Below, piece after piece: positions 1 to 64,000 of a stretch of DNA of 64,000 nucleotides. Source of the DNA: an uncultured Exiguobacterium sp. Lineage in GTDB: Bacteria > Pseudomonadota > Alphaproteobacteria > Rhodobacterales > Rhodobacteraceae. The stretch spans positions 54,081-118,080 of the forward strand of contig CAZNPW010000001.1 in the NCBI GenBank assembly GCA_964575185.1, read 5' to 3'. Position 1 is the first letter of the stretch. Each line of letters begins with the position of its first letter. Both the position numbers and the translations under genes were made by a program. Below the pieces are notes generated by a model that had not been told where the DNA came from, ran no database searches, and saw only the letters and a list, made by a program, of their open reading frames with translations.

Positions 1-17
1 CCTGCGCGGGTGAGGCG

Positions 18-62
18 CCGATGTCTTCCAAGACATCGGACCGGAACCTTCGAAGGTTCCGG
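18..62. repeat. REP family B: two adjacent perfect palindromes, CCGATGTCTT-CC-AAGACATCGG and CCGGAACCTTCGAAGGTTCCGG
   Basis: Read directly. The second palindrome recurs identically at 47614..47635. It lies just downstream of the bdhA stop. Confidence 0.7.
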
Positions 63-71
63 GGCCCGGCG

Positions 72-854
72 TCACAGCGCGGTCCAGCCGCCGTCGACGC
101 TGATCGTGGTGCCGGTGATCTGGTCGGCGGCGGGCGAGCAGAGGAACACCACCGTGCCGCCCACCTGGTCCACCGTTGCGAACTGGCGCGAGGGCTGGCG
201 GGCGAGCATGACCTCGCGGATCACCGTGTCGCGGTCCATCCCGTGCGTCTTCATCTGGTCGGGGATCTGCGATTCCACCAGCGGCGTCAGGACGTAGCCC
301 GGGCAGACCGCGTTGGCGGTGATTCCCTGCCCCGCGCATTCGAGCGCGATGACCTTGGTCAGGCCGACGACCGCGTGCTTGGAGGCGACGTAGGCCGCCT
401 TGTAGGGGCTCGCGGTCAGCCCGTGGGCGGAGGCCACGTCGATCACCCGGCCCCAGCCCGCCGCGCGCATCCCCGGCAGCGCGGCGGCGGTGGTGTGGAA
501 GGCCGAGGTGAGGTTGATGGCGATGACGCGGTCCCAGGCGTCGGGAGCGAAGTCCTCGATCGGGGCCACGTGCTGGATGCCCGCGTTGTTGACCAGGATG
601 TCGCAGGTGCCCATGGCCGCGACCGCCTGCGCCACCAGCGCGCGGCAGGCGGCCCCGTCGGCCATGTCCGCCGCGACGTAGCGCGCGGCGACGCCGTGCC
701 TGCGACCGAGATCGGCGGCCAGCGCGTGGTCCTCGGGCCGGTCGGTGAAGCTGTTCAGCACCACGCCCGCCCCCGCCGCCGCCAGCGCCTCGGCGATGCC
801 GAGGCCGATGCCGCTGGTCGACCCGGTGATGACGGCGGTCTTTCCCGCGAGCAT
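72..854 (-). CDS. bdhA: 3-hydroxybutyrate dehydrogenase-type short-chain dehydrogenase
   Basis: ORF 72..1070 trimmed to the ATG at 854, which follows a GAGGGAG RBS. The N-terminus MLAGKTAVITGSTSGIGLG carries the Rossmann motif, and NNAG and YxxSK motifs are present, as in BdhA. Confidence 0.8.
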   Translation of the reverse strand: MLAGKTAVITGSTSGIGLGIAEALAAAGAGVVLNSFTDRPEDHALAADLGRRHGVAARYVAADMADGAACRALVAQAVAAMGTCDILVNNAGIQHVAPIEDFAPDAWDRVIAINLTSAFHTTAAALPGMRAAGWGRVIDVASAHGLTASPYKAAYVASKHAVVGLTKVIALECAGQGITANAVCPGYVLTPLVESQIPDQMKTHGMDRDTVIREVMLARQPSRQFATVDQVGGTVVFLCSPAADQITGTTISVDGGWTAL

Positions 855-990
855 GGGCGTCTCCCTCTCTTCTGCGGCGCAGCATAGGCCGCGGGAGGGG
901 TGATGCAAAGGCCCGTGACATGCCGCGCGCCCGCCCTGCCGCCGCCGCATTCCCGCTGCATCGAGGCAAGCGATGCGGGAGGAGACCGGG

Positions 991-2040
991 ATGACCATGG
1001 ACCGGGAGATGACGGCCGGCCGCTTTGCGATGGCCGTGACGCGCGACGACGGCACGCGGATCGACGTCACGATCGACGGCAGCGGGCTGACCTACGCGCG
1101 GTCGGGCGCGATCACGGGGGGCGCGGTCGTTACGGTCGCGCTGGTGCTGCACAAGCCCGGCGCGGGCGAGGTCAAGACGGTCTGGTACCCCGACATGACC
1201 GACGCGGCCAAGCTCGCTGCGGTGACGGGCAAGGCGCTGTGGAATCACCCCTCGGCGCTGGTCTACCTGGCCGACGAGCTGTCGGCGGCGTTCCGGTGGG
1301 ATTGCGCGGGCCTGGCGGAGATCGAGGCGCTGCGGGACGCGGGCGCGGTGGAGCAGCCGCCGGGCCGCACGCTCAGCGGCACCGAGGGCGACGACCGGCT
1401 GGCGGGCACCGAGGCGGGCGAAAAGATCTGGGGGCGCGGCGGCGACGACCGCTTGCGGGGCGAGGGCGGAAACGATTCGCTTCAGGGCGGCACCGGGCAG
1501 GACCGGATGCGCGGCGGCGACGGCGATGACGCCATGGGTGGCAACACCGGCGACGACCGGATGCGGGGCGACCGGGGCTCTGACACGCTCGACGGCGGGT
1601 CGGGCGACGACCGGCTGCGCGGCGATGCGGGCGACGACCTGCTGGTCGACCTGTCGGGCAACAACCGGATGCGCGGCGGGTCGGGCGACGACACGCTGCG
1701 GTCGGGCAAGGGCAACGACGTGATGATCGGGAACGCCGGCGACGACCTGATCGTCGCGGGCGGCGGGCGCGACTTCGCCATGGGCAACGCCGGGGCGGAC
1801 ACCTTCCGGTTCGGCAGCGACAGCCGCGGCGAGCTTATCATCAAGGCCTTCGAAGCCGCTGACCGCTTCGACCTTGGCGGCGTCGGCAGCGCCGAGGCGG
1901 AGTTCGGGCAGTTCCTGGCGGAGGCGCGCGAGGCGGGCGGCAACGTCATCTGGCAGCACGGCGCGATGACGGTGGTGCTGCTCGACACCCGGATCGCGGA
2001 CATCGGCCTGCAGAACTTCGCGGGCGCGGACCTGATCTGA
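991..2040 (+). CDS. RTX-type calcium-binding repeat protein (hemolysin-type GGxGxD nonapeptide repeats), putative T1SS substrate
   Basis: About 14 tandem GGxGxDxL/M nonapeptides (GGDDRLRGEGGNDSLQGGTGQDRMRGGDGDD...). The ATG at 991 follows GGGAGGAG. A strong terminator lies at 2063..2087. Confidence 0.75.
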   Translation: MTMDREMTAGRFAMAVTRDDGTRIDVTIDGSGLTYARSGAITGGAVVTVALVLHKPGAGEVKTVWYPDMTDAAKLAAVTGKALWNHPSALVYLADELSAAFRWDCAGLAEIEALRDAGAVEQPPGRTLSGTEGDDRLAGTEAGEKIWGRGGDDRLRGEGGNDSLQGGTGQDRMRGGDGDDAMGGNTGDDRMRGDRGSDTLDGGSGDDRLRGDAGDDLLVDLSGNNRMRGGSGDDTLRSGKGNDVMIGNAGDDLIVAGGGRDFAMGNAGADTFRFGSDSRGELIIKAFEAADRFDLGGVGSAEAEFGQFLAEAREAGGNVIWQHGAMTVVLLDTRIADIGLQNFAGADLI

Positions 2041-2062
2041 ACCCTGCGACAGCCTCCGAAAG

Positions 2063-2087
2063 GCCCCGCATCCCGCGGGGCTTTTTT
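2063..2087 (+). terminator. Rho-independent terminator of the RTX gene
   Basis: Stem GCCCCGC, loop atccc, stem GCGGGGC, followed by TTTTTT. Confidence 0.75.
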
Positions 2088-2112
2088 CATGGCTCACAGC
2101 CCACCGGGCATG

Positions 2113-2188
2113 AAAAAAACGCCGGCGCGAGGCCGGCGTTCAGTTCTTGAGGCAGGTTTCATACAGGCAAGAAACCTATCGAGCAGTA
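2113..2188 (-). ncRNA. Candidate small RNA of about 75 nt
   Basis: On the minus strand, TTGGCG-N17-TATAAG (2222..2194) is followed by stem-loop AGGTTTC-N10-GAAACCT. A 9-bp GC stem AACGCCGGC/GCCGGCGTT plus a T7 run follows. No minus-strand CDS lies upstream. Confidence 0.35.
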
Positions 2189-2297
2189 GGAACCTTATAG
2201 CCCCCTTCCCCGGCCGCGCCAAGTTAAAAGTTTGAAATGACTGCGTCCCGGAAGTAGCGTCGGCGCAAAGACAAATCACGAACAGGAGAGGTTCCGC

Positions 2298-4109
2298 GTG
2301 ACACCCCTGCCCCGCCGCCTGCCCGCCCGCCTGACGGCCATGCTCGCCTGCCTGTGGCTCGCCCTGCCCGCCCTGGCCGAACCACAGTATGGCATCGCTA
2401 TGTATGGCGACCCCGCGCTGCCACCGGATTTTGTGTCGCTGCCCTATGCCAACCCCGACGCGCCCAAGGGCGGGCGGATCGTCTTCGGCGAGAACGGCAG
2501 CTTCGATTCGCTGAACCCCTTCGTCCAGAAGGGCAGCCCCGCCTCGGGCATCAGCGCGATGACGGTCGAGACGCTGATGGGGCGCAGCTACGACGAGCCC
2601 TTCACGCTCTACGGCCTGCTCGCCGAATCGGTCGAGACCGACGACGCGCGCAGCTTCGTGCAGTTCGTGATCCGCCCCGAGGCGCGGTTCTCGGACGGCA
2701 GCCCGGTGACGGCGGACGACGTGCTCTGGTCGGTCGAGGCGCTCGGCACCATCGGCAACGCCCGCTACAGGGCGGCGTGGGAGAAGATCGCGACGGCGGA
2801 AAAGATCGGCGACCGGACGGTGCGCTTCACCTTCAACACGCCCGACCGCGAGCTGCCGCTGATCCTGGGCCTGCGGCCGATCCTGAAGAAGGCGCAGTGG
2901 GAGGGCCGCGACTTCGCCGCGACCGCGACCGAGGCGATCATCGGCTCGGGGCCCTACATCGTCGGGCCCTACGAGATGGGGTCCTACATCACCTACGTCC
3001 GCAACCCCAACTGGTGGGCCGCGGACCTGCCCTTCTACCGCGGCCAGGCGAACTTCGACGAGGTGCGCTACGACTGGTTCGGCGACGCGGGCGTGGTGTT
3101 CGAGGCGTTCAAGGCGGGCGAGATCACCAGCTACCGCGAGGGCAACCCGGCCAAGTGGGCGACCAACTACGACTTTCCCGCGGTGCGGTCGGGCGAGGTG
3201 GTGCTGTCCGAAATCCCCAACCGGCGTCCGTCGGGGATCGAGGGCTTCGTGATGAACACGCGCAACCCGCTGTTCCGGGACTGGCGGGTGCGCGACGCGC
3301 TGCTGCGCGCCTTCAACTTCGAGCTTGTCAACCGCACCGTCACCGGCGGCACCCAGCCGCGGATCGAAAGCTACTTCTCGAACTCCACGCTGGCCATGGG
3401 GCCGGGGCCGGCCGAGGGGCGGGTGCGCGCGCTGCTCGCGCCCTTCGCGGACAGCCTGGTGCCCGGCGCGCTCGACGCCTACGCGCTGCCGGTGGGCGAC
3501 GGGACCGAGGCCAACCGCGCGCAGATCCGCGCGGCGGCGGGGCTTCTGGAGGAGGCGGGCTGGACGGTGCAGGACGGGGTGCTGCGCAATGCGCAAGGCA
3601 CCCCCTTCGCCTTCGAGATCCTGCTGCAGAACGGCCAGGACGACATCATCGCCGCCGCCTCCATCTACGTCGAGGCGCTGAAGCGGCTGGGGATCGAGGC
3701 CCGCATCACCACGGTCGATTCGGCGCAGTATCGCGAAAGGACCGGCACCTACCAGTTCGCGATGACGCACTACATCCGCGCGCTGTCGCTCAGCCCCGGC
3801 AACGAGCAGACGCTCTACTGGGGGTCGGCCGGCGTGACCGAGCCCAACACGCGCAACTGGATGGGCATGGACAGCCCGGCGGCGGAAGCGATGATCGCGA
3901 ACATGCTCGCGACATCCGACCCGGCCGAGTATCTGGCCAGCGTGCAGGCGCTCGACCGGGTGCTGACGACGGGGCGCTACGTCATCCCGATCTGGTATTC
4001 CAGGGTCAGCCGCCTCGCCCACCGCGCCGACCTGCGCTACCCCGACCGCCTGCCGCTCTACGGCGACTGGATCGGGTTCCAGCCGGATGTCTGGTGGCAG
4101 CAGGAGTGA
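2298..4109 (+). CDS. ABC transporter substrate-binding protein, family 5 (YejA/oligopeptide-like)
   Basis: GTG start 7 nt after AGGAGAG. A signal peptide is present (RRLPARLTAMLACLWLALPALA). Length and motifs are typical of peptide/microcin-type SBPs. No permease genes are adjacent. Confidence 0.8.
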   Translation: MTPLPRRLPARLTAMLACLWLALPALAEPQYGIAMYGDPALPPDFVSLPYANPDAPKGGRIVFGENGSFDSLNPFVQKGSPASGISAMTVETLMGRSYDEPFTLYGLLAESVETDDARSFVQFVIRPEARFSDGSPVTADDVLWSVEALGTIGNARYRAAWEKIATAEKIGDRTVRFTFNTPDRELPLILGLRPILKKAQWEGRDFAATATEAIIGSGPYIVGPYEMGSYITYVRNPNWWAADLPFYRGQANFDEVRYDWFGDAGVVFEAFKAGEITSYREGNPAKWATNYDFPAVRSGEVVLSEIPNRRPSGIEGFVMNTRNPLFRDWRVRDALLRAFNFELVNRTVTGGTQPRIESYFSNSTLAMGPGPAEGRVRALLAPFADSLVPGALDAYALPVGDGTEANRAQIRAAAGLLEEAGWTVQDGVLRNAQGTPFAFEILLQNGQDDIIAAASIYVEALKRLGIEARITTVDSAQYRERTGTYQFAMTHYIRALSLSPGNEQTLYWGSAGVTEPNTRNWMGMDSPAAEAMIANMLATSDPAEYLASVQALDRVLTTGRYVIPIWYSRVSRLAHRADLRYPDRLPLYGDWIGFQPDVWWQQE

Positions 4110-4124
4110 CGGGACACGCGGGCC

Positions 4125-4928
4125 TCACGCGTCGCGCCGGGCGATCCAGTCGTGGGCCGGGTCGTTCTGGAACCGCCACTTGCGCAGCGGACCGGCCATG
4201 ACGTTGAGGTAATAGAGGTCGTAGCCGTAGGCGGCACCGACCGGGTGGTGCCCGCGCGGCACCAGCGTCACGTCGTGGTCGCGCACCGTCATCGTCGCGT
4301 CCAGCGCGCCGTCCTCGGTATAGACGCGGTGGATGGCGAAGCCCTGCGGCGGGTCCAGGCGGTGGTAGTAGGTCTCCTCGAGGTAGGTCATCCGGGGAAA
4401 ATCGTCCGCGTCGTGGCGGTGGCTCGGATAGCTCGACCAGTGCCCGGCCGGGGTGAAGACCTCGGTGACGAGCAGGCTGTCCGCCACGTCGCGCTCCTCC
4501 ATCGCGATGGCGTTGACGTAGCGCCGGTTCGTCCCCTGTCCGCGCGGCGCGAGCGCGATCCCCTCCGGCCCCAGCCGCCGCGCGGGATGGTTGCCCTTGC
4601 CCGGCGCGGAGCAGACGGCGAGCACGGCGGGCCCCTGCCCGACGGCGCGCCAGTCGCTGCCCGGCGGCAGGTAGAGGCAATGCGGCGCCGTGCGCGCGAA
4701 GGGGCTGGCGCGGTCGCCGAGCAGGCCCCAGTCGCGCCCCGCCGCCGCGACGGCCACGTGCCCCTCGACCACCACGAGGATCACCTCGCGTTCGCCCGTC
4801 GCGCCCGCCGCCGCCTCGCCGTCGGCCAGCCGCCAGAGATCGAACCCGACATAGGCCCAGCCCGCGCCCGCGGGCGTGATCGCGTGAACCCGGCCCGTGG
4901 GTCCTGCCGGTCGCCGCAACAAGTTCAC
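4125..4928 (-). CDS. iolB: 5-deoxy-glucuronate isomerase
   Basis: The 267-aa cupin protein resembles IolB. It is the last gene of the iolCDEB string. Confidence 0.85.
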   Translation of the reverse strand: MNLLRRPAGPTGRVHAITPAGAGWAYVGFDLWRLADGEAAAGATGEREVILVVVEGHVAVAAAGRDWGLLGDRASPFARTAPHCLYLPPGSDWRAVGQGPAVLAVCSAPGKGNHPARRLGPEGIALAPRGQGTNRRYVNAIAMEERDVADSLLVTEVFTPAGHWSSYPSHRHDADDFPRMTYLEETYYHRLDPPQGFAIHRVYTEDGALDATMTVRDHDVTLVPRGHHPVGAAYGYDLYYLNVMAGPLRKWRFQNDPAHDWIARRDA

Positions 4929-4951
4929 GTCCGCGCCCTCTCTTTCCGGCC

Positions 4952-4985
4952 CAAATACTCCGGGGGTGCGGGGGCCGGCCCCCGC
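4952..4985. repeat. REP family E: CAAATAyyCCGGGGG flank plus an 18-bp perfect GC palindrome, GCGGGGGCCGGCCCCCGC
   Basis: Lies in the iolE-iolB spacer. A related copy sits at 26634..26670 in the glgC-glgA spacer. Confidence 0.6.
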
Positions 4986-4996
4986 CGCCCGTTCCG

Positions 4997-5896
4997 TCAG
5001 CCCCGGTCCAGCCCCGCCCGGCGCGCCATCGTCCGCAAGGCCCGCAGGCCCATCGTCTGGTAGACGACCGGGTCGCGCAGGTCCGGGTCCTGCTCGGCCT
5101 CGATCACCAGCCAGCCCCGGTAGCCGTGCGCCGCCGCCGCATCGAGCACCGGGGCGAAGTCCACCCCGCCCTCGGGGTCGCCCGGCACGGTGAAGACGCC
5201 GCGGCGCACGGCCTCGAGGAAGCTCAGGCGCCGGTCCCTCGCCTCGGCCATCACCGCGGGGCGGACGTTCTTGGCGTGGATGTGCCCGACCCGGCCCATG
5301 TGCCGGCGCGCCAGCGCCGCCGGGTCGCCGCCGCCGAAGACGCAGTGCCCGGTGTCGAGCAACAGCTTCGTCGCCGGGCCGGTCGCTTCCATCAGGCGGT
5401 CGATCTCGGCCTCGGTCTCGACGACCGTGCCCATGTGGTGATGGTAGACGAGCGCGATGCCGCGCGCCGCGGCATGGGCGGCCAGCGCCTCCACCCCTGC
5501 GCCGAAGGCGGGCCAGTCGGCCTCGGCCAGGCGGGGCCGGTCGGCCAGCGGCACGGCGTCGTCGCCGTGGACCGCGTTCGAGGTCTCGCAGGCGATGATG
5601 ACCTGGCAGCCCATCGCGGCGAGAAGGTCGAGCGCGGGGTCCATCGCGGCCTTCTCGTCGTTCAGGCTTCGCGTCAGCAGGTTCAGCGAGTGCCAGCCCG
5701 AGACGTAGCGCAGGCCGCGCGGATCCAGCACGGCGCGCAGGCCGGTCGGGTCGGCGGGGAACCTGTGGCCCTTCTCGATCCCGTCGAACCCGATCGCCGC
5801 CGCCTGGTCGAGGCAGGTGTCGAGGCTGATGTGCGCGCCGAGCGAGCGGTCGTCGTCGTTCGACCAGGCGATGGGGTTGGTGCCGTAGCGGATCAT
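4997..5896 (-). CDS. iolE: myo-inosose-2 dehydratase
   Basis: 299-aa xylose-isomerase-like TIM barrel ([15 protein letters not shown]...). Its start overlaps the iolD stop (ATGA). Confidence 0.85.
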
Positions 5897-7716
5897 GTCA
5901 CTCCCGTCCCGCGCCGGGCGGCGAGCGCGCCTTCATACCCCGCGCGCGCCGCGCGGACCTCGGCCCGGGGGCTGACCTCGGGCACCGCCACGTCCCACCA
6001 GTGGCCACCGCCGACGGGCGAGGGGCCGGGGTCGCTGTCGATGACGATGACGAAGGGCCGGTCGCCGCCGCGGGAGGCGAGCGCGGCCTCGAGCCCCGCG
6101 ATGCCGTCGGCCCTGACCGCGCGCGCCCCCAGGCTCGCGGCATGGGCCACGAAATCGATGTGGGCGGCGTTGACGCGGCGGCTGTCGGCCAGAAGATTGT
6201 TGAAGGGTGCGCCGCCGGTCGCCTGCTGCAGCCGGTTGATGCAGCCGTAGCCGCGGTTGTCGGTGACGACCACGGTGAAGCCGATCCCCAGCATCGCGGC
6301 GGTGGCGAGTTCGGAGTTCGCCATCAAGTAGCTGCCGTCGCCCAGCATGCAGACGACGTCGGCCTGCGGCCGGGCCATCGCGATGCCCATCGCCCCCGCG
6401 ATCTCGTAGCCCATGCAGGAGAAGCCGTATTCCATGTGGTAGCCGCCGGCGGCGGCCTGCCAGAGCTTGTGGAGCTCGCCCGGCATGGTGCCCGCGGCTC
6501 CCATGACGACCGTCGTCGCCCGCGCCGCGCGGTTGACCGCGCCGATCACCTGCGCGTCGGTCGGCAGCGCGTTGCCCTCGGGCGCGGCGAGCGCGGGGGC
6601 GATGGAGGCGAGCCAGCCGGCCTTGCCGGAAGGCACCGGCCACCTCTGCGCTCCGAGCGCCCGGTCGAGCGCCTGCAGGGCGATCCGCGCATCGGACACG
6701 AGGCTCGTCGCGCCGTGCTTGGCGGCGTCGAAGGGCTGGACGTTGACCGACAGGATCTTCCGGCCCGGGCGGGCGAAGAGACTCCGGCTCCCCGTCGTGA
6801 AGTCCTGCAACCGCGTGCCGATCCCGATCACGAGGTCCGCCGCGCGGCAGACCGCGTTGGCGCTTTCCGCGCCGGTCACGCCGACCGGGCCGAAGTTCAG
6901 CGGGTGGTCGTGCGCCAGCGCCGACTTGCCCGCCTGCGTCTCGACCACCGGGATGCCGTGGCTGTCGGCGAAGGAGGCGAGGTCGGCCTCGGCCTCGGCG
7001 TAGATCACGCCGCCGCCGGCGACGATCACCGGGGCCTTCGCGGCGCGGAGCAGCGCCACCGCCTCGGCCAGTTCGCCCGCGTCGGGGGCGGGGCGGCGGA
7101 TGCGCCAGGTTTTCGGCGCGAAGAACGCCGCCGGGTAGTCGAAGGCCTCGGCCTGCACGTCCTGGCAGAAGGCGAGCGTCACCGGGCCGCAGGCGGCGGG
7201 GTCGGTCATGACGGCGAGCGCGCGGGGCAGCGCGGTCAGGAGGTGTTCGGGCCGCGAGATGCGGTCGAAGTAGCGGCTGACCGGGCGGAAGCAGTCGTTG
7301 ACCGACAGGGTGCCGTCGCCGAAATCCTCGATCTGCTGCAAGACCGGGTCCGGCCCGCGGTTCGCGAAGACGTCGCCGGGGATCAGCAGCACCGGCAGGC
7401 GGTTGACATGCGCGAGGCCCGCCGCGGTCACCAGGTTCAGCGCGCCGGGGCCGATCGAGGTGGTGACGGCCATGGCGCGCCGGCGCCGGTGGGCCTTGGC
7501 GAAGGCGATGGCGGCGTGCGCCATGGTCTGTTCGTTGTGGCCGCGCCAGGTGGGCAGGTCGTCGCCCATGCCGTGCAGCGCCTCGCCGATGCCCGCCACG
7601 TTGCCGTGGCCGAAGATCGCCCAGACGCCCTCGACGAAGCGCTCGCCCTCCTCGGTCATCTGGACCGCCAGCCAGCGCATCATCGCCTGCGCCGCCGTGA
7701 GCCGGATCGTCGTCAT
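5893..7716 (-). CDS. iolD: 3D-(3,5/4)-trihydroxycyclohexane-1,2-dione acylhydrolase (ThDP enzyme)
   Basis: ORF trimmed to [16 protein letters not shown]. ThDP-binding motifs are present (GDGSY...N). Its ATG overlaps the iolC stop. Confidence 0.85.
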
Positions 7717-9620
7717 GCCGCCCCCCTCGCCGCATCCCACAGCCCGCAGAGCCTGCGGAAGCTTTCCGCCATCACCGCGACCGCCTCCGCATCGTCGATG
7801 CGCCCGGCCATCCAGTCGCGCCCCGCAGCGCCGTGGATCGTGCGGCCCACGGCGAAGCCTTTCACGAGCGGCTGGCGGGCGGCAAGGGCGAAGGCGGCGG
7901 CGAGGTCGGCCTCCGCCTGGCCGAGGCCGAGGACGACGACGCCCTGCACGTGCGGGTCGCGCGCGGCAATGGCGTCGCAGGTCGCCTGCCACGCCGCCGC
8001 GGTGCGCATCGGCTCGAGCTTCCACCAGTCGGGGAAGATGCCCGCGTCGTAGGTGCGGTGGATCAGCCGCGCCACCGTGTCGTCCGCCACCGGGCCGACC
8101 CTGGAGGGGATGAGTTCCAGCAGCATCTCGAGCCGGTTGCGGCGGCAGGCGGCGAAGAGGCGGGTCAGCGTCGCCTCCTGGTCCGCCTGCATCTCCGGCG
8201 CGTCATCGGGGTGGGCGAAGCAGAGGACCTTCACGATATGGTCGACCGGCCATTCGGCCAGCCCGCCGAAGTCGGGCCCGATCTCGGGCTCGAGCCGCAG
8301 CGGGCGGCTGGCGGGCCATTCGACGGGGCGGGCAAGCCACAGCTTCGCATCCGGGCCCTGCCCCGCCGCGCGGTGCAGCGCGCTGCGCCCGAGGCGGCTG
8401 TCGCAGAGCAGGCCATAGCCGTCGCGGCCGTCCGCCACCGCAAGCGTGGCGTCGAGGCACAGCTCCTTGAACCGGGCGATGCGGGCGGGGGTCGCGCCGG
8501 GGATCTCCTGAAGCTGGGCGCGGTGGTCGAAGGCGAAGGCGCGCACCTCGGTCCACCGCCTGCGCCGGGTGGTGGACCAGTGGAGCTGTTCGAGCGCCGC
8601 ATCGTGCCGCAGGGCGGGGGTGACGACGCCGCGGGTCAGGAAGAACCGCAGCTCCTCCCACGACGGATAGGCCGGGGTGCAGCCGTGGCGGCTGACCGCG
8701 AAGGCGCCGCAGGCGTTGGCGTAGGCGAGCGCGCGCGGCCAGCGCTCACCGTCGAGCCAGCCCTTCAGCAGGCCCGCGAAGAAGCCGTCGCCCGCGCCGA
8801 GGACGTTGAAGACCTCGATCGGGCAGCCGGGGCCGGATTCGCCCTGATCGAGCGTGGCGGGGATGGCGCCGGCGAAGGCCGCCGCCCCCATCGGACCGCG
8901 CTTGCAGACGAGCGCGGCGGGGGTCGTCGCGCGCACCGCGCGCAGGGCCGCCATGGTGTCGGTGACGCCGCCGGCGATGTGGAACTCCTCCTCGGTGCCG
9001 ACGATCAGGTCGAAGCGGTGCAGGTGGCCCTGCAACCGCGCGGTGACGGCGGCGCTTTCGACGAAGCGGCTCTCGCCGTCGCCATGCCCCGCGACGCCCC
9101 AGAGGTTCGGGCGGTAGTCGATGTCGAGCGCCGTCCTGAGGCCGTGCGCGCGGGCGAGGTCGAGCGCGCGGACCACCGCGGCCTCGGTCATCGGGTGGGA
9201 CAGGTGCGTGCCGGTGACGACCAGCGCGCGGGCGTCGGCGACGAGGCCTTCGTCGATGTCGGCGGGCGTCAGGCCCATGTCGGCGCAGTTTTCCCGGTAG
9301 AAGATCAGCGGAAAGGTCCTGTCGTCGCGGATGCCGAGGATGACGAGCGCGGTCAGCCGCGCGGGGTCGACCTTGACGCCGCGGGTCGAGACGCCGTTGC
9401 GGGCGAGCTCTTCGGTGATGAAGCGGCCCATGTGCTCGTCGCCGACGCCGGTGATGACGGCGCTGCGCAGGCCGAGCCGCGCGGCGCCGCAGGCGATGTT
9501 GGTGGGCGAGCCGCCGATGTATTTCTGGAACGACCCCATGTCCTCGAGCCGGCCGCCGACCTGGGTGCCGTAGAGGTCGACCGAGGCGCGGCCGAGGGTG
9601 ATGACGTCCAGCGCGGGCAT
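7713..9620 (-). CDS. iolC: Bifunctional 5-dehydro-2-deoxygluconokinase / DUF2090 aldolase-like fusion
   Basis: N-terminal PfkB kinase domain (GSPTNIA, GAGD) plus a C-terminal DUF2090-type domain. The ATG at 9620 follows GGGGGAA. The alternative ATG at 9656 would put the IolR operator inside the CDS. Confidence 0.85.
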   Translation of the reverse strand: MPALDVITLGRASVDLYGTQVGGRLEDMGSFQKYIGGSPTNIACGAARLGLRSAVITGVGDEHMGRFITEELARNGVSTRGVKVDPARLTALVILGIRDDRTFPLIFYRENCADMGLTPADIDEGLVADARALVVTGTHLSHPMTEAAVVRALDLARAHGLRTALDIDYRPNLWGVAGHGDGESRFVESAAVTARLQGHLHRFDLIVGTEEEFHIAGGVTDTMAALRAVRATTPAALVCKRGPMGAAAFAGAIPATLDQGESGPGCPIEVFNVLGAGDGFFAGLLKGWLDGERWPRALAYANACGAFAVSRHGCTPAYPSWEELRFFLTRGVVTPALRHDAALEQLHWSTTRRRRWTEVRAFAFDHRAQLQEIPGATPARIARFKELCLDATLAVADGRDGYGLLCDSRLGRSALHRAAGQGPDAKLWLARPVEWPASRPLRLEPEIGPDFGGLAEWPVDHIVKVLCFAHPDDAPEMQADQEATLTRLFAACRRNRLEMLLELIPSRVGPVADDTVARLIHRTYDAGIFPDWWKLEPMRTAAAWQATCDAIAARDPHVQGVVVLGLGQAEADLAAAFALAARQPLVKGFAVGRTIHGAAGRDWMAGRIDDAEAVAVMAESFRRLCGLWDAARGAA

Positions 9621-9640
9621 GGGTTCCCCCGACTCGTTAT

Positions 9641-9654
9641 GGAACAAATATTCC
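9641..9654. promoter_or_regulatory. IolR-type operator GGAA-N6-TTCC upstream of iolC
   Basis: GGAACAAATATTCC, embedded in the larger palindrome ATGGAACAAATATTCCAT. It matches the GGAA-N6-TTCC motif described for the Sinorhizobium IolR. Confidence 0.6.
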
Positions 9655-9676
9655 ATCGCCCCCGGCCTGTGAAGCC

Positions 9677-10510
9677 CTATTCACCCCGCCGTGCCGCGCC
9701 GGCCGCGACGGCGAGCGTCAGGGCGAGCGCGATCGTCGCCGACAGCGACCGGAAGGCGCCGAAGTCGATCTCCTCCACCACCAGCACGGCGGCGGCGCGG
9801 GCGGCGACGGGGCTGTCCGGGCGGTCGGTCAGCGCGACGACGGGAAGGCCCGCGGCGGCGGCGTGGTCGGCCAGCGCGCGCGTCTCGGCCGCCCAGGGCG
9901 CGAAGGAGACGGCGACCAGCGCATCGCCCGGCCGCAGCGCATGGCGGTGGTCGAGCCCGCCCGCCCCGTCGTGCAGCAGCGCCGGGATCGACAGCTTTTC
10001 GCAGACGTAGGCGAGGTAGCCCGCCACCGGAAAGGCGCGGCGGAACCCCGCGACGTGGACCGTCCGCGCGGCGGCCAGCACGGCGGTCGCAAGGTCCAGC
10101 GCCGCGGGGTCGATGCCGCGCGTCAGCGCCGCGAGCGAGGCGCGGCCGGCGTCCACGAACTCGGCCAGCAGCGCGGCGGGGCTGCCCGGCCCCCGCGCCT
10201 TCAGGTTGTCCAACCGCGTGGCGTAGTCGGGCAGCCCCGGCACGAAGGCCGCGCGGAACAGCCGCTGCATGTCGGAAAACCCCGAAAATCCCATGATCTG
10301 GCAGAAGCGGATGACCGCCGAGGGCGGCACGCCCGCGCCCGAAGCGAGGTCGGCCACCGTCGAGACGGCGATGCGGTCGAGGTTCCGGGCGACGTGGTCG
10401 GCGCATTGCCGCAGCCGCCGCGGCAGCGCGGGCGTGACGGCCGCGAGGCGGTCGCCGAAGGCCGCGACCGTCGCCGGGGGGCCGACAGCGGGAACGCTGG
10501 GCTGGTCCAT
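9677..10510 (-). CDS. iolR: RpiR/MurR-family transcriptional regulator, probable inositol repressor
   Basis: HTH_6 domain plus SIS domain. It lies directly upstream of iolC. The start at 10510 (MDQPSV) was chosen so that the operator at 10522..10535 stays upstream; the longest ORF starts at 10564. Confidence 0.7.
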   Translation of the reverse strand: MDQPSVPAVGPPATVAAFGDRLAAVTPALPRRLRQCADHVARNLDRIAVSTVADLASGAGVPPSAVIRFCQIMGFSGFSDMQRLFRAAFVPGLPDYATRLDNLKARGPGSPAALLAEFVDAGRASLAALTRGIDPAALDLATAVLAAARTVHVAGFRRAFPVAGYLAYVCEKLSIPALLHDGAGGLDHRHALRPGDALVAVSFAPWAAETRALADHAAAAGLPVVALTDRPDSPVAARAAAVLVVEEIDFGAFRSLSATIALALTLAVAAGAARRGE

Positions 10511-10521
10511 CGCGCGAATAT

Positions 10522-10535
10522 GGAACGATTGTTCC
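10522..10535. promoter_or_regulatory. IolR-type operator GGAA-N6-TTCC upstream of iolR
   Basis: GGAACGATTGTTCC, 12 nt upstream of the proposed iolR start. Confidence 0.55.
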
Positions 10536-10629
10536 AGAAGGCAAGCGCCGTCGCGCGCGCGCATGCGACAAGGCAGCCTTTGACCTTACGCGGCGTTGTC
10601 GGCTAGGGTCGGGGCCGAAACCGGGGGGC

Positions 10630-11544
10630 ATGCCTCCGGTCCTGGATGGGACGTGGCCGATGGGCGTGCTGGCGAAGTGGGTGGGCTTGGCGGCGGTGGG
10701 CTTCGGGGCGGCGGCCTGCGCGCCGGCGGCGGGACCCGCGCCTTTGGCCGCTCCGGTGGCCTCCTTCCTGCAGACGCAGGCGCCGCTTGCGGCCGACACC
10801 ACCATCTACCAGGCCGTCCAGGACGGGCCTTTCGCGATCCCGGCGATCCCGCTCGACCAGCTCCCGCAGGATCTGCGGCGGCAGGAGGTGCAGTATCCGA
10901 CCGACGAGGCACCGGGCACCATCATTGTCAACACGGCCGAGCGGCGGCTCTATTTCGTGACCGGCCCCGACCGGGCGATCCGCTACGGCATCGGGGTCGG
11001 GCGCGCGGGCTACGAATGGTCGGGCCTGGCCACGGTGGCCTCGCGGCGGCCCTGGCCGACCTGGACCCCGCCCTCGGAGATGATCGCGCGCAACCCCGCG
11101 CTCGAGAAATGGCGGAACGGCCAGCCCGGCGGTCTGGACAACCCGCTCGGCGCGCGGGCGCTGTATCTGGCGACCGATGGCGTCGACTACGGCTACCGCA
11201 TCCACGGCACGTCGGACTGGCGGACGATCGGCAAGAGCGTCAGCGCCGGCTGCATCCGCATGTTCAACCAGGACGTGATCGACCTCTACAACCGGGCGCC
11301 CGAGGGCGCCAAGGTCATCGTGATGACGCCCGACGGGGAGATGCCGACCGGCCTGACCCTGCCGCATGCGAAGCCCGCGGGCGGCCGCACCGTCGCCGCG
11401 TCCGACCCGGAGCCGGAACCCGCGGTCGCGGTGGCCGAACCCGCCATGCCGGTCCTGCCGCCGCTGCCCGCGCTCGACGCCGACCTGGTGGCTCCGGTCA
11501 TCGTGCCCGCCGCAGCCCCGGCGGCGGCGGCCCCGGTGAACTGA
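10630..11544 (+). CDS. L,D-transpeptidase (YkuD domain), probable lipoprotein
   Basis: YkuD catalytic motif HGT...SAGCIRM. A lipobox-like GAAAC is present. The alternative start at 10660 (MGVLAKW) is equally plausible. Confidence 0.8.
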   Translation: MPPVLDGTWPMGVLAKWVGLAAVGFGAAACAPAAGPAPLAAPVASFLQTQAPLAADTTIYQAVQDGPFAIPAIPLDQLPQDLRRQEVQYPTDEAPGTIIVNTAERRLYFVTGPDRAIRYGIGVGRAGYEWSGLATVASRRPWPTWTPPSEMIARNPALEKWRNGQPGGLDNPLGARALYLATDGVDYGYRIHGTSDWRTIGKSVSAGCIRMFNQDVIDLYNRAPEGAKVIVMTPDGEMPTGLTLPHAKPAGGRTVAASDPEPEPAVAVAEPAMPVLPPLPALDADLVAPVIVPAAAPAAAAPVN

Positions 11545-11605
11545 GTGGCGACCGCCGCGGCCCCGCTGCCCGGTCGCCGGCCAGGCGCGGACGGCGGCGG
11601 CCGCG

Positions 11606-12289
11606 CTACCGCAGCCAGCGGTCGTAGTCGCTGACCAGCAGGTGCAGCGGCGGCTCGTCCTCCTCGATCTCGGCGAAGCGGCCGATGGGCTGCACGAAGA
11701 TGTTGTCGGTCACGTCGTCGTTGACGGTGGAGACCTCGCCGATCAGCACGTCGCCGCCCTCGCCCCAGAAGGCGTGCCAGTCGCCGGGCATCAGCGTGAC
11801 GCTTTCGCCGGGGGCCAGGCGCAGCTTGTGGCCGGGGCCGTAGGTCACGGGGATGCCGTCGCAGAACACCACCCCGCCGCGGTCGGGGGCGTAGTTGCCC
11901 TGCCCGTCGGAGCCGTGGAGTTCGACCACCAGCGTCGCGCCGCCGCGGTTGATGATGTCCTCGGCCTTGATGACGTGGGTGTGGCAGGGCGACAGCTGGT
12001 CCTGCCGCGAGATCAGCAGCTTCTCGGCATAGCACATGCCGCCGCCGCGCTGCAGGTCGGCGAGCCGCCCGTTCCGCAGCGTGAAGAGGAACAGGCCCAT
12101 CGCGTCGAACCGGCCCTGGCCGTAGTCGGTGATGTCCCAGCCGCAGCGGGCCTCGACGATGGCGCGGGCGTCGGTGCGGGCGCGGAACTCGTCCGGGGTC
12201 CAGCGCGCGAAGGGTGGCAGGACGAAGCCGTGCGCGCGGATCAGGTCGTCGCCCGCGCGCATGATGTCGTTGATCCGGCTCCGTTTCAT
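11606..12289 (-). CDS. D-lyxose/D-mannose family sugar isomerase (cupin)
   Basis: 227 aa, MKRSRINDI...DIINRGG...GEVSTVNDD. It is colinear with the enterobacterial D-lyxose isomerase as I recall it. A GAGGAGG RBS precedes the start. Confidence 0.8.
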   Translation of the reverse strand: MKRSRINDIMRAGDDLIRAHGFVLPPFARWTPDEFRARTDARAIVEARCGWDITDYGQGRFDAMGLFLFTLRNGRLADLQRGGGMCYAEKLLISRQDQLSPCHTHVIKAEDIINRGGATLVVELHGSDGQGNYAPDRGGVVFCDGIPVTYGPGHKLRLAPGESVTLMPGDWHAFWGEGGDVLIGEVSTVNDDVTDNIFVQPIGRFAEIEEDEPPLHLLVSDYDRWLR

Positions 12290-12318
12290 CGGCGTCCTCC
12301 TCGGCTGCGGGGCCGAGC

Positions 12319-13659
12319 TTACGCCGGGCAGGCGGCTCCCCTCAACCCCGTCTGCCACAGGAAGCGCCAAAGGAGAAGGCCGCCGACGATGCCGACGCCG
12401 ATCACGAAGCCCGCCCAGATGCCCGCGGGGCCGAGGCCCGCGGCATGGGCCAGCAGCCAGCCTGCAGGCAGGCCCACGACCCAGTAGCCGAGGAGCGACA
12501 CGGTCCCGGGCACGGCGGTGTCCGACAGGCCGCGCAGCGCGCCGAGCATGGTCGATTGCAGCCCGTCGGCCACCTGGCTGAGCGCGAAGACGAAGAAGAT
12601 CGCGGCGGCGACGGCGATCACCTCCGGGTCGCGGGTGACGAGCGCGGCGATCTGCCGCCCGTAGAGGCCGAGCACCAGCGCCGCGCCGACCAGCCAGACC
12701 ATCGCGAGGCCGAGCGCCGCGAAGGCGATGGGGCGCAGCCGCGCCGTGTCGCCCGCGCCCGTCGCCGCGCCGATGCGGATCGCGACGGCCCCGGCGATGC
12801 CGAGCGGGATCATGTAGAGAAGCCCGCCCACCGCCATCGCGACCTGGTTGCCCGCCAGCGCGATGGCCCCGAAGGTGCCGATCAGGATCGTGCCCGCGGC
12901 CATCGCGCCGGTTTCGGCGACGTAGAGCAGGCCCAGCGGCGCGCCCTCGCGCGCGGTGACGGTCAGGTCCGTCAGCGTGGCGGGCGCGCGGATGCGCAGG
13001 CGGCGCATCGAGGGGGCGGCCTGCCAGATCAGGGCGGCAAGGGCGAGGCTCGCCAGTTGCGACACGAGCGTCGCCACGCCCGCGCCGGTCAGGCCGAGCG
13101 CGGGGAGGGGGCCGATGCCCCAGATCAGCAGGTAGTTCAGCGGCACGTTCACCGCGACCCCGGCGAAGGCGAGCGCGGTCGCGAGCCAGGGCCGACCCAC
13201 CGCGTCGAAGGCCGCGGAGAAGACGACCATCGCGGCCATCGGCACGATGGTCAACGCGACCAGCGTCCAGTAGGGGCCGGCGATGTCCAGCACCTCGGCC
13301 GGCTGGCCGAGGCGCGGCAGGGCGAGCCAGATCAGCGCCATCGCCGCCGCGCCCGCAAGCCCGGCCGCCACGCCCAGCCAGAGGCCCGAGCGCAGGATCA
13401 CCGGCACGCGCCGCGCGGCCCCGGCCCCGCGCGCCGCCGCGATGCGGACCGAGACCTGCGACAGCATCCCCCAGACCGCCGCCTGCACGATCAGCGCCGC
13501 CGCCCCGGTCAGCCCGACCGCCGCAAGGGGGACCGCACCGAGGGGGGCCACCATCAGCGAATCGGTGACGCCGAGCACGGTCATCGCGGCGTATTGCAGC
13601 GTGATCGGCACGGCGAGGCCGAGCGTGGGGCGGATTTCGGGACGGATGGCGGTCAGCAT
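12319..13659 (-). CDS. MATE family efflux transporter
   Basis: 446 aa with about 12 hydrophobic segments and a typical MATE N-terminus. A GGGAGGG RBS is present. Confidence 0.85.
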   Translation of the reverse strand: MLTAIRPEIRPTLGLAVPITLQYAAMTVLGVTDSLMVAPLGAVPLAAVGLTGAAALIVQAAVWGMLSQVSVRIAAARGAGAARRVPVILRSGLWLGVAAGLAGAAAMALIWLALPRLGQPAEVLDIAGPYWTLVALTIVPMAAMVVFSAAFDAVGRPWLATALAFAGVAVNVPLNYLLIWGIGPLPALGLTGAGVATLVSQLASLALAALIWQAAPSMRRLRIRAPATLTDLTVTAREGAPLGLLYVAETGAMAAGTILIGTFGAIALAGNQVAMAVGGLLYMIPLGIAGAVAIRIGAATGAGDTARLRPIAFAALGLAMVWLVGAALVLGLYGRQIAALVTRDPEVIAVAAAIFFVFALSQVADGLQSTMLGALRGLSDTAVPGTVSLLGYWVVGLPAGWLLAHAAGLGPAGIWAGFVIGVGIVGGLLLWRFLWQTGLRGAACPA

Positions 13660-13681
13660 CTTGCGCCCTCCCTTCGGCTTG

Positions 13682-13696
13682 CATACGTTGCGTATG
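13682..13696. promoter_or_regulatory. Candidate TetR operator, inverted repeat CATACG-TTG-CGTATG
   Basis: Lies in the MATE/TetR divergent spacer. CGTATGTCA is repeated again at 13721..13729. Confidence 0.4.
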
Positions 13697-13723
13697 TCAG
13701 TGAGCTACTCACCTACGGGCCGT

Positions 13724-14311
13724 ATGTCAACAGCCGAACGACGATCGCGGGCCGAGATGATCGCGGCCACCACCGGCGCGCTGGTCGCCGTCGCGCGGAA
13801 GGCGTTTGCGGAACAGGGGTTCGCGGCGGTGTCGCTCGACGCGCTCGCGGCCGAGGCGGGGATGACGCGCGGGGCGGTGCACCACCATTTCGGCAACAAG
13901 GCGGGGCTGTTCGAGGCGGTGTTCCGGGCGGTGGTGGCCGAGATCGGGAGCGAGATCGACGCGGTGTGGGACGGCCAGCCCGACGACTGGGCGGCGTTCC
14001 GGGCCTGCTTCCACGCCTACCTCGACGCCGTGGTCCGCCCCGACCGCAGCCGCATCCTGTTCGAGGACGGCCCGGCGGTGTTGTGCGGCGAGGCCTACGA
14101 GATCCTGATCGACGACGGGCTTGCGGATGTCATCGCCGCGCTCGACCGGCAGGTCGCGGGCGGGCAGATCGCCGCGACCGATGCCGAGGGGATGGCCCAT
14201 GCGCTGAACGGCGCGACGGTGAACCTCGCGTTCTGGATGGCGGCGGATGCCGGGCGCCACGCGCGGGCGCATGGCGTGATGGACGGGCTGCTGGACGGGC
14301 TTGCGGCCTGA
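13724..14311 (+). CDS. TetR/AcrR family transcriptional regulator
   Basis: TetR HTH motif (FAAVSLDALAAEAGMTRGAVHHHFGNK). It is divergent from the MATE gene. An alternative in-frame ATG lies at 13694. Confidence 0.8.
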   Translation: MSTAERRSRAEMIAATTGALVAVARKAFAEQGFAAVSLDALAAEAGMTRGAVHHHFGNKAGLFEAVFRAVVAEIGSEIDAVWDGQPDDWAAFRACFHAYLDAVVRPDRSRILFEDGPAVLCGEAYEILIDDGLADVIAALDRQVAGGQIAATDAEGMAHALNGATVNLAFWMAADAGRHARAHGVMDGLLDGLAA

Positions 14312-14325
14312 CGGCTCCGCGGGGG

Positions 14326-14360
14326 GTTGCGCGTCCCGGCGCAGGCCGGGACCTCACCGC
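14326..14360. repeat. REP family A: hairpin GTCCCGGC-N4-GCCGGGAC
   Basis: GCGTCCCGGCGCAGGCCGGGACCTC, lying between the convergent TetR and nnr stops. Confidence 0.65.
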
Positions 14361-16078
14361 ATGAGTTTGGCAAGGAGGCGGGGCAACTGCTCCGGCAGAT
14401 CCTCCGCGATCAGCCCCGGCCCGAACTGCAGCGCACACTCCACATGCAGCCAGGCCGCGGTGCAGGCGGCGTCGAAGGGGGCGAAGCCGCGGGCGAGGAG
14501 ACCGGCGATGAAGCCCGCGAGCACGTCGCCCGACCCGGCGGTCGCGAGCCAGGGGGCTGACCTTTCGTAGACGGCGGCGTTGATCGCGCAGCGGCCCGAG
14601 GGGTCGGCGATGACGGTGTCGGGGCCTTTGCAGAGCACCACGCAGCCCGCGCGCTTCGCGGCCTCGCGGGTGGCATCGACCTTGGAATAGGCGGGGCCGG
14701 TGGTGGCGGGCGCGTCGAGTTTCGCCGCGATGTCGGGGAAGAGGCGGGCGAACTCGCCGGCATGGGGGGTGAGGATGCAGGCGGGGTGAAGCGCGGCGAA
14801 GAGGGTTTCGTCGCGCGCGAGGTGCGTGAGGGCGTCGGCGTCGAGGACGGTGGGGCGCTGCGAAGACCCTCTCCCCCCTCCCCTCTCCCCAGGGAGAGGG
14901 GAGGCGCCTTCGCCCGGCGCGGCGGCTTTGGCGGAGGGCAGCGGTTCCGCCGTCGCCCCCCTCTCGCGTGGGAGAGGGGACGGGGGAGAGGCGAGAGGGG
15001 ACGGGGGAGAAGGCGTGGCAAGACCCAGCGCCGCCGCCACCAGCCCCGCCGCCCGCGCGTCGGCCCCGAGGCCCGGGCCGAGGCAGAGGGCGTTGATGCG
15101 GGTGTCCTCCAGAAGCGCGGTCAGGTCCGCCGCCGCCGCCACCCGCCACAGCATGATCGCGGTGAGGTGGGCGGCGCATTCCGGCAGGGCGTCGTCCGGC
15201 GCGCCGACCGTCACCAGCCCCGCCCCGATCCTGAGCGCCCCCCGCGCGGCGAGGCGGGCGGCGCCGGTGCGGGTGGCGGGGCCGGAGAGGATGAGGGCGT
15301 GGCCGTGGGTGTATTTGTGGGACGACGCGGCCTTGGCGATGCGGGCGGGGGGCGCGACCAACGACAGGCCGGGCGCCCGCCTTGGAATGAAGCGCGGGCC
15401 GGGCGGCGGCGGTTTTGGAAGGATTGCGTCCAGCCCGATGTCGACCGTCACGACCTTGCGACAAAGCCGGGAACCGTCGCCCAGCAGGTGTCCGGGCTTT
15501 TGCCGATGAAACGTAACGGTCAACGCCGCAGGCATGACCGGACCGAGGGGCCGGCCCGAATCCGCACAAAGGCCTGACGGCACGTCGATCGCCACGCCCT
15601 TGTCGATGAACCAGTGCCAGTTGTCGTCCATCTCGCCCAGGACGGCTCCGATTTCGCCGACAAGGGGACGCGACAGGCCGGTGCCGAAGAGCGCATCGAA
15701 CCACAGTGCGAAGGGCGGAGAGGGCAGACTTCTTGCGGTCAGACGCCGCAAGCGACCTCCGGCGTCGCGCCAGGCCACCATCGCGGTCGTCGCATCCGGC
15801 GGCAATCGGCTCGGGTCGCCGTAGAGGAACACCTCCACCTCCCACCCCCGCGCCTGCAACAGCCGCGCCACGACGAACCCGTCGCCGCCGTTGTTGCCCG
15901 GGCCGCAGAGGACCACCGCCCGCTGCGGCGCGAGCGCGAGGTCGGGCCATTCCTCCAGCACCGCCGCGACGACCCCGGCCCCGGCGCGTTCCATCAGCTC
16001 CAGCCCCGTGACCTGCCCGGAGGCGATCGCGGCGGCCTCGATGGCGCGCATCTGGGCGGCGGTGAGGAGTTCGGTCAT
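14354..16078 (-). CDS. nnr: Bifunctional NAD(P)H-hydrate repair enzyme (epimerase/dehydratase), carrying a repeat-derived insertion
   Basis: N-terminal YjeF_N domain (GPGNNGGDG) and C-terminal carbohydrate-kinase domain (GPGLG...VLDADAL...GSGDVLAG). The start MTELLTAAQMR is at 16078. Confidence 0.85.
   Translation of the reverse strand: MTELLTAAQMRAIEAAAIASGQVTGLELMERAGAGVVAAVLEEWPDLALAPQRAVVLCGPGNNGGDGFVVARLLQARGWEVEVFLYGDPSRLPPDATTAMVAWRDAGGRLRRLTARSLPSPPFALWFDALFGTGLSRPLVGEIGAVLGEMDDNWHWFIDKGVAIDVPSGLCADSGRPLGPVMPAALTVTFHRQKPGHLLGDGSRLCRKVVTVDIGLDAILPKPPPPGPRFIPRRAPGLSLVAPPARIAKAASSHKYTHGHALILSGPATRTGAARLAARGALRIGAGLVTVGAPDDALPECAAHLTAIMLWRVAAAADLTALLEDTRINALCLGPGLGADARAAGLVAAALGLATPSPPSPLASPPSPLPRERGATAEPLPSAKAAAPGEGASPLPGERGGGRGSSQRPTVLDADALTHLARDETLFAALHPACILTPHAGEFARLFPDIAAKLDAPATTGPAYSKVDATREAAKRAGCVVLCKGPDTVIADPSGRCAINAAVYERSAPWLATAGSGDVLAGFIAGLLARGFAPFDAACTAAWLHVECALQFGPGLIAEDLPEQLPRLLAKLMR
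14866..15012. repeat. REP family D: composite palindromic element (CCCCTCTCCC / GGGAGAGGGG hairpins) inside nnr
   Basis: Two hairpins. The element is translated in frame as ...PSPPSPLASPPSPLPRERG...SPLPGERGGGRG. A related copy lies at 62461..62520. Confidence 0.7.
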
Positions 16079-16201
16079 GCCTTCGCACCCTGCCCGGAAA
16101 ACGGGCGGCTTGCTTGCCAAACAGGCGTCACGATCCGAAACGCGGCGCGACCGGCCGCCGCACCCCGGGGCCGGATTGTGGCCGCGGAACCGCCGTGGTG
16201 A

Positions 16202-16573
<372 letters not shown>

Positions 16574-16597
16574 GACATCAACGAGAAGAGGACGCGC

Positions 16598-18007
<1,410 letters not shown>

Positions 18008-18031
18008 CGCGGCGGGCGGCGGATTCCGGCG

Positions 18032-18056
18032 AGGGGCGCCTGCGGGCGCCCCTTTC
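18032..18056 (+). terminator. Terminator-like hairpin after glnA
   Basis: Stem AGGGGCGCC, loop tgcg, stem GGCGCCCCT, followed by TT. Confidence 0.5.
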
Positions 18057-18164
18057 GCATGCGGCGGGACGGAATGGTTCCACTGTCCGACAAATGCCCG
18101 CCGTGCTCCGCGGATTCGCCACAATCCGACCGCACGTGTTGCGCGCTCAACCTGCGGGATAGTC

Positions 18165-18905
18165 ATGCACGCTGCGCACCCACCGCTGTCGACCACCGTT
18201 GCCCACGCGCTGTATCTCGGCGCGCCGCCGGTGAACTTCGCGCGGCTGGTGGCGATGCTGGCGGTGCGGCTGGACCGGCTGCCGGGGCAGCCGCCGGTGC
18301 TGTCGTGGGATTGCGACGACGTGGCGATGTTCCGGTCGCAGGGCCTGCGGGTGACGCTCGCGCTGACCGACGCGCCGGGCACCGACTATGCCTGCTGCAT
18401 CACGGTGGGCGTCGGGCCGGACGGGGCCGGGCGGGTCGCGGGGCCGCTGCAGCGCCGCGCCGTCGGCCTGTGCCGGATGATCGCCGACGGGCTGGCCACC
18501 CGGACGCGGCCGGTCGCGCTGCTGTGGGACCGCGTGCCGGGCGTGCTGACGGCCGACACGATCGACGACCTGGTCTGGGGCCTGCGCGACCGCGACCTGC
18601 TGGCCTACGCCTTGCCGCCGGTCGAGCTGCCGCGCCCCCGGCACGAGGCGCGCGCGCTGCGGCAGGCCATCTACCGGCGTCACGAGCTGGAAAACCCGGT
18701 GGCGGAGTCGCTCGAGATCCGGCTCGCGACGCAGGCGGCCAACACCTCGCTGCTGGTCGCCGCACCGCCCGTGGGGGCGGCGGTCGTGGCGCTGAGCCTG
18801 ATCCGGGGCGAAAACCCGCGGCTGACCGCCCGGGTCGTGGCGCTGACGGGGGCCGGGCTCGCGGCGATCGCGCTCGTGCAGGACGGGCTGCGGTTCCTGC
18901 CCTGA
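18165..18905 (+). CDS. Hypothetical protein with a hydrophobic C-terminal region
   Basis: 246 aa from ATG 18165, with high GC3 coding bias. I recognise no motif. Confidence 0.5.
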   Translation: MHAAHPPLSTTVAHALYLGAPPVNFARLVAMLAVRLDRLPGQPPVLSWDCDDVAMFRSQGLRVTLALTDAPGTDYACCITVGVGPDGAGRVAGPLQRRAVGLCRMIADGLATRTRPVALLWDRVPGVLTADTIDDLVWGLRDRDLLAYALPPVELPRPRHEARALRQAIYRRHELENPVAESLEIRLATQAANTSLLVAAPPVGAAVVALSLIRGENPRLTARVVALTGAGLAAIALVQDGLRFLP

Positions 18906-18940
18906 GGGCGCGCGGCGGCGATCCCCCGGCGCGCCGCGGG

Positions 18941-20053
18941 TCATTCGTCGGGCCGGGCGATGCGCCCGCCGCCGATGGCCGCCGCGACGCCGGTGGTGCC
19001 GGGCGCGCTGGTCGTCAGCCCCCGCAGCACGCGCACGGCGAGAAAGCCGAAGGCCTGCGCCTCGAGCATGTCGCCGTTCAGGCCGATCTCCTCGACCGGC
19101 TGGATGCGCGCGCCGGTGCGCCGCGCGAGTTCGGCCATCAGGGTCGCGTTGTGGCGGCCGCCGCCGGCCACCAGCACCGAGGTGACCGGCGTCGGGAAAT
19201 GCTCGCCGCCGCGGGCGACGCAGGCGGCGATGGCGGCGGTCAGCGTCGCCGCCGCATCGGCATCGCCCATGTGCTGCACGGCCCGCAAAAGCCCGTGGAA
19301 ATCGTTCCTGTCCAGGGATTTCGGCGGGACCTTCAGGAACCATGCCTCGTTCATCAGGCGCGCGACGATGTGGTCGTTGACCCGCCCCTGCGCGGCAAGC
19401 TCGCCCCCGGTGTCGCGCCCGGCGCCCGTGCGCGCGCGCATCAGGTCGTCCAAGGGCGCGTTGGCGGGGCCGGTGTCGAAGGCGAGAAGCGCGCCGGGCG
19501 CGTCGGGGTCGGCCAGGCGCGGGTCGACCCAGGTGACGTTGCCGACGCCGCCGAGGTTCAGGAAGGCCACCGGCGCGGTGATGTTCGCCCGCCGCGCGAG
19601 CGCGTGGTGGAAGAAGGGCGCGAGGGGCGCGCCCTGCCCGCCCATCGCCACGTCGTTCGACCGGAAGTCCCAGACGACGGTGGTGTTCAGGGCCGCGGCG
19701 AGCACGTCGCCGTCGCCCGCCTGGTGGGTGCCGCGCCCGCCCGGGTCATGCGCCAGCGTCTGGCCGTGGAAGCCCACGACCTGCGCCCCGGTGAAGCGCG
19801 ACAGAAGCTCGGCATGGGCGTTCTCGACCACCGCCGCCGCCTGCGACACCCGCCGGTCGCCGGGCCAGAGGCCGAGCGCCGCGCGCAGCGTGGCCTGTTC
19901 GGCCGGGGTGTAGGGGCGGAAGGCGTGCGGGCCGAAGTCGCGCAGGGTCACGCCGTCGGTCAGCACCATCGCCGCGTCGACCCCATCGAGCGAGGTGCCC
20001 GACATCGTGCCGAGTGCCCAGATCGGCCCGTTCCCCGGCAGCGTTGCCGACAT
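18941..20053 (-). CDS. anmK: Anhydro-N-acetylmuramic acid kinase
   Basis: GTMSGTSLDGVDAA N-terminal motif. 370 aa from ATG 20053. Confidence 0.85.
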   Translation of the reverse strand: MSATLPGNGPIWALGTMSGTSLDGVDAAMVLTDGVTLRDFGPHAFRPYTPAEQATLRAALGLWPGDRRVSQAAAVVENAHAELLSRFTGAQVVGFHGQTLAHDPGGRGTHQAGDGDVLAAALNTTVVWDFRSNDVAMGGQGAPLAPFFHHALARRANITAPVAFLNLGGVGNVTWVDPRLADPDAPGALLAFDTGPANAPLDDLMRARTGAGRDTGGELAAQGRVNDHIVARLMNEAWFLKVPPKSLDRNDFHGLLRAVQHMGDADAAATLTAAIAACVARGGEHFPTPVTSVLVAGGGRHNATLMAELARRTGARIQPVEEIGLNGDMLEAQAFGFLAVRVLRGLTTSAPGTTGVAAAIGGGRIARPDE

Positions 20054-20107
20054 CTTCCCCCGCGCCTTCCGCCCTGCTAAGCCGCGCGAGTTATGCATGA
20101 GGCGGCC

Positions 20108-21358
20108 ATGGCCTTCCACCCGAAATCGGAGTTCCTGCACCATCTGGTCCGGCGCGGCTACCTGGCCGACTGCACCGACCTCGGTGCCCTGGACGACGCG
20201 CTGCGGGCGGGCGTGGTGCCGGCCTACATCGGCTATGACGCGACGGCGGCGAGCCTGCATGTCGGCCACCTGATGAACATCATGGTGCTGCGGCTGCTGC
20301 AGCGGTGCGGCGGCAAGCCGATCACGCTGATGGGAGGCGGCACGACCAAGGTGGGCGACCCGTCCTTCCGCGCCGAGGAGCGGCCGCTGCTGTCGGCGGC
20401 GCAGATCGACCAGAATATCGCCGGGATGCAGGCGGTGTTTTCGCGCTACCTCGCCTATGGCGAGGGGCCGACCGATGCGCTGATGCTGAACAATGCGGCG
20501 TGGCTCGACGGGCTCAACTACCTCGACTTCCTGCGCGACATCGGGCGGCATTTCAGCGTCAACCGGATGCTGAGCTTCGAGAGCGTGAAGTCGCGGCTGG
20601 ACCGCGAGCAGAGCTTGAGCTTCCTCGAGTTCAACTACATGATCCTGCAGGCCTACGACTTCCTCGAACTGCACCGCCGCCACGGCTGCCTGTTGCAGAT
20701 GGGCGGCAGCGACCAGTGGGGCAACATCATCAACGGGATCGACCTGACGCGCCGTGTGCTCGACCGCGAGATCTTCGGGCTGACGACGCCGCTTCTGACC
20801 ACGAGCGACGGGCGCAAGATGGGCAAGTCGGCGCAGGGCGCGGTCTGGCTGCGGGGCGACATGATGGCGCCCTATGCCTTCTGGCAGTTCTGGCGTAACA
20901 CGACCGACGCCGACACGGGGCGGTTCCTGAAGCTTTTCACCGAGCTGCCGGTGGAGGAGTGCGACCGGCTGGGGGCGCTCGGCGGGGCGGAGATCAACGA
21001 GGGCAAGCGCGTGCTCGCGAACGCGGTCACGGCGATGCTGCACGGCGCGGAGGCAGCGCGGACGGCGGAGGCGACCGCGCGCGAGGTGTTCGAGCGCGGC
21101 GGGGTGGGGGACGACCTGCCGACCCTGCACCTGCACGCGGGCGACGTGGCCGGGGGGATCAGCCTTGCGCATCTGTTCGTGCGGGCGGGGCTGGCGAAAT
21201 CGGGCAAGGACGCCAAGCGCCTGATTGCCGAGGGCGGGGCGCGGGTGAACGACGAGCCGATCATGGACGCGGGCCGCATCCTGCACGCGGGCGACCTGGC
21301 CGATCCGGTGAAGCTGACCGCCGGGCGCAAGCGGCACGCGCTGGTGGTGATGGGGTGA
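20108..21358 (+). CDS. tyrS: Tyrosine--tRNA ligase
   Basis: A HIGH-type motif (LHVGHL), a KMSKS-type motif (KMGKS) and a C-terminal S4 domain are present. Confidence 0.9.
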
Positions 21359-21371
21359 CCGTTTCGCTTGC

Positions 21372-21465
21372 GCGTCGCGCCCCGGCGTAGGCCGGGGCCT
21401 CTGCCCGGGCCGCCGGACCCGCCTGCGGGGTGAGGTCCCGGCCTTCGCCGGGACGCGGGGTTGCT
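21372..21465. repeat. REP family A composite unit, in inverted orientation
   Basis: Hairpins GCCCCGGC-GTAG-GCCGGGGC and GTCCCGGC-CTTC-GCCGGGAC, lying between convergent tyrS and pgm. Confidence 0.65.
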
Positions 21466-21476
21466 TCGCGGCCCGG

Positions 21477-25170
<3,694 letters not shown>

Positions 25171-25174
<4 letters not shown>

Positions 25175-26610
25175 CGCACGAGCTCCGCATAGAGCGCGGC
25201 ATAGGCGCGGGCGCTTTCGTCCCAGCCGACGGGCTGGCGCATCGCGTTCCTCTGTACCTGCGCCCAGGTCTTGCGGTCGGCGTGCAGGTCCACCAGCCGC
25301 CGCAGGGCCGTCGCGAAGGCCATGGCGTCGGTCGGGTGGAAGGTCACGCCCGTCGCCACCCCGGCCGCCAGCGCCGCGGGCGAGGCGTGGATCACCGTGT
25401 CGGCAAGGCCGCCCACGGCGGCGACCACGGGGATCGTGCCGTAGCGCAGCCCGTACATCTGGGTCAGCCCGCAGGGCTCGAACCGGCTGGGGACCAGCAC
25501 CGCGTCGGCCCCGGCGAACATCCGGTGCGACAGGCTTTCGTCATAGCCGATCCGCACCGCGACGCGGCCCGGATGCGCGGCCGCGAGCGCCCGCACCGCG
25601 CCCTCGAGCCCCGCGTCGCCCGAGCCCAGCACCACGAGGCCGCCGCCCGCGCGGACGAAATCCGGGATCACGGCGGGCAGGAGGTCGATCCCCTTCTGGT
25701 CGGTCAGCCGGCTGACGACGATGGCGAGCGGTCCCGGCACCTCCAGCCCGAACTCCGCCGCCAGCGCCGCGCGCGCGGCGGCCTTGCCCGCCATGGCCCC
25801 GGCCGAATAGTTCAGCACGTCGCCGTCGGTCTCGGGCGACCAGAGGTGGGTGTCGACCCCGTTCAGGATGCCGCTGACGACGCTTGCCCGGGCCGCGATC
25901 ACGCCCTGCAGGCCCATGCCGTATTCGGGCCGCTGCAGCTCGGTCGCGTAGGTCGGCGAGACGGTGGTGATCCGGTCGGCGGTGACCAGTCCCGCCTTCA
26001 GGCTGGAGAGCCCGCCGTAGTATTCCAGCACGCCCGCGTGGAAATCGTGCCAGGGCAGCCGCAGCACGTCCATCAGCGCCATCGGCGCCCAGCCCTGGAA
26101 GGCGATGTTGTGCACGGTGATGACCGACTTCACGCCCGCATCGCCGTGGTGGCGCAGGTAGGCCGGGGCGAAGCCCGCCTGCCAGTCATGCGCGTGCAGC
26201 ACCTGCGGCTTCCACCCCGCCGCACCGTGCCGGGCCACCTGCGCGGCCACCCAGGACAGCGCGGCGAAGCGCTGCGCGTTGTCGCCGAAATCGCCGCCGG
26301 GGCCGCCATACGGCCCGCCGTCGCGGTCGTAGAGGTGCGGCGCGTCGAGCAGCATCACCTGCATCCCCGCGACCTCGCCCGCGAAGACGCGCCCCTCGCC
26401 GCCCCAGAGGTCGGATTCGTGCCAGACCTCGGCCCAGCCTTCGAGGCGCGGGCGCAGGGCGCGGTAGGCGGGCAACAGCACCCGCATGTCCCAGCCCGCG
26501 CCCGCCAGCGCCGCGGGCAGCGCGCCCACCACGTCGGCCAGCCCGCCGGTCTTCACCAGCGGCACGCATTCGGAGGCGACCGACAGCACCCGTCCGTTCG
26601 CGGCCCCCAT
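25171..26610 (-). CDS. glgA: Glycogen synthase
   Basis: KTGGLADV motif. 479 aa. Confidence 0.9.
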
Positions 26611-26633
26611 CCTTTTCCCCCTTCATCTTCCCT

Positions 26634-26670
26634 CAAATATCCCGGGGGGTCCGGGGGGCTGGCCCCCCGG
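26634..26670. repeat. REP family E copy
   Basis: CAAATATCCCGGGGGGT followed by hairpin CCGGGGGG-ctgg-CCCCCCGG, in the glgC-glgA spacer. Confidence 0.6.
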
Positions 26671-26684
26671 TCCTGCCCGATCCG

Positions 26685-27956
26685 TCATCCCTTCGCCCGG
26701 GCGCGCGCGTTCAGCATGTCCTGCGTCACCAGCACGATCCCGCTGTCGGTGCGGCGGAACCACCTTGCGTCCTCGTCCGGGTCATCTCCGACCACCAGCT
26801 CTTCGGGAATCCGCACCCCGCGGTCGATCACGCAGTTCTTCAGCCGGGCCGAGCGCGCGACGTCGACGTACGGCAGCGCCACGACGTGGTCGAGCGTCGC
26901 GTAGCTGTGCGCGCGCACTCCGGTGAACAGCAGCGAGTTGCGCACCGCCGCGCCCGAGACGATGCAGTCGCCCGAGACCAGCGACGACACCGCCGAGCCC
27001 CGCCGCCCCTCCTCGTCATGCACGAACTTGGCCGGCGGGACGATCTCGGCATAGGTCCAGATCGGCCAGGCGTTGTCGTAGATGTCGAGCGCGGGGGTGA
27101 AGTCGGTCAGGTCGATGTTCGCCCGCCAGAAGGCGTCGACCGTGCCCACGTCGCGCCAGTAGGGTTCGGTCTCGATCCCCGAGCGCACGCAGCTGTCGGC
27201 GAAGCGGTGCGCGACCGCCTTGCCGTTCTTCACGATGTCGGGGATCAGGTCGTTGCCGAAATCGTGGCTCGAGTTGGTGTCGGCCATGTCGCGCAGGAGA
27301 AGCTCGCGCAGGAACTTCCAGTTGAAGACGTAGATGCCCATGCTGGCGAGCGCGTGGTCCGGGTCGCCCGGGATCGCGGGCGGGTCCTTCGGCTTTTCGA
27401 GGAACTGGGTGATGCGCATGTCGGCATCGACGTGCATCACGCCGAAGGCCGTGGCCTCCATCCGCGGCACGGTCAGGCAGCCGATGGTGACATCCGCCCC
27501 GGTAGCGACGTGCTGCTGCAGCATCACCTCGTAGTCCATCTTGTAGATGTGGTCGCCGGCCAGGATCACCGCGTATTCGATGTCGTAGTCGTCGACGATG
27601 TCGACGTTCTGCGCCACCGCGTCGGCGGTGCCGAGATACCACTTCTCTTCGCTCACGCGCTGCGATGCGGGCAGGATGTCGAGGTATTCGTTCCGTTCCG
27701 CCCGGAAGAAGTTCCAGCCGCGCTGCATGTGGCGGATGAGGGAATGCGCCTTGTATTGCGTGGCGATCGCCATCTTGCGGATGCCCGAGTTCAGCGCGTT
27801 CGACAGCGCGAAGTCGATGATCCGCGCCTTGCCGCCGAAGTAGACGGCGGGCTTGGCGCGGCGGTCGGTCAGCTCCTTCAGGCGGCTGCCGCGGCCGCCC
27901 GCCAGGACGAAGGCCATCGCCTGCGACGACAGCCGCGCGTTCGGTTTCGGTTGCAT
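26685..27956 (-). CDS. glgC: Glucose-1-phosphate adenylyltransferase
   Basis: [13 protein letters not shown] motif. The ATG at 27956 follows GGAGGG. Confidence 0.9.
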
Positions 27957-27981
27957 CTTCCCTCCCCGGAAAACTTCGCCA

Positions 27982-30150
27982 TCAGACATGCCTGAACCAG
28001 ATTGCCGACAGCGCGGGCAAGGTGACAAGCGCCGATTGCGCCTGCCCGTGCCAGCCCTGCGGTTCGGTGGAGACGCCTCCCGCGTTCCCCTTGCCCGCGC
28101 CGCCGTAGGTGGTGGCGTCGGTGTTGAGGATCTCCTCCCACCGCCCCGCCACGGGCAGGCCCAGCCGATACTGCCGTTCCACCGGCGTTAGGTTCACGAC
28201 GCAGACGACCGGCGGGTCGCCCGCCCGGCCCTTGCGCACCCAGGAATAGACCGACGCCTCGGCGTCGTTGCTTTCGATCCACTGGAAGCCCTCGGGGCGC
28301 GTGTCGTTGACGTGCAGCGCGGGGGTGTCGCGGTAAAGGCGGTTGAGGTCGCGGACCAGCGCCTGCACGCCGCGGTGTTCGGGCAGGTCGCACTGGTGCC
28401 AGTCGAGCGACTGGTTGTGGTTCCACTCGCGCCCTTGCGCGAACTCCTGCCCCATGAAGAGGAGCTTCTTGCCCGGGTGGCCCCACATGAAGCCGTAATA
28501 GGCGCGCAGGTTCGCGAACTTCTGCCAGGCGTCGCCGGGCATCCTGGCCAGCATCGACCCCTTGCCGTGCACGACCTCGTCATGGCTGATCGGCAGGATG
28601 TAGTTTTCCGACCAGGCGTAGTGCAGGCCGAAGGTCATCTGGTGGTGGTGGTAGCGGCGGTGGATCGGGTCGCGCGCCATGTAGGCCAGGGTGTCGTTCA
28701 TCCAGCCCATGTTCCACTTGAACCCGAAGCCGAGGCCGCCGTGGTTGACCGGGCGGCTGACGCCGGGGAAGGCGGTGCTTTCCTCGGCCACCGTCATGAT
28801 CCCCGGCACCTCGCCGTAGACGGCCACGTTCATCGCGCGCAGCATCGCGATGGCCTCGTAGTTTTCGCGGCCCCCGTCGCGGTTCGGGACCCACTCGCCC
28901 GACTTGCGGGAGTAGTCGCGGTAGAGCATCGAGGCCACCGCATCGACGCGCAGCCCGTCGACGTGGAACTCCTCCAGCCAATACAGCGCGTTCGAGACGA
29001 GGAAGTTCCGCACTTCCGTGCGCCCGTAGTTGTAGATCAGCGTGTTCCAGTCCTGGTGGAACCCCTCGCGCGGGTCGGCGTGTTCGTAAAGCGCGGTGCC
29101 GTCGAAGCGGCCCAACCCGTGCGCGTCGGTCGGGAAATGCCCCGGCACCCAGTCGAGGATCACGCCCAGGCCCCGCCGGTGCGCGGCATCGACGAAGGCC
29201 GCGAACTCGGGCGGGGTGCCGTGGCGGATCGTGGGGGCGTAGAGGCCGACGGGCTGGTAGCCCCAGCTTCCGTCGAAGGGGTATTCGCTGACCGGCAGAA
29301 GCTCGAGGTGGGTGAAGCCCATGTCGGCGGCGTAGCCGACGAGCTGGTCGGCCAGTTCGAGGTAGGAGAGCATCCGGTCGCCGGGCGCGCGCTTCCACGA
29401 CCCGAGGTGGACCTCGTAGACGCTGATCGGGGCGTCGACGTTCTGCAGGGCGGCGCGGCGGTCCATCCAGGCGGCGTCGTCCCATTTGCCCGTGATGCGG
29501 CGGACCACGGAGGCGTTTGCGGGGGGGTGCTCGCTGCCGAAGCCCACCGGGTCGGCCTTCAGCGGCAGAAGCGCGCCACCCGGCCCGCGGATCTCGTATT
29601 TGTAGGTCGCGCCTTCGCCGAGGCCGGGGATGAAGATCTCCCACACCCCCGTGGCGCCCCGCCGCCGCATCGGGTGGCGGCGGCCGTCCCAGATGTTGAA
29701 GTCGCCGACGACCGACACCCGTTCGGCGTTCGGCGCCCAAACGGCGAAATGGACGCCATCGACGCCCTCGTGGGTGATGCAATGCGCGCCCAGCACCTGC
29801 CAGAGGCGCTTGTGGGTGCCCTCGCTGAACAGGTATTCGTCCATCTCGCCCAGGACGGGGCCGAAGGCGAAGGGATCGTGGAACTCCCACGTCACGCCGC
29901 CGCCGCTCGCGCGCAGCCGGTAGGGCACCCGTTTCGGCAGGGTCGCGGTGAACAGCCCGGGGACGGGCTCGGCGTCGCAGGCGACGGGCTTGCCCGTGGC
30001 CGGCAGCACCTCGAGCCGGTCGGCCCCGGGCACGAAGGCGGTGACGGTCCAGGACTTGCCCCGACGGTGCGGGCCGAGCACCGCGAAGGGGTCGCCGTGG
30101 CGGCCCTCGGCGATGGCCCGGGCGGCACCCTCCTCGATCCGATCCGACAT
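27982..30150 (-). CDS. glgB: 1,4-alpha-glucan branching enzyme
   Basis: GH13_9 motifs. The start MSDRIEEG is preceded by GGAGGGAGG. Confidence 0.9.
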
Positions 30151-30185
30151 CGGCCCCTCCCTCAAAAGTCCGACGTGTCCGCGTG

Positions 30186-32612
<2,427 letters not shown>

Positions 32613-32673
32613 TACGGTTTCGCGCCCCCGGGGCGTCAAGCCCGGCGTGCGGATGCGAGTCGGCGGGCGCGCC

Positions 32674-32683
32674 AAAGCGCTTT
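32674..32683. promoter_or_regulatory. 10-bp palindrome AAAGCGCTTT, copy 1, upstream of the glg operon
   Basis: The same palindrome with the same TCA flank recurs at 32743..32752. Confidence 0.25.
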
Positions 32684-32742
32684 CATCCTAGGCACGATCA
32701 TCCCGCGAAGAAAAGCCCGCAAGTCGGGCAAAAGCGCCGTTC

Positions 32743-32752
32743 AAAGCGCTTT
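32743..32752. promoter_or_regulatory. 10-bp palindrome AAAGCGCTTT, copy 2
   Basis: Lies 69 bp from copy 1 and abuts the stop of the SDR gene. Confidence 0.25.
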
Positions 32753-33480
32753 CAGGTCAGCGTCCAGCCGCCGTCGATGACATGCGCCACGCCCGTCGTG
32801 TAGGCACTTTCGTCCGACGCGAGGTAGACGACCAGCGCCGCGATCTCCTCGGGCCGGCCGATGCGGCCGATCGGCTGGCGGGCGATGAAGGCGCGCCGCG
32901 CGGCCTCGTAGTCGCCGGTGGCGCGCAGGCGGCCCTCGAGGCTGGGGCTTTCGACGGTGCCGGGGCAGATCGCGTTGCAGCGGATGCCGCGGGTGATGAA
33001 GTCGGCGGCGATGGCCTTGGTCAGGCCGATCACGCCGGCCTTCGTGGCCCCGTAGACATAGCGGTTGGGTGCCCCGATGATCGACCCGACGGCGCTGGCC
33101 ATGTTGATGATCGACCCGTGGCCCCGGTCGAGCATCGCGGGCAGGAAGGCCCGGCACATCCGGTGCATGCCCTTCAGGTTCAAATCGACGCTGAAATCCC
33201 ACTGGGCGTCGTCGCAGTCGAGGATCGTGCCCGATGCGACGAAGCCCGCGCAGTTGAACAGCACGTCCACCGGGCGCACGGCGGCGGCGACCGAGGCCGC
33301 GTCGCGCACGTCGAGGACATGCGTCTCGCAGCCCGCGGCGGCGAGATCGCTGAGCGTCTCGGCCTTCACGTCGGTCGCGATGACCCGCGCGCCTTCGGCC
33401 AGCATGGCGAGCGCGCTCGCCCGCCCGATCCCCGCGCCTGCCGCCGTCACCAGCGCCGTCTTGCCGTCCAGCCGTCCCAT
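32752..33480 (-). CDS. SDR family oxidoreductase
   Basis: TAAGAGIG Rossmann motif and YxxxK. The start MGRLDGK is at 33480. Confidence 0.8.
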   Translation of the reverse strand: MGRLDGKTALVTAAGAGIGRASALAMLAEGARVIATDVKAETLSDLAAAGCETHVLDVRDAASVAAAVRPVDVLFNCAGFVASGTILDCDDAQWDFSVDLNLKGMHRMCRAFLPAMLDRGHGSIINMASAVGSIIGAPNRYVYGATKAGVIGLTKAIAADFITRGIRCNAICPGTVESPSLEGRLRATGDYEAARRAFIARQPIGRIGRPEEIAALVVYLASDESAYTTGVAHVIDGGWTLT

Positions 33481-33484
33481 GGCG

Positions 33485-34135
33485 TCACTCCTGCCTGCGC
33501 GCGACGTGGTGCCGGATCGCCGCCGCGACCGCAAGGCCGAAGGCGGGCAGCGCCGCTTCGGCGTAGTGGATGCCGTCGACGGGCGAGACGGCGATGTGGG
33601 CGCCCGCGTCCAGGACCGGCAGTCCGGCGCGCAGGCCCATGGCGCGGAAGGCGGGCCAGAGGGCGCGCGAGGTGGCCGCCGCCCCGGCGAAGACGAGGCC
33701 GAGGTCGCCCACCTCCTCCACCGGCGGGGGGCAGATGACGAGCGTGGCGGGCGCGCCCTGCCCCGGGCCGGCGGCGGACTGGCGGATGGTGGTGACCAGC
33801 CGCTCCACCCCCAGCGCGATGTCGGTCGCGGTCACCGAAAACCGCGCCTTGAGGTCGTTCGTCCCCAGCATGACGACGACGAGGTCGAGCGGCCGGTGGC
33901 TTTCCAGAAGCGCGGGCAGGACGGTCAGGCCGTTGCGGTGGGGGCCTTCGATGGGGTCGTCGTGCACGGTCGTGCGGCCGGGCTGGCCTTCGACCGTGAC
34001 CTCCCACCCCGGCAGGGCGGCGGCCATGTGCGTCGTCCAGCGCGCGGCGTGCGGAAACCGCCCGCTGTCGCCGAAGCCGGTCATCGGCGGGGTGCCGTGG
34101 GTGTTGCTGTCGCCGAAGACCATCAGGTGCCGCAT
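33485..34135 (-). CDS. SGNH/GDSL hydrolase family protein
   Basis: N-terminal block I motif MVFGDSNTHG and the DGIH block near the C-terminus. Confidence 0.7.
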   Translation of the reverse strand: MRHLMVFGDSNTHGTPPMTGFGDSGRFPHAARWTTHMAAALPGWEVTVEGQPGRTTVHDDPIEGPHRNGLTVLPALLESHRPLDLVVVMLGTNDLKARFSVTATDIALGVERLVTTIRQSAAGPGQGAPATLVICPPPVEEVGDLGLVFAGAAATSRALWPAFRAMGLRAGLPVLDAGAHIAVSPVDGIHYAEAALPAFGLAVAAAIRHHVARRQE

Positions 34136-34259
34136 CGTCGCCTCCGCCCCTCGCGGGGGGACCGTGCCGCAGCCCGCGCCCGCGGGCAAGCGTTTGCGCT
34201 TGCACGGCATCCGCGCGGGCCTAGCATCCGGCCGGGGCAAATGGCGGAAGGCTGCGGCG

Positions 34260-34553
34260 ATGGTCATCGAATGGCTGAGCTTCCGCATCGACCCGGCGGA
34301 CCAGCCCGCCTGGCGTGCGGCCGATGCGGCGATCTGGACGCCCGCGCTCGCGGCGCAGCCGGGCTATCTGGGCAAGGAGTGCTGGGTGGATCGCGCCGAT
34401 CCGGCCAGCCTGTCGCTGGTCATCCGGTGGCAGAGCCACGCCGCCTGGCAGGCCGTGCCGCGCGACCTGCTGGAGGCGACCGAGGCCGCGTTCCGGGCGC
34501 GCCTGGGCCGCGGCTGGCCCGTCCTGACCTGCACCGCGCTGGACGTGACGTGA
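34260..34553 (+). CDS. Small ABM/Dabb-like protein (resembles the TIGR03792 family)
   Basis: 97 aa, MVIEWLSFRIDP...WQSHAAWQAVP. The family assignment is from memory only. Confidence 0.45.
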   Translation: MVIEWLSFRIDPADQPAWRAADAAIWTPALAAQPGYLGKECWVDRADPASLSLVIRWQSHAAWQAVPRDLLEATEAAFRARLGRGWPVLTCTALDVT

Positions 34554-34585
34554 CGCGGCGGATTGCGGCAAAATCCTGACCGAAC

Positions 34586-34613
34586 CTTGAAGATCGTGGA
34601 ACCGGTCCCACAT
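34586..34613 (+). promoter_or_regulatory. RpoH (sigma-32)-like promoter candidate
   Basis: CTTGAA-N15-CCCACAT, compared with the consensus CTTGAA-N13-17-CCCCAT. It lies about 155 nt upstream of the CDS at 34768. Confidence 0.3.
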
Positions 34614-34767
34614 CTTGCGGGTTGACAGGCCGGACGAGCCCCAGATCAGGTGGCACTTCGTCACAGCCATGCGACGGATGCATGGCAGGCATGAAAAAAC
34701 TGTTGACCCGAATCGGGGTAAACCGGCTAGGAAACAGGCAAATCGAAAAAGACAAGAGACCGACGTG

Positions 34768-35094
34768 ATGGCACAAGCGATCGACAGCACCGCCTTCAAC
34801 TTCGAACAGGGCCAGCGCGCGCGCAAGCTTTTCGCGGCGGTGGTGCTGGCCGCGCTGGACGATGCCATCGCCGACGACAAGAAATACGGCAACGGGGCCG
34901 ACCAGATCGCGCGCTGGGCGCGGTCGCGCGACGGGCGCGAGGTGCTGTCCTGCGCGGGCATCGACCCGAACGAGCGCGTCGTCAAGGGCCTGATGGATTT
35001 CGTCGGCAAGGGCGTGCGCACCAGCGTCGCGCTGTCGCGCGAGGAAAGCGAGCGCCGCCACGCGCTGGAACTGCTGGAGCAGGAAGCGGCCTGA
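34768..35094 (+). CDS. Hypothetical protein
   Basis: 108 aa from ATG 34768, after an AT-richer leader. I recognise no motif. Confidence 0.5.
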   Translation: MAQAIDSTAFNFEQGQRARKLFAAVVLAALDDAIADDKKYGNGADQIARWARSRDGREVLSCAGIDPNERVVKGLMDFVGKGVRTSVALSREESERRHALELLEQEAA

Positions 35095-35116
35095 CCGGCC
35101 TGCGCCCGGCCTGCCG

Positions 35117-35138
35117 AAGGCACCCTGCGGGGTGCCTT
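35117..35138. terminator. Hairpin between convergent genes
   Basis: AAGGCACC-N6-GGTGCCTT, followed by a T-rich tract. Confidence 0.45.
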
Positions 35139-35151
35139 TCGCGTTCTTCGG

Positions 35152-35778
35152 TCAGCCCTGTGCGTCGTGCAGCGCGATCAGGCGGTTGATCTCGGCACGG
35201 ACGAGCTTGCGCACGTTGGTGGTGATCCGCTCGCCGATCCGGCCCTGAAGCTCCTCGCGCAGGATCTCGCGGATCAGCGCCCGCAGCGCGGCGTCGGAGT
35301 GCGGGGCCTGCGGCGGGTCGCCATCGGCAGGGGCCGCGACCAGTCCGGCCCCGGCCGGGTCGGCATCGGGCGCGGCATCGGGTTCCGGCGCGGGGTCGGG
35401 CGCCGGATCGGGCGGGGTGTCCCACAGCGCGGCGGGCCAGGCGGCGGTGGTCGGCGCGGCATCGCCGGTGTCGGATTCGAACCCCTGCGCGGGCACGGCG
35501 GCCCCGATCACCTCGACCGCGCGCGGCAGGGCGGCACCGGCGTGGACGCGCTGGGCGGCGGTGAGGATCAGCTTCGGCGGCGGCGCGTCGTGGCGCGCCA
35601 CCGGGGCCGCCTCGGGCCCTTCCGGCCCCGCCGCGGTCACAATCGCGGGCACCCTGCCGCGCACGGCCAAGAGCGCCTCGTCCGACACCAGCCGCCGGAT
35701 CGCGGACAGCACGTCCTCGATCTGGCCTTCCGTCATCCGCTCGCCCGTCGGGCGGTCGGGGAAGGGGCGGTCGTTCAT
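35152..35778 (-). CDS. DUF2497 / PopZ-like protein
   Basis: N-terminal helix EDVLSAIRRLVSDE resembles the PopZ EEILASIRRIISED. A Pro/Ala/Asp-rich linker and a conserved C-terminal helical region follow. The start is uncertain (35778 or 35736). Confidence 0.55.
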   Translation of the reverse strand: MNDRPFPDRPTGERMTEGQIEDVLSAIRRLVSDEALLAVRGRVPAIVTAAGPEGPEAAPVARHDAPPPKLILTAAQRVHAGAALPRAVEVIGAAVPAQGFESDTGDAAPTTAAWPAALWDTPPDPAPDPAPEPDAAPDADPAGAGLVAAPADGDPPQAPHSDAALRALIREILREELQGRIGERITTNVRKLVRAEINRLIALHDAQG

Positions 35779-35862
35779 CCTGGATGACCCGTTTCTCTGC
35801 TCGGCGGAAGGATAGCGCCGAATGCGTCCCGACACAACGATTTGTGCCGGTGTCACGCAACG

Positions 35863-37251
35863 CTAGTCGCCGGAGCCGACCGACTTCAGGATCCGGTCGA
35901 GCGCGCGGCCCCGGTCGGTGTGGATGGGCGCGTCCTTGACCAGGTTGTAGTACTGCGCCGGGTCGTAGGTCGGGATGCCGAGCTGCAGGTGCTCGACCGT
36001 CAGGAGACCCATGGACGACAGCAGGCGGTAGACCCCGACGTAGCGCTGCGCCTCGGACTGGAGTTTCGCCTGCCGGGCGTCGAGCAGGTCCTGCTCGGCG
36101 TCGAGCACGTCGAGCGTGGTGCGCGCGCCGAGCGTCGCCTCGTCGCGCGTGCCCTCGAAGGCCTGCTGCGCGGCGGCGATCTGGCGGTCGTTCGCCTCGA
36201 TCTGGGCCGAGGTGACGAGGATGTTGGACCAGGCGTTGCCGACCGCCTGTTCGACGAGGACGCCGTTCTGCAGGAGCGCCGCCCGCGCGGCTTCCTCGCG
36301 CTGGATCGCGGCACGCAGGTTCGAGGCGAGGCCCCCACCCGCATAGAGGGTCTGGCCGAGACGCAGGCTGAGGCGCGAGCTCTCGAGGCCGGTCGAGAGG
36401 TCGGTCGAGAACCCGGCCTCGGCCGTCACCTGGGGCTGCATGTTGGCGCGCGCGCGCGCGACGTTGAGGCCGGCCAGCGCCACCTCGCGCTGGCTTTGCC
36501 GGACGCGGGGCTGGCTCTGCAAGGCGATCGCGACCGCCTCGTCCAGGGTGTTCACGGTGTCGGGCGTCGGCGGCAGGGGCTGGAGGTTGCCCGGATAGGC
36601 CCCGGTCGCGGCCTTGTAGCTTTCCCGCGCGACCATCAGGTCGCCCTCGGCCGCGGCGAGCGCCGCGCGCGACTGCGCCAGCCGCGCCTCGGCCAGCGCC
36701 ACGTCGGTGCGGGTGATCTCGCCCACGTCGAACCGGTCGCGCGCGGCCTGGAGCTGCTGGGTGATGACGCGCACGTTCGACTGGCGCAGCGCGACCACCT
36801 CGGTCGCGAGCCGGACGTTGACGAAGGCCGTCACGGCCTCGAGCAGCACGTTCTGCTCGACCGACACCAGCGCCTCGCGCGTCGCCAGCACGTTCTCCTT
36901 CGCGGCCTCGATCGCAAGGCGCCCGCGACCGAAGTCGAGCAGGGTCATCGTGGCCGAGATGCCCGTCGACAACTGAAGCTGCTCGGCCAGACCGTCGCGG
37001 AAGCCGGGGATCGGCTCCACCTCCGACGCGGTATAGCCGGCCTGCAGCACGAAGTTGACGATCGGCTGCAAGGCCGCCACCGACCCCGCCACGTCCTCGT
37101 CCGCCGCCCGCAGGAGCGCGCGGTTCTGGTCGAGCAGGTTGGAGTTGCGGTAGGCCGCGATCAGCGCGTCGGCGAGCGTCTCCGCCTGCGCGGGCAACGT
37201 GGCGAAAAGCGTCCCGGCGACGGCGACGGCGGACCAGAAGTGGCGGCGCAT
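35863..37251 (-). CDS. tolC: TolC family outer membrane protein
   Basis: A signal peptide ending in AQA, then ETLADALIAAYRNSNLL and the duplicated OEP repeats. Confidence 0.85.
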   Translation of the reverse strand: MRRHFWSAVAVAGTLFATLPAQAETLADALIAAYRNSNLLDQNRALLRAADEDVAGSVAALQPIVNFVLQAGYTASEVEPIPGFRDGLAEQLQLSTGISATMTLLDFGRGRLAIEAAKENVLATREALVSVEQNVLLEAVTAFVNVRLATEVVALRQSNVRVITQQLQAARDRFDVGEITRTDVALAEARLAQSRAALAAAEGDLMVARESYKAATGAYPGNLQPLPPTPDTVNTLDEAVAIALQSQPRVRQSQREVALAGLNVARARANMQPQVTAEAGFSTDLSTGLESSRLSLRLGQTLYAGGGLASNLRAAIQREEAARAALLQNGVLVEQAVGNAWSNILVTSAQIEANDRQIAAAQQAFEGTRDEATLGARTTLDVLDAEQDLLDARQAKLQSEAQRYVGVYRLLSSMGLLTVEHLQLGIPTYDPAQYYNLVKDAPIHTDRGRALDRILKSVGSGD

Positions 37252-37262
37252 GGCGAAACCCC

Positions 37263-37916
37263 CTACAGCGAGAAGCCGCGCGGGGCGGCGAAGCCGGGCA
37301 GCACGGGTGCCGCGGCGTTGAAGGCGAAGCGCCAGGTCATCCGGCCGGCGTCCCGGAACCCGATGCGGACCTGGCCGAGCGGCCCCTGCATGAAGAGCGC
37401 CCCGATCCGGCCGCCGTCCTTGAGCTGGTCGAGGATCGCCTGCGGCACCTCCTCCACCCCGCCCTGGATGGCGATGACGTCGTAGGGCCCGTGCTTCGGC
37501 GCGCCCGCGGCAAGGTCGCCCGCGATGACGGCCGCGTTGTCCACGCCCTCGCGCGCGAGCACCGCCTCGGCCTCGGCCGCGAAGCCCCCGGTCGCCTCGA
37601 CCGCGACGACCGCCTCGGCCAGCCGGGCGATCACGGCGGTGGAGTAGCCGAGCCCGCAGCCCACGTCGAGCACGAGGTCGCGCGGGCCGATGTCGAGCGC
37701 GTCGAGCATCTTGGCGAGCGTCCGCGGCTCCAGCACCACGCGGGCGGGGGCGATCGGCACGTTCTCGCCCAGGTAGGCCACCTCGCGCAGGGCGGCGGGC
37801 ACGAAGGCCTCGCGCGGGACGCGCAGCATGGCGTCGATGATGGGAAACTTGGTCACGTCCGCCGGGCGGACCTGGGTGTCGACCATCATCGTGCGGCGCG
37901 TCTGGAAGTCGGGCAT
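37263..37916 (-). CDS. pcm: Protein-L-isoaspartate O-methyltransferase
   Basis: SAM-binding motif [10 protein letters not shown]. 217 aa. Confidence 0.85.
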
Positions 37917-38086
37917 GCGGACCTTGCAAAGGATGAACGAAGCGGTTCACGCCCGCCGACACGGCCCGTGTCTGCCACGGATCCGCGCCTGCGGCAACCG
38001 CGCAGGGGCGCACAGCAGGACGCGCGGGCTCTGGCCTTTCGCGCCCGCCCCGGGTAAGCGCGCGGCGCATCTTCCGGGACGGGCCC

Positions 38087-39904
38087 ATGGACATCCGCAA
38101 CATCGCCATCATCGCGCACGTCGACCATGGCAAGACGACGCTGGTCGACGAGCTCTTGAAGCAGTCGGGCGTCTACCGCGAGGGGCAGGCCGTGACCGAA
38201 CGCGCGATGGACAGCAACGACATCGAGCGCGAGCGGGGGATCACCATCCTGGCGAAGGCCACATCGGTGGAGTGGAAGGGCGTGCGGATCAACATCGTCG
38301 ACACCCCCGGCCACGCCGATTTCGGCGGCGAGGTGGAGCGGATCCTGAACATGGTCGACGGCGTCTGCCTGCTGGTCGATGCCGCCGAGGGGCCGATGCC
38401 GCAGACCAAGTTCGTGACCTCGAAGGCGCTGGCGCTGGGGCTGCGGCCGATCGTGGTGCTGAACAAGGTCGACAAGCCCGACGCCGAACCCGACCGGGCG
38501 CTGAACGAGGTGTTCGACCTGTTCGCCAACCTCGGGGCCGACGACGGCCAGCTCGACTTCCCGCATCTCTATGCGAGCGGCCGGGCGGGCTGGGCGGATG
38601 CCGAGCTCGACGGGCCGCGCCGCGACCTTGCGGCGCTGTTCGACCTGATCGTCGCGCACGTGCCCCCGCCCGCGCAGCAGGCGCGCGGCGGTGAGCCGTT
38701 CCGCATGCTGGCGACGACGCTCGCCTACGACCCCTACCTCGGGCGCATCCTGACGGGGCGGGTGGAGTCGGGGCGGCTGTCCGCCGGGGCGACGGTCAAG
38801 GCGCTGAGCCGCGACGGCGAGCGGATCGAGCAGTTCCGGGTGTCGAAGATCCTCGCCTTCCGCGGGCTGACGCAGACGGCGATCCCGGACGCGGAGCCCG
38901 GCGACATCGTGACGCTCGCGGGCATGGCCAGGGCGACCGTCGCCGACACGATCTGCGCGCCGGAGGTCGAGACCGCCCTGCCCGCCCAGCCCATCGACCC
39001 GCCGACGATCACGGTCACATTCGGGATCAACGATTCGCCGCTGGCGGGGCGCGACGGCGCGAAGGTCCAGTCGCGCGTGATCCGCGAGCGGCTGCTGCGC
39101 GAGAGCGAGAGCAACGTCGCGATCCGGGTGGCCGACACGCCCGGGGGGGAGGCCTTCGAGGTCTCGGGCCGGGGCGAGCTCCAGATGGGGGTGCTGATCG
39201 AGAACATGCGCCGCGAGGGGTTCGAGCTGTCGATCAGCCGCCCGCGCGTCATCCTGAAGGACGACGACGGGCAGCGGATGGAGCCCATCGAGGAGGTCAT
39301 CGTCGATGTCGACGACGAGTTCACCGGCGCGGTGATCGACAAGCTGACGGGCGAGCGGAAGGGCGACCTGGTCGAGATGAAGCCCGCGGGCACCGGCAAG
39401 ACGCGGATCATCGCGCATGTGCCGAGCCGCGGGCTGATCGGCTATCACGGGCAGTTCCTGACCGACACCCGCGGCACGGGCGTCCTGAACCGCATCTTCC
39501 ACGGCTGGGCCCCGCACAAGGGCCCGATCCTGGGCCGCCGGCAGGGCGTGCTGATCAGCATGGAGAACGGGGTGTCGGTGGCCTATGCGCTGTGGAACCT
39601 GGAAGAGCGCGGCAAGATGTTCATCGGCGCGCAGGAGGCCGTCTACGAGGGCATGATCATCGGCGAGCACGCGCGGGACAACGACCTCGAGGTCAACCCG
39701 CTGAAGGGCAAGAAGCTGACCAACGTGCGGGCCAGCGGCAACGACGAGGCGGTGCGGCTGACCACGCCGGTGCGGATGAGCCTGGAGGAGGCCATCGCCT
39801 ATATCGACGACGACGAGCTGGTCGAGGTGACGCCCAAGGCGATCCGGCTGCGCAAGCGCTTCCTCGACCCGAACGAGAGGAAGCGGATGTCGCGGGGGGA
39901 ATGA
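38087..39904 (+). CDS. typA: Translational GTPase TypA/BipA
   Basis: G1-G4 motifs are present ([18 protein letters not shown]). Confidence 0.95.
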
Positions 39905-39917
39905 GGGCCGCAGGAAA

Positions 39918-40010
39918 CCCCGCGTCCCGGCGCAGGCCGGGACCTCGCCCGTTCCACGGATGCCACGCTTGGCGGCACGGGTGAGGTCCCGGCCTCCGCC
40001 GGGACGCGTG
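39918..40010. repeat. REP family A: inverted pair of GTCCCGGC-N4-GCCGGGAC hairpins
   Basis: The hairpin at 39924..39943 has flanks CGC/CTC and the hairpin at 39986..40005 has flanks GAG/GCG, so the two copies face each other. Confidence 0.65.
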
Positions 40011-40013
40011 GCG

Positions 40014-40307
40014 TCAGGGGGTGACCTCCTCCACCACCACGAGGTCCCTGACGGCCGCGCCCCTGGCGTGCGCCAGCCCCTCCTGGTAGCGGGGCGAGCG
40101 GTAGCAGTCGACCGCCGCCTGCAGGCTGGGGAAGCGCGCCACCACGTTGCGGGCGCGGTCGCGGCCTTCGAGCTGGATGTAGGCCCCCCCGCGGGCGAGG
40201 AAGATTCCACCATGCGCGGCAATGGCTTCGGTGGCGATCTTCGCGTAACGCCCATAGGCCTCGGGGTCGGTGACCTCGACGTGGGCGATCCAGAGGGCGC
40301 TAGGCAT
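40014..40307 (-). CDS. DUF1330 domain protein
   Basis: 97 aa, MPSALWIAHVEVTDPEAY... Confidence 0.7.
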   Translation of the reverse strand: MPSALWIAHVEVTDPEAYGRYAKIATEAIAAHGGIFLARGGAYIQLEGRDRARNVVARFPSLQAAVDCYRSPRYQEGLAHARGAAVRDLVVVEEVTP

Positions 40308-40316
40308 CTCTGTCCC

Positions 40317-43001
40317 CTAGATTTTCTCAAGAGCATCGAGCGAAGGATTGATTACCTCCGCTTGAACCACGGCTAGCGCCTTCTCAAATCCTACAATCGA
40401 CGGAGCTCCGCCTTGGGCAAAATCTCGACGTCCACCTCCCCCTTTGCCCCCCATTTCTACAACAAGCCGCTTGACTATTGCAGAAGCATCAAGTGACTTC
40501 GCCAGCGCCGGGGTGACGCCGACCGCAACGGCAACGCTTCCATCGGTCTCGCTCGCAAGAATCACAAAGCCCTGCTCAATCGCCTCCAGCGTATTGTACA
40601 TAATGCTCCTCAATGCACTTGCCGAGATACCTTTGAGCCTAGCTGCCGAGTATTTAACGTTAAGCCGCACCTCTTTTGGAACAAGCTGTTCTTTCGCCTC
40701 TTCCTGAGCGAGCTTGCTACGCAATACATCAACCTCGTTCTGCAGGCTGCGGCGTTCGTCGGCGAGTGCGCGGACGCGGTCGACCACATCGCCCGCATGG
40801 GTCTTCAGCATCCCCGCGACCTCGGCCAGCCGCGCATCCTGCTGGCGGAGGTGGGCGAGCGCGGCCTGGCCCGTCAGCGCCTCGATCCGCCGCACCCCGG
40901 CGCTCGAGGCGCTGTCGTGGAGGAGGACGAAGGCCCCGATATCGCCGGTGCGCGCGACATGCGTGCCGCCGCAGAGTTCGAGCGAGTAGGTCGCGGCGTC
41001 GGCCCCCTTGCCGGAGCCAGGGAGGCTGCCCATCGAGACGACCCGCACCTCGTCGCCGTATTTCTCGCCGAAGAGCGCCTGCGCGCCGAGTGCGCGGGCG
41101 TCGTCGGGGGTCATGATGACGGTCGTGACGGGGGTGTTCTGGCGGACATAGGCGTTGACCTCGGCCTCCACCGCCGCGGTCTGGTCAGGCGTCATCGCGG
41201 TGCCGTGGCTGAAGTCGAAGCGCAGCCGGTCGGGCGCATTGAGCGAGCCGCGCTGGGCGACGTGGGGGCCGAGCGCGCGGCGCAGCGCCTCGTGCAGGAG
41301 GTGCGTGGCGGAGTGGTTGGCGCGGATCGCGCCGCGCCGGGCGCGGTCGACGGCGAGCTGCGCGCCCTGCCCGGCGACGATCTCGCCGTCGGTCACTTCG
41401 GCCAGGTGGACGGACAGGCCCTGCATCTTCCTCGTGTCGGTCACCCGCGCCGTGCCGGTGGCCGTGCGGAGCGTGCCGGTGTCGCCCACCTGCCCGCCCG
41501 ACTCGGCGTAGAAGGGCGTCTGGTTCAGCACAATCTGCACCGACTTTCCCGCCGTTGCGCGGTCGGTCGTGGCACCGTCCGCGATCAGGGCGAGGACCTG
41601 GCCCTCGGCGGTCTCGGTGTCGTAGCCGAGGAACTCGGTCGGGCCGTGGCGGTCGGCGAGGTCGAACCAGACGGCGGCGTCGGCGGTCTCGCCCGAGCCG
41701 GCCCAGGCGGCGCGGGCCTTGGCCTTCTGCTGCGCCATGGCGGCGTCGAAGCCCGCGACATCGACGCCGCGGCCCTGCTCGCGCAGCGCGTCCTGGGTGA
41801 GGTCGAGGGGGAAGCCGTAGGTGTCGTAGAGCCTGAAGGCCGCCGCGCCGGGCAGGTCGGTGCCTGCGGGGAGGCTTGCCACTTCGTCGTCGAGAAGCCG
41901 CAGGCCGCGGTCAAGTGTCTGGCGGAAGCGGGTTTCTTCCAGCCGCAGCGTCTCGGCGATCAGGGCCCGGCCGCGGGTGAGCTCGGGGTAGGCCGCGCCC
42001 ATCTCGGCCACGAGCGACGGGACGAGGCGGTGCATCACCGGGTCCTTCGCGCCGAGCATGTGGGCGTGGCGCATGGCGCGGCGCATGATGCGGCGCAGCA
42101 CGTAGCCGCGGCCTTCGTTCGAGGGCATCACCCCGTCGGCGATGAGGAACGAGGTCGAGCGCAGGTGGTCGGCGATGACGCGGTGGTGGATCCTTCCCGG
42201 GCCGTCGGGGTCGCTGGAGGTCGCGTGGGCGCTGGCCTCGATGAGGGCGCGCATCAGGTCGGTGTCGTAGTTGTCGTGGCGACCCTGGAGCAGCGCGCCG
42301 ATGCGTTCGAGCCCCATGCCGGTGTCGATCGACTGCATTTCCAAGGGCTTGAGGGTGCCGTCCGCGAACTGTTCGTTCTGCATGAAGACGTTGTTCCAGA
42401 TCTCGATGAACCGGTCGCCGTCCTCGCCCGGGCTGCCGGGGGGGCCGCCGGGGATGCTTTCGCCGTGGTCGAAGAAGATCTCGGTGCAGGGGCCGCAGGG
42501 GCCGGTCGGCCCCATGCGCCAGAAGTTGTCGTCCGACGCGATGCGGATGATGCGGTGGTCGGGCAGGCCTGCGATGCGCTTCCAGTAGCCTGCGGCCTCG
42601 TCGTCGGTGTAATAGACGGTGACGGTCAGGCGGTCGGCGGGGATGGCGAAGTCCTTCGTGAGGAGTTCCCAGGAAAAGGCGATGGCCTGTTCCTTGAAAT
42701 AGTCGCCGAAGCTGAAATTGCCCAGCATTTCGAAGAAGGTATGGTGCCGCGCGGTGTAGCCCACGTTGTCGAGGTCGTTGTGCTTGCCGCCCGCGCGGAC
42801 GCATTTCTGCGCGGTGGTGGCGCGGACGTAGTCGCGGGTCTCGACCCCGGTGAAGCAGTTCTTGAACTGCACCATGCCGGAGTTGGTGAACATCAGCGTC
42901 GGGTCGTTGCGGGGGACCAGCGGGCTCGAGTCGACCACGCGGTGGCCGTTGCGCTGGAAATAGGCGAGGAAGGTGGAGCGGATGTCGTTGAGGGAGGGCA
43001 T
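40317..43001 (-). CDS. alaS: Alanine--tRNA ligase, with a compositionally foreign 3' module
   Basis: 894 aa. The N-terminus is [20 protein letters not shown]. The editing-domain HxxxH and CxxxH motifs and the C-terminal GGKGGGR motif are present. Confidence 0.95.
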
Positions 43002-43077
43002 GGGCCGCCTTGGAACGGAAGGGTCGCGGCTGACATACGCCGCGGTCCGGGACCTGTCCACAGGGGGTGTTCCGGCC

Positions 43078-43121
43078 CGTCTTCCGCGCGTCTTCCGGGC
43101 GTCTTCCGGGCGTCTTCCGCC
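43078..43121. repeat. Tandem repeat, 4 x 11 bp (CGTCTTCCGSN)
   Basis: Unit starts at 43078, 43089, 43100 and 43111. The array lies in the recA-alaS spacer, 77-120 nt upstream of the alaS ATG. Confidence 0.8.
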
Positions 43122-43334
43122 GGGCGTGGCGCGCGCCCCGCGGCACCGTCGCGGCGATGCCCCGCAGAGACGGCCTTTTCCTGTCGTGTCAGGGGGTTGC
43201 AGCGCGAAGAGGAGATCGCGGCGGGTCCGGCCGACCGGCAACGGGCCTGCGCGCGCAGCGGTGCCGGATCGGGCAACGGCACGGGCCGCAGGTCCGCCCC
43301 CGCGAGGGGGGCGGGCGCCTGCGCCGGCCGGCCC

Positions 43335-44405
<1,071 letters not shown>

Positions 44406-44460
44406 GGTCCCTTGCCCCTTTGTCTGTCACAGCCGCCCGGTCGCGGCAACCGGCGCGGAT

Positions 44461-44475
44461 GTTCCTGTTTCGTTG
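44461..44475. promoter_or_regulatory. LexA box candidate, GTTC-N7-GTTG
   Basis: One mismatch to the alphaproteobacterial direct repeat GTTC-N7-GTTC. It lies 56-70 nt upstream of recA. Confidence 0.5.
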
Positions 44476-44487
44476 TCGCAGGGATGC

Positions 44488-44502
44488 GATCAAAACGGGA
44501 AC
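44488..44502. promoter_or_regulatory. LexA box candidate, GTTC-N7-GATC on the minus strand
   Basis: The plus strand reads GATCAAAACGGGAAC. This is the variant reported for the Rhodobacter sphaeroides recA promoter. Confidence 0.55.
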
Positions 44503-44585
44503 AATTCAAGTCAAATCCGCAACCGCACCCTCTTTCGCGGAAAATCCTTAAGGGATAGTTAGCCGCGACCCGCCCGCGAGGACCC

Positions 44586-45194
44586 ATGCTGATCTTTACC
44601 GAAGCCCGTCTCGTCATCCTGCCCGTGCCGAAGACGGGGTCGACGGCGCTGCTGAACGCGCTGGCGCCCTTCGCCTCGCTGGTGATCCGCCGGCCGCCGC
44701 AGCTGCGGCACGTCACGGTGCAGCGCTATCACCTCCATGTCCGGCCCTGGCTCGAGGATGCCGGGCTGACCGGCATGCGCGTCGTGGCCGTGATGCGCGA
44801 GCCCGAAAGCTGGCTGGCGAGCTGGTTCCGCTATCGCCAGCGCGACAACGTGAAGGACACGCCGCGGTCGACGGTGGGCGTCAGCTTCGACGATTTCGTG
44901 CGCGGCTGGTGCCGGCCGAAACGCCCGGCCTGCGCCGATGTCGGATCGCAGGAGCGGTTCCTGCGCCCGAACCAGCGCGGCGAGTGGATCGACCGGCTGT
45001 TCCGCTATGAGGAGCTCGGGGTGTTCATCGACTATCTCGAGGCGGAGACCGGGCGCGAGATCACCCTGCCCGAGCGCAACGTGTCCCCCGACGCGCCGCT
45101 GGAGATCGCGCCGGAGACGCGCGCGCTGCTGCGCCGGGTCGCGGCGGACGACTACCATCTTTACGAGAAGCTGACGCCGCCGCGCACGCTTTAG
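44586..45194 (+). CDS. Sulfotransferase-like P-loop protein
   Basis: PKTGSTAL motif near the N-terminus. 202 aa. Confidence 0.5.
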   Translation: MLIFTEARLVILPVPKTGSTALLNALAPFASLVIRRPPQLRHVTVQRYHLHVRPWLEDAGLTGMRVVAVMREPESWLASWFRYRQRDNVKDTPRSTVGVSFDDFVRGWCRPKRPACADVGSQERFLRPNQRGEWIDRLFRYEELGVFIDYLEAETGREITLPERNVSPDAPLEIAPETRALLRRVAADDYHLYEKLTPPRTL

Positions 45195-45931
45195 GGGCGT
45201 CCGCGCAGCGCGGCGAGGAGGAGGCGGCCGCGGCGTCCGGCCTCGGACAGGTGCAGCGTGCCCTGGGCGACGCGGCCGGGGGCGCGCGCGGCGAGGCGGA
45301 GGAGGGGTGCGGCCTGCCAGGCGGCGAGGAGCGCGGGGCGTCCGGGGCCGGTCGGCGGCCGGGGGAGCGCCGCGCGGCTGTCGGCCGCGAGGGCGGCGAT
45401 GGCCGCGGGGCGGTCGTCGACGAGCGGGATGCGGCCGCGCGCCGCGAGCGCCGGGACGGCCTGGAGATAGCTCGCGAGGCCCGCGGCGCGGCCCCAGGCG
45501 CGGAAGGCGGATTCGCCGGTCGTTTGGCCGAGCGCGCGGGCAGCGAGCCACATCAGGCCCCCGGCGGTCGCGTCGAGGTAGTCGGCGAGCGCCGCCGCGT
45601 CGGCATGGGGGGCGCGGCCGAGGTCCCACCAGCGGGCGGCGATCAGGGCGTCCATGGTGTCGACCGGCAGGCCGCGGGCGTGGATCAGATCGTGCAGCGG
45701 CCCCGCGACCTCGTGCGCGCGGCGGGGGCCGGTCAGCGTGTCGCGCCAGAACTGGAGCCGCATCTCGCCGATCAGCGGCTCGGCCGAGGCCCAGGGGGCG
45801 CGGGCGACCTCGAGGTTCCAGGCGTAGAGGACGAGGAGGGGCGCGCGGGCGGCGAGGGGCGCGGCCATGGTGGCGGCGAAGCGGTCGGGGTCGCCCCTGG
45901 CGACGATGGCGGCGCAGGCGTCGACGGTCAC
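45191..45931 (-). CDS. Phytoene/squalene synthase family protein
   Basis: The GTG start overlaps the cimA stop (GTGA). An all-helical isoprenoid-synthase-like sequence. Confidence 0.6.
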   Translation of the reverse strand: MTVDACAAIVARGDPDRFAATMAAPLAARAPLLVLYAWNLEVARAPWASAEPLIGEMRLQFWRDTLTGPRRAHEVAGPLHDLIHARGLPVDTMDALIAARWWDLGRAPHADAAALADYLDATAGGLMWLAARALGQTTGESAFRAWGRAAGLASYLQAVPALAARGRIPLVDDRPAAIAALAADSRAALPRPPTGPGRPALLAAWQAAPLLRLAARAPGRVAQGTLHLSEAGRRGRLLLAALRGRP

Positions 45932-47562
45932 CGGGCCCCGTCCGTGCCGCCGGATCCGACGCCCACGTCGCGGATCAGCTTCCAGCGGATCGCGTCGAGC
46001 AGCGCCTCGAAGCTCGCGTCGACGATGTTGGCGCTGACGCCGACGGTCTGCCAGCGGCGGCCCCGGGCGTCCTCGGAGTCGATGATGACGCGGGTCACGG
46101 CCTCGACCCCGCCGCCCGTGATGCGGACCTTGAAGTCGACGAGGCGCATGTCGTCGATCGCCGCCTGGAAGGGGCCGAGGTCCTTGGCCAGCGCCTTCCA
46201 CAGCGCGTTGACGGGGCCGTGGTCGGTGCCCTCTTCGTCCATGCTTTCGGAGACCGAGAGCATCTTGGCGGGTCCGATCTTGACCACCACCACCGCCTCG
46301 GACAGCGAGACCATGCGGTTGTACTTGTTCTTCCGGCGTTCGACCGTGACGCGGTAGCGTTTCACCTCGAAGAAGTCGGGGGCTGCGCCGAGGGCGCGGC
46401 GGGCGAGGAGCTCGAAGGAGGCTTGGGCCGAGTCGTAGGCGTAGCCCTGGTCCTCGCGGGCCTTGATGTCCTGCAGGATGGCGGTGAGGCGGGGGTCGTC
46501 CGCGGCGACGGCGAGGCCCATGGCGGCGAGGCGGGCGCGGAGGTTGGAGAGGCCCGCCTGGTTCGACATCGGGATGACGCGGGCGTTGCCGACCGATTCG
46601 GGCGCGACATGTTCGTAGGTCGCGGGGTCCTTCAGGATCGCCGAGGCGTGCAGGCCCGCCTTGTGCGCGAAGGCCGAGGCGCCGACGAAGGGCGCCTGGC
46701 GGGCGGGGACGCGGTTCAGGATGTCGTCGAGCGCGCGGGAGGTCTTCAGAAGCTGCTCGAGCGCCTGCGGGGTGACGTTCGTGGACAGGTGGGCGTAGGC
46801 GGGTTTCAGGACCAGCGTGGGGATCAGCGTCGTGAGGTTCGCGTTGCCGCAGCGCTCGCCCAGGCCGTTGAGCGTGCCCTGCACCTGGCGCGCGCCGGCG
46901 TCGACGGCGGCGAGGCTGTTGGCCACCGCGTTGCCGGTGTCGTCGTGGGCGTGGATGCCCAGGGCGTCGCCGGGGATGCCGGAGGCGATGACGGCTTCGG
47001 TGATGCGGGCGACCTCGGCGGGCAGCGTGCCGCCGTTGGTGTCGCAGAGCACGACCCAGCGCGCGCCGGCCTCGCGGGCGGCGTGGAGGCAGGCCGCCGC
47101 GTAGCCGGGGTCGGCCTTCCAGCCGTCGAACAGGTGCTCGGCGTCGAACAGGGTCTCGCGGCCCTTGCCGACGCAGTGGGCGATGCTGGAGCGGATGGTG
47201 TCGAGGTTCTCGTCGCGGGTGATGTTCAGGGCGGTCGCGACGTGGAAGGGGTGGGTCTTGCCGACGAGGCAGACGGCGGGGGTGCCCGCGTCCAGCACGG
47301 CGGCGAGCACGTCGTCGTTCTGCGCGCTGCGCCCGGCGCGCCTGGTCATGCCGAAGGCGGTCATCGTGGCGCGGGTCTGCGGCGCGGCGGCGAAGAAGGC
47401 CGAGTCCGTCGGGTTCGCGCCGGGCCAGCCGCCCTCGATGTAGTCGACGCCGAGCGCGTCGAGCATCAGGGCGATCCGGCGCTTCTCGGCGTCGGAGAAC
47501 TGGACGCCCTGGGTCTGCTGGCCGTCGCGGAGGGTGGTGTCGAAGAGGGAGAGGGGGGTCAT
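45928..47562 (-). CDS. cimA: Citramalate synthase
   Basis: HMGL-like N-terminal domain (LFDTTLRDGQQ) plus a LeuA-type dimerisation domain. 544 aa. Confidence 0.85.
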   Translation of the reverse strand: MTPLSLFDTTLRDGQQTQGVQFSDAEKRRIALMLDALGVDYIEGGWPGANPTDSAFFAAAPQTRATMTAFGMTRRAGRSAQNDDVLAAVLDAGTPAVCLVGKTHPFHVATALNITRDENLDTIRSSIAHCVGKGRETLFDAEHLFDGWKADPGYAAACLHAAREAGARWVVLCDTNGGTLPAEVARITEAVIASGIPGDALGIHAHDDTGNAVANSLAAVDAGARQVQGTLNGLGERCGNANLTTLIPTLVLKPAYAHLSTNVTPQALEQLLKTSRALDDILNRVPARQAPFVGASAFAHKAGLHASAILKDPATYEHVAPESVGNARVIPMSNQAGLSNLRARLAAMGLAVAADDPRLTAILQDIKAREDQGYAYDSAQASFELLARRALGAAPDFFEVKRYRVTVERRKNKYNRMVSLSEAVVVVKIGPAKMLSVSESMDEEGTDHGPVNALWKALAKDLGPFQAAIDDMRLVDFKVRITGGGVEAVTRVIIDSEDARGRRWQTVGVSANIVDASFEALLDAIRWKLIRDVGVGSGGTDGAR

Positions 47563-47590
47563 GGGGCCATCCTATCCGGACGGGCGCAAG

Positions 47591-47635
47591 CCGGTTCCTT
47601 CGAAGGAACCGGACCGGAACCTTCGAAGGTTCCGG
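47591..47635. repeat. REP family B: two 22-bp perfect palindromes
   Basis: CCGGTTCCTTCGAAGGAACCGG, then A, then CCGGAACCTTCGAAGGTTCCGG, lying between cysS and cimA. Confidence 0.7.
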
Positions 47636-47647
47636 TGTCGGCGCGGG

Positions 47648-49102
47648 TCACAGGAGGGCCTCAAGCTTTATCGGGTCGAATAGACTTGTGGGCTCCAGAT
47701 CGACTGTGCCGTCCTTCGCCATTCGCACTTCAACTCCAGCGCCAGCGAGGCGCTCTTTCATCAAGTCAATCGCTGCGAAGTCTCGTGTTTGTCGCGCCAT
47801 GGCATAGGCCACCGACATTCGGATGTGAAATGGATCGAGCAGCTCCCGATGTCCGGCGCGGTTCGTTCGCCGTCGCAGGAGGAGGTCGAATAGTCCCACG
47901 GCATCCAATGCGGAGGCTAGCTCGGTCGCTTTTGCATGAAGTGTGGCCGGGTCATTCGGACCAACTTCTCCACGCGCAATCTTCTCGAGCAATGATGCCT
48001 CACCGTGCAACGCTTGCAGGGCCCTGTAAGTGTCCAAGTCCTCGGAGAGCGAGTCACGGACGCCCTGCGGCAAGAAAGCTGCTCGTCCTGGCGGTGAAAC
48101 CCCGAGATCCGCGATGATCTTCATCGCAGGCAAAAGCGCATCAAGCCGGTTTTCCGCCTCCCGCGCCTTCGCCTCGGTCCAGTCCATCGGGCTGCGGTAG
48201 TGGGTCATCAGCATCACATACCGGATCACCTCGCCCGGCACGCCGCGGTCCAGCAGATCGCGGACGGTGAAGAAGTTGCCGAGGGATTTCGACATCTTCT
48301 TGCCCTCGACCAGCAGCATCTCGTTGTGGACCCAGATTCCGGCGAAGGGTTCGCCCGGGTGGGCGCAGCGGCTTTGCGCGATCTCGTTCTCGTGGTGGGG
48401 GAACTGGAGGTCGATGCCGCCGCCGTGGATCTGGAAGGCGCCGCCGAGCAGGTCGCGGGCCATCGCGCTGCATTCGATGTGCCAGCCGGGGCGGCCGCGG
48501 CCCCAGGGGCTGTCCCAGCCGGGCAGGTCGGGGGTGGAGGGTTTCCAGAGGACGAAGTCGAGCGGGTCCTCCTTGTAGGGCGCGACCTCGACCCGCGCGC
48601 CCGCGATCATGTCGTCGAGGCTGCGCCCCGAGAGCGCGCCGTATTCGGCGTAGCGGCGGACGCGGAAGAGGACGTGGCCCTGGGCCGCGTAGGCGAAGCC
48701 GTCGGCCTGAAGCCGGGCGATCATCGCGATCATCTGCGCGACGTAGTCGGTCGCCCGCGGCATGTGGTCGGGGGGCAGCGCGCCGAGCGCGGCCATGTCG
48801 GCGAGATACCAGCCGATCGTCTCGTCGGTGATGTCGCGGATCGGGCGGCCGGTCGCGGTGGCGCGCGCGTTGATCTTGTCGTCGATGTCGGTGAAGTTGC
48901 GGACGTAGGTGACGGCCCCGGCCCCGTGGACGTGGCGCAGGAGCCGGTAGAGCACGTCGAACACCACCACCGGCCGCGCGTTGCCGAGATGCGCGCGGTC
49001 GTAGACGGTGGGGCCGCAGACATACATGCCGATGCGGCCCTGCGCGTCGGGGAGGACCGGCTGTTTCGTCCTGGTCGGCGTGTTCCACAGCCTGATCGTC
49101 AT
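47648..49102 (-). CDS. cysS: Cysteine--tRNA ligase, with a compositionally atypical 3' module
   Basis: A HIGH-type motif (HLGN) and KMSKS are present. 484 aa. Confidence 0.9.
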
Positions 49103-49296
49103 GGGCGGCCTATGTCGCAGGGGTGTCCCGCGCGGGTCCGGCTTCGGCGAAAGACAGGCGGCCCGCGACGGATCGTCAGCAGGGAATGCGGGAGGGGCGG
49201 ATGCGGCACGGTGCCATGGGCGGGGTGATACGGCACCGGCGCGCGGGTGCCAAGCGCCAATTGCATCCCCCCTGCCGCGCGCGCTATGCCCGGCCC

Positions 49297-49713
49297 ATGA
49301 CGACCGACATCATCGCGCGCTGCGAGGCGAAGGGCCTGCGCATGACCGACCAGCGCCGCGTGGTCGCGCGCGTCATCGGCGCGGCGGGGGATCACCCGGA
49401 CGTCGAGGCGCTGCACGCCCGCGCGGTGCGGGTGGACCCGCGCATCTCGCTCGCCACCGTCTACCGCACGGTGAAGCTGTTCGAGGAGGCGGGGATCCTC
49501 GACCGGCTGGAGTTCGGCGACGGGCGGGCGCGCTACGAGGACGCCGAGCGCGACCACCACGACCACCTGATCGACGTGGCGACGGGCGAGGTGATCGAGT
49601 TCGTCGACCCCGACATCGAGGCGCTGCAGGAGCGGATCGCGGCGCGGCTGGGCTACCGGCTGATCGGGCACCGACTGGAGCTGCTGGCGGTCAAGGCGAA
49701 GGGCGGGGCGTGA
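49297..49713 (+). CDS. irr: Fur family regulator, Irr-like
   Basis: 138 aa. It has a winged-helix region ([17 protein letters not shown]) and a DHHDHL His-rich motif, and it lacks C-terminal CxxC pairs. Confidence 0.65.
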
Positions 49714-50558
49714 GCCGCCAGGAGGACCTGCGGGGCATCGCGCTGATGACCGCGGCGATGGCGGGATTTGCCGCCTCGGATGCGGGCCTGAAGGCGGTGT
49801 CGGGGGCGCTGCCGGTAGGGCAGATGCTGCTCGCCTATGGCGCGGGCGGGGCGCTGTGCCTGCTGCTGGTGGCGCGGGCGCGGCGGGTGGCGGTCTGGAC
49901 GCGCGAGGCCTGGCTGCCGCCGGTGGTGCTGCGCAACGCGGCCGAGATGGTGGCGACGGTCTGCATCCTGAGCGCGCTGGCGCGGATTCCGCTCTCGACC
50001 GCGACGGCGGTGCTGCAGGCGACCCCGGTGGTCTACCTGGCGCTGGCCGGGCCGGTGCTGGGGCTGCGGGTCACCGCGCGGCAGCGGGCGGCGGTGGCCT
50101 GCGGGTTGCTCGGCGTGCTGCTGATCGTGCGGCCGGGGCTTGCGGGGTTCGACGCGGGGGCCCTGTGGGCGGTGGGCGGGGTGGCGGCGCTGGCGCTGCG
50201 GGACCTGGCCACGCGGAAGGTGCCGGGGCGGGTGCCGACGCTGGCCTTGGCGGTCTGGGGGTTCGCGGCGCTGGTGCCGGTGGGGCTGGTCTGGACGGCG
50301 TGGGCGGGCAGCGTGGTGCCGGGGGTGCGCGAGCAGGCGCTGCTGGCGGTGGCGGTGCTGTGCGGGGTCGCGGCCTACCTCGCCGTCACCGCCGCGCTGC
50401 GGACGGGCGATCCGGGGGCGGTGACGCCCTTCCGCTACACGCGGATGGTGTTCGGGATGGGCCTGGGGCTGGCGGTCTTCGGCGAGGCGCCCGACGCGCC
50501 GACGCTGGCGGGCGCGGCGCTGGTCGTGCTGGCGGGCCTGTCGGTGCTGCGGCGATGA
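49710..50558 (+). CDS. DMT/EamA family transporter
   Basis: The GTG start overlaps the irr stop. About 10 hydrophobic helices. An alternative ATG lies at 49746. Confidence 0.7.
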   Translation: MSRQEDLRGIALMTAAMAGFAASDAGLKAVSGALPVGQMLLAYGAGGALCLLLVARARRVAVWTREAWLPPVVLRNAAEMVATVCILSALARIPLSTATAVLQATPVVYLALAGPVLGLRVTARQRAAVACGLLGVLLIVRPGLAGFDAGALWAVGGVAALALRDLATRKVPGRVPTLALAVWGFAALVPVGLVWTAWAGSVVPGVREQALLAVAVLCGVAAYLAVTAALRTGDPGAVTPFRYTRMVFGMGLGLAVFGEAPDAPTLAGAALVVLAGLSVLRR

Positions 50559-51433
50559 CCGACGACGGGCGCGGCGCGGCGCTGATGATCCTGGCCATGG
50601 CGACCTTCGCGGCCGAGGACGCCTTCCTGAAGCTGTCGGCCGCCGCGATGCCCGTCGGGCAGATCCTGCTCGCCTCGGGGGCCTTCGGGGCGGCGGTGTT
50701 CTGGGCGATGGCGGCGCGCCGGGGCCACCGGGTGCTGTCGCGCGACGCGCTGCACCCGGCGGTGCTGTGGCGCAACGCGGGCGAGGTGACGGGCACGCTC
50801 GCCTACGTCACCGCGCTGGCGAGCGTGCCGCTGGCCACCGTCGGCGCGGTGCTGCAGGCGATGCCGCTGGCGGTGACGCTGGGGGCGGCGGTCTTCCTGG
50901 GCGAGCGGGTCGGCTGGCGGCGGTGGACGGCGATCGGGGTGGGGTTCCTGGGCGTGCTGGTGGTGCTGCAGCCCTGGGGCGACGGCTGGCACCCGGCGGC
51001 GCTGTGGGTGGTCGTCACGGTCGCGGCGCTGGCGGTGCGCGATCTCGCCTCGCGGCGGGTGCCTGCGCGGGTGACGAACGTGCAGGTGTCGGTCTGGGGG
51101 CTGCTGTCCATCGCGGCGCTGGGGCTCGGGGTCATCGGCGTGACGGGCGAGGCGGCGCTGCCCGGCCCGCGGGGCTGGCTGTGGCTGGGGGGCGCGCTGG
51201 CCTTCGGCACGGTCGGCTACTGGGCGATCACGGCGGCGACGCGAGTGGGCGAGGTCAGCGTGGTGTCGCCCTTCCGCTACACCCGGCTGGTCTTCGCGAT
51301 CGGGATCGGCTGGCTGGTCTTCGCCGAGCCCGTGGGGCCCGCGACGCTGATCGGGGCGGCGCTGATCGTGGGGTCGGGCCTTTACGCGTTTCTGCGGCAG
51401 GCGTCTCTTTCGCGTGTCACGAAGCCGCGCTAA
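50555..51433 (+). CDS. DMT/EamA family transporter (paralog of the preceding gene)
   Basis: ATGA overlap with the previous gene. The PFRYTR motif is shared by both. Confidence 0.75.
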   Translation: MTDDGRGAALMILAMATFAAEDAFLKLSAAAMPVGQILLASGAFGAAVFWAMAARRGHRVLSRDALHPAVLWRNAGEVTGTLAYVTALASVPLATVGAVLQAMPLAVTLGAAVFLGERVGWRRWTAIGVGFLGVLVVLQPWGDGWHPAALWVVVTVAALAVRDLASRRVPARVTNVQVSVWGLLSIAALGLGVIGVTGEAALPGPRGWLWLGGALAFGTVGYWAITAATRVGEVSVVSPFRYTRLVFAIGIGWLVFAEPVGPATLIGAALIVGSGLYAFLRQASLSRVTKPR

Positions 51434-52735
<1,302 letters not shown>

Positions 52736-52770
52736 GGCGCGGGTCCGGGGACCGCTCCGGGCCATTGGGG

Positions 52771-53160
52771 TGCCCGCGTCCCGGCGGAGGTTGGGACCTC
52801 TGCTTCGCCGCTGTGAGCGCGGAGGCCCCGGCCTGCGCCGGGGCGCGGGGTTTTTTGGGAGGGGCCGCAAGTATGTCCGCGTCCCGGCGGAGGGACCTCT
52901 GCTTCGCCGCTGTGCGCGCGGAGGCCCCGGCCTGCGCCGGGGCGCGGGGTTTTTTCGAGGGGCCGCAGGAATGCCCGCGTCCCGGCGGAGGCCGGGACCT
53001 CTGCCCGGCCGCTGTCAGCGCGGAGGCCCCGGCCTGCGGCGGGGCGCGGGGTTTTTTTGGGGGAGGGGCCGCAGGAATGCCCGCGTCGCGGCGGAGGCCG
53101 GGACCTCTGCTTCGCCGCTGTCAGCGCAGAGGCCCCGGCCTGCGCCGGGGCGCGGGGTTC
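52771..53160. repeat. Tandem array of 4 composite REP family A units (about 98-106 bp each)
   Basis: Unit starts at 52771, 52874, 52972 and 53078. Each unit has hairpin GTCCCGGC-GGAG-GCCGGGAC and hairpin CCCCGGC-CTGC-GCCGGGG. Units 1-3 end in GGGGTTTTTT. Confidence 0.8.
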
Positions 53161-53209
53161 TGCGGCCCGGACCGGCGGGGAGGCCGGGCGCCGGAACGCC
53201 TGACGCGGA

Positions 53210-53593
53210 TCAGTCGCCCGACCGCACCCAGTCGCCATCCTCGGCCGACAGCGAGCGTTCGGCGGCGCGTTCGAGCCGCGCCCGGACGGCGTGCAGCGCG
53301 GTGTCGTCGCCGTCGTCGAGGCAGCCGCGCAGGTCGCCCGCGACGGCGGCGAAGGTCACCATGCCGAGATGGGTCGCCATCCGCTCCACCCGCCGGAGCT
53401 GGCGCGGCAGGTCGTCCCACAGCCCGTCGCGGAGCTGCGCCGCGACCGCGGCGGTGGCCGCGGCGAGCTCGGCGAGTGCCTTGCCGACGACCGCGTCGGC
53501 CGCCTGCGTTCCCAGGTTGCGATAGATCGCCGCGATCGGCCCGGCGTCCTGCCGCAGCCTGTCGCGCGGCTGCAGCCGCACCACGTTGTCCAT
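53210..53593 (-). CDS. Hypothetical protein
   Basis: 127 aa from ATG 53593, all-helical and Ala/Arg-rich. I recognise no motif. Confidence 0.4.
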   Translation of the reverse strand: MDNVVRLQPRDRLRQDAGPIAAIYRNLGTQAADAVVGKALAELAAATAAVAAQLRDGLWDDLPRQLRRVERMATHLGMVTFAAVAGDLRGCLDDGDDTALHAVRARLERAAERSLSAEDGDWVRSGD

Positions 53594-53706
53594 ATCCGTC
53601 ACCTCACACACCCGGGGCAAGCCTTGCGCGAAGTGCTGAAGAAAGCGTTGCGCCGCGCCGGGCCCGGCTTGGCAAAACCCGTCGAATTGTGCCAAACCCG
53701 CGGGCG

Positions 53707-54351
53707 ATGGAGCATGCGCGGCCCCTGCCCCCCACGCTGGTCAGCCGGTTCCACGGCTGGCGCGCGACAGCCTACCTGGACAACCGGGCGTGGTACCGCC
53801 GCCTTGCGCAGAACGGCCAGCACCCGCGAGCGATGGTGATCTCCTGCTGCGACAGCCGGGTGCATGTGACCGCGATCTTCGGCGCGGACGAGGGCGAGTT
53901 CTTCATCCACCGCAACGTCGCGAACCTGGTTCCGCCCTGCAACCCGGACGGGGAGTATCACGGCACCTCGGCGGCGGTGGAGTATGCGGTGAACGGCCTT
54001 GGCGTCGCGCATCTGATCGTCATGGGCCATTCGCAATGCGGCGGCGTGAAGGGCTGCCACGACATGTGTTCGGGCCAGGCGCCCGAACTGCTGGAGCGGA
54101 CGAGCTTCGTCGGGCGGTGGATGGACATCCTGCGCCCGGGCTACGAGCGGGTGCGCGACCTGCCGGAGGCCGCGCGCGTGGCCGCGCTGGAGCGCGAGGC
54201 GGTGGTGGTGAGCCTCGAGAACCTGATGACCTTTCCCTTCGTCGCGGCGGCGGTGAAGGACGACCGGCTGACGCTGCACGGGTTGTGGAACGACACCGGC
54301 GAGGGGACGCTGGAGCAGTATGTGCCGGGTCAGGGCTTCGTCGCGGTGTAG
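53707..54351 (+). CDS. Beta-class carbonic anhydrase
   Basis: CxDxR (SCCDSR) and HxxC (GHSQCG) zinc-ligand motifs. Confidence 0.85.
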   Translation: MEHARPLPPTLVSRFHGWRATAYLDNRAWYRRLAQNGQHPRAMVISCCDSRVHVTAIFGADEGEFFIHRNVANLVPPCNPDGEYHGTSAAVEYAVNGLGVAHLIVMGHSQCGGVKGCHDMCSGQAPELLERTSFVGRWMDILRPGYERVRDLPEAARVAALEREAVVVSLENLMTFPFVAAAVKDDRLTLHGLWNDTGEGTLEQYVPGQGFVAV

Positions 54352-54379
54352 GACGGGCAGGATTGCCCATCCTACGGGG
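54351..54379. repeat. REP family C: GGAyGGGC-N-GCCCATCC-TACGGG
   Basis: It fills the whole 20-bp spacer between the convergent beta-CA and lpxB genes and contains both stop codons. Confidence 0.65.
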
Positions 54380-55475
54380 CCAGGAGCGCGCGCGAGACCG
54401 ACTTTGCCGCCATGAGGGCCGGGGGCGGGCCGCCGCGGCCGAGCCGGTCCATCGTCAGGCCCATCGCGGCCACCTGCGCCGCGCGGGCCGGGCCGTCGGG
54501 CAGGAGCGCGGCGAGCGCGGGCGCGATGCGGTCGGGGCGGCAGGCGGGGCCGATGAACTCGGGGATGGCGCGGGTGTCGCTCACGAGGTTGACCAGCGTG
54601 ACGGTATCGACCAGCGCCATGCGGCGCATGAGCCAGAGCGTCAGGGGGTTCATGTCGTAGGCGATGACCATGGGCACGGCGTTGGCGGCAAGCTCCAGGC
54701 TGACGGTGCCGCTGGCGGCGAGCGCCGCGCGGGCGTCGGCGAAGGCCTGGCGCTTCTCGGCTGCGTCGGTGACGATGCGGGGCGGGGTGGGCCAGGCGCG
54801 GGTCAGGTCGCGGACGAGCGGTTCGACGGCAGGGACGGTGGGCAGCACGACGGGCAGGTCGATGCCCGCCAGCGCCGGACCGAAGACGGGGGCGAGGCGC
54901 GCGACCTCGGCGCGGCGGGAGCCGGGGAGGGCGAGGATGACCGGGTGGCCGGAGGGGGCCGCGCGGGGCTCGCTGACGACGGGGTGGCCGACGAAATCGC
55001 AGGTCATGCCGTGGGCGGTCATCAGCGGCGGCTCGAAGGGCAGGATGGCGAGCACGTGGTCGCAGTGCCGCGCCATGGCGGCGGCGCGGCCGGGACGCCA
55101 GGCCCAGACCGAGGGGGCGACGTAGTGGGCGATGCGGCGCGCCGGGTCGGCGGCACGCAGGGCCTTCTGGACGCGAAAGCTGAAGTCGGGCGAATCGATC
55201 GTGAGGAGCGGCAGGCCGGAGGCCGCGGCGGCGGCGGCGGTCTGGGCGATGCGGCGTTTCAGGGCCGCGTATCGCGGCAGGATTTCGGCCAGGCCCATGA
55301 CCGAGAGCTCCGCCATCGGGAAGAGGGTGGTCAGCCCCTGGGCGGCCATCAGCGGGCCGCCGACGCCGTGGAAGGCGATGTCCGGGTGCAGGTCGCGGAG
55401 CGCGGCCATGAGCGCGGCGCCGAGGCGGTCGCCCGAGGGCTCGCCGGCGGTGAGGAAGAGGCCTAGCGCGCCCAC
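54372..55475 (-). CDS. lpxB: Lipid-A-disaccharide synthase
   Basis: N-terminal TAGEPSGD motif. The in-frame GTG at 55475 overlaps the lpxI 3' end, and no upstream ATG is available. Confidence 0.8.
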   Translation of the reverse strand: MGALGLFLTAGEPSGDRLGAALMAALRDLHPDIAFHGVGGPLMAAQGLTTLFPMAELSVMGLAEILPRYAALKRRIAQTAAAAAASGLPLLTIDSPDFSFRVQKALRAADPARRIAHYVAPSVWAWRPGRAAAMARHCDHVLAILPFEPPLMTAHGMTCDFVGHPVVSEPRAAPSGHPVILALPGSRRAEVARLAPVFGPALAGIDLPVVLPTVPAVEPLVRDLTRAWPTPPRIVTDAAEKRQAFADARAALAASGTVSLELAANAVPMVIAYDMNPLTLWLMRRMALVDTVTLVNLVSDTRAIPEFIGPACRPDRIAPALAALLPDGPARAAQVAAMGLTMDRLGRGGPPPALMAAKSVSRALLAP

Positions 55476-56254
55476 AGGAAGAGGCCCGCGTCCTCTGCCG
55501 CCGCGATGGTGGCGGCGCGGTCGAGGAGGATGACGCCCCCCGCCTCCCAGGCGATGCCGCCGAGGCCCGCGCGGGCGGCGGCGGCGACGGTGGCGGGGCC
55601 GAGCGCGGGCAGGTCGATGCGGCGGTCCTGGCCGGGCTTCGGGGCCTTCCAGAGCAGGCCGCCGCGCGGCGCGGGGCGCAAGGGGGCCATACCGGCGACG
55701 GCGGCGAGCATCGCGTCGGTGCCCGGCAGCGCCTCGACCGCGAGGCAGAGACCCTGCTGGACCACCGCACCCTGCCCCACGTCGGCGGCCCCCAGCGCCG
55801 CGACGATGGTTGCGGCGCGGGTGGCGTCGTGATCGTCCTGTGGGGTGGGGGTGCCGCACAGGACGCCGGGACCGGGGACGAGGGCGGGCACCACGTCCTC
55901 GATGCCCACGACGGGCAGGCCTGCCTCCTCGAAGATCGCGATGGCCGCGCGCAGGGCGGCGTCGTCGCCTTGGGCCATTGCGGCGAGGAGGCGCGGGACC
56001 ATCTGGGCGGTCGCGGGGTCGAAGAGCGCGGGGTCGAGGCGGGGGCGCGTGACCGCGCCCGCGAAGACGACGCGGGTGACGCCGCGGGCGTGCAGGGTGT
56101 CGAGGAAGGGGACGAGACGTTCCAGGCGGAAGGTCAGGTCGGGGCGCAGGCCGTCGGGGGCGAAGCCCTCCATCGCCGCGACGAGGGGCGCGTCGAGCGC
56201 CGCCGCGATTGCCGCGGGCAGGCCGCCGCGGCCGGCGATGATCGCGGTGGTCAC
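55463..56254 (-). CDS. lpxI: UDP-2,3-diacylglucosamine pyrophosphatase LpxI (DUF1009)
   Basis: 263 aa. Its position between lpxA and lpxB is typical of alphaproteobacteria. Confidence 0.8.
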   Translation of the reverse strand: MTTAIIAGRGGLPAAIAAALDAPLVAAMEGFAPDGLRPDLTFRLERLVPFLDTLHARGVTRVVFAGAVTRPRLDPALFDPATAQMVPRLLAAMAQGDDAALRAAIAIFEEAGLPVVGIEDVVPALVPGPGVLCGTPTPQDDHDATRAATIVAALGAADVGQGAVVQQGLCLAVEALPGTDAMLAAVAGMAPLRPAPRGGLLWKAPKPGQDRRIDLPALGPATVAAAARAGLGGIAWEAGGVILLDRAATIAAAEDAGLFLWAR

Positions 56255-57033
56255 CGGCTGCCCTTGGGGGTGAGGAAGCTGCGGTCGCTGGCGGCCAGGA
56301 TGAAGGCCGCGATCTCGGCGACCTCGGGCACGGGGTCGGAGGCCAGCCGCCGGGCGCGGTCGAGGAAGCTGCCCTCGCCGCCTTCCAGCGCGTCGAAGGC
56401 GTGGCGGAGCGCGGTGATCGTCTCGCGGTCGAGGCCCCGCCGCTTCAGGCCGACGAGGTTGAGGCCGTCGAGCACGCCGCGGCCGGCCTGGACGAGGCCG
56501 AAGGGTATGACGTCGTGCGTGACCATCGTCAGCGCGCCGATCATCGCGCCGCGGCCGATGCGGACGAACTGGTGGATGCCCGAGAGGCCGCCGATCACCA
56601 CGTCGTCGCCGATGATGCAGTGGCCGGCGATGGCGGCCTGGTTGGCGACGACCACGCGACTGCCGACCTGCGCGTCGTGGCCGACATGCGCGCCGGTCAT
56701 CAGGAGCACGTCGTCGCCGATCCGGGTGACGCCGCCGCCGCCCGCGGTGCCGGTGTTGACGGTGGCCCCCTCGCGGATGCGGCAGCGGGCGCCGATCACC
56801 GCGCGGGTGCGCTCGCCCGCGTATTTCAGGTCCTGCGGGACCTCGCCCACCACCGCGCCGGGGAAGACGACGGTGCCCGCGCCCACCTCGGTCCAGCCGG
56901 TGACGATGCCGTGGGGTTTCACGACCACGCCGTCGCCGAGCGTCACCTCGGGCCCGATCACGGCGAAGGGGCCGATCCCGACCCCCTGCCCCAGCCGGGC
57001 CGCGGGGTCGACGATGGCGGCGGGGTGGATCAT
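56251..57033 (-). CDS. lpxA: Acyl-ACP--UDP-N-acetylglucosamine O-acyltransferase
   Basis: Hexapeptide repeats. The start [10 protein letters not shown] overlaps the fabZ stop. Confidence 0.9.
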
Positions 57034-57497
57034 GCGCGTTTCGGCAGGTCGATCATGGCGGTGAACACCGCCTCGGCGGCCAGTTCGCCGCGGACGAGGG
57101 CGCGGCCCTCGAACTTCCACACCCGGCCGCCGCCGCGCAGCGCGGTCACGTGCATCTCCATCACGTCGCCGGGCACGATCTTGCGGCGGAACCTGGCGCC
57201 CTCGACGCCCATGAAGAAGACGCTGGCCCCCTTGTCGGCGAGGTCCATGGTGACGCCGACGAGGATGCCGGAGGTCTGCGCCATGGCTTCGACGATCATC
57301 ACGCCGGGGAGGATGGGCATTCCCGGGAAGTGGCCCTGGAACTGCGGTTCGTTGAAGGTGACGTTCTTGATGCCGATGCAGGACTTGCCCGGGACGATCT
57401 GCACGACCTTGTCGACCAGCAGGAACGGATAGCGGTGCGGGATGATCCGCATGATGAGCGCCAGGTCGGCCTCGGTGGCTTTGGGCTGGTCGTCCAT
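57030..57497 (-). CDS. fabZ: 3-hydroxyacyl-ACP dehydratase
   Basis: The [11 protein letters not shown]-type motif is present as [11 protein letters not shown]. Confidence 0.9.
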
Positions 57498-57555
57498 GCG
57501 TCGTCTCCCTTTGGCCGATCACCTACCCCGGCGCGGCACCATGCGCAACAAAGGG

Positions 57556-57582
57556 GGATGGGCGGATCGCCCATCCTACGGG
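57556..57582. repeat. REP family C copy
   Basis: GGATGGGC-GGATC-GCCCATCC-TACGGG. The TAG stop of the gamma-CA-like gene lies inside it. Confidence 0.65.
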
Positions 57583-58133
57583 TGCCGGTCGCCAGGATGG
57601 GCAATCTGCCCATCCCGTATCGGCGTCAGCCCGGCCCGGAAGCGGGCGGCGTTGGCGGCGTAGCCCGCGGCGCTTTTCAGCAGGCGCGCGCGGCCGGCCT
57701 CGTCGAGTTCCTTCACCACGCGACCCGGCGAACCCATGACGACCGACCCCGGCGGGATGACCTTGCCCTCGGTCACCAGCGCGCCCGCGCCGATCAGGCT
57801 TCCGGCGCCGATCACCGCGCCGTTGAGGAGGATCGCGCCCATGCCGATCAGGCAGCCGGATTCCACCGTGCAGCCGTGCACGATCGCGCCGTGGCCGATG
57901 GTCACGTCGTCGCCGATCGTCAGGGCCGCGCCCCAGTCGGAATGCAGCACCGCGTTGTCCTGCACGTTGACGCGCGCGCCGAGGGTGATCGGCTCGTTGT
58001 CCCCGCGCGCGACCGCGCCGAACCAGAAGGAGCAGCCCTCGCCCGCCGTCACCCTGCCCGCGACCTGCGCGTGCGGGGCGACCCAGACGGTCGGATGGAG
58101 CTGCGGCGCGGTGCCGTCGAGCGCGTGGATCAT
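57576..58133 (-). CDS. Gamma carbonic anhydrase family (left-handed beta-helix, YrdA-like) protein
   Basis: Hexapeptide repeats with conserved His residues. 185 aa. Its start overlaps the gmk stop. Confidence 0.8.
57595..57622. repeat. REP family C copy inside the 3' end of the gamma-CA-like CDS
   Basis: GGATGGGC-AATCT-GCCCATCC-CGTATCGG, which encodes the tail [10 protein letters not shown]. Confidence 0.65.
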
Positions 58134-58777
58134 CGGGCCTCGGACTCCTCGTTCAGGGTGCGGACGAACTGCGCGAGGCCGGGCTGGCGGTCGCGGCGCA
58201 GGCGTTCGGCGGACAGGATGGTGACGAGCGCGGCGAAGGCCGTGTCGATGTCGTCGTTCATCAGGACGTAGTCGTATTCGGCCCAGTGGCTGATCTCGTC
58301 GCGGCTTCGCGCCATGCGGCGGGCGATGACCTCGTCGTCGTCCTGGGCGCGCTGGCGGAGGCGGCGTTCGAGCTCGGCGATGGAGGGGGGCAGCACGAAG
58401 ACGCTGACCACGTCGCGGCCGAGCGCGGAGTTGCGGATCTGCTGGCCGCCCTGCCAGTCGATGTCGAAGACGGTGTCGTGGCCCGCGGCCATGGCCGCCT
58501 CGACGGGGCCGCGGGGGCTGCCGTAGAGGTTGCCGAAGACCTCGGCGTGTTCGAGCATCTGGCCCTCGGCGACCAGCCTGGTGAAGTCGTCGCGGCTGCG
58601 GAAGTGGTATTCGCGGCCGTCCGCTTCGCCGGTCCGGGGCGCGCGGGTGGTGGCGCTGACCGAGAAGCGCATCGTCGGGTCCCAGGCGAGGAGCCGCCGG
58701 GCGAGCGTCGATTTTCCCGCGCCGGAGGGCGAGGAGAGGATCAGGAGGAGGCCCCGTCTTTTGCCGTTGGGGTGCAT
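58130..58777 (-). CDS. gmk: Guanylate kinase
   Basis: P-loop [10 protein letters not shown]. 215 aa. Confidence 0.9.
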
Positions 58778-58779
58778 CG

Positions 58780-59664
58780 CTACTCCAGGTTCGCCGCCTG
58801 CTCGCGCATCTGATCGACGACGACCTTCATGGCAAGCCCCGCCTGGGTCAGCGCGGGGGTGCCCGCCTTGGCGCAGAGGGTGGAGGTTTCGCGCACGAAC
58901 TCCTGCACCAGGAAGTCGAGCTTGCGGCCCGCCGGGGCGGTGTCGGCGAGCAGGGCGCGGGCGGCGGCGAGGTGCATGGCCAGGCGGTCGAGCTCTTCGG
59001 TCGCGTCGGATTTGACGGCGAGAAGCGCGATCTCCTGCGCGATGCGGGTGTCGTCGGTCGCCTCGGCCTTCAGCCGCGCGAGCGCATCGGCCATCTGCGC
59101 CCGGGCGCGGTCGGTGCGGGCGGCGTTGGCCTTCCGCGCGGCGGCGACCTCGGTTTCGATCCGGTCGAGCTGGCCCGCGATGATGCGGGCGGTGGCCGCG
59201 CCCTCGGCCGCGCGCATGGCCTGGAAGTCGGCCAGCACGGCGGCGAGGCTGGCGAGCATCGCCTCGCGCAGCGGGGCCGGGTCGGGGTCCGCGCCGGTCG
59301 CGTCGAGCACGCCGCGCAGCGCGAGGATGTCGGCGGCGGTCGGCGGCGACAGGGGCAGGCCCGCCTGTGCGGCGGCGAAGGTCACCTCGCGCAGGGCGGT
59401 CAGCGCGGCGGCGAGCGTCGCCGGGTTCAGCGTCAGCGCGTTCGGCGCGGTGTCGCGGGCGACCTTGACGGTCAGCGTCAGGTTGCCGCGCTGGACGACC
59501 GCCGCGACCTGGGCACGGGCCGCGGGTTCCAGCCCGTCGACCGCGTCGAGCCCGCGGTGGCGCAGGTCGAAGCCCTTGCCGTTGACCGACCGCAGTTCCC
59601 ACAGCCATTCGGCCCCCGCGGCACGGCCCCGCGCGCTCGCGTATCCCGTCATCGACACCGGCAT
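58780..59664 (-). CDS. yicC: YicC family stress-induced protein
   Basis: N-terminal SMTGYA motif and C-terminal DUF1732-like [12 protein letters not shown]. Confidence 0.8.
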
Positions 59665-59851
59665 CTTTTCCCCCGCCGCCCCTTCCCCGCGTTTACCCTC
59701 TGTGCAGAATGTTCGCCACCCGCGCGCGCTCCGGGGTAATGCTGAAAACACGAACGACCGGGTTAGGATTTCGGTAACCTCGGTTGACCACAGTTAACCC
59801 TGCGGGGCGGCGGCGAGTCGCTTCCGCAGGCCAAGGCAATGAGGCACGGCA

Positions 59852-60478
59852 ATGATCCTTCCCTTCGGCCGCCGCGACGCTGCCCCCGCCCCCGGCCTGG
59901 CCGAGGTCCGCGGCTACTGGGAGGCCCTGCGCCGCGAGGGGCGGCTGCCGCACCGCGGGCAGATCGACCCGCGGGGGATGGCGGGCGCGCTCGACCGGGT
60001 GTTTCTGGCCGAGGAGATCGCGCCGGGCATGGCGCGGCTGCGGCTGGCGGGCCAGGCGCTGGCCGACCTGATGGGGATGGAGGTGCGGGGCATGCCGCTG
60101 TCGGCGCTGTTCGACCCGCTGTCGCGCCGCGCGGTGGAGGCGCCGCTGGCGCAGCTGTTCGAGGGCCGCCATGCGGTGACGCTGGAGGTCGAGGCCGAGA
60201 CGGGCATTGGCCGGCCCGCGCTGGCGGGCCGGGTGCTGCTTCTGCCGCTGGAAGGCTTCGCCGGGCGGCCCGACATCGCGCTCGGCTGCCTGGGCCTGGC
60301 GGGCGAGGTCGGGCGCACGCCGCGCCGCCTGCTGCTGCGCCGCACGGCGGCGGAGCCGCTGGACGTTGCGCAGCGCGCGGCCCGCCTGCTGGAGGCGGCC
60401 GAGGAGGCCGCGCCCTTCACCCCCGCCCCGCCGACCGCGGGGGACCGCACGCGCCTGCGGCTGGTCAAGACCAGCTAG
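59852..60478 (+). CDS. PAS-like domain protein (DUF1457-type)
   Basis: 208 aa, with the motif L..YW..LR..GRLP.R..IDP, which is typical of this alphaproteobacterial family as I recall it. Confidence 0.45.
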   Translation: MILPFGRRDAAPAPGLAEVRGYWEALRREGRLPHRGQIDPRGMAGALDRVFLAEEIAPGMARLRLAGQALADLMGMEVRGMPLSALFDPLSRRAVEAPLAQLFEGRHAVTLEVEAETGIGRPALAGRVLLLPLEGFAGRPDIALGCLGLAGEVGRTPRRLLLRRTAAEPLDVAQRAARLLEAAEEAAPFTPAPPTAGDRTRLRLVKTS

Positions 60479-61650
60479 GCCAGGGGCTGGGCGCGTTCGA
60501 CGAGGCGGGCGAAGAAGCTCGCGCCGATCGGGGCGGCGTCGTCGTTGAAGTCGAAGGCCGGGTGGTGCAGGCCCGCGCCCGGGCCGGTGCCGAGGAACAG
60601 GTAGGCCCCGGGGCGCGCCTGGAGCATGTAGGCGAAATCCTCGGACCCCATCTCGCGGTTGGCGCGCGGGTTGACCTGGGCGGGGCCGACGATCTCGGCC
60701 GCGACGGTGGCGGCGAAGTCGGCCTGATCGGGGCTGTTGACGGTGGCGGGGTAGCCGAGGTCCCAGGCGACGGTCGCCTGCACCCCGTAGGCGGCGGCGT
60801 GGCCCGCCACGATCTCCTCGACCCGGCGGCGGAGGAGGTCGCGGACCTCCGGGCGGAAGCTGCGGATCGTGGCGCAGAACATCGCGCTGTCGGGGATGAT
60901 GTTGCTGGCGGTGCCGGCGTGGATCTGGGTGACCGAGAGCACCGCCTCGTCCAGCGCATAGACGTTGCGCGGCACGATGGTCTGGATCGCCTGGACCATG
61001 CCGACCACGGCCACCACCGGGTCGATGCAGTCGTGCGGCGTGGCCCCGTGGCCGCCGCGGCCGGTGACGGTGACGGTGGGGGTGTCGACCGCCGCCATGA
61101 TCGGGCCGGGCGTCGTCTGGAAATGGCCGAAGGGCACGTTCGGCGCGTTGTGGAGGCCGTAGACCTGCGCGATGCCGAAGCGGTCCATGATGCCCGCCTC
61201 GACCATCGCCAGCGCGCCGCCGCCGTCTTCCTCGGCCGGCTGGAAGATCAGCGCCACGCGGCCCGCGAAGCGGCGCGTTTCGGCGAGGTATTGCGCGGCG
61301 CCGAGCAGCATCGTGACGTGCCCGTCGTGGCCGCAGGCGTGCATGGTGCCCGGCACGGTGGAGGCGTGGGGCGCGCCCGTCGCCTCGGTGATCGGCAGCG
61401 CGTCCATGTCGGCGCGCAGGCCGATGGTCGGGCCCCCGGATACGTCCGCGCCCTGCCCGTCGATGATCGCGACGATGCCGGTTTCGGCGACGCCCTGGTG
61501 GATCTCGTCGACCCCCATCGCGCGCAGGCGGTCGGCGATGAAGGCGGCGGTCGCGTGGCAGGCGAACTTGAGCTCCGGGTGGGCGTGCAGGTGCCGCCGC
61601 CAGGCCTTCATCTCGGGCGCGGAGTCGGCGATACGGTTGATGACGGGCAT
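60475..61650 (-). CDS. M20 family amidohydrolase (hippurate hydrolase / aminoacylase type)
   Basis: HAHPEL, MHACGHDGH and PAEE motifs. Confidence 0.85.
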   Translation of the reverse strand: MPVINRIADSAPEMKAWRRHLHAHPELKFACHATAAFIADRLRAMGVDEIHQGVAETGIVAIIDGQGADVSGGPTIGLRADMDALPITEATGAPHASTVPGTMHACGHDGHVTMLLGAAQYLAETRRFAGRVALIFQPAEEDGGGALAMVEAGIMDRFGIAQVYGLHNAPNVPFGHFQTTPGPIMAAVDTPTVTVTGRGGHGATPHDCIDPVVAVVGMVQAIQTIVPRNVYALDEAVLSVTQIHAGTASNIIPDSAMFCATIRSFRPEVRDLLRRRVEEIVAGHAAAYGVQATVAWDLGYPATVNSPDQADFAATVAAEIVGPAQVNPRANREMGSEDFAYMLQARPGAYLFLGTGPGAGLHHPAFDFNDDAAPIGASFFARLVERAQPLA

Positions 61651-61699
61651 GGCACTCTCCTTGGGCCGGGCAGTCTAGAGAGGCGAGGGGGCGGGGACA

Positions 61700-62527
61700 A
61701 TGGAGCGTCTGCTGGCGATCATGGCGCGGCTGCGCGACCCCGACGGCGGCTGCCCCTGGGACGTGGAGCAGACCTTCGCGACCATCGCGCCCTATACGGT
61801 CGAGGAGGCGCACGAGGTCGCCGACGTGATCGCGCGAGAGGCCTGGGGGGAGCTCAAGGGGGAGCTGGGCGATCTGCTGTTCCAGGTCGTCTACCACGCG
61901 CGGATGGCCGAGGAGGCGGGGATGTTCGGCTTTGCCGATGTGGCGGCGGCGATCTGCGACAAGATGGTCGCGCGGCATCCGCATGTGTTCGGCGATGCGG
62001 TAGCCCGGACGGCGGAGGAGCAGACTACGGCCTGGGAGGCGCAGAAGGCCGCCGAGCGGCAGGGCCGGACGCTCGACGGCGTGGCGCTGGGGCTGCCCGC
62101 GCTGACCCGCGCGGTCAAGCTGCAGGCGCGGGCGGCGCGGGTGGGGTTCGACTGGCCCTCGACCACGCAGGTGCTCGACAAGCTGGTGGAGGAGGCGCGC
62201 GAGGTGGCGGAGGCCCCGCAGGCCGAGGTGCAGGGGGAGCTGGGGGACCTGCTGTTCGTGGTGGCGAACCTGGCGCGGCACCTGGGCGTGGACCCCGAGG
62301 CCGCGCTGCGGGGCGCGAACGCGAAGTTCGTCCGGCGCTTCGGGCGGATCGAGGACTGGCTGGCCGAAGGGGGCCGGACGCCCGCGCAGTCGGACCTGGC
62401 CGAGATGGACGCGCTGTGGGACCGGGCGAAGGCCGAGGAGCGGGGGGTGCTTGCCGCCGCGCCCTCTCCCCCAGCCCCTCTCCCCTCTCCCCCATCCCCT
62501 CTCCCCCGGGAGAGGGGAGGCGCGTGA
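61700..62527 (+). CDS. mazG: Nucleoside triphosphate pyrophosphohydrolase MazG, with a repeat-derived C-terminal tail
   Basis: Two MazG domains are present (EEAHEVAD... and EEAREVAEA...). Confidence 0.85.
   Translation: MERLLAIMARLRDPDGGCPWDVEQTFATIAPYTVEEAHEVADVIAREAWGELKGELGDLLFQVVYHARMAEEAGMFGFADVAAAICDKMVARHPHVFGDAVARTAEEQTTAWEAQKAAERQGRTLDGVALGLPALTRAVKLQARAARVGFDWPSTTQVLDKLVEEAREVAEAPQAEVQGELGDLLFVVANLARHLGVDPEAALRGANAKFVRRFGRIEDWLAEGGRTPAQSDLAEMDALWDRAKAEERGVLAAAPSPPAPLPSPPSPLPRERGGA
62461..62520. repeat. REP family D copy at the mazG 3' end
   Basis: A CCCTCTCCCC-rich tract ending in hairpin CCCCTCTCCC-cc-GGGAGAGGGG. It encodes ...PSPPAPLPSPPSPLPRERGGA. Confidence 0.7.
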
Positions 62528-62659
62528 GGGCCGGCGGATCCGGTCTTTGGTGCGTCGCGGGGGCAGCGGCGGATTTGTTTAGTTCTTCTGTCAGGTATTG
62601 ACGGGCACCGGCGCAGCGGTCTAGATGGCGGCGGACATATCCGACAAGAAAGGTCAACA

Positions 62660-63667
62660 ATGTTCCTCCGCACAACCTTCCTTGCCCTCGCCATGGGAAG
62701 TGCTGCCCTCCCCGCGCTTGCGCAGGAGGTCAACATCTACTCCTACCGCCAGCCGGAACTGATCCAGCCCCTGCTCGACGCCTTCACGGCCGAGACGGGC
62801 ATCACCGCCAACGTCGCCTTCGTCGACAAGGGCATGGCCGAGCGGTTGCAGGCGGAAGGCGACCGTTCGCCCGCCGACCTGGTGCTGACGGTCGACATCG
62901 CGCGGCTGAGCCAGGTGGTCGACGCGGGCGTGACGCAAGCCGTGCAGTCGCCGGTGCTCGACGCCAACATCCCGGCGACGCTGCGCGACCCGGGCGGGCA
63001 GTGGTTCGGGCTGACGATGCGCGCCCGCATCGTCTATGCCGCGAAGGACCGCGTGGCCGACGGCGAGGTCACGACCTACGAGGACCTGGCCGACCCGAAG
63101 TGGAAGGGCCGCATCTGCACCCGGTCGGGGCTGAACGACTACAACATCGCGCTTCTCTCGGCGATGATCGCGCACCGCGGCGAAGCGGCCGCCAAGACCT
63201 GGGCCGAGGGGTTGAAGGCCAACCTCGCGCGCAAGCCCGACGGCGGCGACCGCGACCAGGTGCGGGCGATCGCGGCGGGCGAATGCGACATCGCCATCGG
63301 CAACACCTACTACATCGGCCAGATGCTGGCCGACCCCGCGCAGCGCGCCGATGCCGAAGCGGTGAAGATCGTCTTTCCGACCTTCGCGGGCGACGGCACG
63401 CATGTCAACATCAGCGGCATGGCGATGACCAAGGCCGCGCCCAACCGCGAGAACGCGCTGCGGCTGATGGAGTGGCTGTCGGGCGATGCGGCACAGAAGA
63501 TGTACGCCGAGACGAACTACGAATACCCGGTGAAGCCGGGCGTTCCGCTGTCGCCGCTCGTGCAATCCTGGGGCGAGTTCACCCCGGACAGCCTGGGGCT
63601 GAGCGAGATCGCCGCCAACCGCGCCGCGTCGCTGCGGATCATGGAAGAGATCGACTTCGACGGCTGA
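62660..63667 (+). CDS. Fe(3+) ABC transporter substrate-binding protein (FbpA/AfuA type)
   Basis: A signal peptide ending in ALAQE, then VNIYSYRQPELI and the YY iron-ligand region (GNTYYIG). Confidence 0.85.
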   Translation: MFLRTTFLALAMGSAALPALAQEVNIYSYRQPELIQPLLDAFTAETGITANVAFVDKGMAERLQAEGDRSPADLVLTVDIARLSQVVDAGVTQAVQSPVLDANIPATLRDPGGQWFGLTMRARIVYAAKDRVADGEVTTYEDLADPKWKGRICTRSGLNDYNIALLSAMIAHRGEAAAKTWAEGLKANLARKPDGGDRDQVRAIAAGECDIAIGNTYYIGQMLADPAQRADAEAVKIVFPTFAGDGTHVNISGMAMTKAAPNRENALRLMEWLSGDAAQKMYAETNYEYPVKPGVPLSPLVQSWGEFTPDSLGLSEIAANRAASLRIMEEIDFDG

Positions 63668-63698
63668 TCCTTCGAGCAGGCGATGCACATCACCGGGG

Positions 63699-63725
63699 AA
63701 GGGCGCGACATCGCGCCCTTTTTTC
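63699..63725 (+). terminator. Rho-independent terminator
   Basis: Stem AAGGGCGCG, loop acat, stem CGCGCCCTT, followed by TTTTT. Confidence 0.75.
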
Positions 63726-63799
63726 GTTCGGTTGGCTGGACTTCCGCCGGGAATCGCGCGAAGTCGAACCCTTCCGCCCCTGGAGCCGTATCTGCGCGC

Positions 63800-64000
63800 A
63801 TGACGACCAAGATCATCATCGACACCGACCCCGGCCAGGACGACGCCGTGGCCATCCTGCTCGCCCTGGCCTCGCCCGAGATCGAGGTCCTGGCCCTTAC
63901 AACCGTGGCGGGAAACGTGCCGCTGGACCTGACCAGCCGGAACGCCCGCGTGATCGTCGCGCTGGCGGGGGCGGAGGTGCCGGTCCATGCGGGCTGCGAC
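63800..64000 (+). CDS. Nucleoside hydrolase (IUNH family), partial at the window edge
   Basis: N-terminal motif IIIDTDPGQDDAVAI. Confidence 0.7.
   Translation, partial: MTTKIIIDTDPGQDDAVAILLALASPEIEVLALTTVAGNVPLDLTSRNARVIVALAGAEVPVHAGCD

Follow-up and report, generated by a model that had tools for sequence, protein, structure and literature searches.

We analysed a 64,000-nucleotide stretch of DNA (hereafter, the window) and found that the end of its alaS gene differs abruptly from the remainder of the gene in base composition and in similarity to relatives. The tail of the encoded AlaRS probably belongs to a rare tail form that is hypervariable and AT-richer, and this allele was probably recombined in from another Rhodobacterales-type alaS. 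The features considered here are listed in Table 1.

Table 1. Coordinates of alaS, its parts and the neighbouring genes in the window
Feature	Position	Strand	Remarks
alaS CDS	40317..43001	minus	894 aa, single uninterrupted frame (ORF and translation)
alaS native part, codons 1-752	40746..43001	minus	catalytic, tRNA-recognition and editing domains; first half of coiled coil
alaS 5' junction zone, codons 746-756	40733..40766	minus	within coiled-coil helix; GC3 change point and identity drop
alaS low-GC variable module, 142 codons	40320..40745	minus	second half of coiled coil; globular C-Ala (DHHA1-like)
GC-richer patch in alaS module	40501..40560	minus	42/60 G+C, encodes conserved core; read from sequence
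alaS TAG stop (40317-40319) and 9-nt spacer GGGACAGAG (40308-40316)	40308..40319	minus	
DUF1330 gene, 97 aa	40014..40307	minus	native composition, 3' anchor of variable block; PF07045, E = 1.5e-32
Probable alaS promoter	43033..43060	minus	TGGACA, 16-nt spacer, GTATGT; 59 nt upstream of ATG; conservation
recA	43335..44405	minus	native composition, upstream neighbour of alaS; Pfam RecA, E = 3e-145
bipA/typA	38087..39904	plus	convergent with DUF1330; Pfam GTP_EFTU and BipA_C
cysS CDS, 484 aa	47648..49102	minus	TIGR00435, 406 bits (cut-off 340); Pfam catalytic domain, residues 20-316
cysS low-GC module, codons about 317-484	47651..48154	minus	anticodon-binding region and tail; GC3
tyrS	20093..21358	plus	third aminoacyl-tRNA synthetase gene of the window, internal control; Pfam tRNA-synt_1b

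AlaRS of the window matched the alaS equivalog profile (NCBIfam TIGR00344) with 915 bits against a cut-off of 457, and residues 6-865 covered profile positions 1-846 of 847. Pfam domains tRNA-synt_2c (PF01411; residues 6-554, E = 1.5e-211), tRNA_SAD (PF07973; residues 652-707) and DHHA1 (residues 781-883) were identified; that is, the class II catalytic/tRNA-recognition domain and the editing-associated second additional domain are both present. The gene order recA-alaS-DUF1330-bipA is common to the window and the related locus L083, and the synteny of bipA also matches the related locus L085. No tRNA genes or Rfam families were detected in the 64-kb window, and no promoter-like or terminator-like sites in 39800-41300.

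Base composition was compared between the two parts of alaS in this 72%-GC genome. The N part showed GC of 0.704 and GC3 of 0.938, and the last 142 codons showed 0.533 and 0.521, in agreement with the sequence-only reading, which had described third positions rich in G/C upstream of the step and in A/T downstream. Calculated per 20 codons, GC3 ranged from 0.70 to 1.00 (mostly ≥0.9) up to codon 740, was 0.75 at codons 741-760 and remained at 0.35-0.70 onward to the stop. The maximum-likelihood change point was located after codon 756 (window position 40733; log-likelihood gain, 71), only four codons away from the step that had been claimed after codon 752 (40745), and the codons on the two sides of the claimed step (CTG CAG AAC GAG and GTT GAT GTA TTG CGT) are as quoted. 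Across 931 intervals of 140 codons from the 36 other genes of the window, GC3 had a mean of 0.955, an sd of 0.019 and a minimum of 0.879; the alaS module is 22 sd under this mean. Earlier hand counts of G+C per 60 nt were reproduced for 40321-40500 (31, 33 and 29) and 40741-40800 (44), whereas 40681-40740 contains 30 rather than 29. The GC-richer patch inside the low-GC block had not been noted before.

At the 3' side, the block ends at the TAG stop and the ATG of DUF1330 (40305-40307) follows after the 9-nt spacer, as had been read. The DUF1330 gene showed GC3 of 0.90 and 80-83% identity to its homologue in relatives. A Shine-Dalgarno-like GGGGA overlaps the alaS stop ahead of DUF1330. The further claim that this spacer and ribosome-binding site are native was not demonstrably correct: the spacer is not conserved among alleles (9 nt in the window, 0-4 nt in the others), the Shine-Dalgarno sequence of other alleles is located in the last codons of the variable block, and the alleles become similar in nucleotides again from the DUF1330 ATG onward.

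The tail is an intact but highly divergent C-Ala domain. The module matched Pfam DHHA1 (PF02272) with E = 7e-11 and, by sequence, PDB 3G98 (C-Ala of Aquifex AlaRS) with E = 8e-5. An AlphaFold model of the tail (pLDDT, 90.6) contained a helix at residues 9-45 followed by a beta/alpha fold; the top Foldseek matches of this model were all AlaRS C-terminal domains, namely 3g98_A (TM 0.89 normalised to target, rmsd 1.4 A), 2zvf, 6nly and 3wqy. Thus, a long helix and then a DHHA1-like alpha/beta globule with a glycine-rich GGxGGGG(R/K)xD loop were found, and the earlier statement that the tail retains C-Ala architecture together with the motif quoted for it was upheld by Pfam, PDB 3G98, AlphaFold and Foldseek alike. 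The tail carries RxDFAQ in place of RPDMAQ; RxDFAQ is common in other alphaproteobacteria, e.g., SAR11-like contigs. The C-Ala domain is reported to bind the tRNA(Ala) elbow and to support dimerisation (PMC8887476, PMC10036535), and the same role is predicted for the tail in the window.

We then compared AlaRS of the window with Rhodobacterales AlaRS, including those of Paracoccus, Rhodobacter, Pseudorhodobacter and Phaeovulum. Identity was 73-81% for residues 1-752 and 30-35% beyond, in line with the suggestion that the tail and the remainder differ in sequence affinity. Ordinary relatives with 80% identity in the N part showed approximately 54% in the tail. The mean identity to 17 relatives was 0.67 for residues 741-760 and 0.14 for residues 761-780. 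The catalytic body of AlaRS tracks the organism's own lineage, and the apparent replacement is confined to the C-terminal accessory domain.

An exhaustive HMMER search of 1.84 billion representatives, which stand for approximately 15 billion proteins, revealed no tail donor, i.e., no protein with more than 48% identity. The two best matches were Rhodobacterales alaS with the same junction, GC3 drop and DUF1330 neighbour. In a profile search of 5.8 billion clusters, only P0005, P0006 and P0160 exceeded the ordinary background, and a word-indexed protein search with the tail alone matched just four fragments, all of them ordinary Rhodobacterales sequences picked up by GGKGGGG words in common. 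There were no matches in plasmid and phage collections searched as DNA with the 429-nt block, or in viral contigs scanned with the allele alignment. Within the window, no other copy of the alaS block or its flanks was found; therefore, it contains no local silent cassettes or template repeat. In terms of a mosaic gene, the abrupt in-frame change of composition and of nearest relatives was present and an identifiable donor lineage was not. Accordingly, the recent foreign replacement proposed in the sequence-only reading was supported in part: the in-frame, domain-sized mosaic block is genuine, whereas "foreign" in the sense of a distant donor was not supported, the best matches being themselves chimeric Rhodobacterales alaS.

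The same architecture was found in five other assemblies with a GC3 step at the homologous alaS junction: four JGI metagenomes (L083, L084, L085 and L166) and a Silicimonas MAG (L036; JAJDOD010000072.1). In these genes, GC3 dropped by 0.25-0.45 from the homologous junction to the stop, and a native DUF1330 followed. GC3 of the module was approximately 0.3-0.6 regardless of the host level (0.75-0.95), in hosts of 60-72% GC. DUF1330 is located downstream of alaS in L081-L085, L166 and L036. The variant tails showed 32-52% identity to one another and a median of 36-44% to ordinary Rhodobacterales tails, which is about equal to the distance among the variants. In a neighbour-joining (NJ) tree, they grouped as one clade outside ordinary alphaproteobacterial tails. 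A single origin was not accepted from this tree, as the pairwise distances are about equal and the grouping could be long-branch or compositional attraction.

The distribution of the variant tail in Rhodobacterales is patchy. The variant form occurred in only about 1 in 50 of the sampled Rhodobacterales species, 79 of 80 genome loci showed no alaS GC3 drop over 0.13, and no variant tail alleles were found beyond the six contigs. A scan of metagenome contigs with degenerate patterns yielded 80 loci that were ordinary AlaRS of other taxa, none with a GC3 drop over 0.15; many of these loci had approximately 30% GC. BipA of L083 showed 89% identity to ordinary Rhodobacter/Pseudorhodobacter loci and 82% to the window, and the N part of AlaRS in the window showed 81% identity to ordinary Paracoccus and 77% to L083. 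By DUF1330 protein, the nearest locus to L036 was another Silicimonas MAG (L027), which does not belong to the loci showing a GC3 drop. We found no description of alaS or cysS tail polymorphism in the literature.

The claim that the same pattern occurs in cysS, 7 kb away, was confirmed. GC3 of cysS was 0.950 in codons 1-320 and 0.616 in the last 164 codons, with the change point after codon 316. The cysS genes of three other loci (L167, L168 and L169) showed the same GC3 drop, which started right after the motif HY(R/S)KPMDWTE, and in the ordinary cysS genes of L171 and L044 the dip was mild or absent. Albidovulum (HPE25806.1) is among the carriers of the variant cysS. In tyrS, which has no such module, GC3 was 0.80-1.00 over the full length. 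Two of the three synthetase genes in the window carry a low-GC module, against none of the 36 other genes. Among the 80 alaS loci, cysS was located near alaS only in L044.

Next, we considered whether tails are exchanged between related strains. The modules of L083 and L085 differed at 10 of 387 nt (2.6%), whereas DUF1330 and bipA differed at 221 of 2106 (10.5%; Fisher p = 3e-8); synonymous differences occurred in 6 of 128 codons of the module versus 143 of 606 in the flanks. That is, L083 and L085 share one tail allele, and their module is four times less diverged than their flanks. The flanks of L084 and L083 were 83-88% identical in nucleotides and 90-92% in amino acids; however, their modules were only 50% and 42% identical, respectively, with sharp breakpoints, and nucleotide similarity between the two was lost at the site homologous to the 5' junction of the window. 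The allele shared by L083 and L085 and the replaced module of L084 therefore point to cassette-like exchange of tails, apparently by recombination in the conserved flanks. This discordance between allele and flanks was seen for L083, L084 and L085, i.e., among relatives rather than in the window's own lineage, for which no close relative was found and recombination in preference to in-place divergence would follow by analogy with these three loci.

In-place divergence assumes that the alaS tail of the lineage itself evolves fast, under relaxed or diversifying selection with AT-biased mutation and in the absence of transfer. The variant tails lie about as far from ordinary tails as from one another, in the manner of independent long branches, and neither their core motifs nor their fold have been lost. 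Even among ordinary lineages, the homologous cysS region diverges rapidly (34-38% identity among ordinary sequences), a mild cysS GC3 dip occurs in an ordinary 71%-GC genome, and the lack of a tail donor is also compatible with this explanation. However, a steady high rate is contradicted by the low divergence of the L083 and L085 modules relative to their flanks, and L084 resembles L083 in its flanks yet not in its module. Moreover, both boundaries are sharp and coincide with the loss of nucleotide similarity, and no GC3 dip is seen in the tails of ordinary alaS. Plain relaxation of constraint is disfavoured, since all six tails are intact. Together, we consider in-place divergence unlikely.

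Another explanation is that a domain-sized fragment was acquired once, and recently, from a distant donor of lower GC that does not belong to Rhodobacterales. The abrupt GC3 step, not visibly ameliorated although the genome has 72% GC, would fit such an event, as would the position of the variant tails in the NJ tree and the RxDFAQ motif. However, the searches above returned chimeric Rhodobacterales alaS as the top matches and nothing closer from elsewhere, and a distant donor would offer no homology for the two crossovers, whereas the breakpoints are the same in five other assemblies. A distant transfer thus appears quite unlikely.

Integrating elements are known to replace the ends of genes, and a block that ends at a stop codon could be the relic of a mobile element that integrated at the 3' end of alaS and brought its own copy of the gene end. 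However, native DUF1330 begins within a few nucleotides of the stop in every allele. Pfam revealed no integrase, phage or transposase domain in the genes scanned (approximately 33-54 kb), a second, displaced alaS end is absent from the window, and no phage, plasmid or viral-contig matches were obtained. With neither an adjacent integrase or island nor the displaced original end, this candidate is largely refuted, and we regard it as highly improbable.

Several metagenomic contigs (L085, L167, L169, L170 and L171) begin at or near the junctions, suggesting that assemblers struggle there, and a chimera of assembly or binning could in principle join reads of two organisms. However, the reading frame runs through without interruption, and the same contig returns to native sequence beyond the block. 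The architecture is shared by six independent assemblies, window included, with different tail alleles, and approximately 50% nucleotide identity leaves no shared k-mers for a double switch. Assembly chimerism is very unlikely, because the five other assemblies with this architecture come from different projects. Targeted hypermutation of the alaS 3' end, e.g., by a diversity-generating retroelement, would suit the location and the extreme diversity but is scarcely credible, as the window has no template repeat, no gene scanned encodes a reverse-transcriptase domain, the 430-nt block is diverged at every codon position, and the L083 and L085 alleles are nearly identical.

We propose that homologous recombination with another alaS of Rhodobacterales type brought the present allele into alaS of the window. 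The crossovers may have occurred around ERRxLxNEV, where codons are conserved, on one side and, on the other, at the alaS stop or within the conserved 5' end of DUF1330. The product would be a chimeric but complete enzyme, presumably active, in which a divergent, correctly folded tail is attached to the native body for catalysis, recognition and editing. Low GC may persist if alleles this divergent form no heteroduplex with other alleles; they would then escape the GC-biased conversion or the selection that holds GC3 of the genome at approximately 0.95.

More speculatively, long-term diversifying (negative frequency-dependent) selection may act on the accessory domains with which AlaRS and CysRS of some Rhodobacterales bind tRNA, and may maintain a pool of interchangeable, deeply diverged cassettes, comparable to the domains of flagellin and of restriction specificity. 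We hold this to be an unlikely reading. If true, it would imply an antagonist, such as a phage protein, toxin or tRNA mimic, that acts through these domains; low GC3 would be a by-product of alleles too divergent for internal recombination, and alaS and cysS would provide a natural within-gene control for the forces behind GC3 of 0.95.

The proposed recombination of tails has parallels in known systems. In polymorphic toxins such as CdiA-CT and Rhs-CT, with their immunity genes, a C-terminal module of lower GC can be interchanged on a conserved body, and a small gene follows. The alaS locus shares this layout: its body is conserved, the junction with the low-GC C-terminal module is sharp and located at a conserved peptide, and a small gene lies downstream. 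However, its module is a tRNA-binding domain rather than a toxin, and DUF1330 does not co-vary with it: between L083 and L084, DUF1330 is 92% identical and the modules are 42% identical. A toxin-type cassette with a co-varying downstream partner was therefore rejected. Aminoacyl-tRNA synthetases are also known for whole-gene horizontal transfer, and foreign replacements are unusually well tolerated; unlike in whole-synthetase transfer, just the C-terminal accessory domain appears replaced in alaS, and the catalytic body follows the lineage. A diverse and often AT-richer segment that lies between conserved ends and is exchanged horizontally as one unit is also known from flagellin, in its central region, and from type I restriction hsdS genes, in their target-recognition domains. 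Hypervariable central regions of flagellin are described in PMC7018530. The alaS tail resembles both in that conserved ends flank an extremely diverse, AT-richer unit. However, flagellin and hsdS are surface-exposed or act in defence, with an obvious diversifying agent, whereas AlaRS is a cytoplasmic housekeeping enzyme for which none is known.

Segmentally variable genes (Zheng, Roberts and Kasif 2004, PMC387263) explicitly include aminoacyl-tRNA synthetases, and alaS resembles them in having a conserved catalytic body and a poorly conserved part that contacts distal tRNA. In that study, variable and conserved regions showed no general GC difference, whereas the variable part of alaS has a GC3 drop of 0.4 and sharp breakpoints. 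In addition, the alaS tails, unlike segmentally variable genes, are discrete alleles that are shared or replaced among related strains and occur in the small fraction of sampled species given above. Mosaic genes that arise by intragenic recombination after partial transfer are exemplified by penA in Neisseria (PMC10926701), and methods for their detection are available (PMC3241670). Similar to these mosaics, alaS shows in-frame partial replacement of a core gene, apparent crossovers in conserved flanks and differing similarity partners. However, the patches in such mosaics are 5-20% diverged, whereas the alaS block is a whole accessory domain with approximately 50% nucleotide divergence, with no nameable donor species and no antibiotic or other selective agent known for alaS.

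Essential translation enzymes are usually taken as stable vertical markers, whereas the accessory domains of AlaRS and CysRS appear to act like strain-variable cassettes. In hosts that span 60-72% GC, the alaS module stays approximately 40 GC3 points under the rest of the same transcript. Selection-driven exchange would mean that the tRNA-binding tails of synthetases are a target of something in nature. Under neutral exchange, the locus would serve as a natural experiment on the AT-richness of variable DNA, and a clean one, because both sides of the junction have identical expression, strand and replication context. On the practical side, variable modules break metagenome assemblies at the junction and would distort phylogenies based on alaS or cysS.

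Upstream of alaS, a TGGACA(G) motif followed by a TAAAC-like hexamer occupies the same site in L083 and L001-L008, and the corresponding TGGACA/GTATGT site in the window is, judging from this conservation, the probable alaS promoter.

The composition of alaS was assessed in frame along the whole gene. GC3 was 0.938 over codons 1-752 and 0.521 over the last 142 codons, and a two-segment likelihood fit placed the change point after codon 756, only four codons from the step described in the sequence-only reading. The hand counts of G+C in that reading were correct within one base; counts per 60 nt were 28-33 across most of 40321-40740 and 44-48 from 40741 onward. As that reading had also stated, the low-GC block terminates at the TAG stop, and DUF1330, a small gene of native composition, begins nine bases on. 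In 931 windows of 140 codons from 36 other genes of the window, GC3 was 0.955 ± 0.019 and never below 0.879; therefore, chance is excluded as the source of the alaS module, and the observation as a whole was confirmed. A native-like patch of 60 nt (40501-40560, 42/60 G+C) lies within the module over the conserved core. It was not seen in other alleles and could have arisen by small-scale conversion or amelioration.

Protein similarity fell at the same step. Residues 1-752 shared 73-81% identity with AlaRS of Paracoccus, Rhodobacter, Pseudorhodobacter, Phaeovulum and other Rhodobacterales, whereas the last 142 residues shared only 30-35% with the same proteins; in relatives with 80% mutual identity in the N part, the tails were ~54% identical. 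Mean identity to relatives was 0.67 at residues 741-760 and 0.14 at residues 761-780. In 79 of 80 genome loci, tail GC3 stayed within 0.13 of the value for the upstream part of alaS. The window tail matched Pfam DHHA1 (E = 7e-11) and, by sequence, the C-Ala crystal structure 3G98, and its AlphaFold model, built from 37 sequences, showed a long helix followed by an alpha/beta globular fold (pLDDT 90.6), for which Foldseek ranked AlaRS C-terminal domains first (3g98, 2zvf, 6nly and 3wqy). The complete protein passed the alaS equivalog model over its full length. The tail is an intact C-Ala domain, with the module junction within the coiled-coil helix rather than in a loop.

We searched 1.84 billion representatives, which stand for ~15 billion proteins, exhaustively with HMMER, and no protein exceeded 48% identity. 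The two best matches, together with a further one from a profile search and another among the genome loci, were Rhodobacterales alaS genes of the same build: the JGI metagenome loci L083 and L085 (two samples, one common allele), L084 and L166, and L036, a Silicimonas MAG serving as GTDB species representative. In each, a native-looking alaS body preceded a GC3 drop of 0.25-0.45 from the homologous position to the stop codon, and a native DUF1330 gene followed; the order recA-alaS-DUF1330-bipA was common to the window and L083. Module GC3 was ~0.3-0.6, while host flanks spanned 0.75-0.95. An assembly chimera is not tenable, since the same architecture occurs in independent assemblies from different projects. 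Carriers were rare (about 1 in 50 sampled species) and patchily distributed; for each carrier, some ordinary relatives were no more distant than the other carriers.

Tail alleles shared 32-52% mutual identity, irrespective of the relatedness of their flanks. Between L083 and L085, the module differed at 2.6% of nucleotides and the adjacent DUF1330 and bipA at 10.5% (p = 3e-8), with synonymous differences about five times rarer in the module. The flanks of L084 were as close to L083 as those of L085 (83-88% nucleotide and 90-92% amino acid identity), but its module shared just 50% and 42%, respectively; similarity ended about eight codons before NEV and resumed exactly at the DUF1330 ATG. A constantly fast clock in the tail cannot produce the near-identity of L083 and L085 together with the divergence of L084, whereas a block transferred or replaced as a unit fits both. 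These three loci, one group of relatives, are decisive for exchange. For the lineage of the window itself, for which no close relative was found, we infer recombination by analogy with these cases. The earlier interpretation, a recent foreign domain replacement, was partly supported.

Since the variant tails were about equally distant from ordinary tails and from one another, we claim no single founding event; their clade in a neighbor-joining tree may reflect attraction of long, AT-shifted branches. No candidate reservoir of tail alleles emerged: phages, plasmids and viral contigs gave no match, and the window contains no second copy. Associated with the block were neither mobile-element genes nor a template repeat or Rfam family, and no site resembling a promoter or terminator. 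Five metagenomic or genomic contigs (L085:1-10, L167:1-33, L169:1-3, L170:1-3 and L171:1) begin inside alaS or cysS, at the module junction or no more than about 80 codons upstream of it, which suggests that assemblers break there on strain-level allele differences. Several metagenomic contigs start right at a junction, as would be seen if assembly graphs branched there. Two proteins annotated 'DHHA1 domain-containing protein', P0211 (Jhaorihella thermophila, 228 aa, 3.19-Mb contig) and P0243 (Sulfitobacter pacificus, 256 aa, 3.58-Mb contig), comprise only the SAD and C-Ala parts of AlaRS, and may be split or frameshifted alaS or free-standing tail copies.

Most likely, AlaRS of the window is a chimeric, putatively functional enzyme, its tail being one of the alleles of a hypervariable cassette that would be exchanged by ordinary homologous recombination within conserved flanking codons. 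We tentatively favour the explanation that the tails lack internal recombination and hence GC-biased conversion, which would account for their diversity and for AT-richness in GC-rich hosts. An antagonist targeting these tRNA-synthetase domains is a possibility, and the more exciting one. A 2004 paper (PMC387263) already noted synthetases as "segmentally variable": the catalytic body is conserved, the tRNA-contacting part varies, and no general GC difference was found between the two. New here are the sharpness of the GC3 step, the existence of discrete alleles that related strains share or have replaced, the rarity of carriers, and the presence of modules in two synthetases of the same genome. 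The pattern is nearer to flagellin, hsdS and polymorphic-toxin cassettes than to a housekeeping gene; unlike in toxin cassettes, the downstream DUF1330 does not co-vary with the module. Our literature search found no prior description of this alaS/cysS phenomenon, which is real and recurrent and is best filed with mosaic or segmentally variable genes.

The same pattern had been claimed for cysS, and this was borne out: GC3 dropped exactly where the catalytic domain ends (table). With a query of a 60-residue native flank plus the cysS module, five clusters scored 205-232 bits against an ordinary background of ≤160 bits, and their contigs (L167, L168 from wastewater, and L169/L170) showed the same drop, after HY(R/S)KPMDWTE. 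One member of cluster P0278, which contains L169 and L170, is annotated Albidovulum. Two ordinary cysS genes showed a mild GC3 dip or none. However, the variable region evolves fast even among ordinary Rhodobacterales (34-38% identity), so the contrast is weaker than in alaS, and cysS is at most a candidate for allele exchange. The uniform tyrS indicates that the phenomenon does not affect every synthetase; modules occurred in two of the three synthetase genes of the window and in none of 36 others, a distribution with about 3 chances in 1225 by a post-hoc count. In all 4 low-GC cases, cimA lies just downstream of cysS; in L167 and L169, a short unannotated ORF is all that intervenes. No cimA occupies that place next to the ordinary cysS of L171.

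Positions of features in the window
Feature	Position	Strand	Remark
RTX-repeat protein	919-2040	plus	
Palindromic repeats, core GCGTCCCGGCG(C/G)AGGCCGGGACCTC	14314-14355, 21376-21462, 39905-40011, 52759-53174		GC-rich
tyrS	20093-21358	plus	third synthetase gene; GC3 uniform, 0.80-1.00, including C-terminal domain
Glycogen gene cluster	21477-32687	minus	complete: phosphorylase, branching enzyme, ADP-glucose pyrophosphorylase, synthase, debranching enzyme, phosphoglucomutase
alaS	40317-43001	minus	one open frame, 894 codons
TGGACA of probable alaS promoter	43055-43060		
Tandem 11-nt units with GGAAGACG	43078-43118		four units, read on the alaS strand
cysS	47648-49102	minus	GC3 0.950 to 0.616 after codon 316
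cysS low-GC3 module	47651-48154	minus	GC3 0.62 vs 0.95

The GGAAGACG units directly precede the probable alaS promoter; neither L083 and L036 nor seven ordinary relatives have them upstream of alaS. Such an array might bind a regulator, or it might be a microsatellite. The palindromic family resembles REP elements; an inverted pair lies between bipA and DUF1330, and a block at 52.8-53.2 kb is made up of about four tandem units, each roughly 100 nt long. The glycogen cluster and the RTX-repeat protein are ordinary context.

Follow-up and report, generated by a model that had tools for sequence, protein, structure and literature searches.

The window analysed here is a 64-kb stretch of DNA in which cysS lies complete on the minus strand (47648..49102); its open reading frame, Pfam matches and structure alignment identify the product as a cysteine--tRNA ligase (CysRS) of 484 aa. 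Its neighbours are typA, a DUF1330 gene, alaS, recA, SQS_PSY, a LeuA/CimA-like gene, fur, EamA, eno and lpx genes, and integrase or other mobile-element genes are absent among the annotated neighbours over 15 kb. No tRNA genes were found in the 64-kb window. The Pfam family tRNA-synt_1e (PF01406) covers residues 20-316 of the cysS product (E=1.4e-111), and the translation carries both a HIGH-type motif, HLGN, and KMSKS, as belongs to the catalytic Rossmann fold of CysRS (class Ia). Neither of the Pfam C-terminal models DALR_2 and CysS_C was detected at E<0.01, and HMMER aligned residues 3-466 with the solved CysRS structures 8qhp and 1li5. The AlphaFold model of the protein has a mean pLDDT of 92.2 (84-98 in the C-part), and it was matched by Foldseek to the E. 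coli CysRS-tRNA complex 1u0b_B over 484 columns with TM 0.83/0.87. In this model the 3' part of the gene is predicted to encode a well-folded helical bundle together with an alpha/beta anticodon-binding domain, the canonical C-terminal fold of CysRS, and judged in this way it appears still to code for a canonical, functional tRNA-binding region.

The first-pass annotation had reported a codon-usage discontinuity in the last ~500 nt of cysS, and had suggested a GC3 scan as a check. It can be seen from such a scan that the step is sharp and not gradual: sliding GC3 is 0.90-1.00 over codons 1 to ~310 and 0.50-0.73 from ~320 to the end, with GC1 and GC2 unchanged along the gene. Maximum likelihood places the change at codon 316, where the tRNA-synt_1e domain ends and GC3 falls in a single step from 0.96 to 0.61 (2xLLR = 91.9), a score that was reached in 0/300 permutations. 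The hand counts on which the annotation had relied also proved exact, with 33, 34 and 34 G+C in the lines at 47761, 47881 and 47941, and 41 and 44 in those at 48781 and 48901. The gene can accordingly be divided into a 5' part of native composition, which encodes the catalytic Rossmann/CP/SC-fold (codons 1-316; 48155..49102, minus strand), and an AT-shifted 3' block, a putative recombination import (codons 317-480; ~47663..48154, minus strand). The first A/T-ending codon of the block is E317 (gaa, 48154-48152). Of the 168 codons from the change point to the end, 45 are of types rare in the window, vs 1 of the 316 ahead of it, and the mean log synonymous-codon probability of the block under native usage is -2.02, compared with -0.655 +/- 0.116 (minimum -1.34) for native 160-codon windows, which places its codon-usage log-likelihood ~12 SD off native. 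With GC1 at 0.71 and GC3 at ~0.62, the block resembles those of mid-GC relatives. When the change-point scan was applied to all 56 called genes of the window, only alaS (2xLLR 142.8) scored above cysS, and the next gene reached 21.6. All window genes other than these two have GC3 of 0.87-0.99 whatever their function, and therefore low constraint alone does not lower GC3 here.

The first-pass annotation had also held that the block runs exactly to the stop codon. A/T-ending codons do continue as far as L480 (ctt, 47665-47663), but the four codons that precede the stop, gag gcc ctc ctg (EALL), all end in G or C, and the block stops four codons short. These codons and the stop (47648..47662, minus strand) form the probable right-hand junction zone, which lies inside the conserved C-terminal tail motif (CysRS consensus FDPAKLEAL). 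The discontinuity is thus internal and sharp, with native sequence on both sides, since GC3 is native again at or just past the stop. Downstream lies a spacer of 85 nt (47563..47647) with two perfect 18-nt palindromes (47593-47610 and 47616-47633), which belong to a REP-like repeat that has another copy at 43-60; three copies were found vs 0.01 expected by chance. The right flank of the variable block is formed by a gene of native composition (45928..47562, minus strand; GC3 0.97) for a LeuA/CimA-family (HMGL-like) synthase of 544 aa, with Pfam matches to HMGL-like, HCS_D2 and LeuA_dimer. This gene also follows cysS in 24 relatives, those with AT-shifted blocks included, at a distance of 0-500 nt, and across 23 loci the GC3 of the LeuA/CimA-like gene equals that of the cysS N-part. 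No second or displaced cysS 3' fragment was found in the 64 kb, either by tblastn with 120 C-parts or by blastn of the block, and blastn detected no repeat of the block >25 nt in the window. Likewise, no Rfam family was matched at E <= 0.1 over 39500-49800, a search for promoter-like sites in 47400-49300 was empty, and a terminator scan of the block and spacer gave nothing either. In the window itself, then, we observe a compositional step in a gene whose predicted fold is intact.

The second gene with a strong step, alaS, carries an AT-shifted 3' block over codons 757-894, in the C-Ala/DHHA1 region (40317..40733, minus strand), with GC3 falling from 0.94 to 0.51 at codon 756. The median identity of this block to 119 AlaRS proteins is 35.6%, vs 61.5% typical at the same N-part distance, and it is a real outlier at the protein level. 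A block of the same type with the same GC3 step is found in locus L083. The alaS block is low in GC3 in two lineages whose AlaRS are only 78% identical, which hints that a lasting force, and not a recent import, is at work. A metagenome scan returned relatives of the alaS block at 31-44% identity only, and no donor was found. One long import spanning the ends of both synthetase genes can be discarded, as recA, SQS_PSY, the LeuA/CimA-like gene and the N-parts between them are at GC3 0.92-0.97. We found no evidence for one common event behind the cysS and alaS blocks.

The cysS genes of relatives were informative about how such blocks arise. Between Paracoccus jeotgali CP025583 (L001) and L002 the flanks are 97-100% identical, and identity falls to ~50% over a stretch of ~470 nt that begins at codon 305 and ends 13 nt short of the stop; it returns within an 'ALT*' tail equivalent to the EALL zone, and the 4-nt overlap between the stop and the start of the next gene has survived the replacement. 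Two further pairs of near-identical genomes hold unrelated blocks, with differences at codons 321-440 (L001 and L084) or confined to codons 313-415 (L085 and L086). The reciprocal case is provided by L100 and L101, in which the N-part and cimA are 75-92% identical and codons 307-486 are 97-100% identical, so that lineages ~15% diverged hold one block in common. In the replaced blocks of relatives dS is 1.15 to saturated vs 0.05-0.14 in the flanks, and dN/dS is ~0.2; we take these values as a sign of import and not of selection in situ. Positive selection acting on the block in situ is rejected, since dS is inflated as much as dN. The suggestion of the first-pass annotation that partial allelic replacement by recombination or HGT had occurred is borne out by these relatives, where the region is replaced in near-identical strains and shared by diverged lineages.

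The same decoupling was seen across the family. For CysRS pairs with N-parts 94-99% identical, the C-parts are <50% identical in 18/30, and in 35/120 CysRS proteins the N-part and the C-part point to different nearest relatives. AlaRS, which was used as a control, has no N/C decoupling of the CysRS kind. Several of the mosaic pairs derive from metagenome assemblies. In 25 pairs, the left block boundary falls at residues 310-324 in 17 and at 368-411 in the others; the right boundaries span 390-484 overall and lie at 427-444 or 473-484. Some replaced blocks are internal to cysS and do not reach the stop. Taken together, the sequence comparisons among relatives show replacement, sharing, variable boundaries and conserved synteny. 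The N/C identity ratio of the window CysRS does not stand out in the family, where it ranks 32nd of 120 by residual, and because the CysRS family is scrambled between N- and C-parts throughout, an incongruence test on the window cysS alone is uninformative.

We noted that the shift in composition is not a peculiarity of one genome, as had been assumed in the first-pass annotation; most Rhodobacterales orthologs and one Sphingomonas MAG have the GC3 step. GC3 of the C-part is below that of the N-part in 22/29 Rhodobacterales cysS genes and above it in 1 (Wilcoxon p = 1e-5), and it lies >=0.05 under cimA GC3 in 17/23 loci (p = 9e-5). The step is present in genomes of isolates, namely Paracoccus subflavus GY0581, Aliiroseovarius sediminis N1F302, Sulfitobacter brevis DSM 11443 and Paramylibacter ulvae KCTC 32465. 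The GC3 deficit is larger in more divergent blocks (rho -0.51) and in longer ones (rho 0.60). C-blocks are AT-shifted in low-GC hosts too, some of them at GC3 0.15-0.45, under any host gene set seen here, and donor composition alone is therefore insufficient to explain the shift. Within one species-level background, allele GC3 is 0.83 in L001, 0.62 in L084 and 0.65 in L002. The C-parts of L001, L013, L017 and L023 are at host GC3, indicating that a long-resident block can equilibrate.

The N-part of the window CysRS is 72-80% identical to other Rhodobacterales CysRS, and its closest N-part relative on record is <=80% identical. When 1.84 billion representatives were searched by HMMER with the C-part, 77 weak matches were returned, mostly short fragments, the best at 46% identity, and no donor of the block was identified. 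C-part peptides gave no match in metagenome contigs, and no segment related to the block was present in the phage collection. In the plasmid collection only the Paracoccus chromids' own cysS matched, and viral contigs held host-like cysS only; one of these, L087, has portal and protease genes 5' of a cysS with no GC3 step and is uninformative. No sister strain of the window cysS was found in public data. Import into the window genome is therefore something that we infer rather than observe.

We consider it probable that homologous recombination brought a divergent allele of this hypervariable region into the 3' third of the window cysS, in a genome otherwise very rich in G+C; for Rhodobacterales as a whole, the sequence data are most likely explained if the tRNA-binding end of cysS is hypervariable and is swapped repeatedly by recombination. 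The window genome would have acquired its block in this way relatively recently. Incoming DNA from another Rhodobacterales lineage would pair with the recipient in the conserved sequence that flanks the variable region, on the left in the coding stretch ...THYRxPMDWT... at the end of the catalytic domain, and on the right in the conserved tail region of cysS and/or where the LeuA/CimA-like gene begins; the unalignable middle would enter as one block. Mismatch repair would then fix point mismatches in the heteroduplex flanks and not the large heterology, leaving only the block foreign, and this may be the cause of the sharp edges. The codons of the block would mirror an AT-shifted allele pool (GC3 ~0.4-0.7) and not the host GC3 of 0.95.

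A potential explanation for the composition that would not need to invoke recent import is vertical residence under a region-specific regime, in which alleles too divergent for heteroduplex formation escape GC-biased gene conversion and/or efficient codon selection and drift to an AT-biased mutational equilibrium, with the recombining flanks staying GC-rich. The C-part departs from the N-part almost always downwards (22 lower and 1 higher, n=29), low-GC hosts included, the deficit tracks block divergence and length, and block GC3 of 0.15-0.45 lies under any plausible donor genome average in the set; the AT-shifted alaS block in two distant lineages, and a published association of recombination with raised bacterial GC3 (PMC4450053), point in the same direction. 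However, the four C-parts that are wholly at host GC3 do not agree with such a regime, the three alleles found in one species-level background are related by replacement and not by decay, and a change in situ from 0.95 to 0.61 needs a very long stay, yet turnover is fast, with the block replaced in 18/30 close pairs. We therefore regard residence as a rather unlikely account of the window block, although the regime may account for the AT-shifted allele pool without conflict with import here. More doubtful still is the idea that in CysRS, an essential enzyme of the cytoplasm, the C-terminal region is a focus of diversifying selection. In Rhodobacterales and at least one Sphingomonas it would then be maintained as a horizontally shared pool of very old alleles because an antagonist recognises it; this could be a protein from a phage or a gene-transfer agent, or an inter-bacterial toxin docking on CysRS or its tRNA complex. 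The AT shift would mark a segment that lacks internal recombination and is thereby spared GC-biased gene conversion. [quoted passage not shown] Selection of this kind could explain why the step position is conserved in many lineages. We nevertheless consider it very unlikely: the Rfam and promoter searches were empty, the blocks are unalignable between close strains and hence hold no conserved nucleotide element, and the shift is entirely missing in several lineages.

The first-pass annotation had also raised a remnant of an integrative element that targets gene 3' ends, that is, an element which brought a replacement end for cysS and was later deleted. The precedent is prophage e14, which supplies the icd 3' end in E. 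coli and leaves a 163-bp pseudo-icd' duplicate (PMC6379469); as in e14/phage 21 and icd, the foreign-looking end of a housekeeping gene reaches the stop in cysS and the gene is predicted to stay functional, and REP-like palindromes lie just 3' of the stop. Against this, e14 has a site-specific integrase acting at a fixed att site, a prophage after the gene and the icd' duplicate, whereas at cysS there are no adjacent integrase or element genes in the 15 kb of annotated neighbours, no displaced copy in the 64 kb at the protein or DNA level, and no fixed crossover site, boundaries being variable and some replaced blocks internal. Synteny with the LeuA/CimA-like gene is conserved in the 24 relatives, the Paracoccus pair keeps its stop/start overlap across the replacement, no phage record has a related segment, and a block of ~490 nt with <50% amino-acid identity is unlike an att-site duplication; an element scar is thus extremely improbable. 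We attach as little weight to an assembly chimera, in which reads of a co-occurring lower-GC relative were joined across conserved stretches of cysS and alaS. The window's CysRS is a singleton from one 120-kb contig and both blocks start beside conserved coding sequence, but the right-hand junctions lie at a stop codon or spacer that is not conserved between species and so offers no shared k-mers, two independent double switches would be required, and the four isolate genomes show the same GC3 step.

The proposed import by homologous recombination into cysS has parallels in known systems. In Neisseria and Streptococcus, mosaic penicillin-binding-protein (PBP) genes are made by interspecies homologous recombination, and like cysS they have a divergent block in a conserved syntenic gene, with sharp edges in conserved sequence, raised synonymous divergence and no mobile-element genes. 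Unlike them, cysS encodes an essential aminoacyl-tRNA synthetase with the block at its tRNA-binding end and no known selective agent such as an antibiotic, and its allele pool is very diverse order-wide and systematically AT-shifted. The central domain of flagellin is a hypervariable region kept as divergent alleles in a conserved gene, and shares with cysS conserved ends in which recombination occurs, an unalignable middle and often a lower G+C than the genome. However, flagellin-type proteins are surface-exposed targets of phage and immunity, whereas CysRS is cytoplasmic, and its block, at dN/dS ~0.2, gives no sign of positive selection. Variation is likewise concentrated at the 3' end of the target gene of a diversity-generating retroelement, but such an element depends on a template repeat close by, with ~90% identity to the variable region, and makes adenine-specific changes, whereas cysS has no second copy of the block in the window and its alleles are unalignable. 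One study proposes bacterial GluRS2 as a chimera of catalytic and anticodon-binding parts (PMC3927822). As portrayed there, GluRS2 resembles cysS in that these two parts of a class I synthetase have different histories; GluRS2-type chimeras would be ancient fixed events that define paralog families, whereas the cysS exchange appears to be ongoing among near-identical strains.

We found no earlier description of the cysS pattern in the literature. Rhodobacterales cysS is a mosaic, and its last third should not be joined to the rest when marker-gene trees or ANI-like comparisons are made; compositional detectors of HGT would flag the gene in most Rhodobacterales genomes. The tRNA-binding region of an essential synthetase is exchanged freely among lineages at <35% identity, which suggests that the catalytic and anticodon-binding parts of CysRS are loosely coupled to an unusual degree. 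With an unalignable block, AT-shifted in most lineages, between recombining flanks of genome-typical composition, the locus is a compact natural test case for the debate on GC content, and it could help to part the contributions of biased gene conversion, selection and donor composition to bacterial GC3.

The first-pass annotation had pointed to a codon-usage discontinuity at the 3′ end of cysS (47648..49102, minus strand, 484 aa), preceded by almost uniformly G/C-ending codons, and both observations hold. In sliding 30-codon windows GC3 runs at 0.90-1.00 up to about codon 310, and beyond about codon 320 it stays at 0.50-0.73 until the gene ends, with GC1 (~0.7) and GC2 (~0.45) flat across the same windows. 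A two-segment likelihood test places one abrupt change at codon 316 (GC3 0.96 to 0.61, 2xLLR 91.9), a value matched by none of 300 permutations. When this test was run on all 56 genes of the window, called by GC3 frame analysis, cysS ranked second after alaS and the third gene reached 21.6; in a frame plot of the whole window, 47521-48240 was the longest coding stretch without any frame at GC3 ≥ 0.85. With the other 54 genes as the reference for native synonymous codon usage, the block scored -2.02 per codon, against -0.655 ± 0.116 (minimum -1.34) for native 160-codon windows, and codons making up <3% of their synonymous family in native genes occupied 45 of 168 positions in the block vs 1 of 316 upstream. 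The G+C hand counts made by line were reproduced exactly. The shift begins with the A/T-ending codon E317 (48154-48152) and such codons extend as far as L480 (47665-47663); it had been described as running exactly to the stop, but the last four codons, and the downstream gene, are in native style.

The Pfam catalytic domain of the cysteine-tRNA synthetase (CysRS) stops at residue 316, exactly where GC3 steps. The window protein aligns with solved CysRS structures across residues 3-466, and its AlphaFold model (70 homologs) has a mean pLDDT of 92.2, with 84-98 in the C-part, which is modelled as a helical bundle, a long helix and a small alpha/beta unit. This fold was recovered where the annotation had placed the helical, anticodon-binding region. 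Overlaid on E. coli CysRS in complex with tRNA-Cys (1u0b_B), the model as a whole gives TM 0.83/0.87 over 484 columns. A decayed or unrelated tail is ruled out by the structure alignment, the pLDDT and this superposition. Because it aligns, models and superposes as a canonical CysRS C-part, the block is a bona fide, and presumably functional, helical-bundle and anticodon-binding region.

Homologs of the window CysRS belong to the Rhodobacterales (Paracoccaceae). Overall, the nearest reaches just 67% identity, with 80% for the N-part and 43% for the C-part when the two are taken apart at residue 318. No public match to the block exceeded 46% identity in protein databases or a metagenome scan. 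The N-part to C-part ratio is ordinary for the family, where N-parts 76-80% identical pair with C-parts of ~36%. Even among pairs with N-parts 94-99% identical, the C-parts were <50% identical in 18 of 30, and the nearest relative by C-part differed from that by N-part for 35 of 120 CysRS. In the AlaRS control (n=120) the two parts co-varied smoothly, N-parts of 94-97% going with C-parts of 91%. Our key finding is that the N-part and C-part of CysRS are decoupled. We also noted that cysS of several Paracoccus species lies on 1.4-2.2-Mb replicons listed as plasmids in PLSDB (chromids; NZ_CP038206.1, CP038202.1, NZ_CP141053.1, NZ_CP035287.1, NZ_CP038196.1).

Block replacement can be seen in the DNA of relatives. 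Paracoccus jeotgali (L001, CP025583) and L002, a metagenome contig, show 97-100% identity upstream, over codons 1-304 and once more from a point 13 nt short of the stop onwards into the following gene; between these flanks identity is ~50% across ~470 nt, and the replacement leaves intact the 4-nt overlap of the cysS stop with the start of the LeuA/CimA-like gene. Loci L085 and L086, with flanks ~98% identical, differ only at an internal block (codons 313-415), and L001 differs from locus L084 over codons 321-440. For such pairs dS (Nei-Gojobori) is 1.15 to saturated in the blocks and 0.05-0.14 in the flanks, and dN/dS is ~0.2 in the blocks vs ~0.01 in the catalytic part. These values lead us to reject local positive selection as the origin of the blocks; they are old alleles that were imported, and purifying selection on them is relaxed. 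The converse is found in two JGI metagenome contigs, L100 (1081-1620) and L101, which are 75-92% identical in the mid-catalytic part and the next gene but 97-100% identical over the C-terminal block (codons 307-486), so that one block is shared across diverged backgrounds; since codons 1 to ~95 and the region upstream of them are near-identical too, their cysS is a multi-patch mosaic. Across 25 near-identical CysRS protein pairs the left boundary fell at residues 310-324 in 17, and the right boundary at 427-444 in 12 and 473-484 in nine. Homologous recombination predicts boundaries of this kind, variable yet clustered at conserved-motif edges, whereas a site-specific recombinase would give a fixed site.

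The compositional shift is also order-wide. C-part GC3 lay below that of the N-part by >0.05 in 22 of 29 Rhodobacterales cysS and above it in one (mean difference 0.147, Wilcoxon p = 1e-5), and the step recurs at codons 300-320 across many lineages, isolate genomes included. At 23 loci N-part GC3 (0.773) matched that of the downstream synthase gene (0.784), the C-part averaged 0.625, and the C-part was at least 0.05 under the synthase gene in 17. Outside the Rhodobacterales, cysS mostly showed no such difference. The deficit is greater in more divergent (rho -0.51, p = 0.003) and in longer blocks (rho 0.60, p = 0.0003), and is largest, among 32 genes compared, in the window cysS. Blocks at four loci (L001, L013, L017 and L023) are at host GC3, and therefore a block can equilibrate. 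Two further loci were observed. In a Sphingomonas sp. MAG (L041 6900-7413, QFPK01000020.1) GC3 steps from 0.85 to 0.2-0.45 at about codon 300, the block having a total G+C of 0.35-0.45 and the C-part no relative above 36% identity in the set compared. An IMG/VR contig (L087 88-2349, 3300048838_001131) carries a Rhodobacterales-like cysS without a GC3 step; genes for a phage prohead protease and portal lie ~2 kb upstream of this cysS, and the gene downstream of it is not the usual LeuA/CimA-like synthase.

The 3′ discontinuity reported for alaS (40317-43001, minus strand) is likewise genuine, and compositionally stronger: GC3 falls from 0.94 to 0.51 at codon 756 (2xLLR 142.8, the highest of the 56 genes), so that two synthetase genes with strong steps lie within 9 kb. 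Its block (40317-40733, the last 138 codons, C-Ala/DHHA1 region) is, unlike that of cysS, a clear protein-level outlier among 120 Rhodobacterales AlaRS, with a median identity of 35.6% vs the 61.5% typical for its N-part distance. This block type recurs, at 65% identity, in one other organism (L083, GCA_038921795.1, 64% G+C, AlaRS 78% identical), where the GC3 step is repeated at the same codon. The two blocks of the window are separate patches, because 7 kb of native-composition genes lie between them. They are alike in third-position composition, C3 being halved or more and G3 unchanged. No donor was found for either in metagenome scans, nor for cysS among 1.84 billion representatives.

The genes around cysS are core genes (typA/bipA, DUF1330, alaS, recA, a hypothetical gene, SQS_PSY, a LeuA/CimA-family synthase, fur, two EamA transporters, eno, carbonic anhydrase, lpxB, lpxI and lpxA), with no mobile-element genes among the annotated neighbours. 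Searches found no tRNA gene across the window, no second cysS 3′ fragment in it at protein or DNA level and, in and around the block, neither an Rfam match nor a promoter-like site. The 85-nt cysS-cimA spacer that follows the stop contains two tandem copies of a small repeat, an 18-nt perfect palindrome (47593-47610 and 47616-47633); with a copy at 43-60 they form a REP-like intergenic family, in the form GGAACCTTCGAAGGTTCC and the arm-swapped GGTTCCTTCGAAGGAACC, of three copies in the window vs ~0.01 expected by chance. Elsewhere, ~500 nt at 52741-53280 (0.78 G+C), between eno (51461-52735) and a 136-aa ORF without a Pfam match (53210-53620), have GC3 dominant in no reading frame. A 574-aa ORF (14354-16078, minus strand) has slightly low GC3 (0.87, third-lowest of the 56 genes), and the frame signal is weaker over ~15300-16380. 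Short non-coding stretches of low G+C (0.52-0.60; window 71.6%) at 1981-2430, 34561-34760 and 44406-44585 presumably serve as promoters or regulatory sequence; the last separates recA from a divergent hypothetical gene.

Of the two explanations put forward by the annotation, partial allelic replacement stands in its general form of horizontal transfer and recombination, but a remnant of a 3′-end-targeting element is not supported: there are no mobile-element genes among the annotated neighbours and no displaced cysS fragment in the window, and boundaries vary. An e14/icd-type scar (compare PMC6379469) fails on all three of its hallmarks, element genes adjacent to the gene end, a displaced gene-end duplicate (looked for across the window) and a fixed crossover site. 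For an assembly chimera two double switches would be required, their junctions lying in non-conserved spacer, and it cannot account for the same step in isolate genomes. A codon-level function of the AT-rich block is unlikely because the blocks have no nucleotide sequence in common.

The window block is best explained as a divergent allele of this hypervariable region that, as we infer for this genome, came in by recombination. Its GC1 (0.71) and GC3 (0.62) are within the range of blocks from mid-GC relatives, and it stands out because no other host in the set has so high a GC3. Mismatch repair corrects point mismatches in a heteroduplex but not large heterology; the sharp block edges could thus have arisen by correction of the heteroduplex flanks, the large heterology being left. 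Donor composition alone fails to explain the AT-shifted allele pool, because some blocks have GC3 below that of any host gene set compared and low-GC hosts show the deficit too. An attractive alternative is a regional regime, in which a block unable to recombine internally would be out of reach of GC-biased gene conversion or of efficient selection on codons (compare PMC4450053).

Literature searches found no description of the cysS C-part pattern. We conclude that the cysS feature adds a further case of recombination mosaicism within a hypervariable segment of a gene, and that what is unexpected is its scope: an essential synthetase, a whole order and a systematic AT shift.
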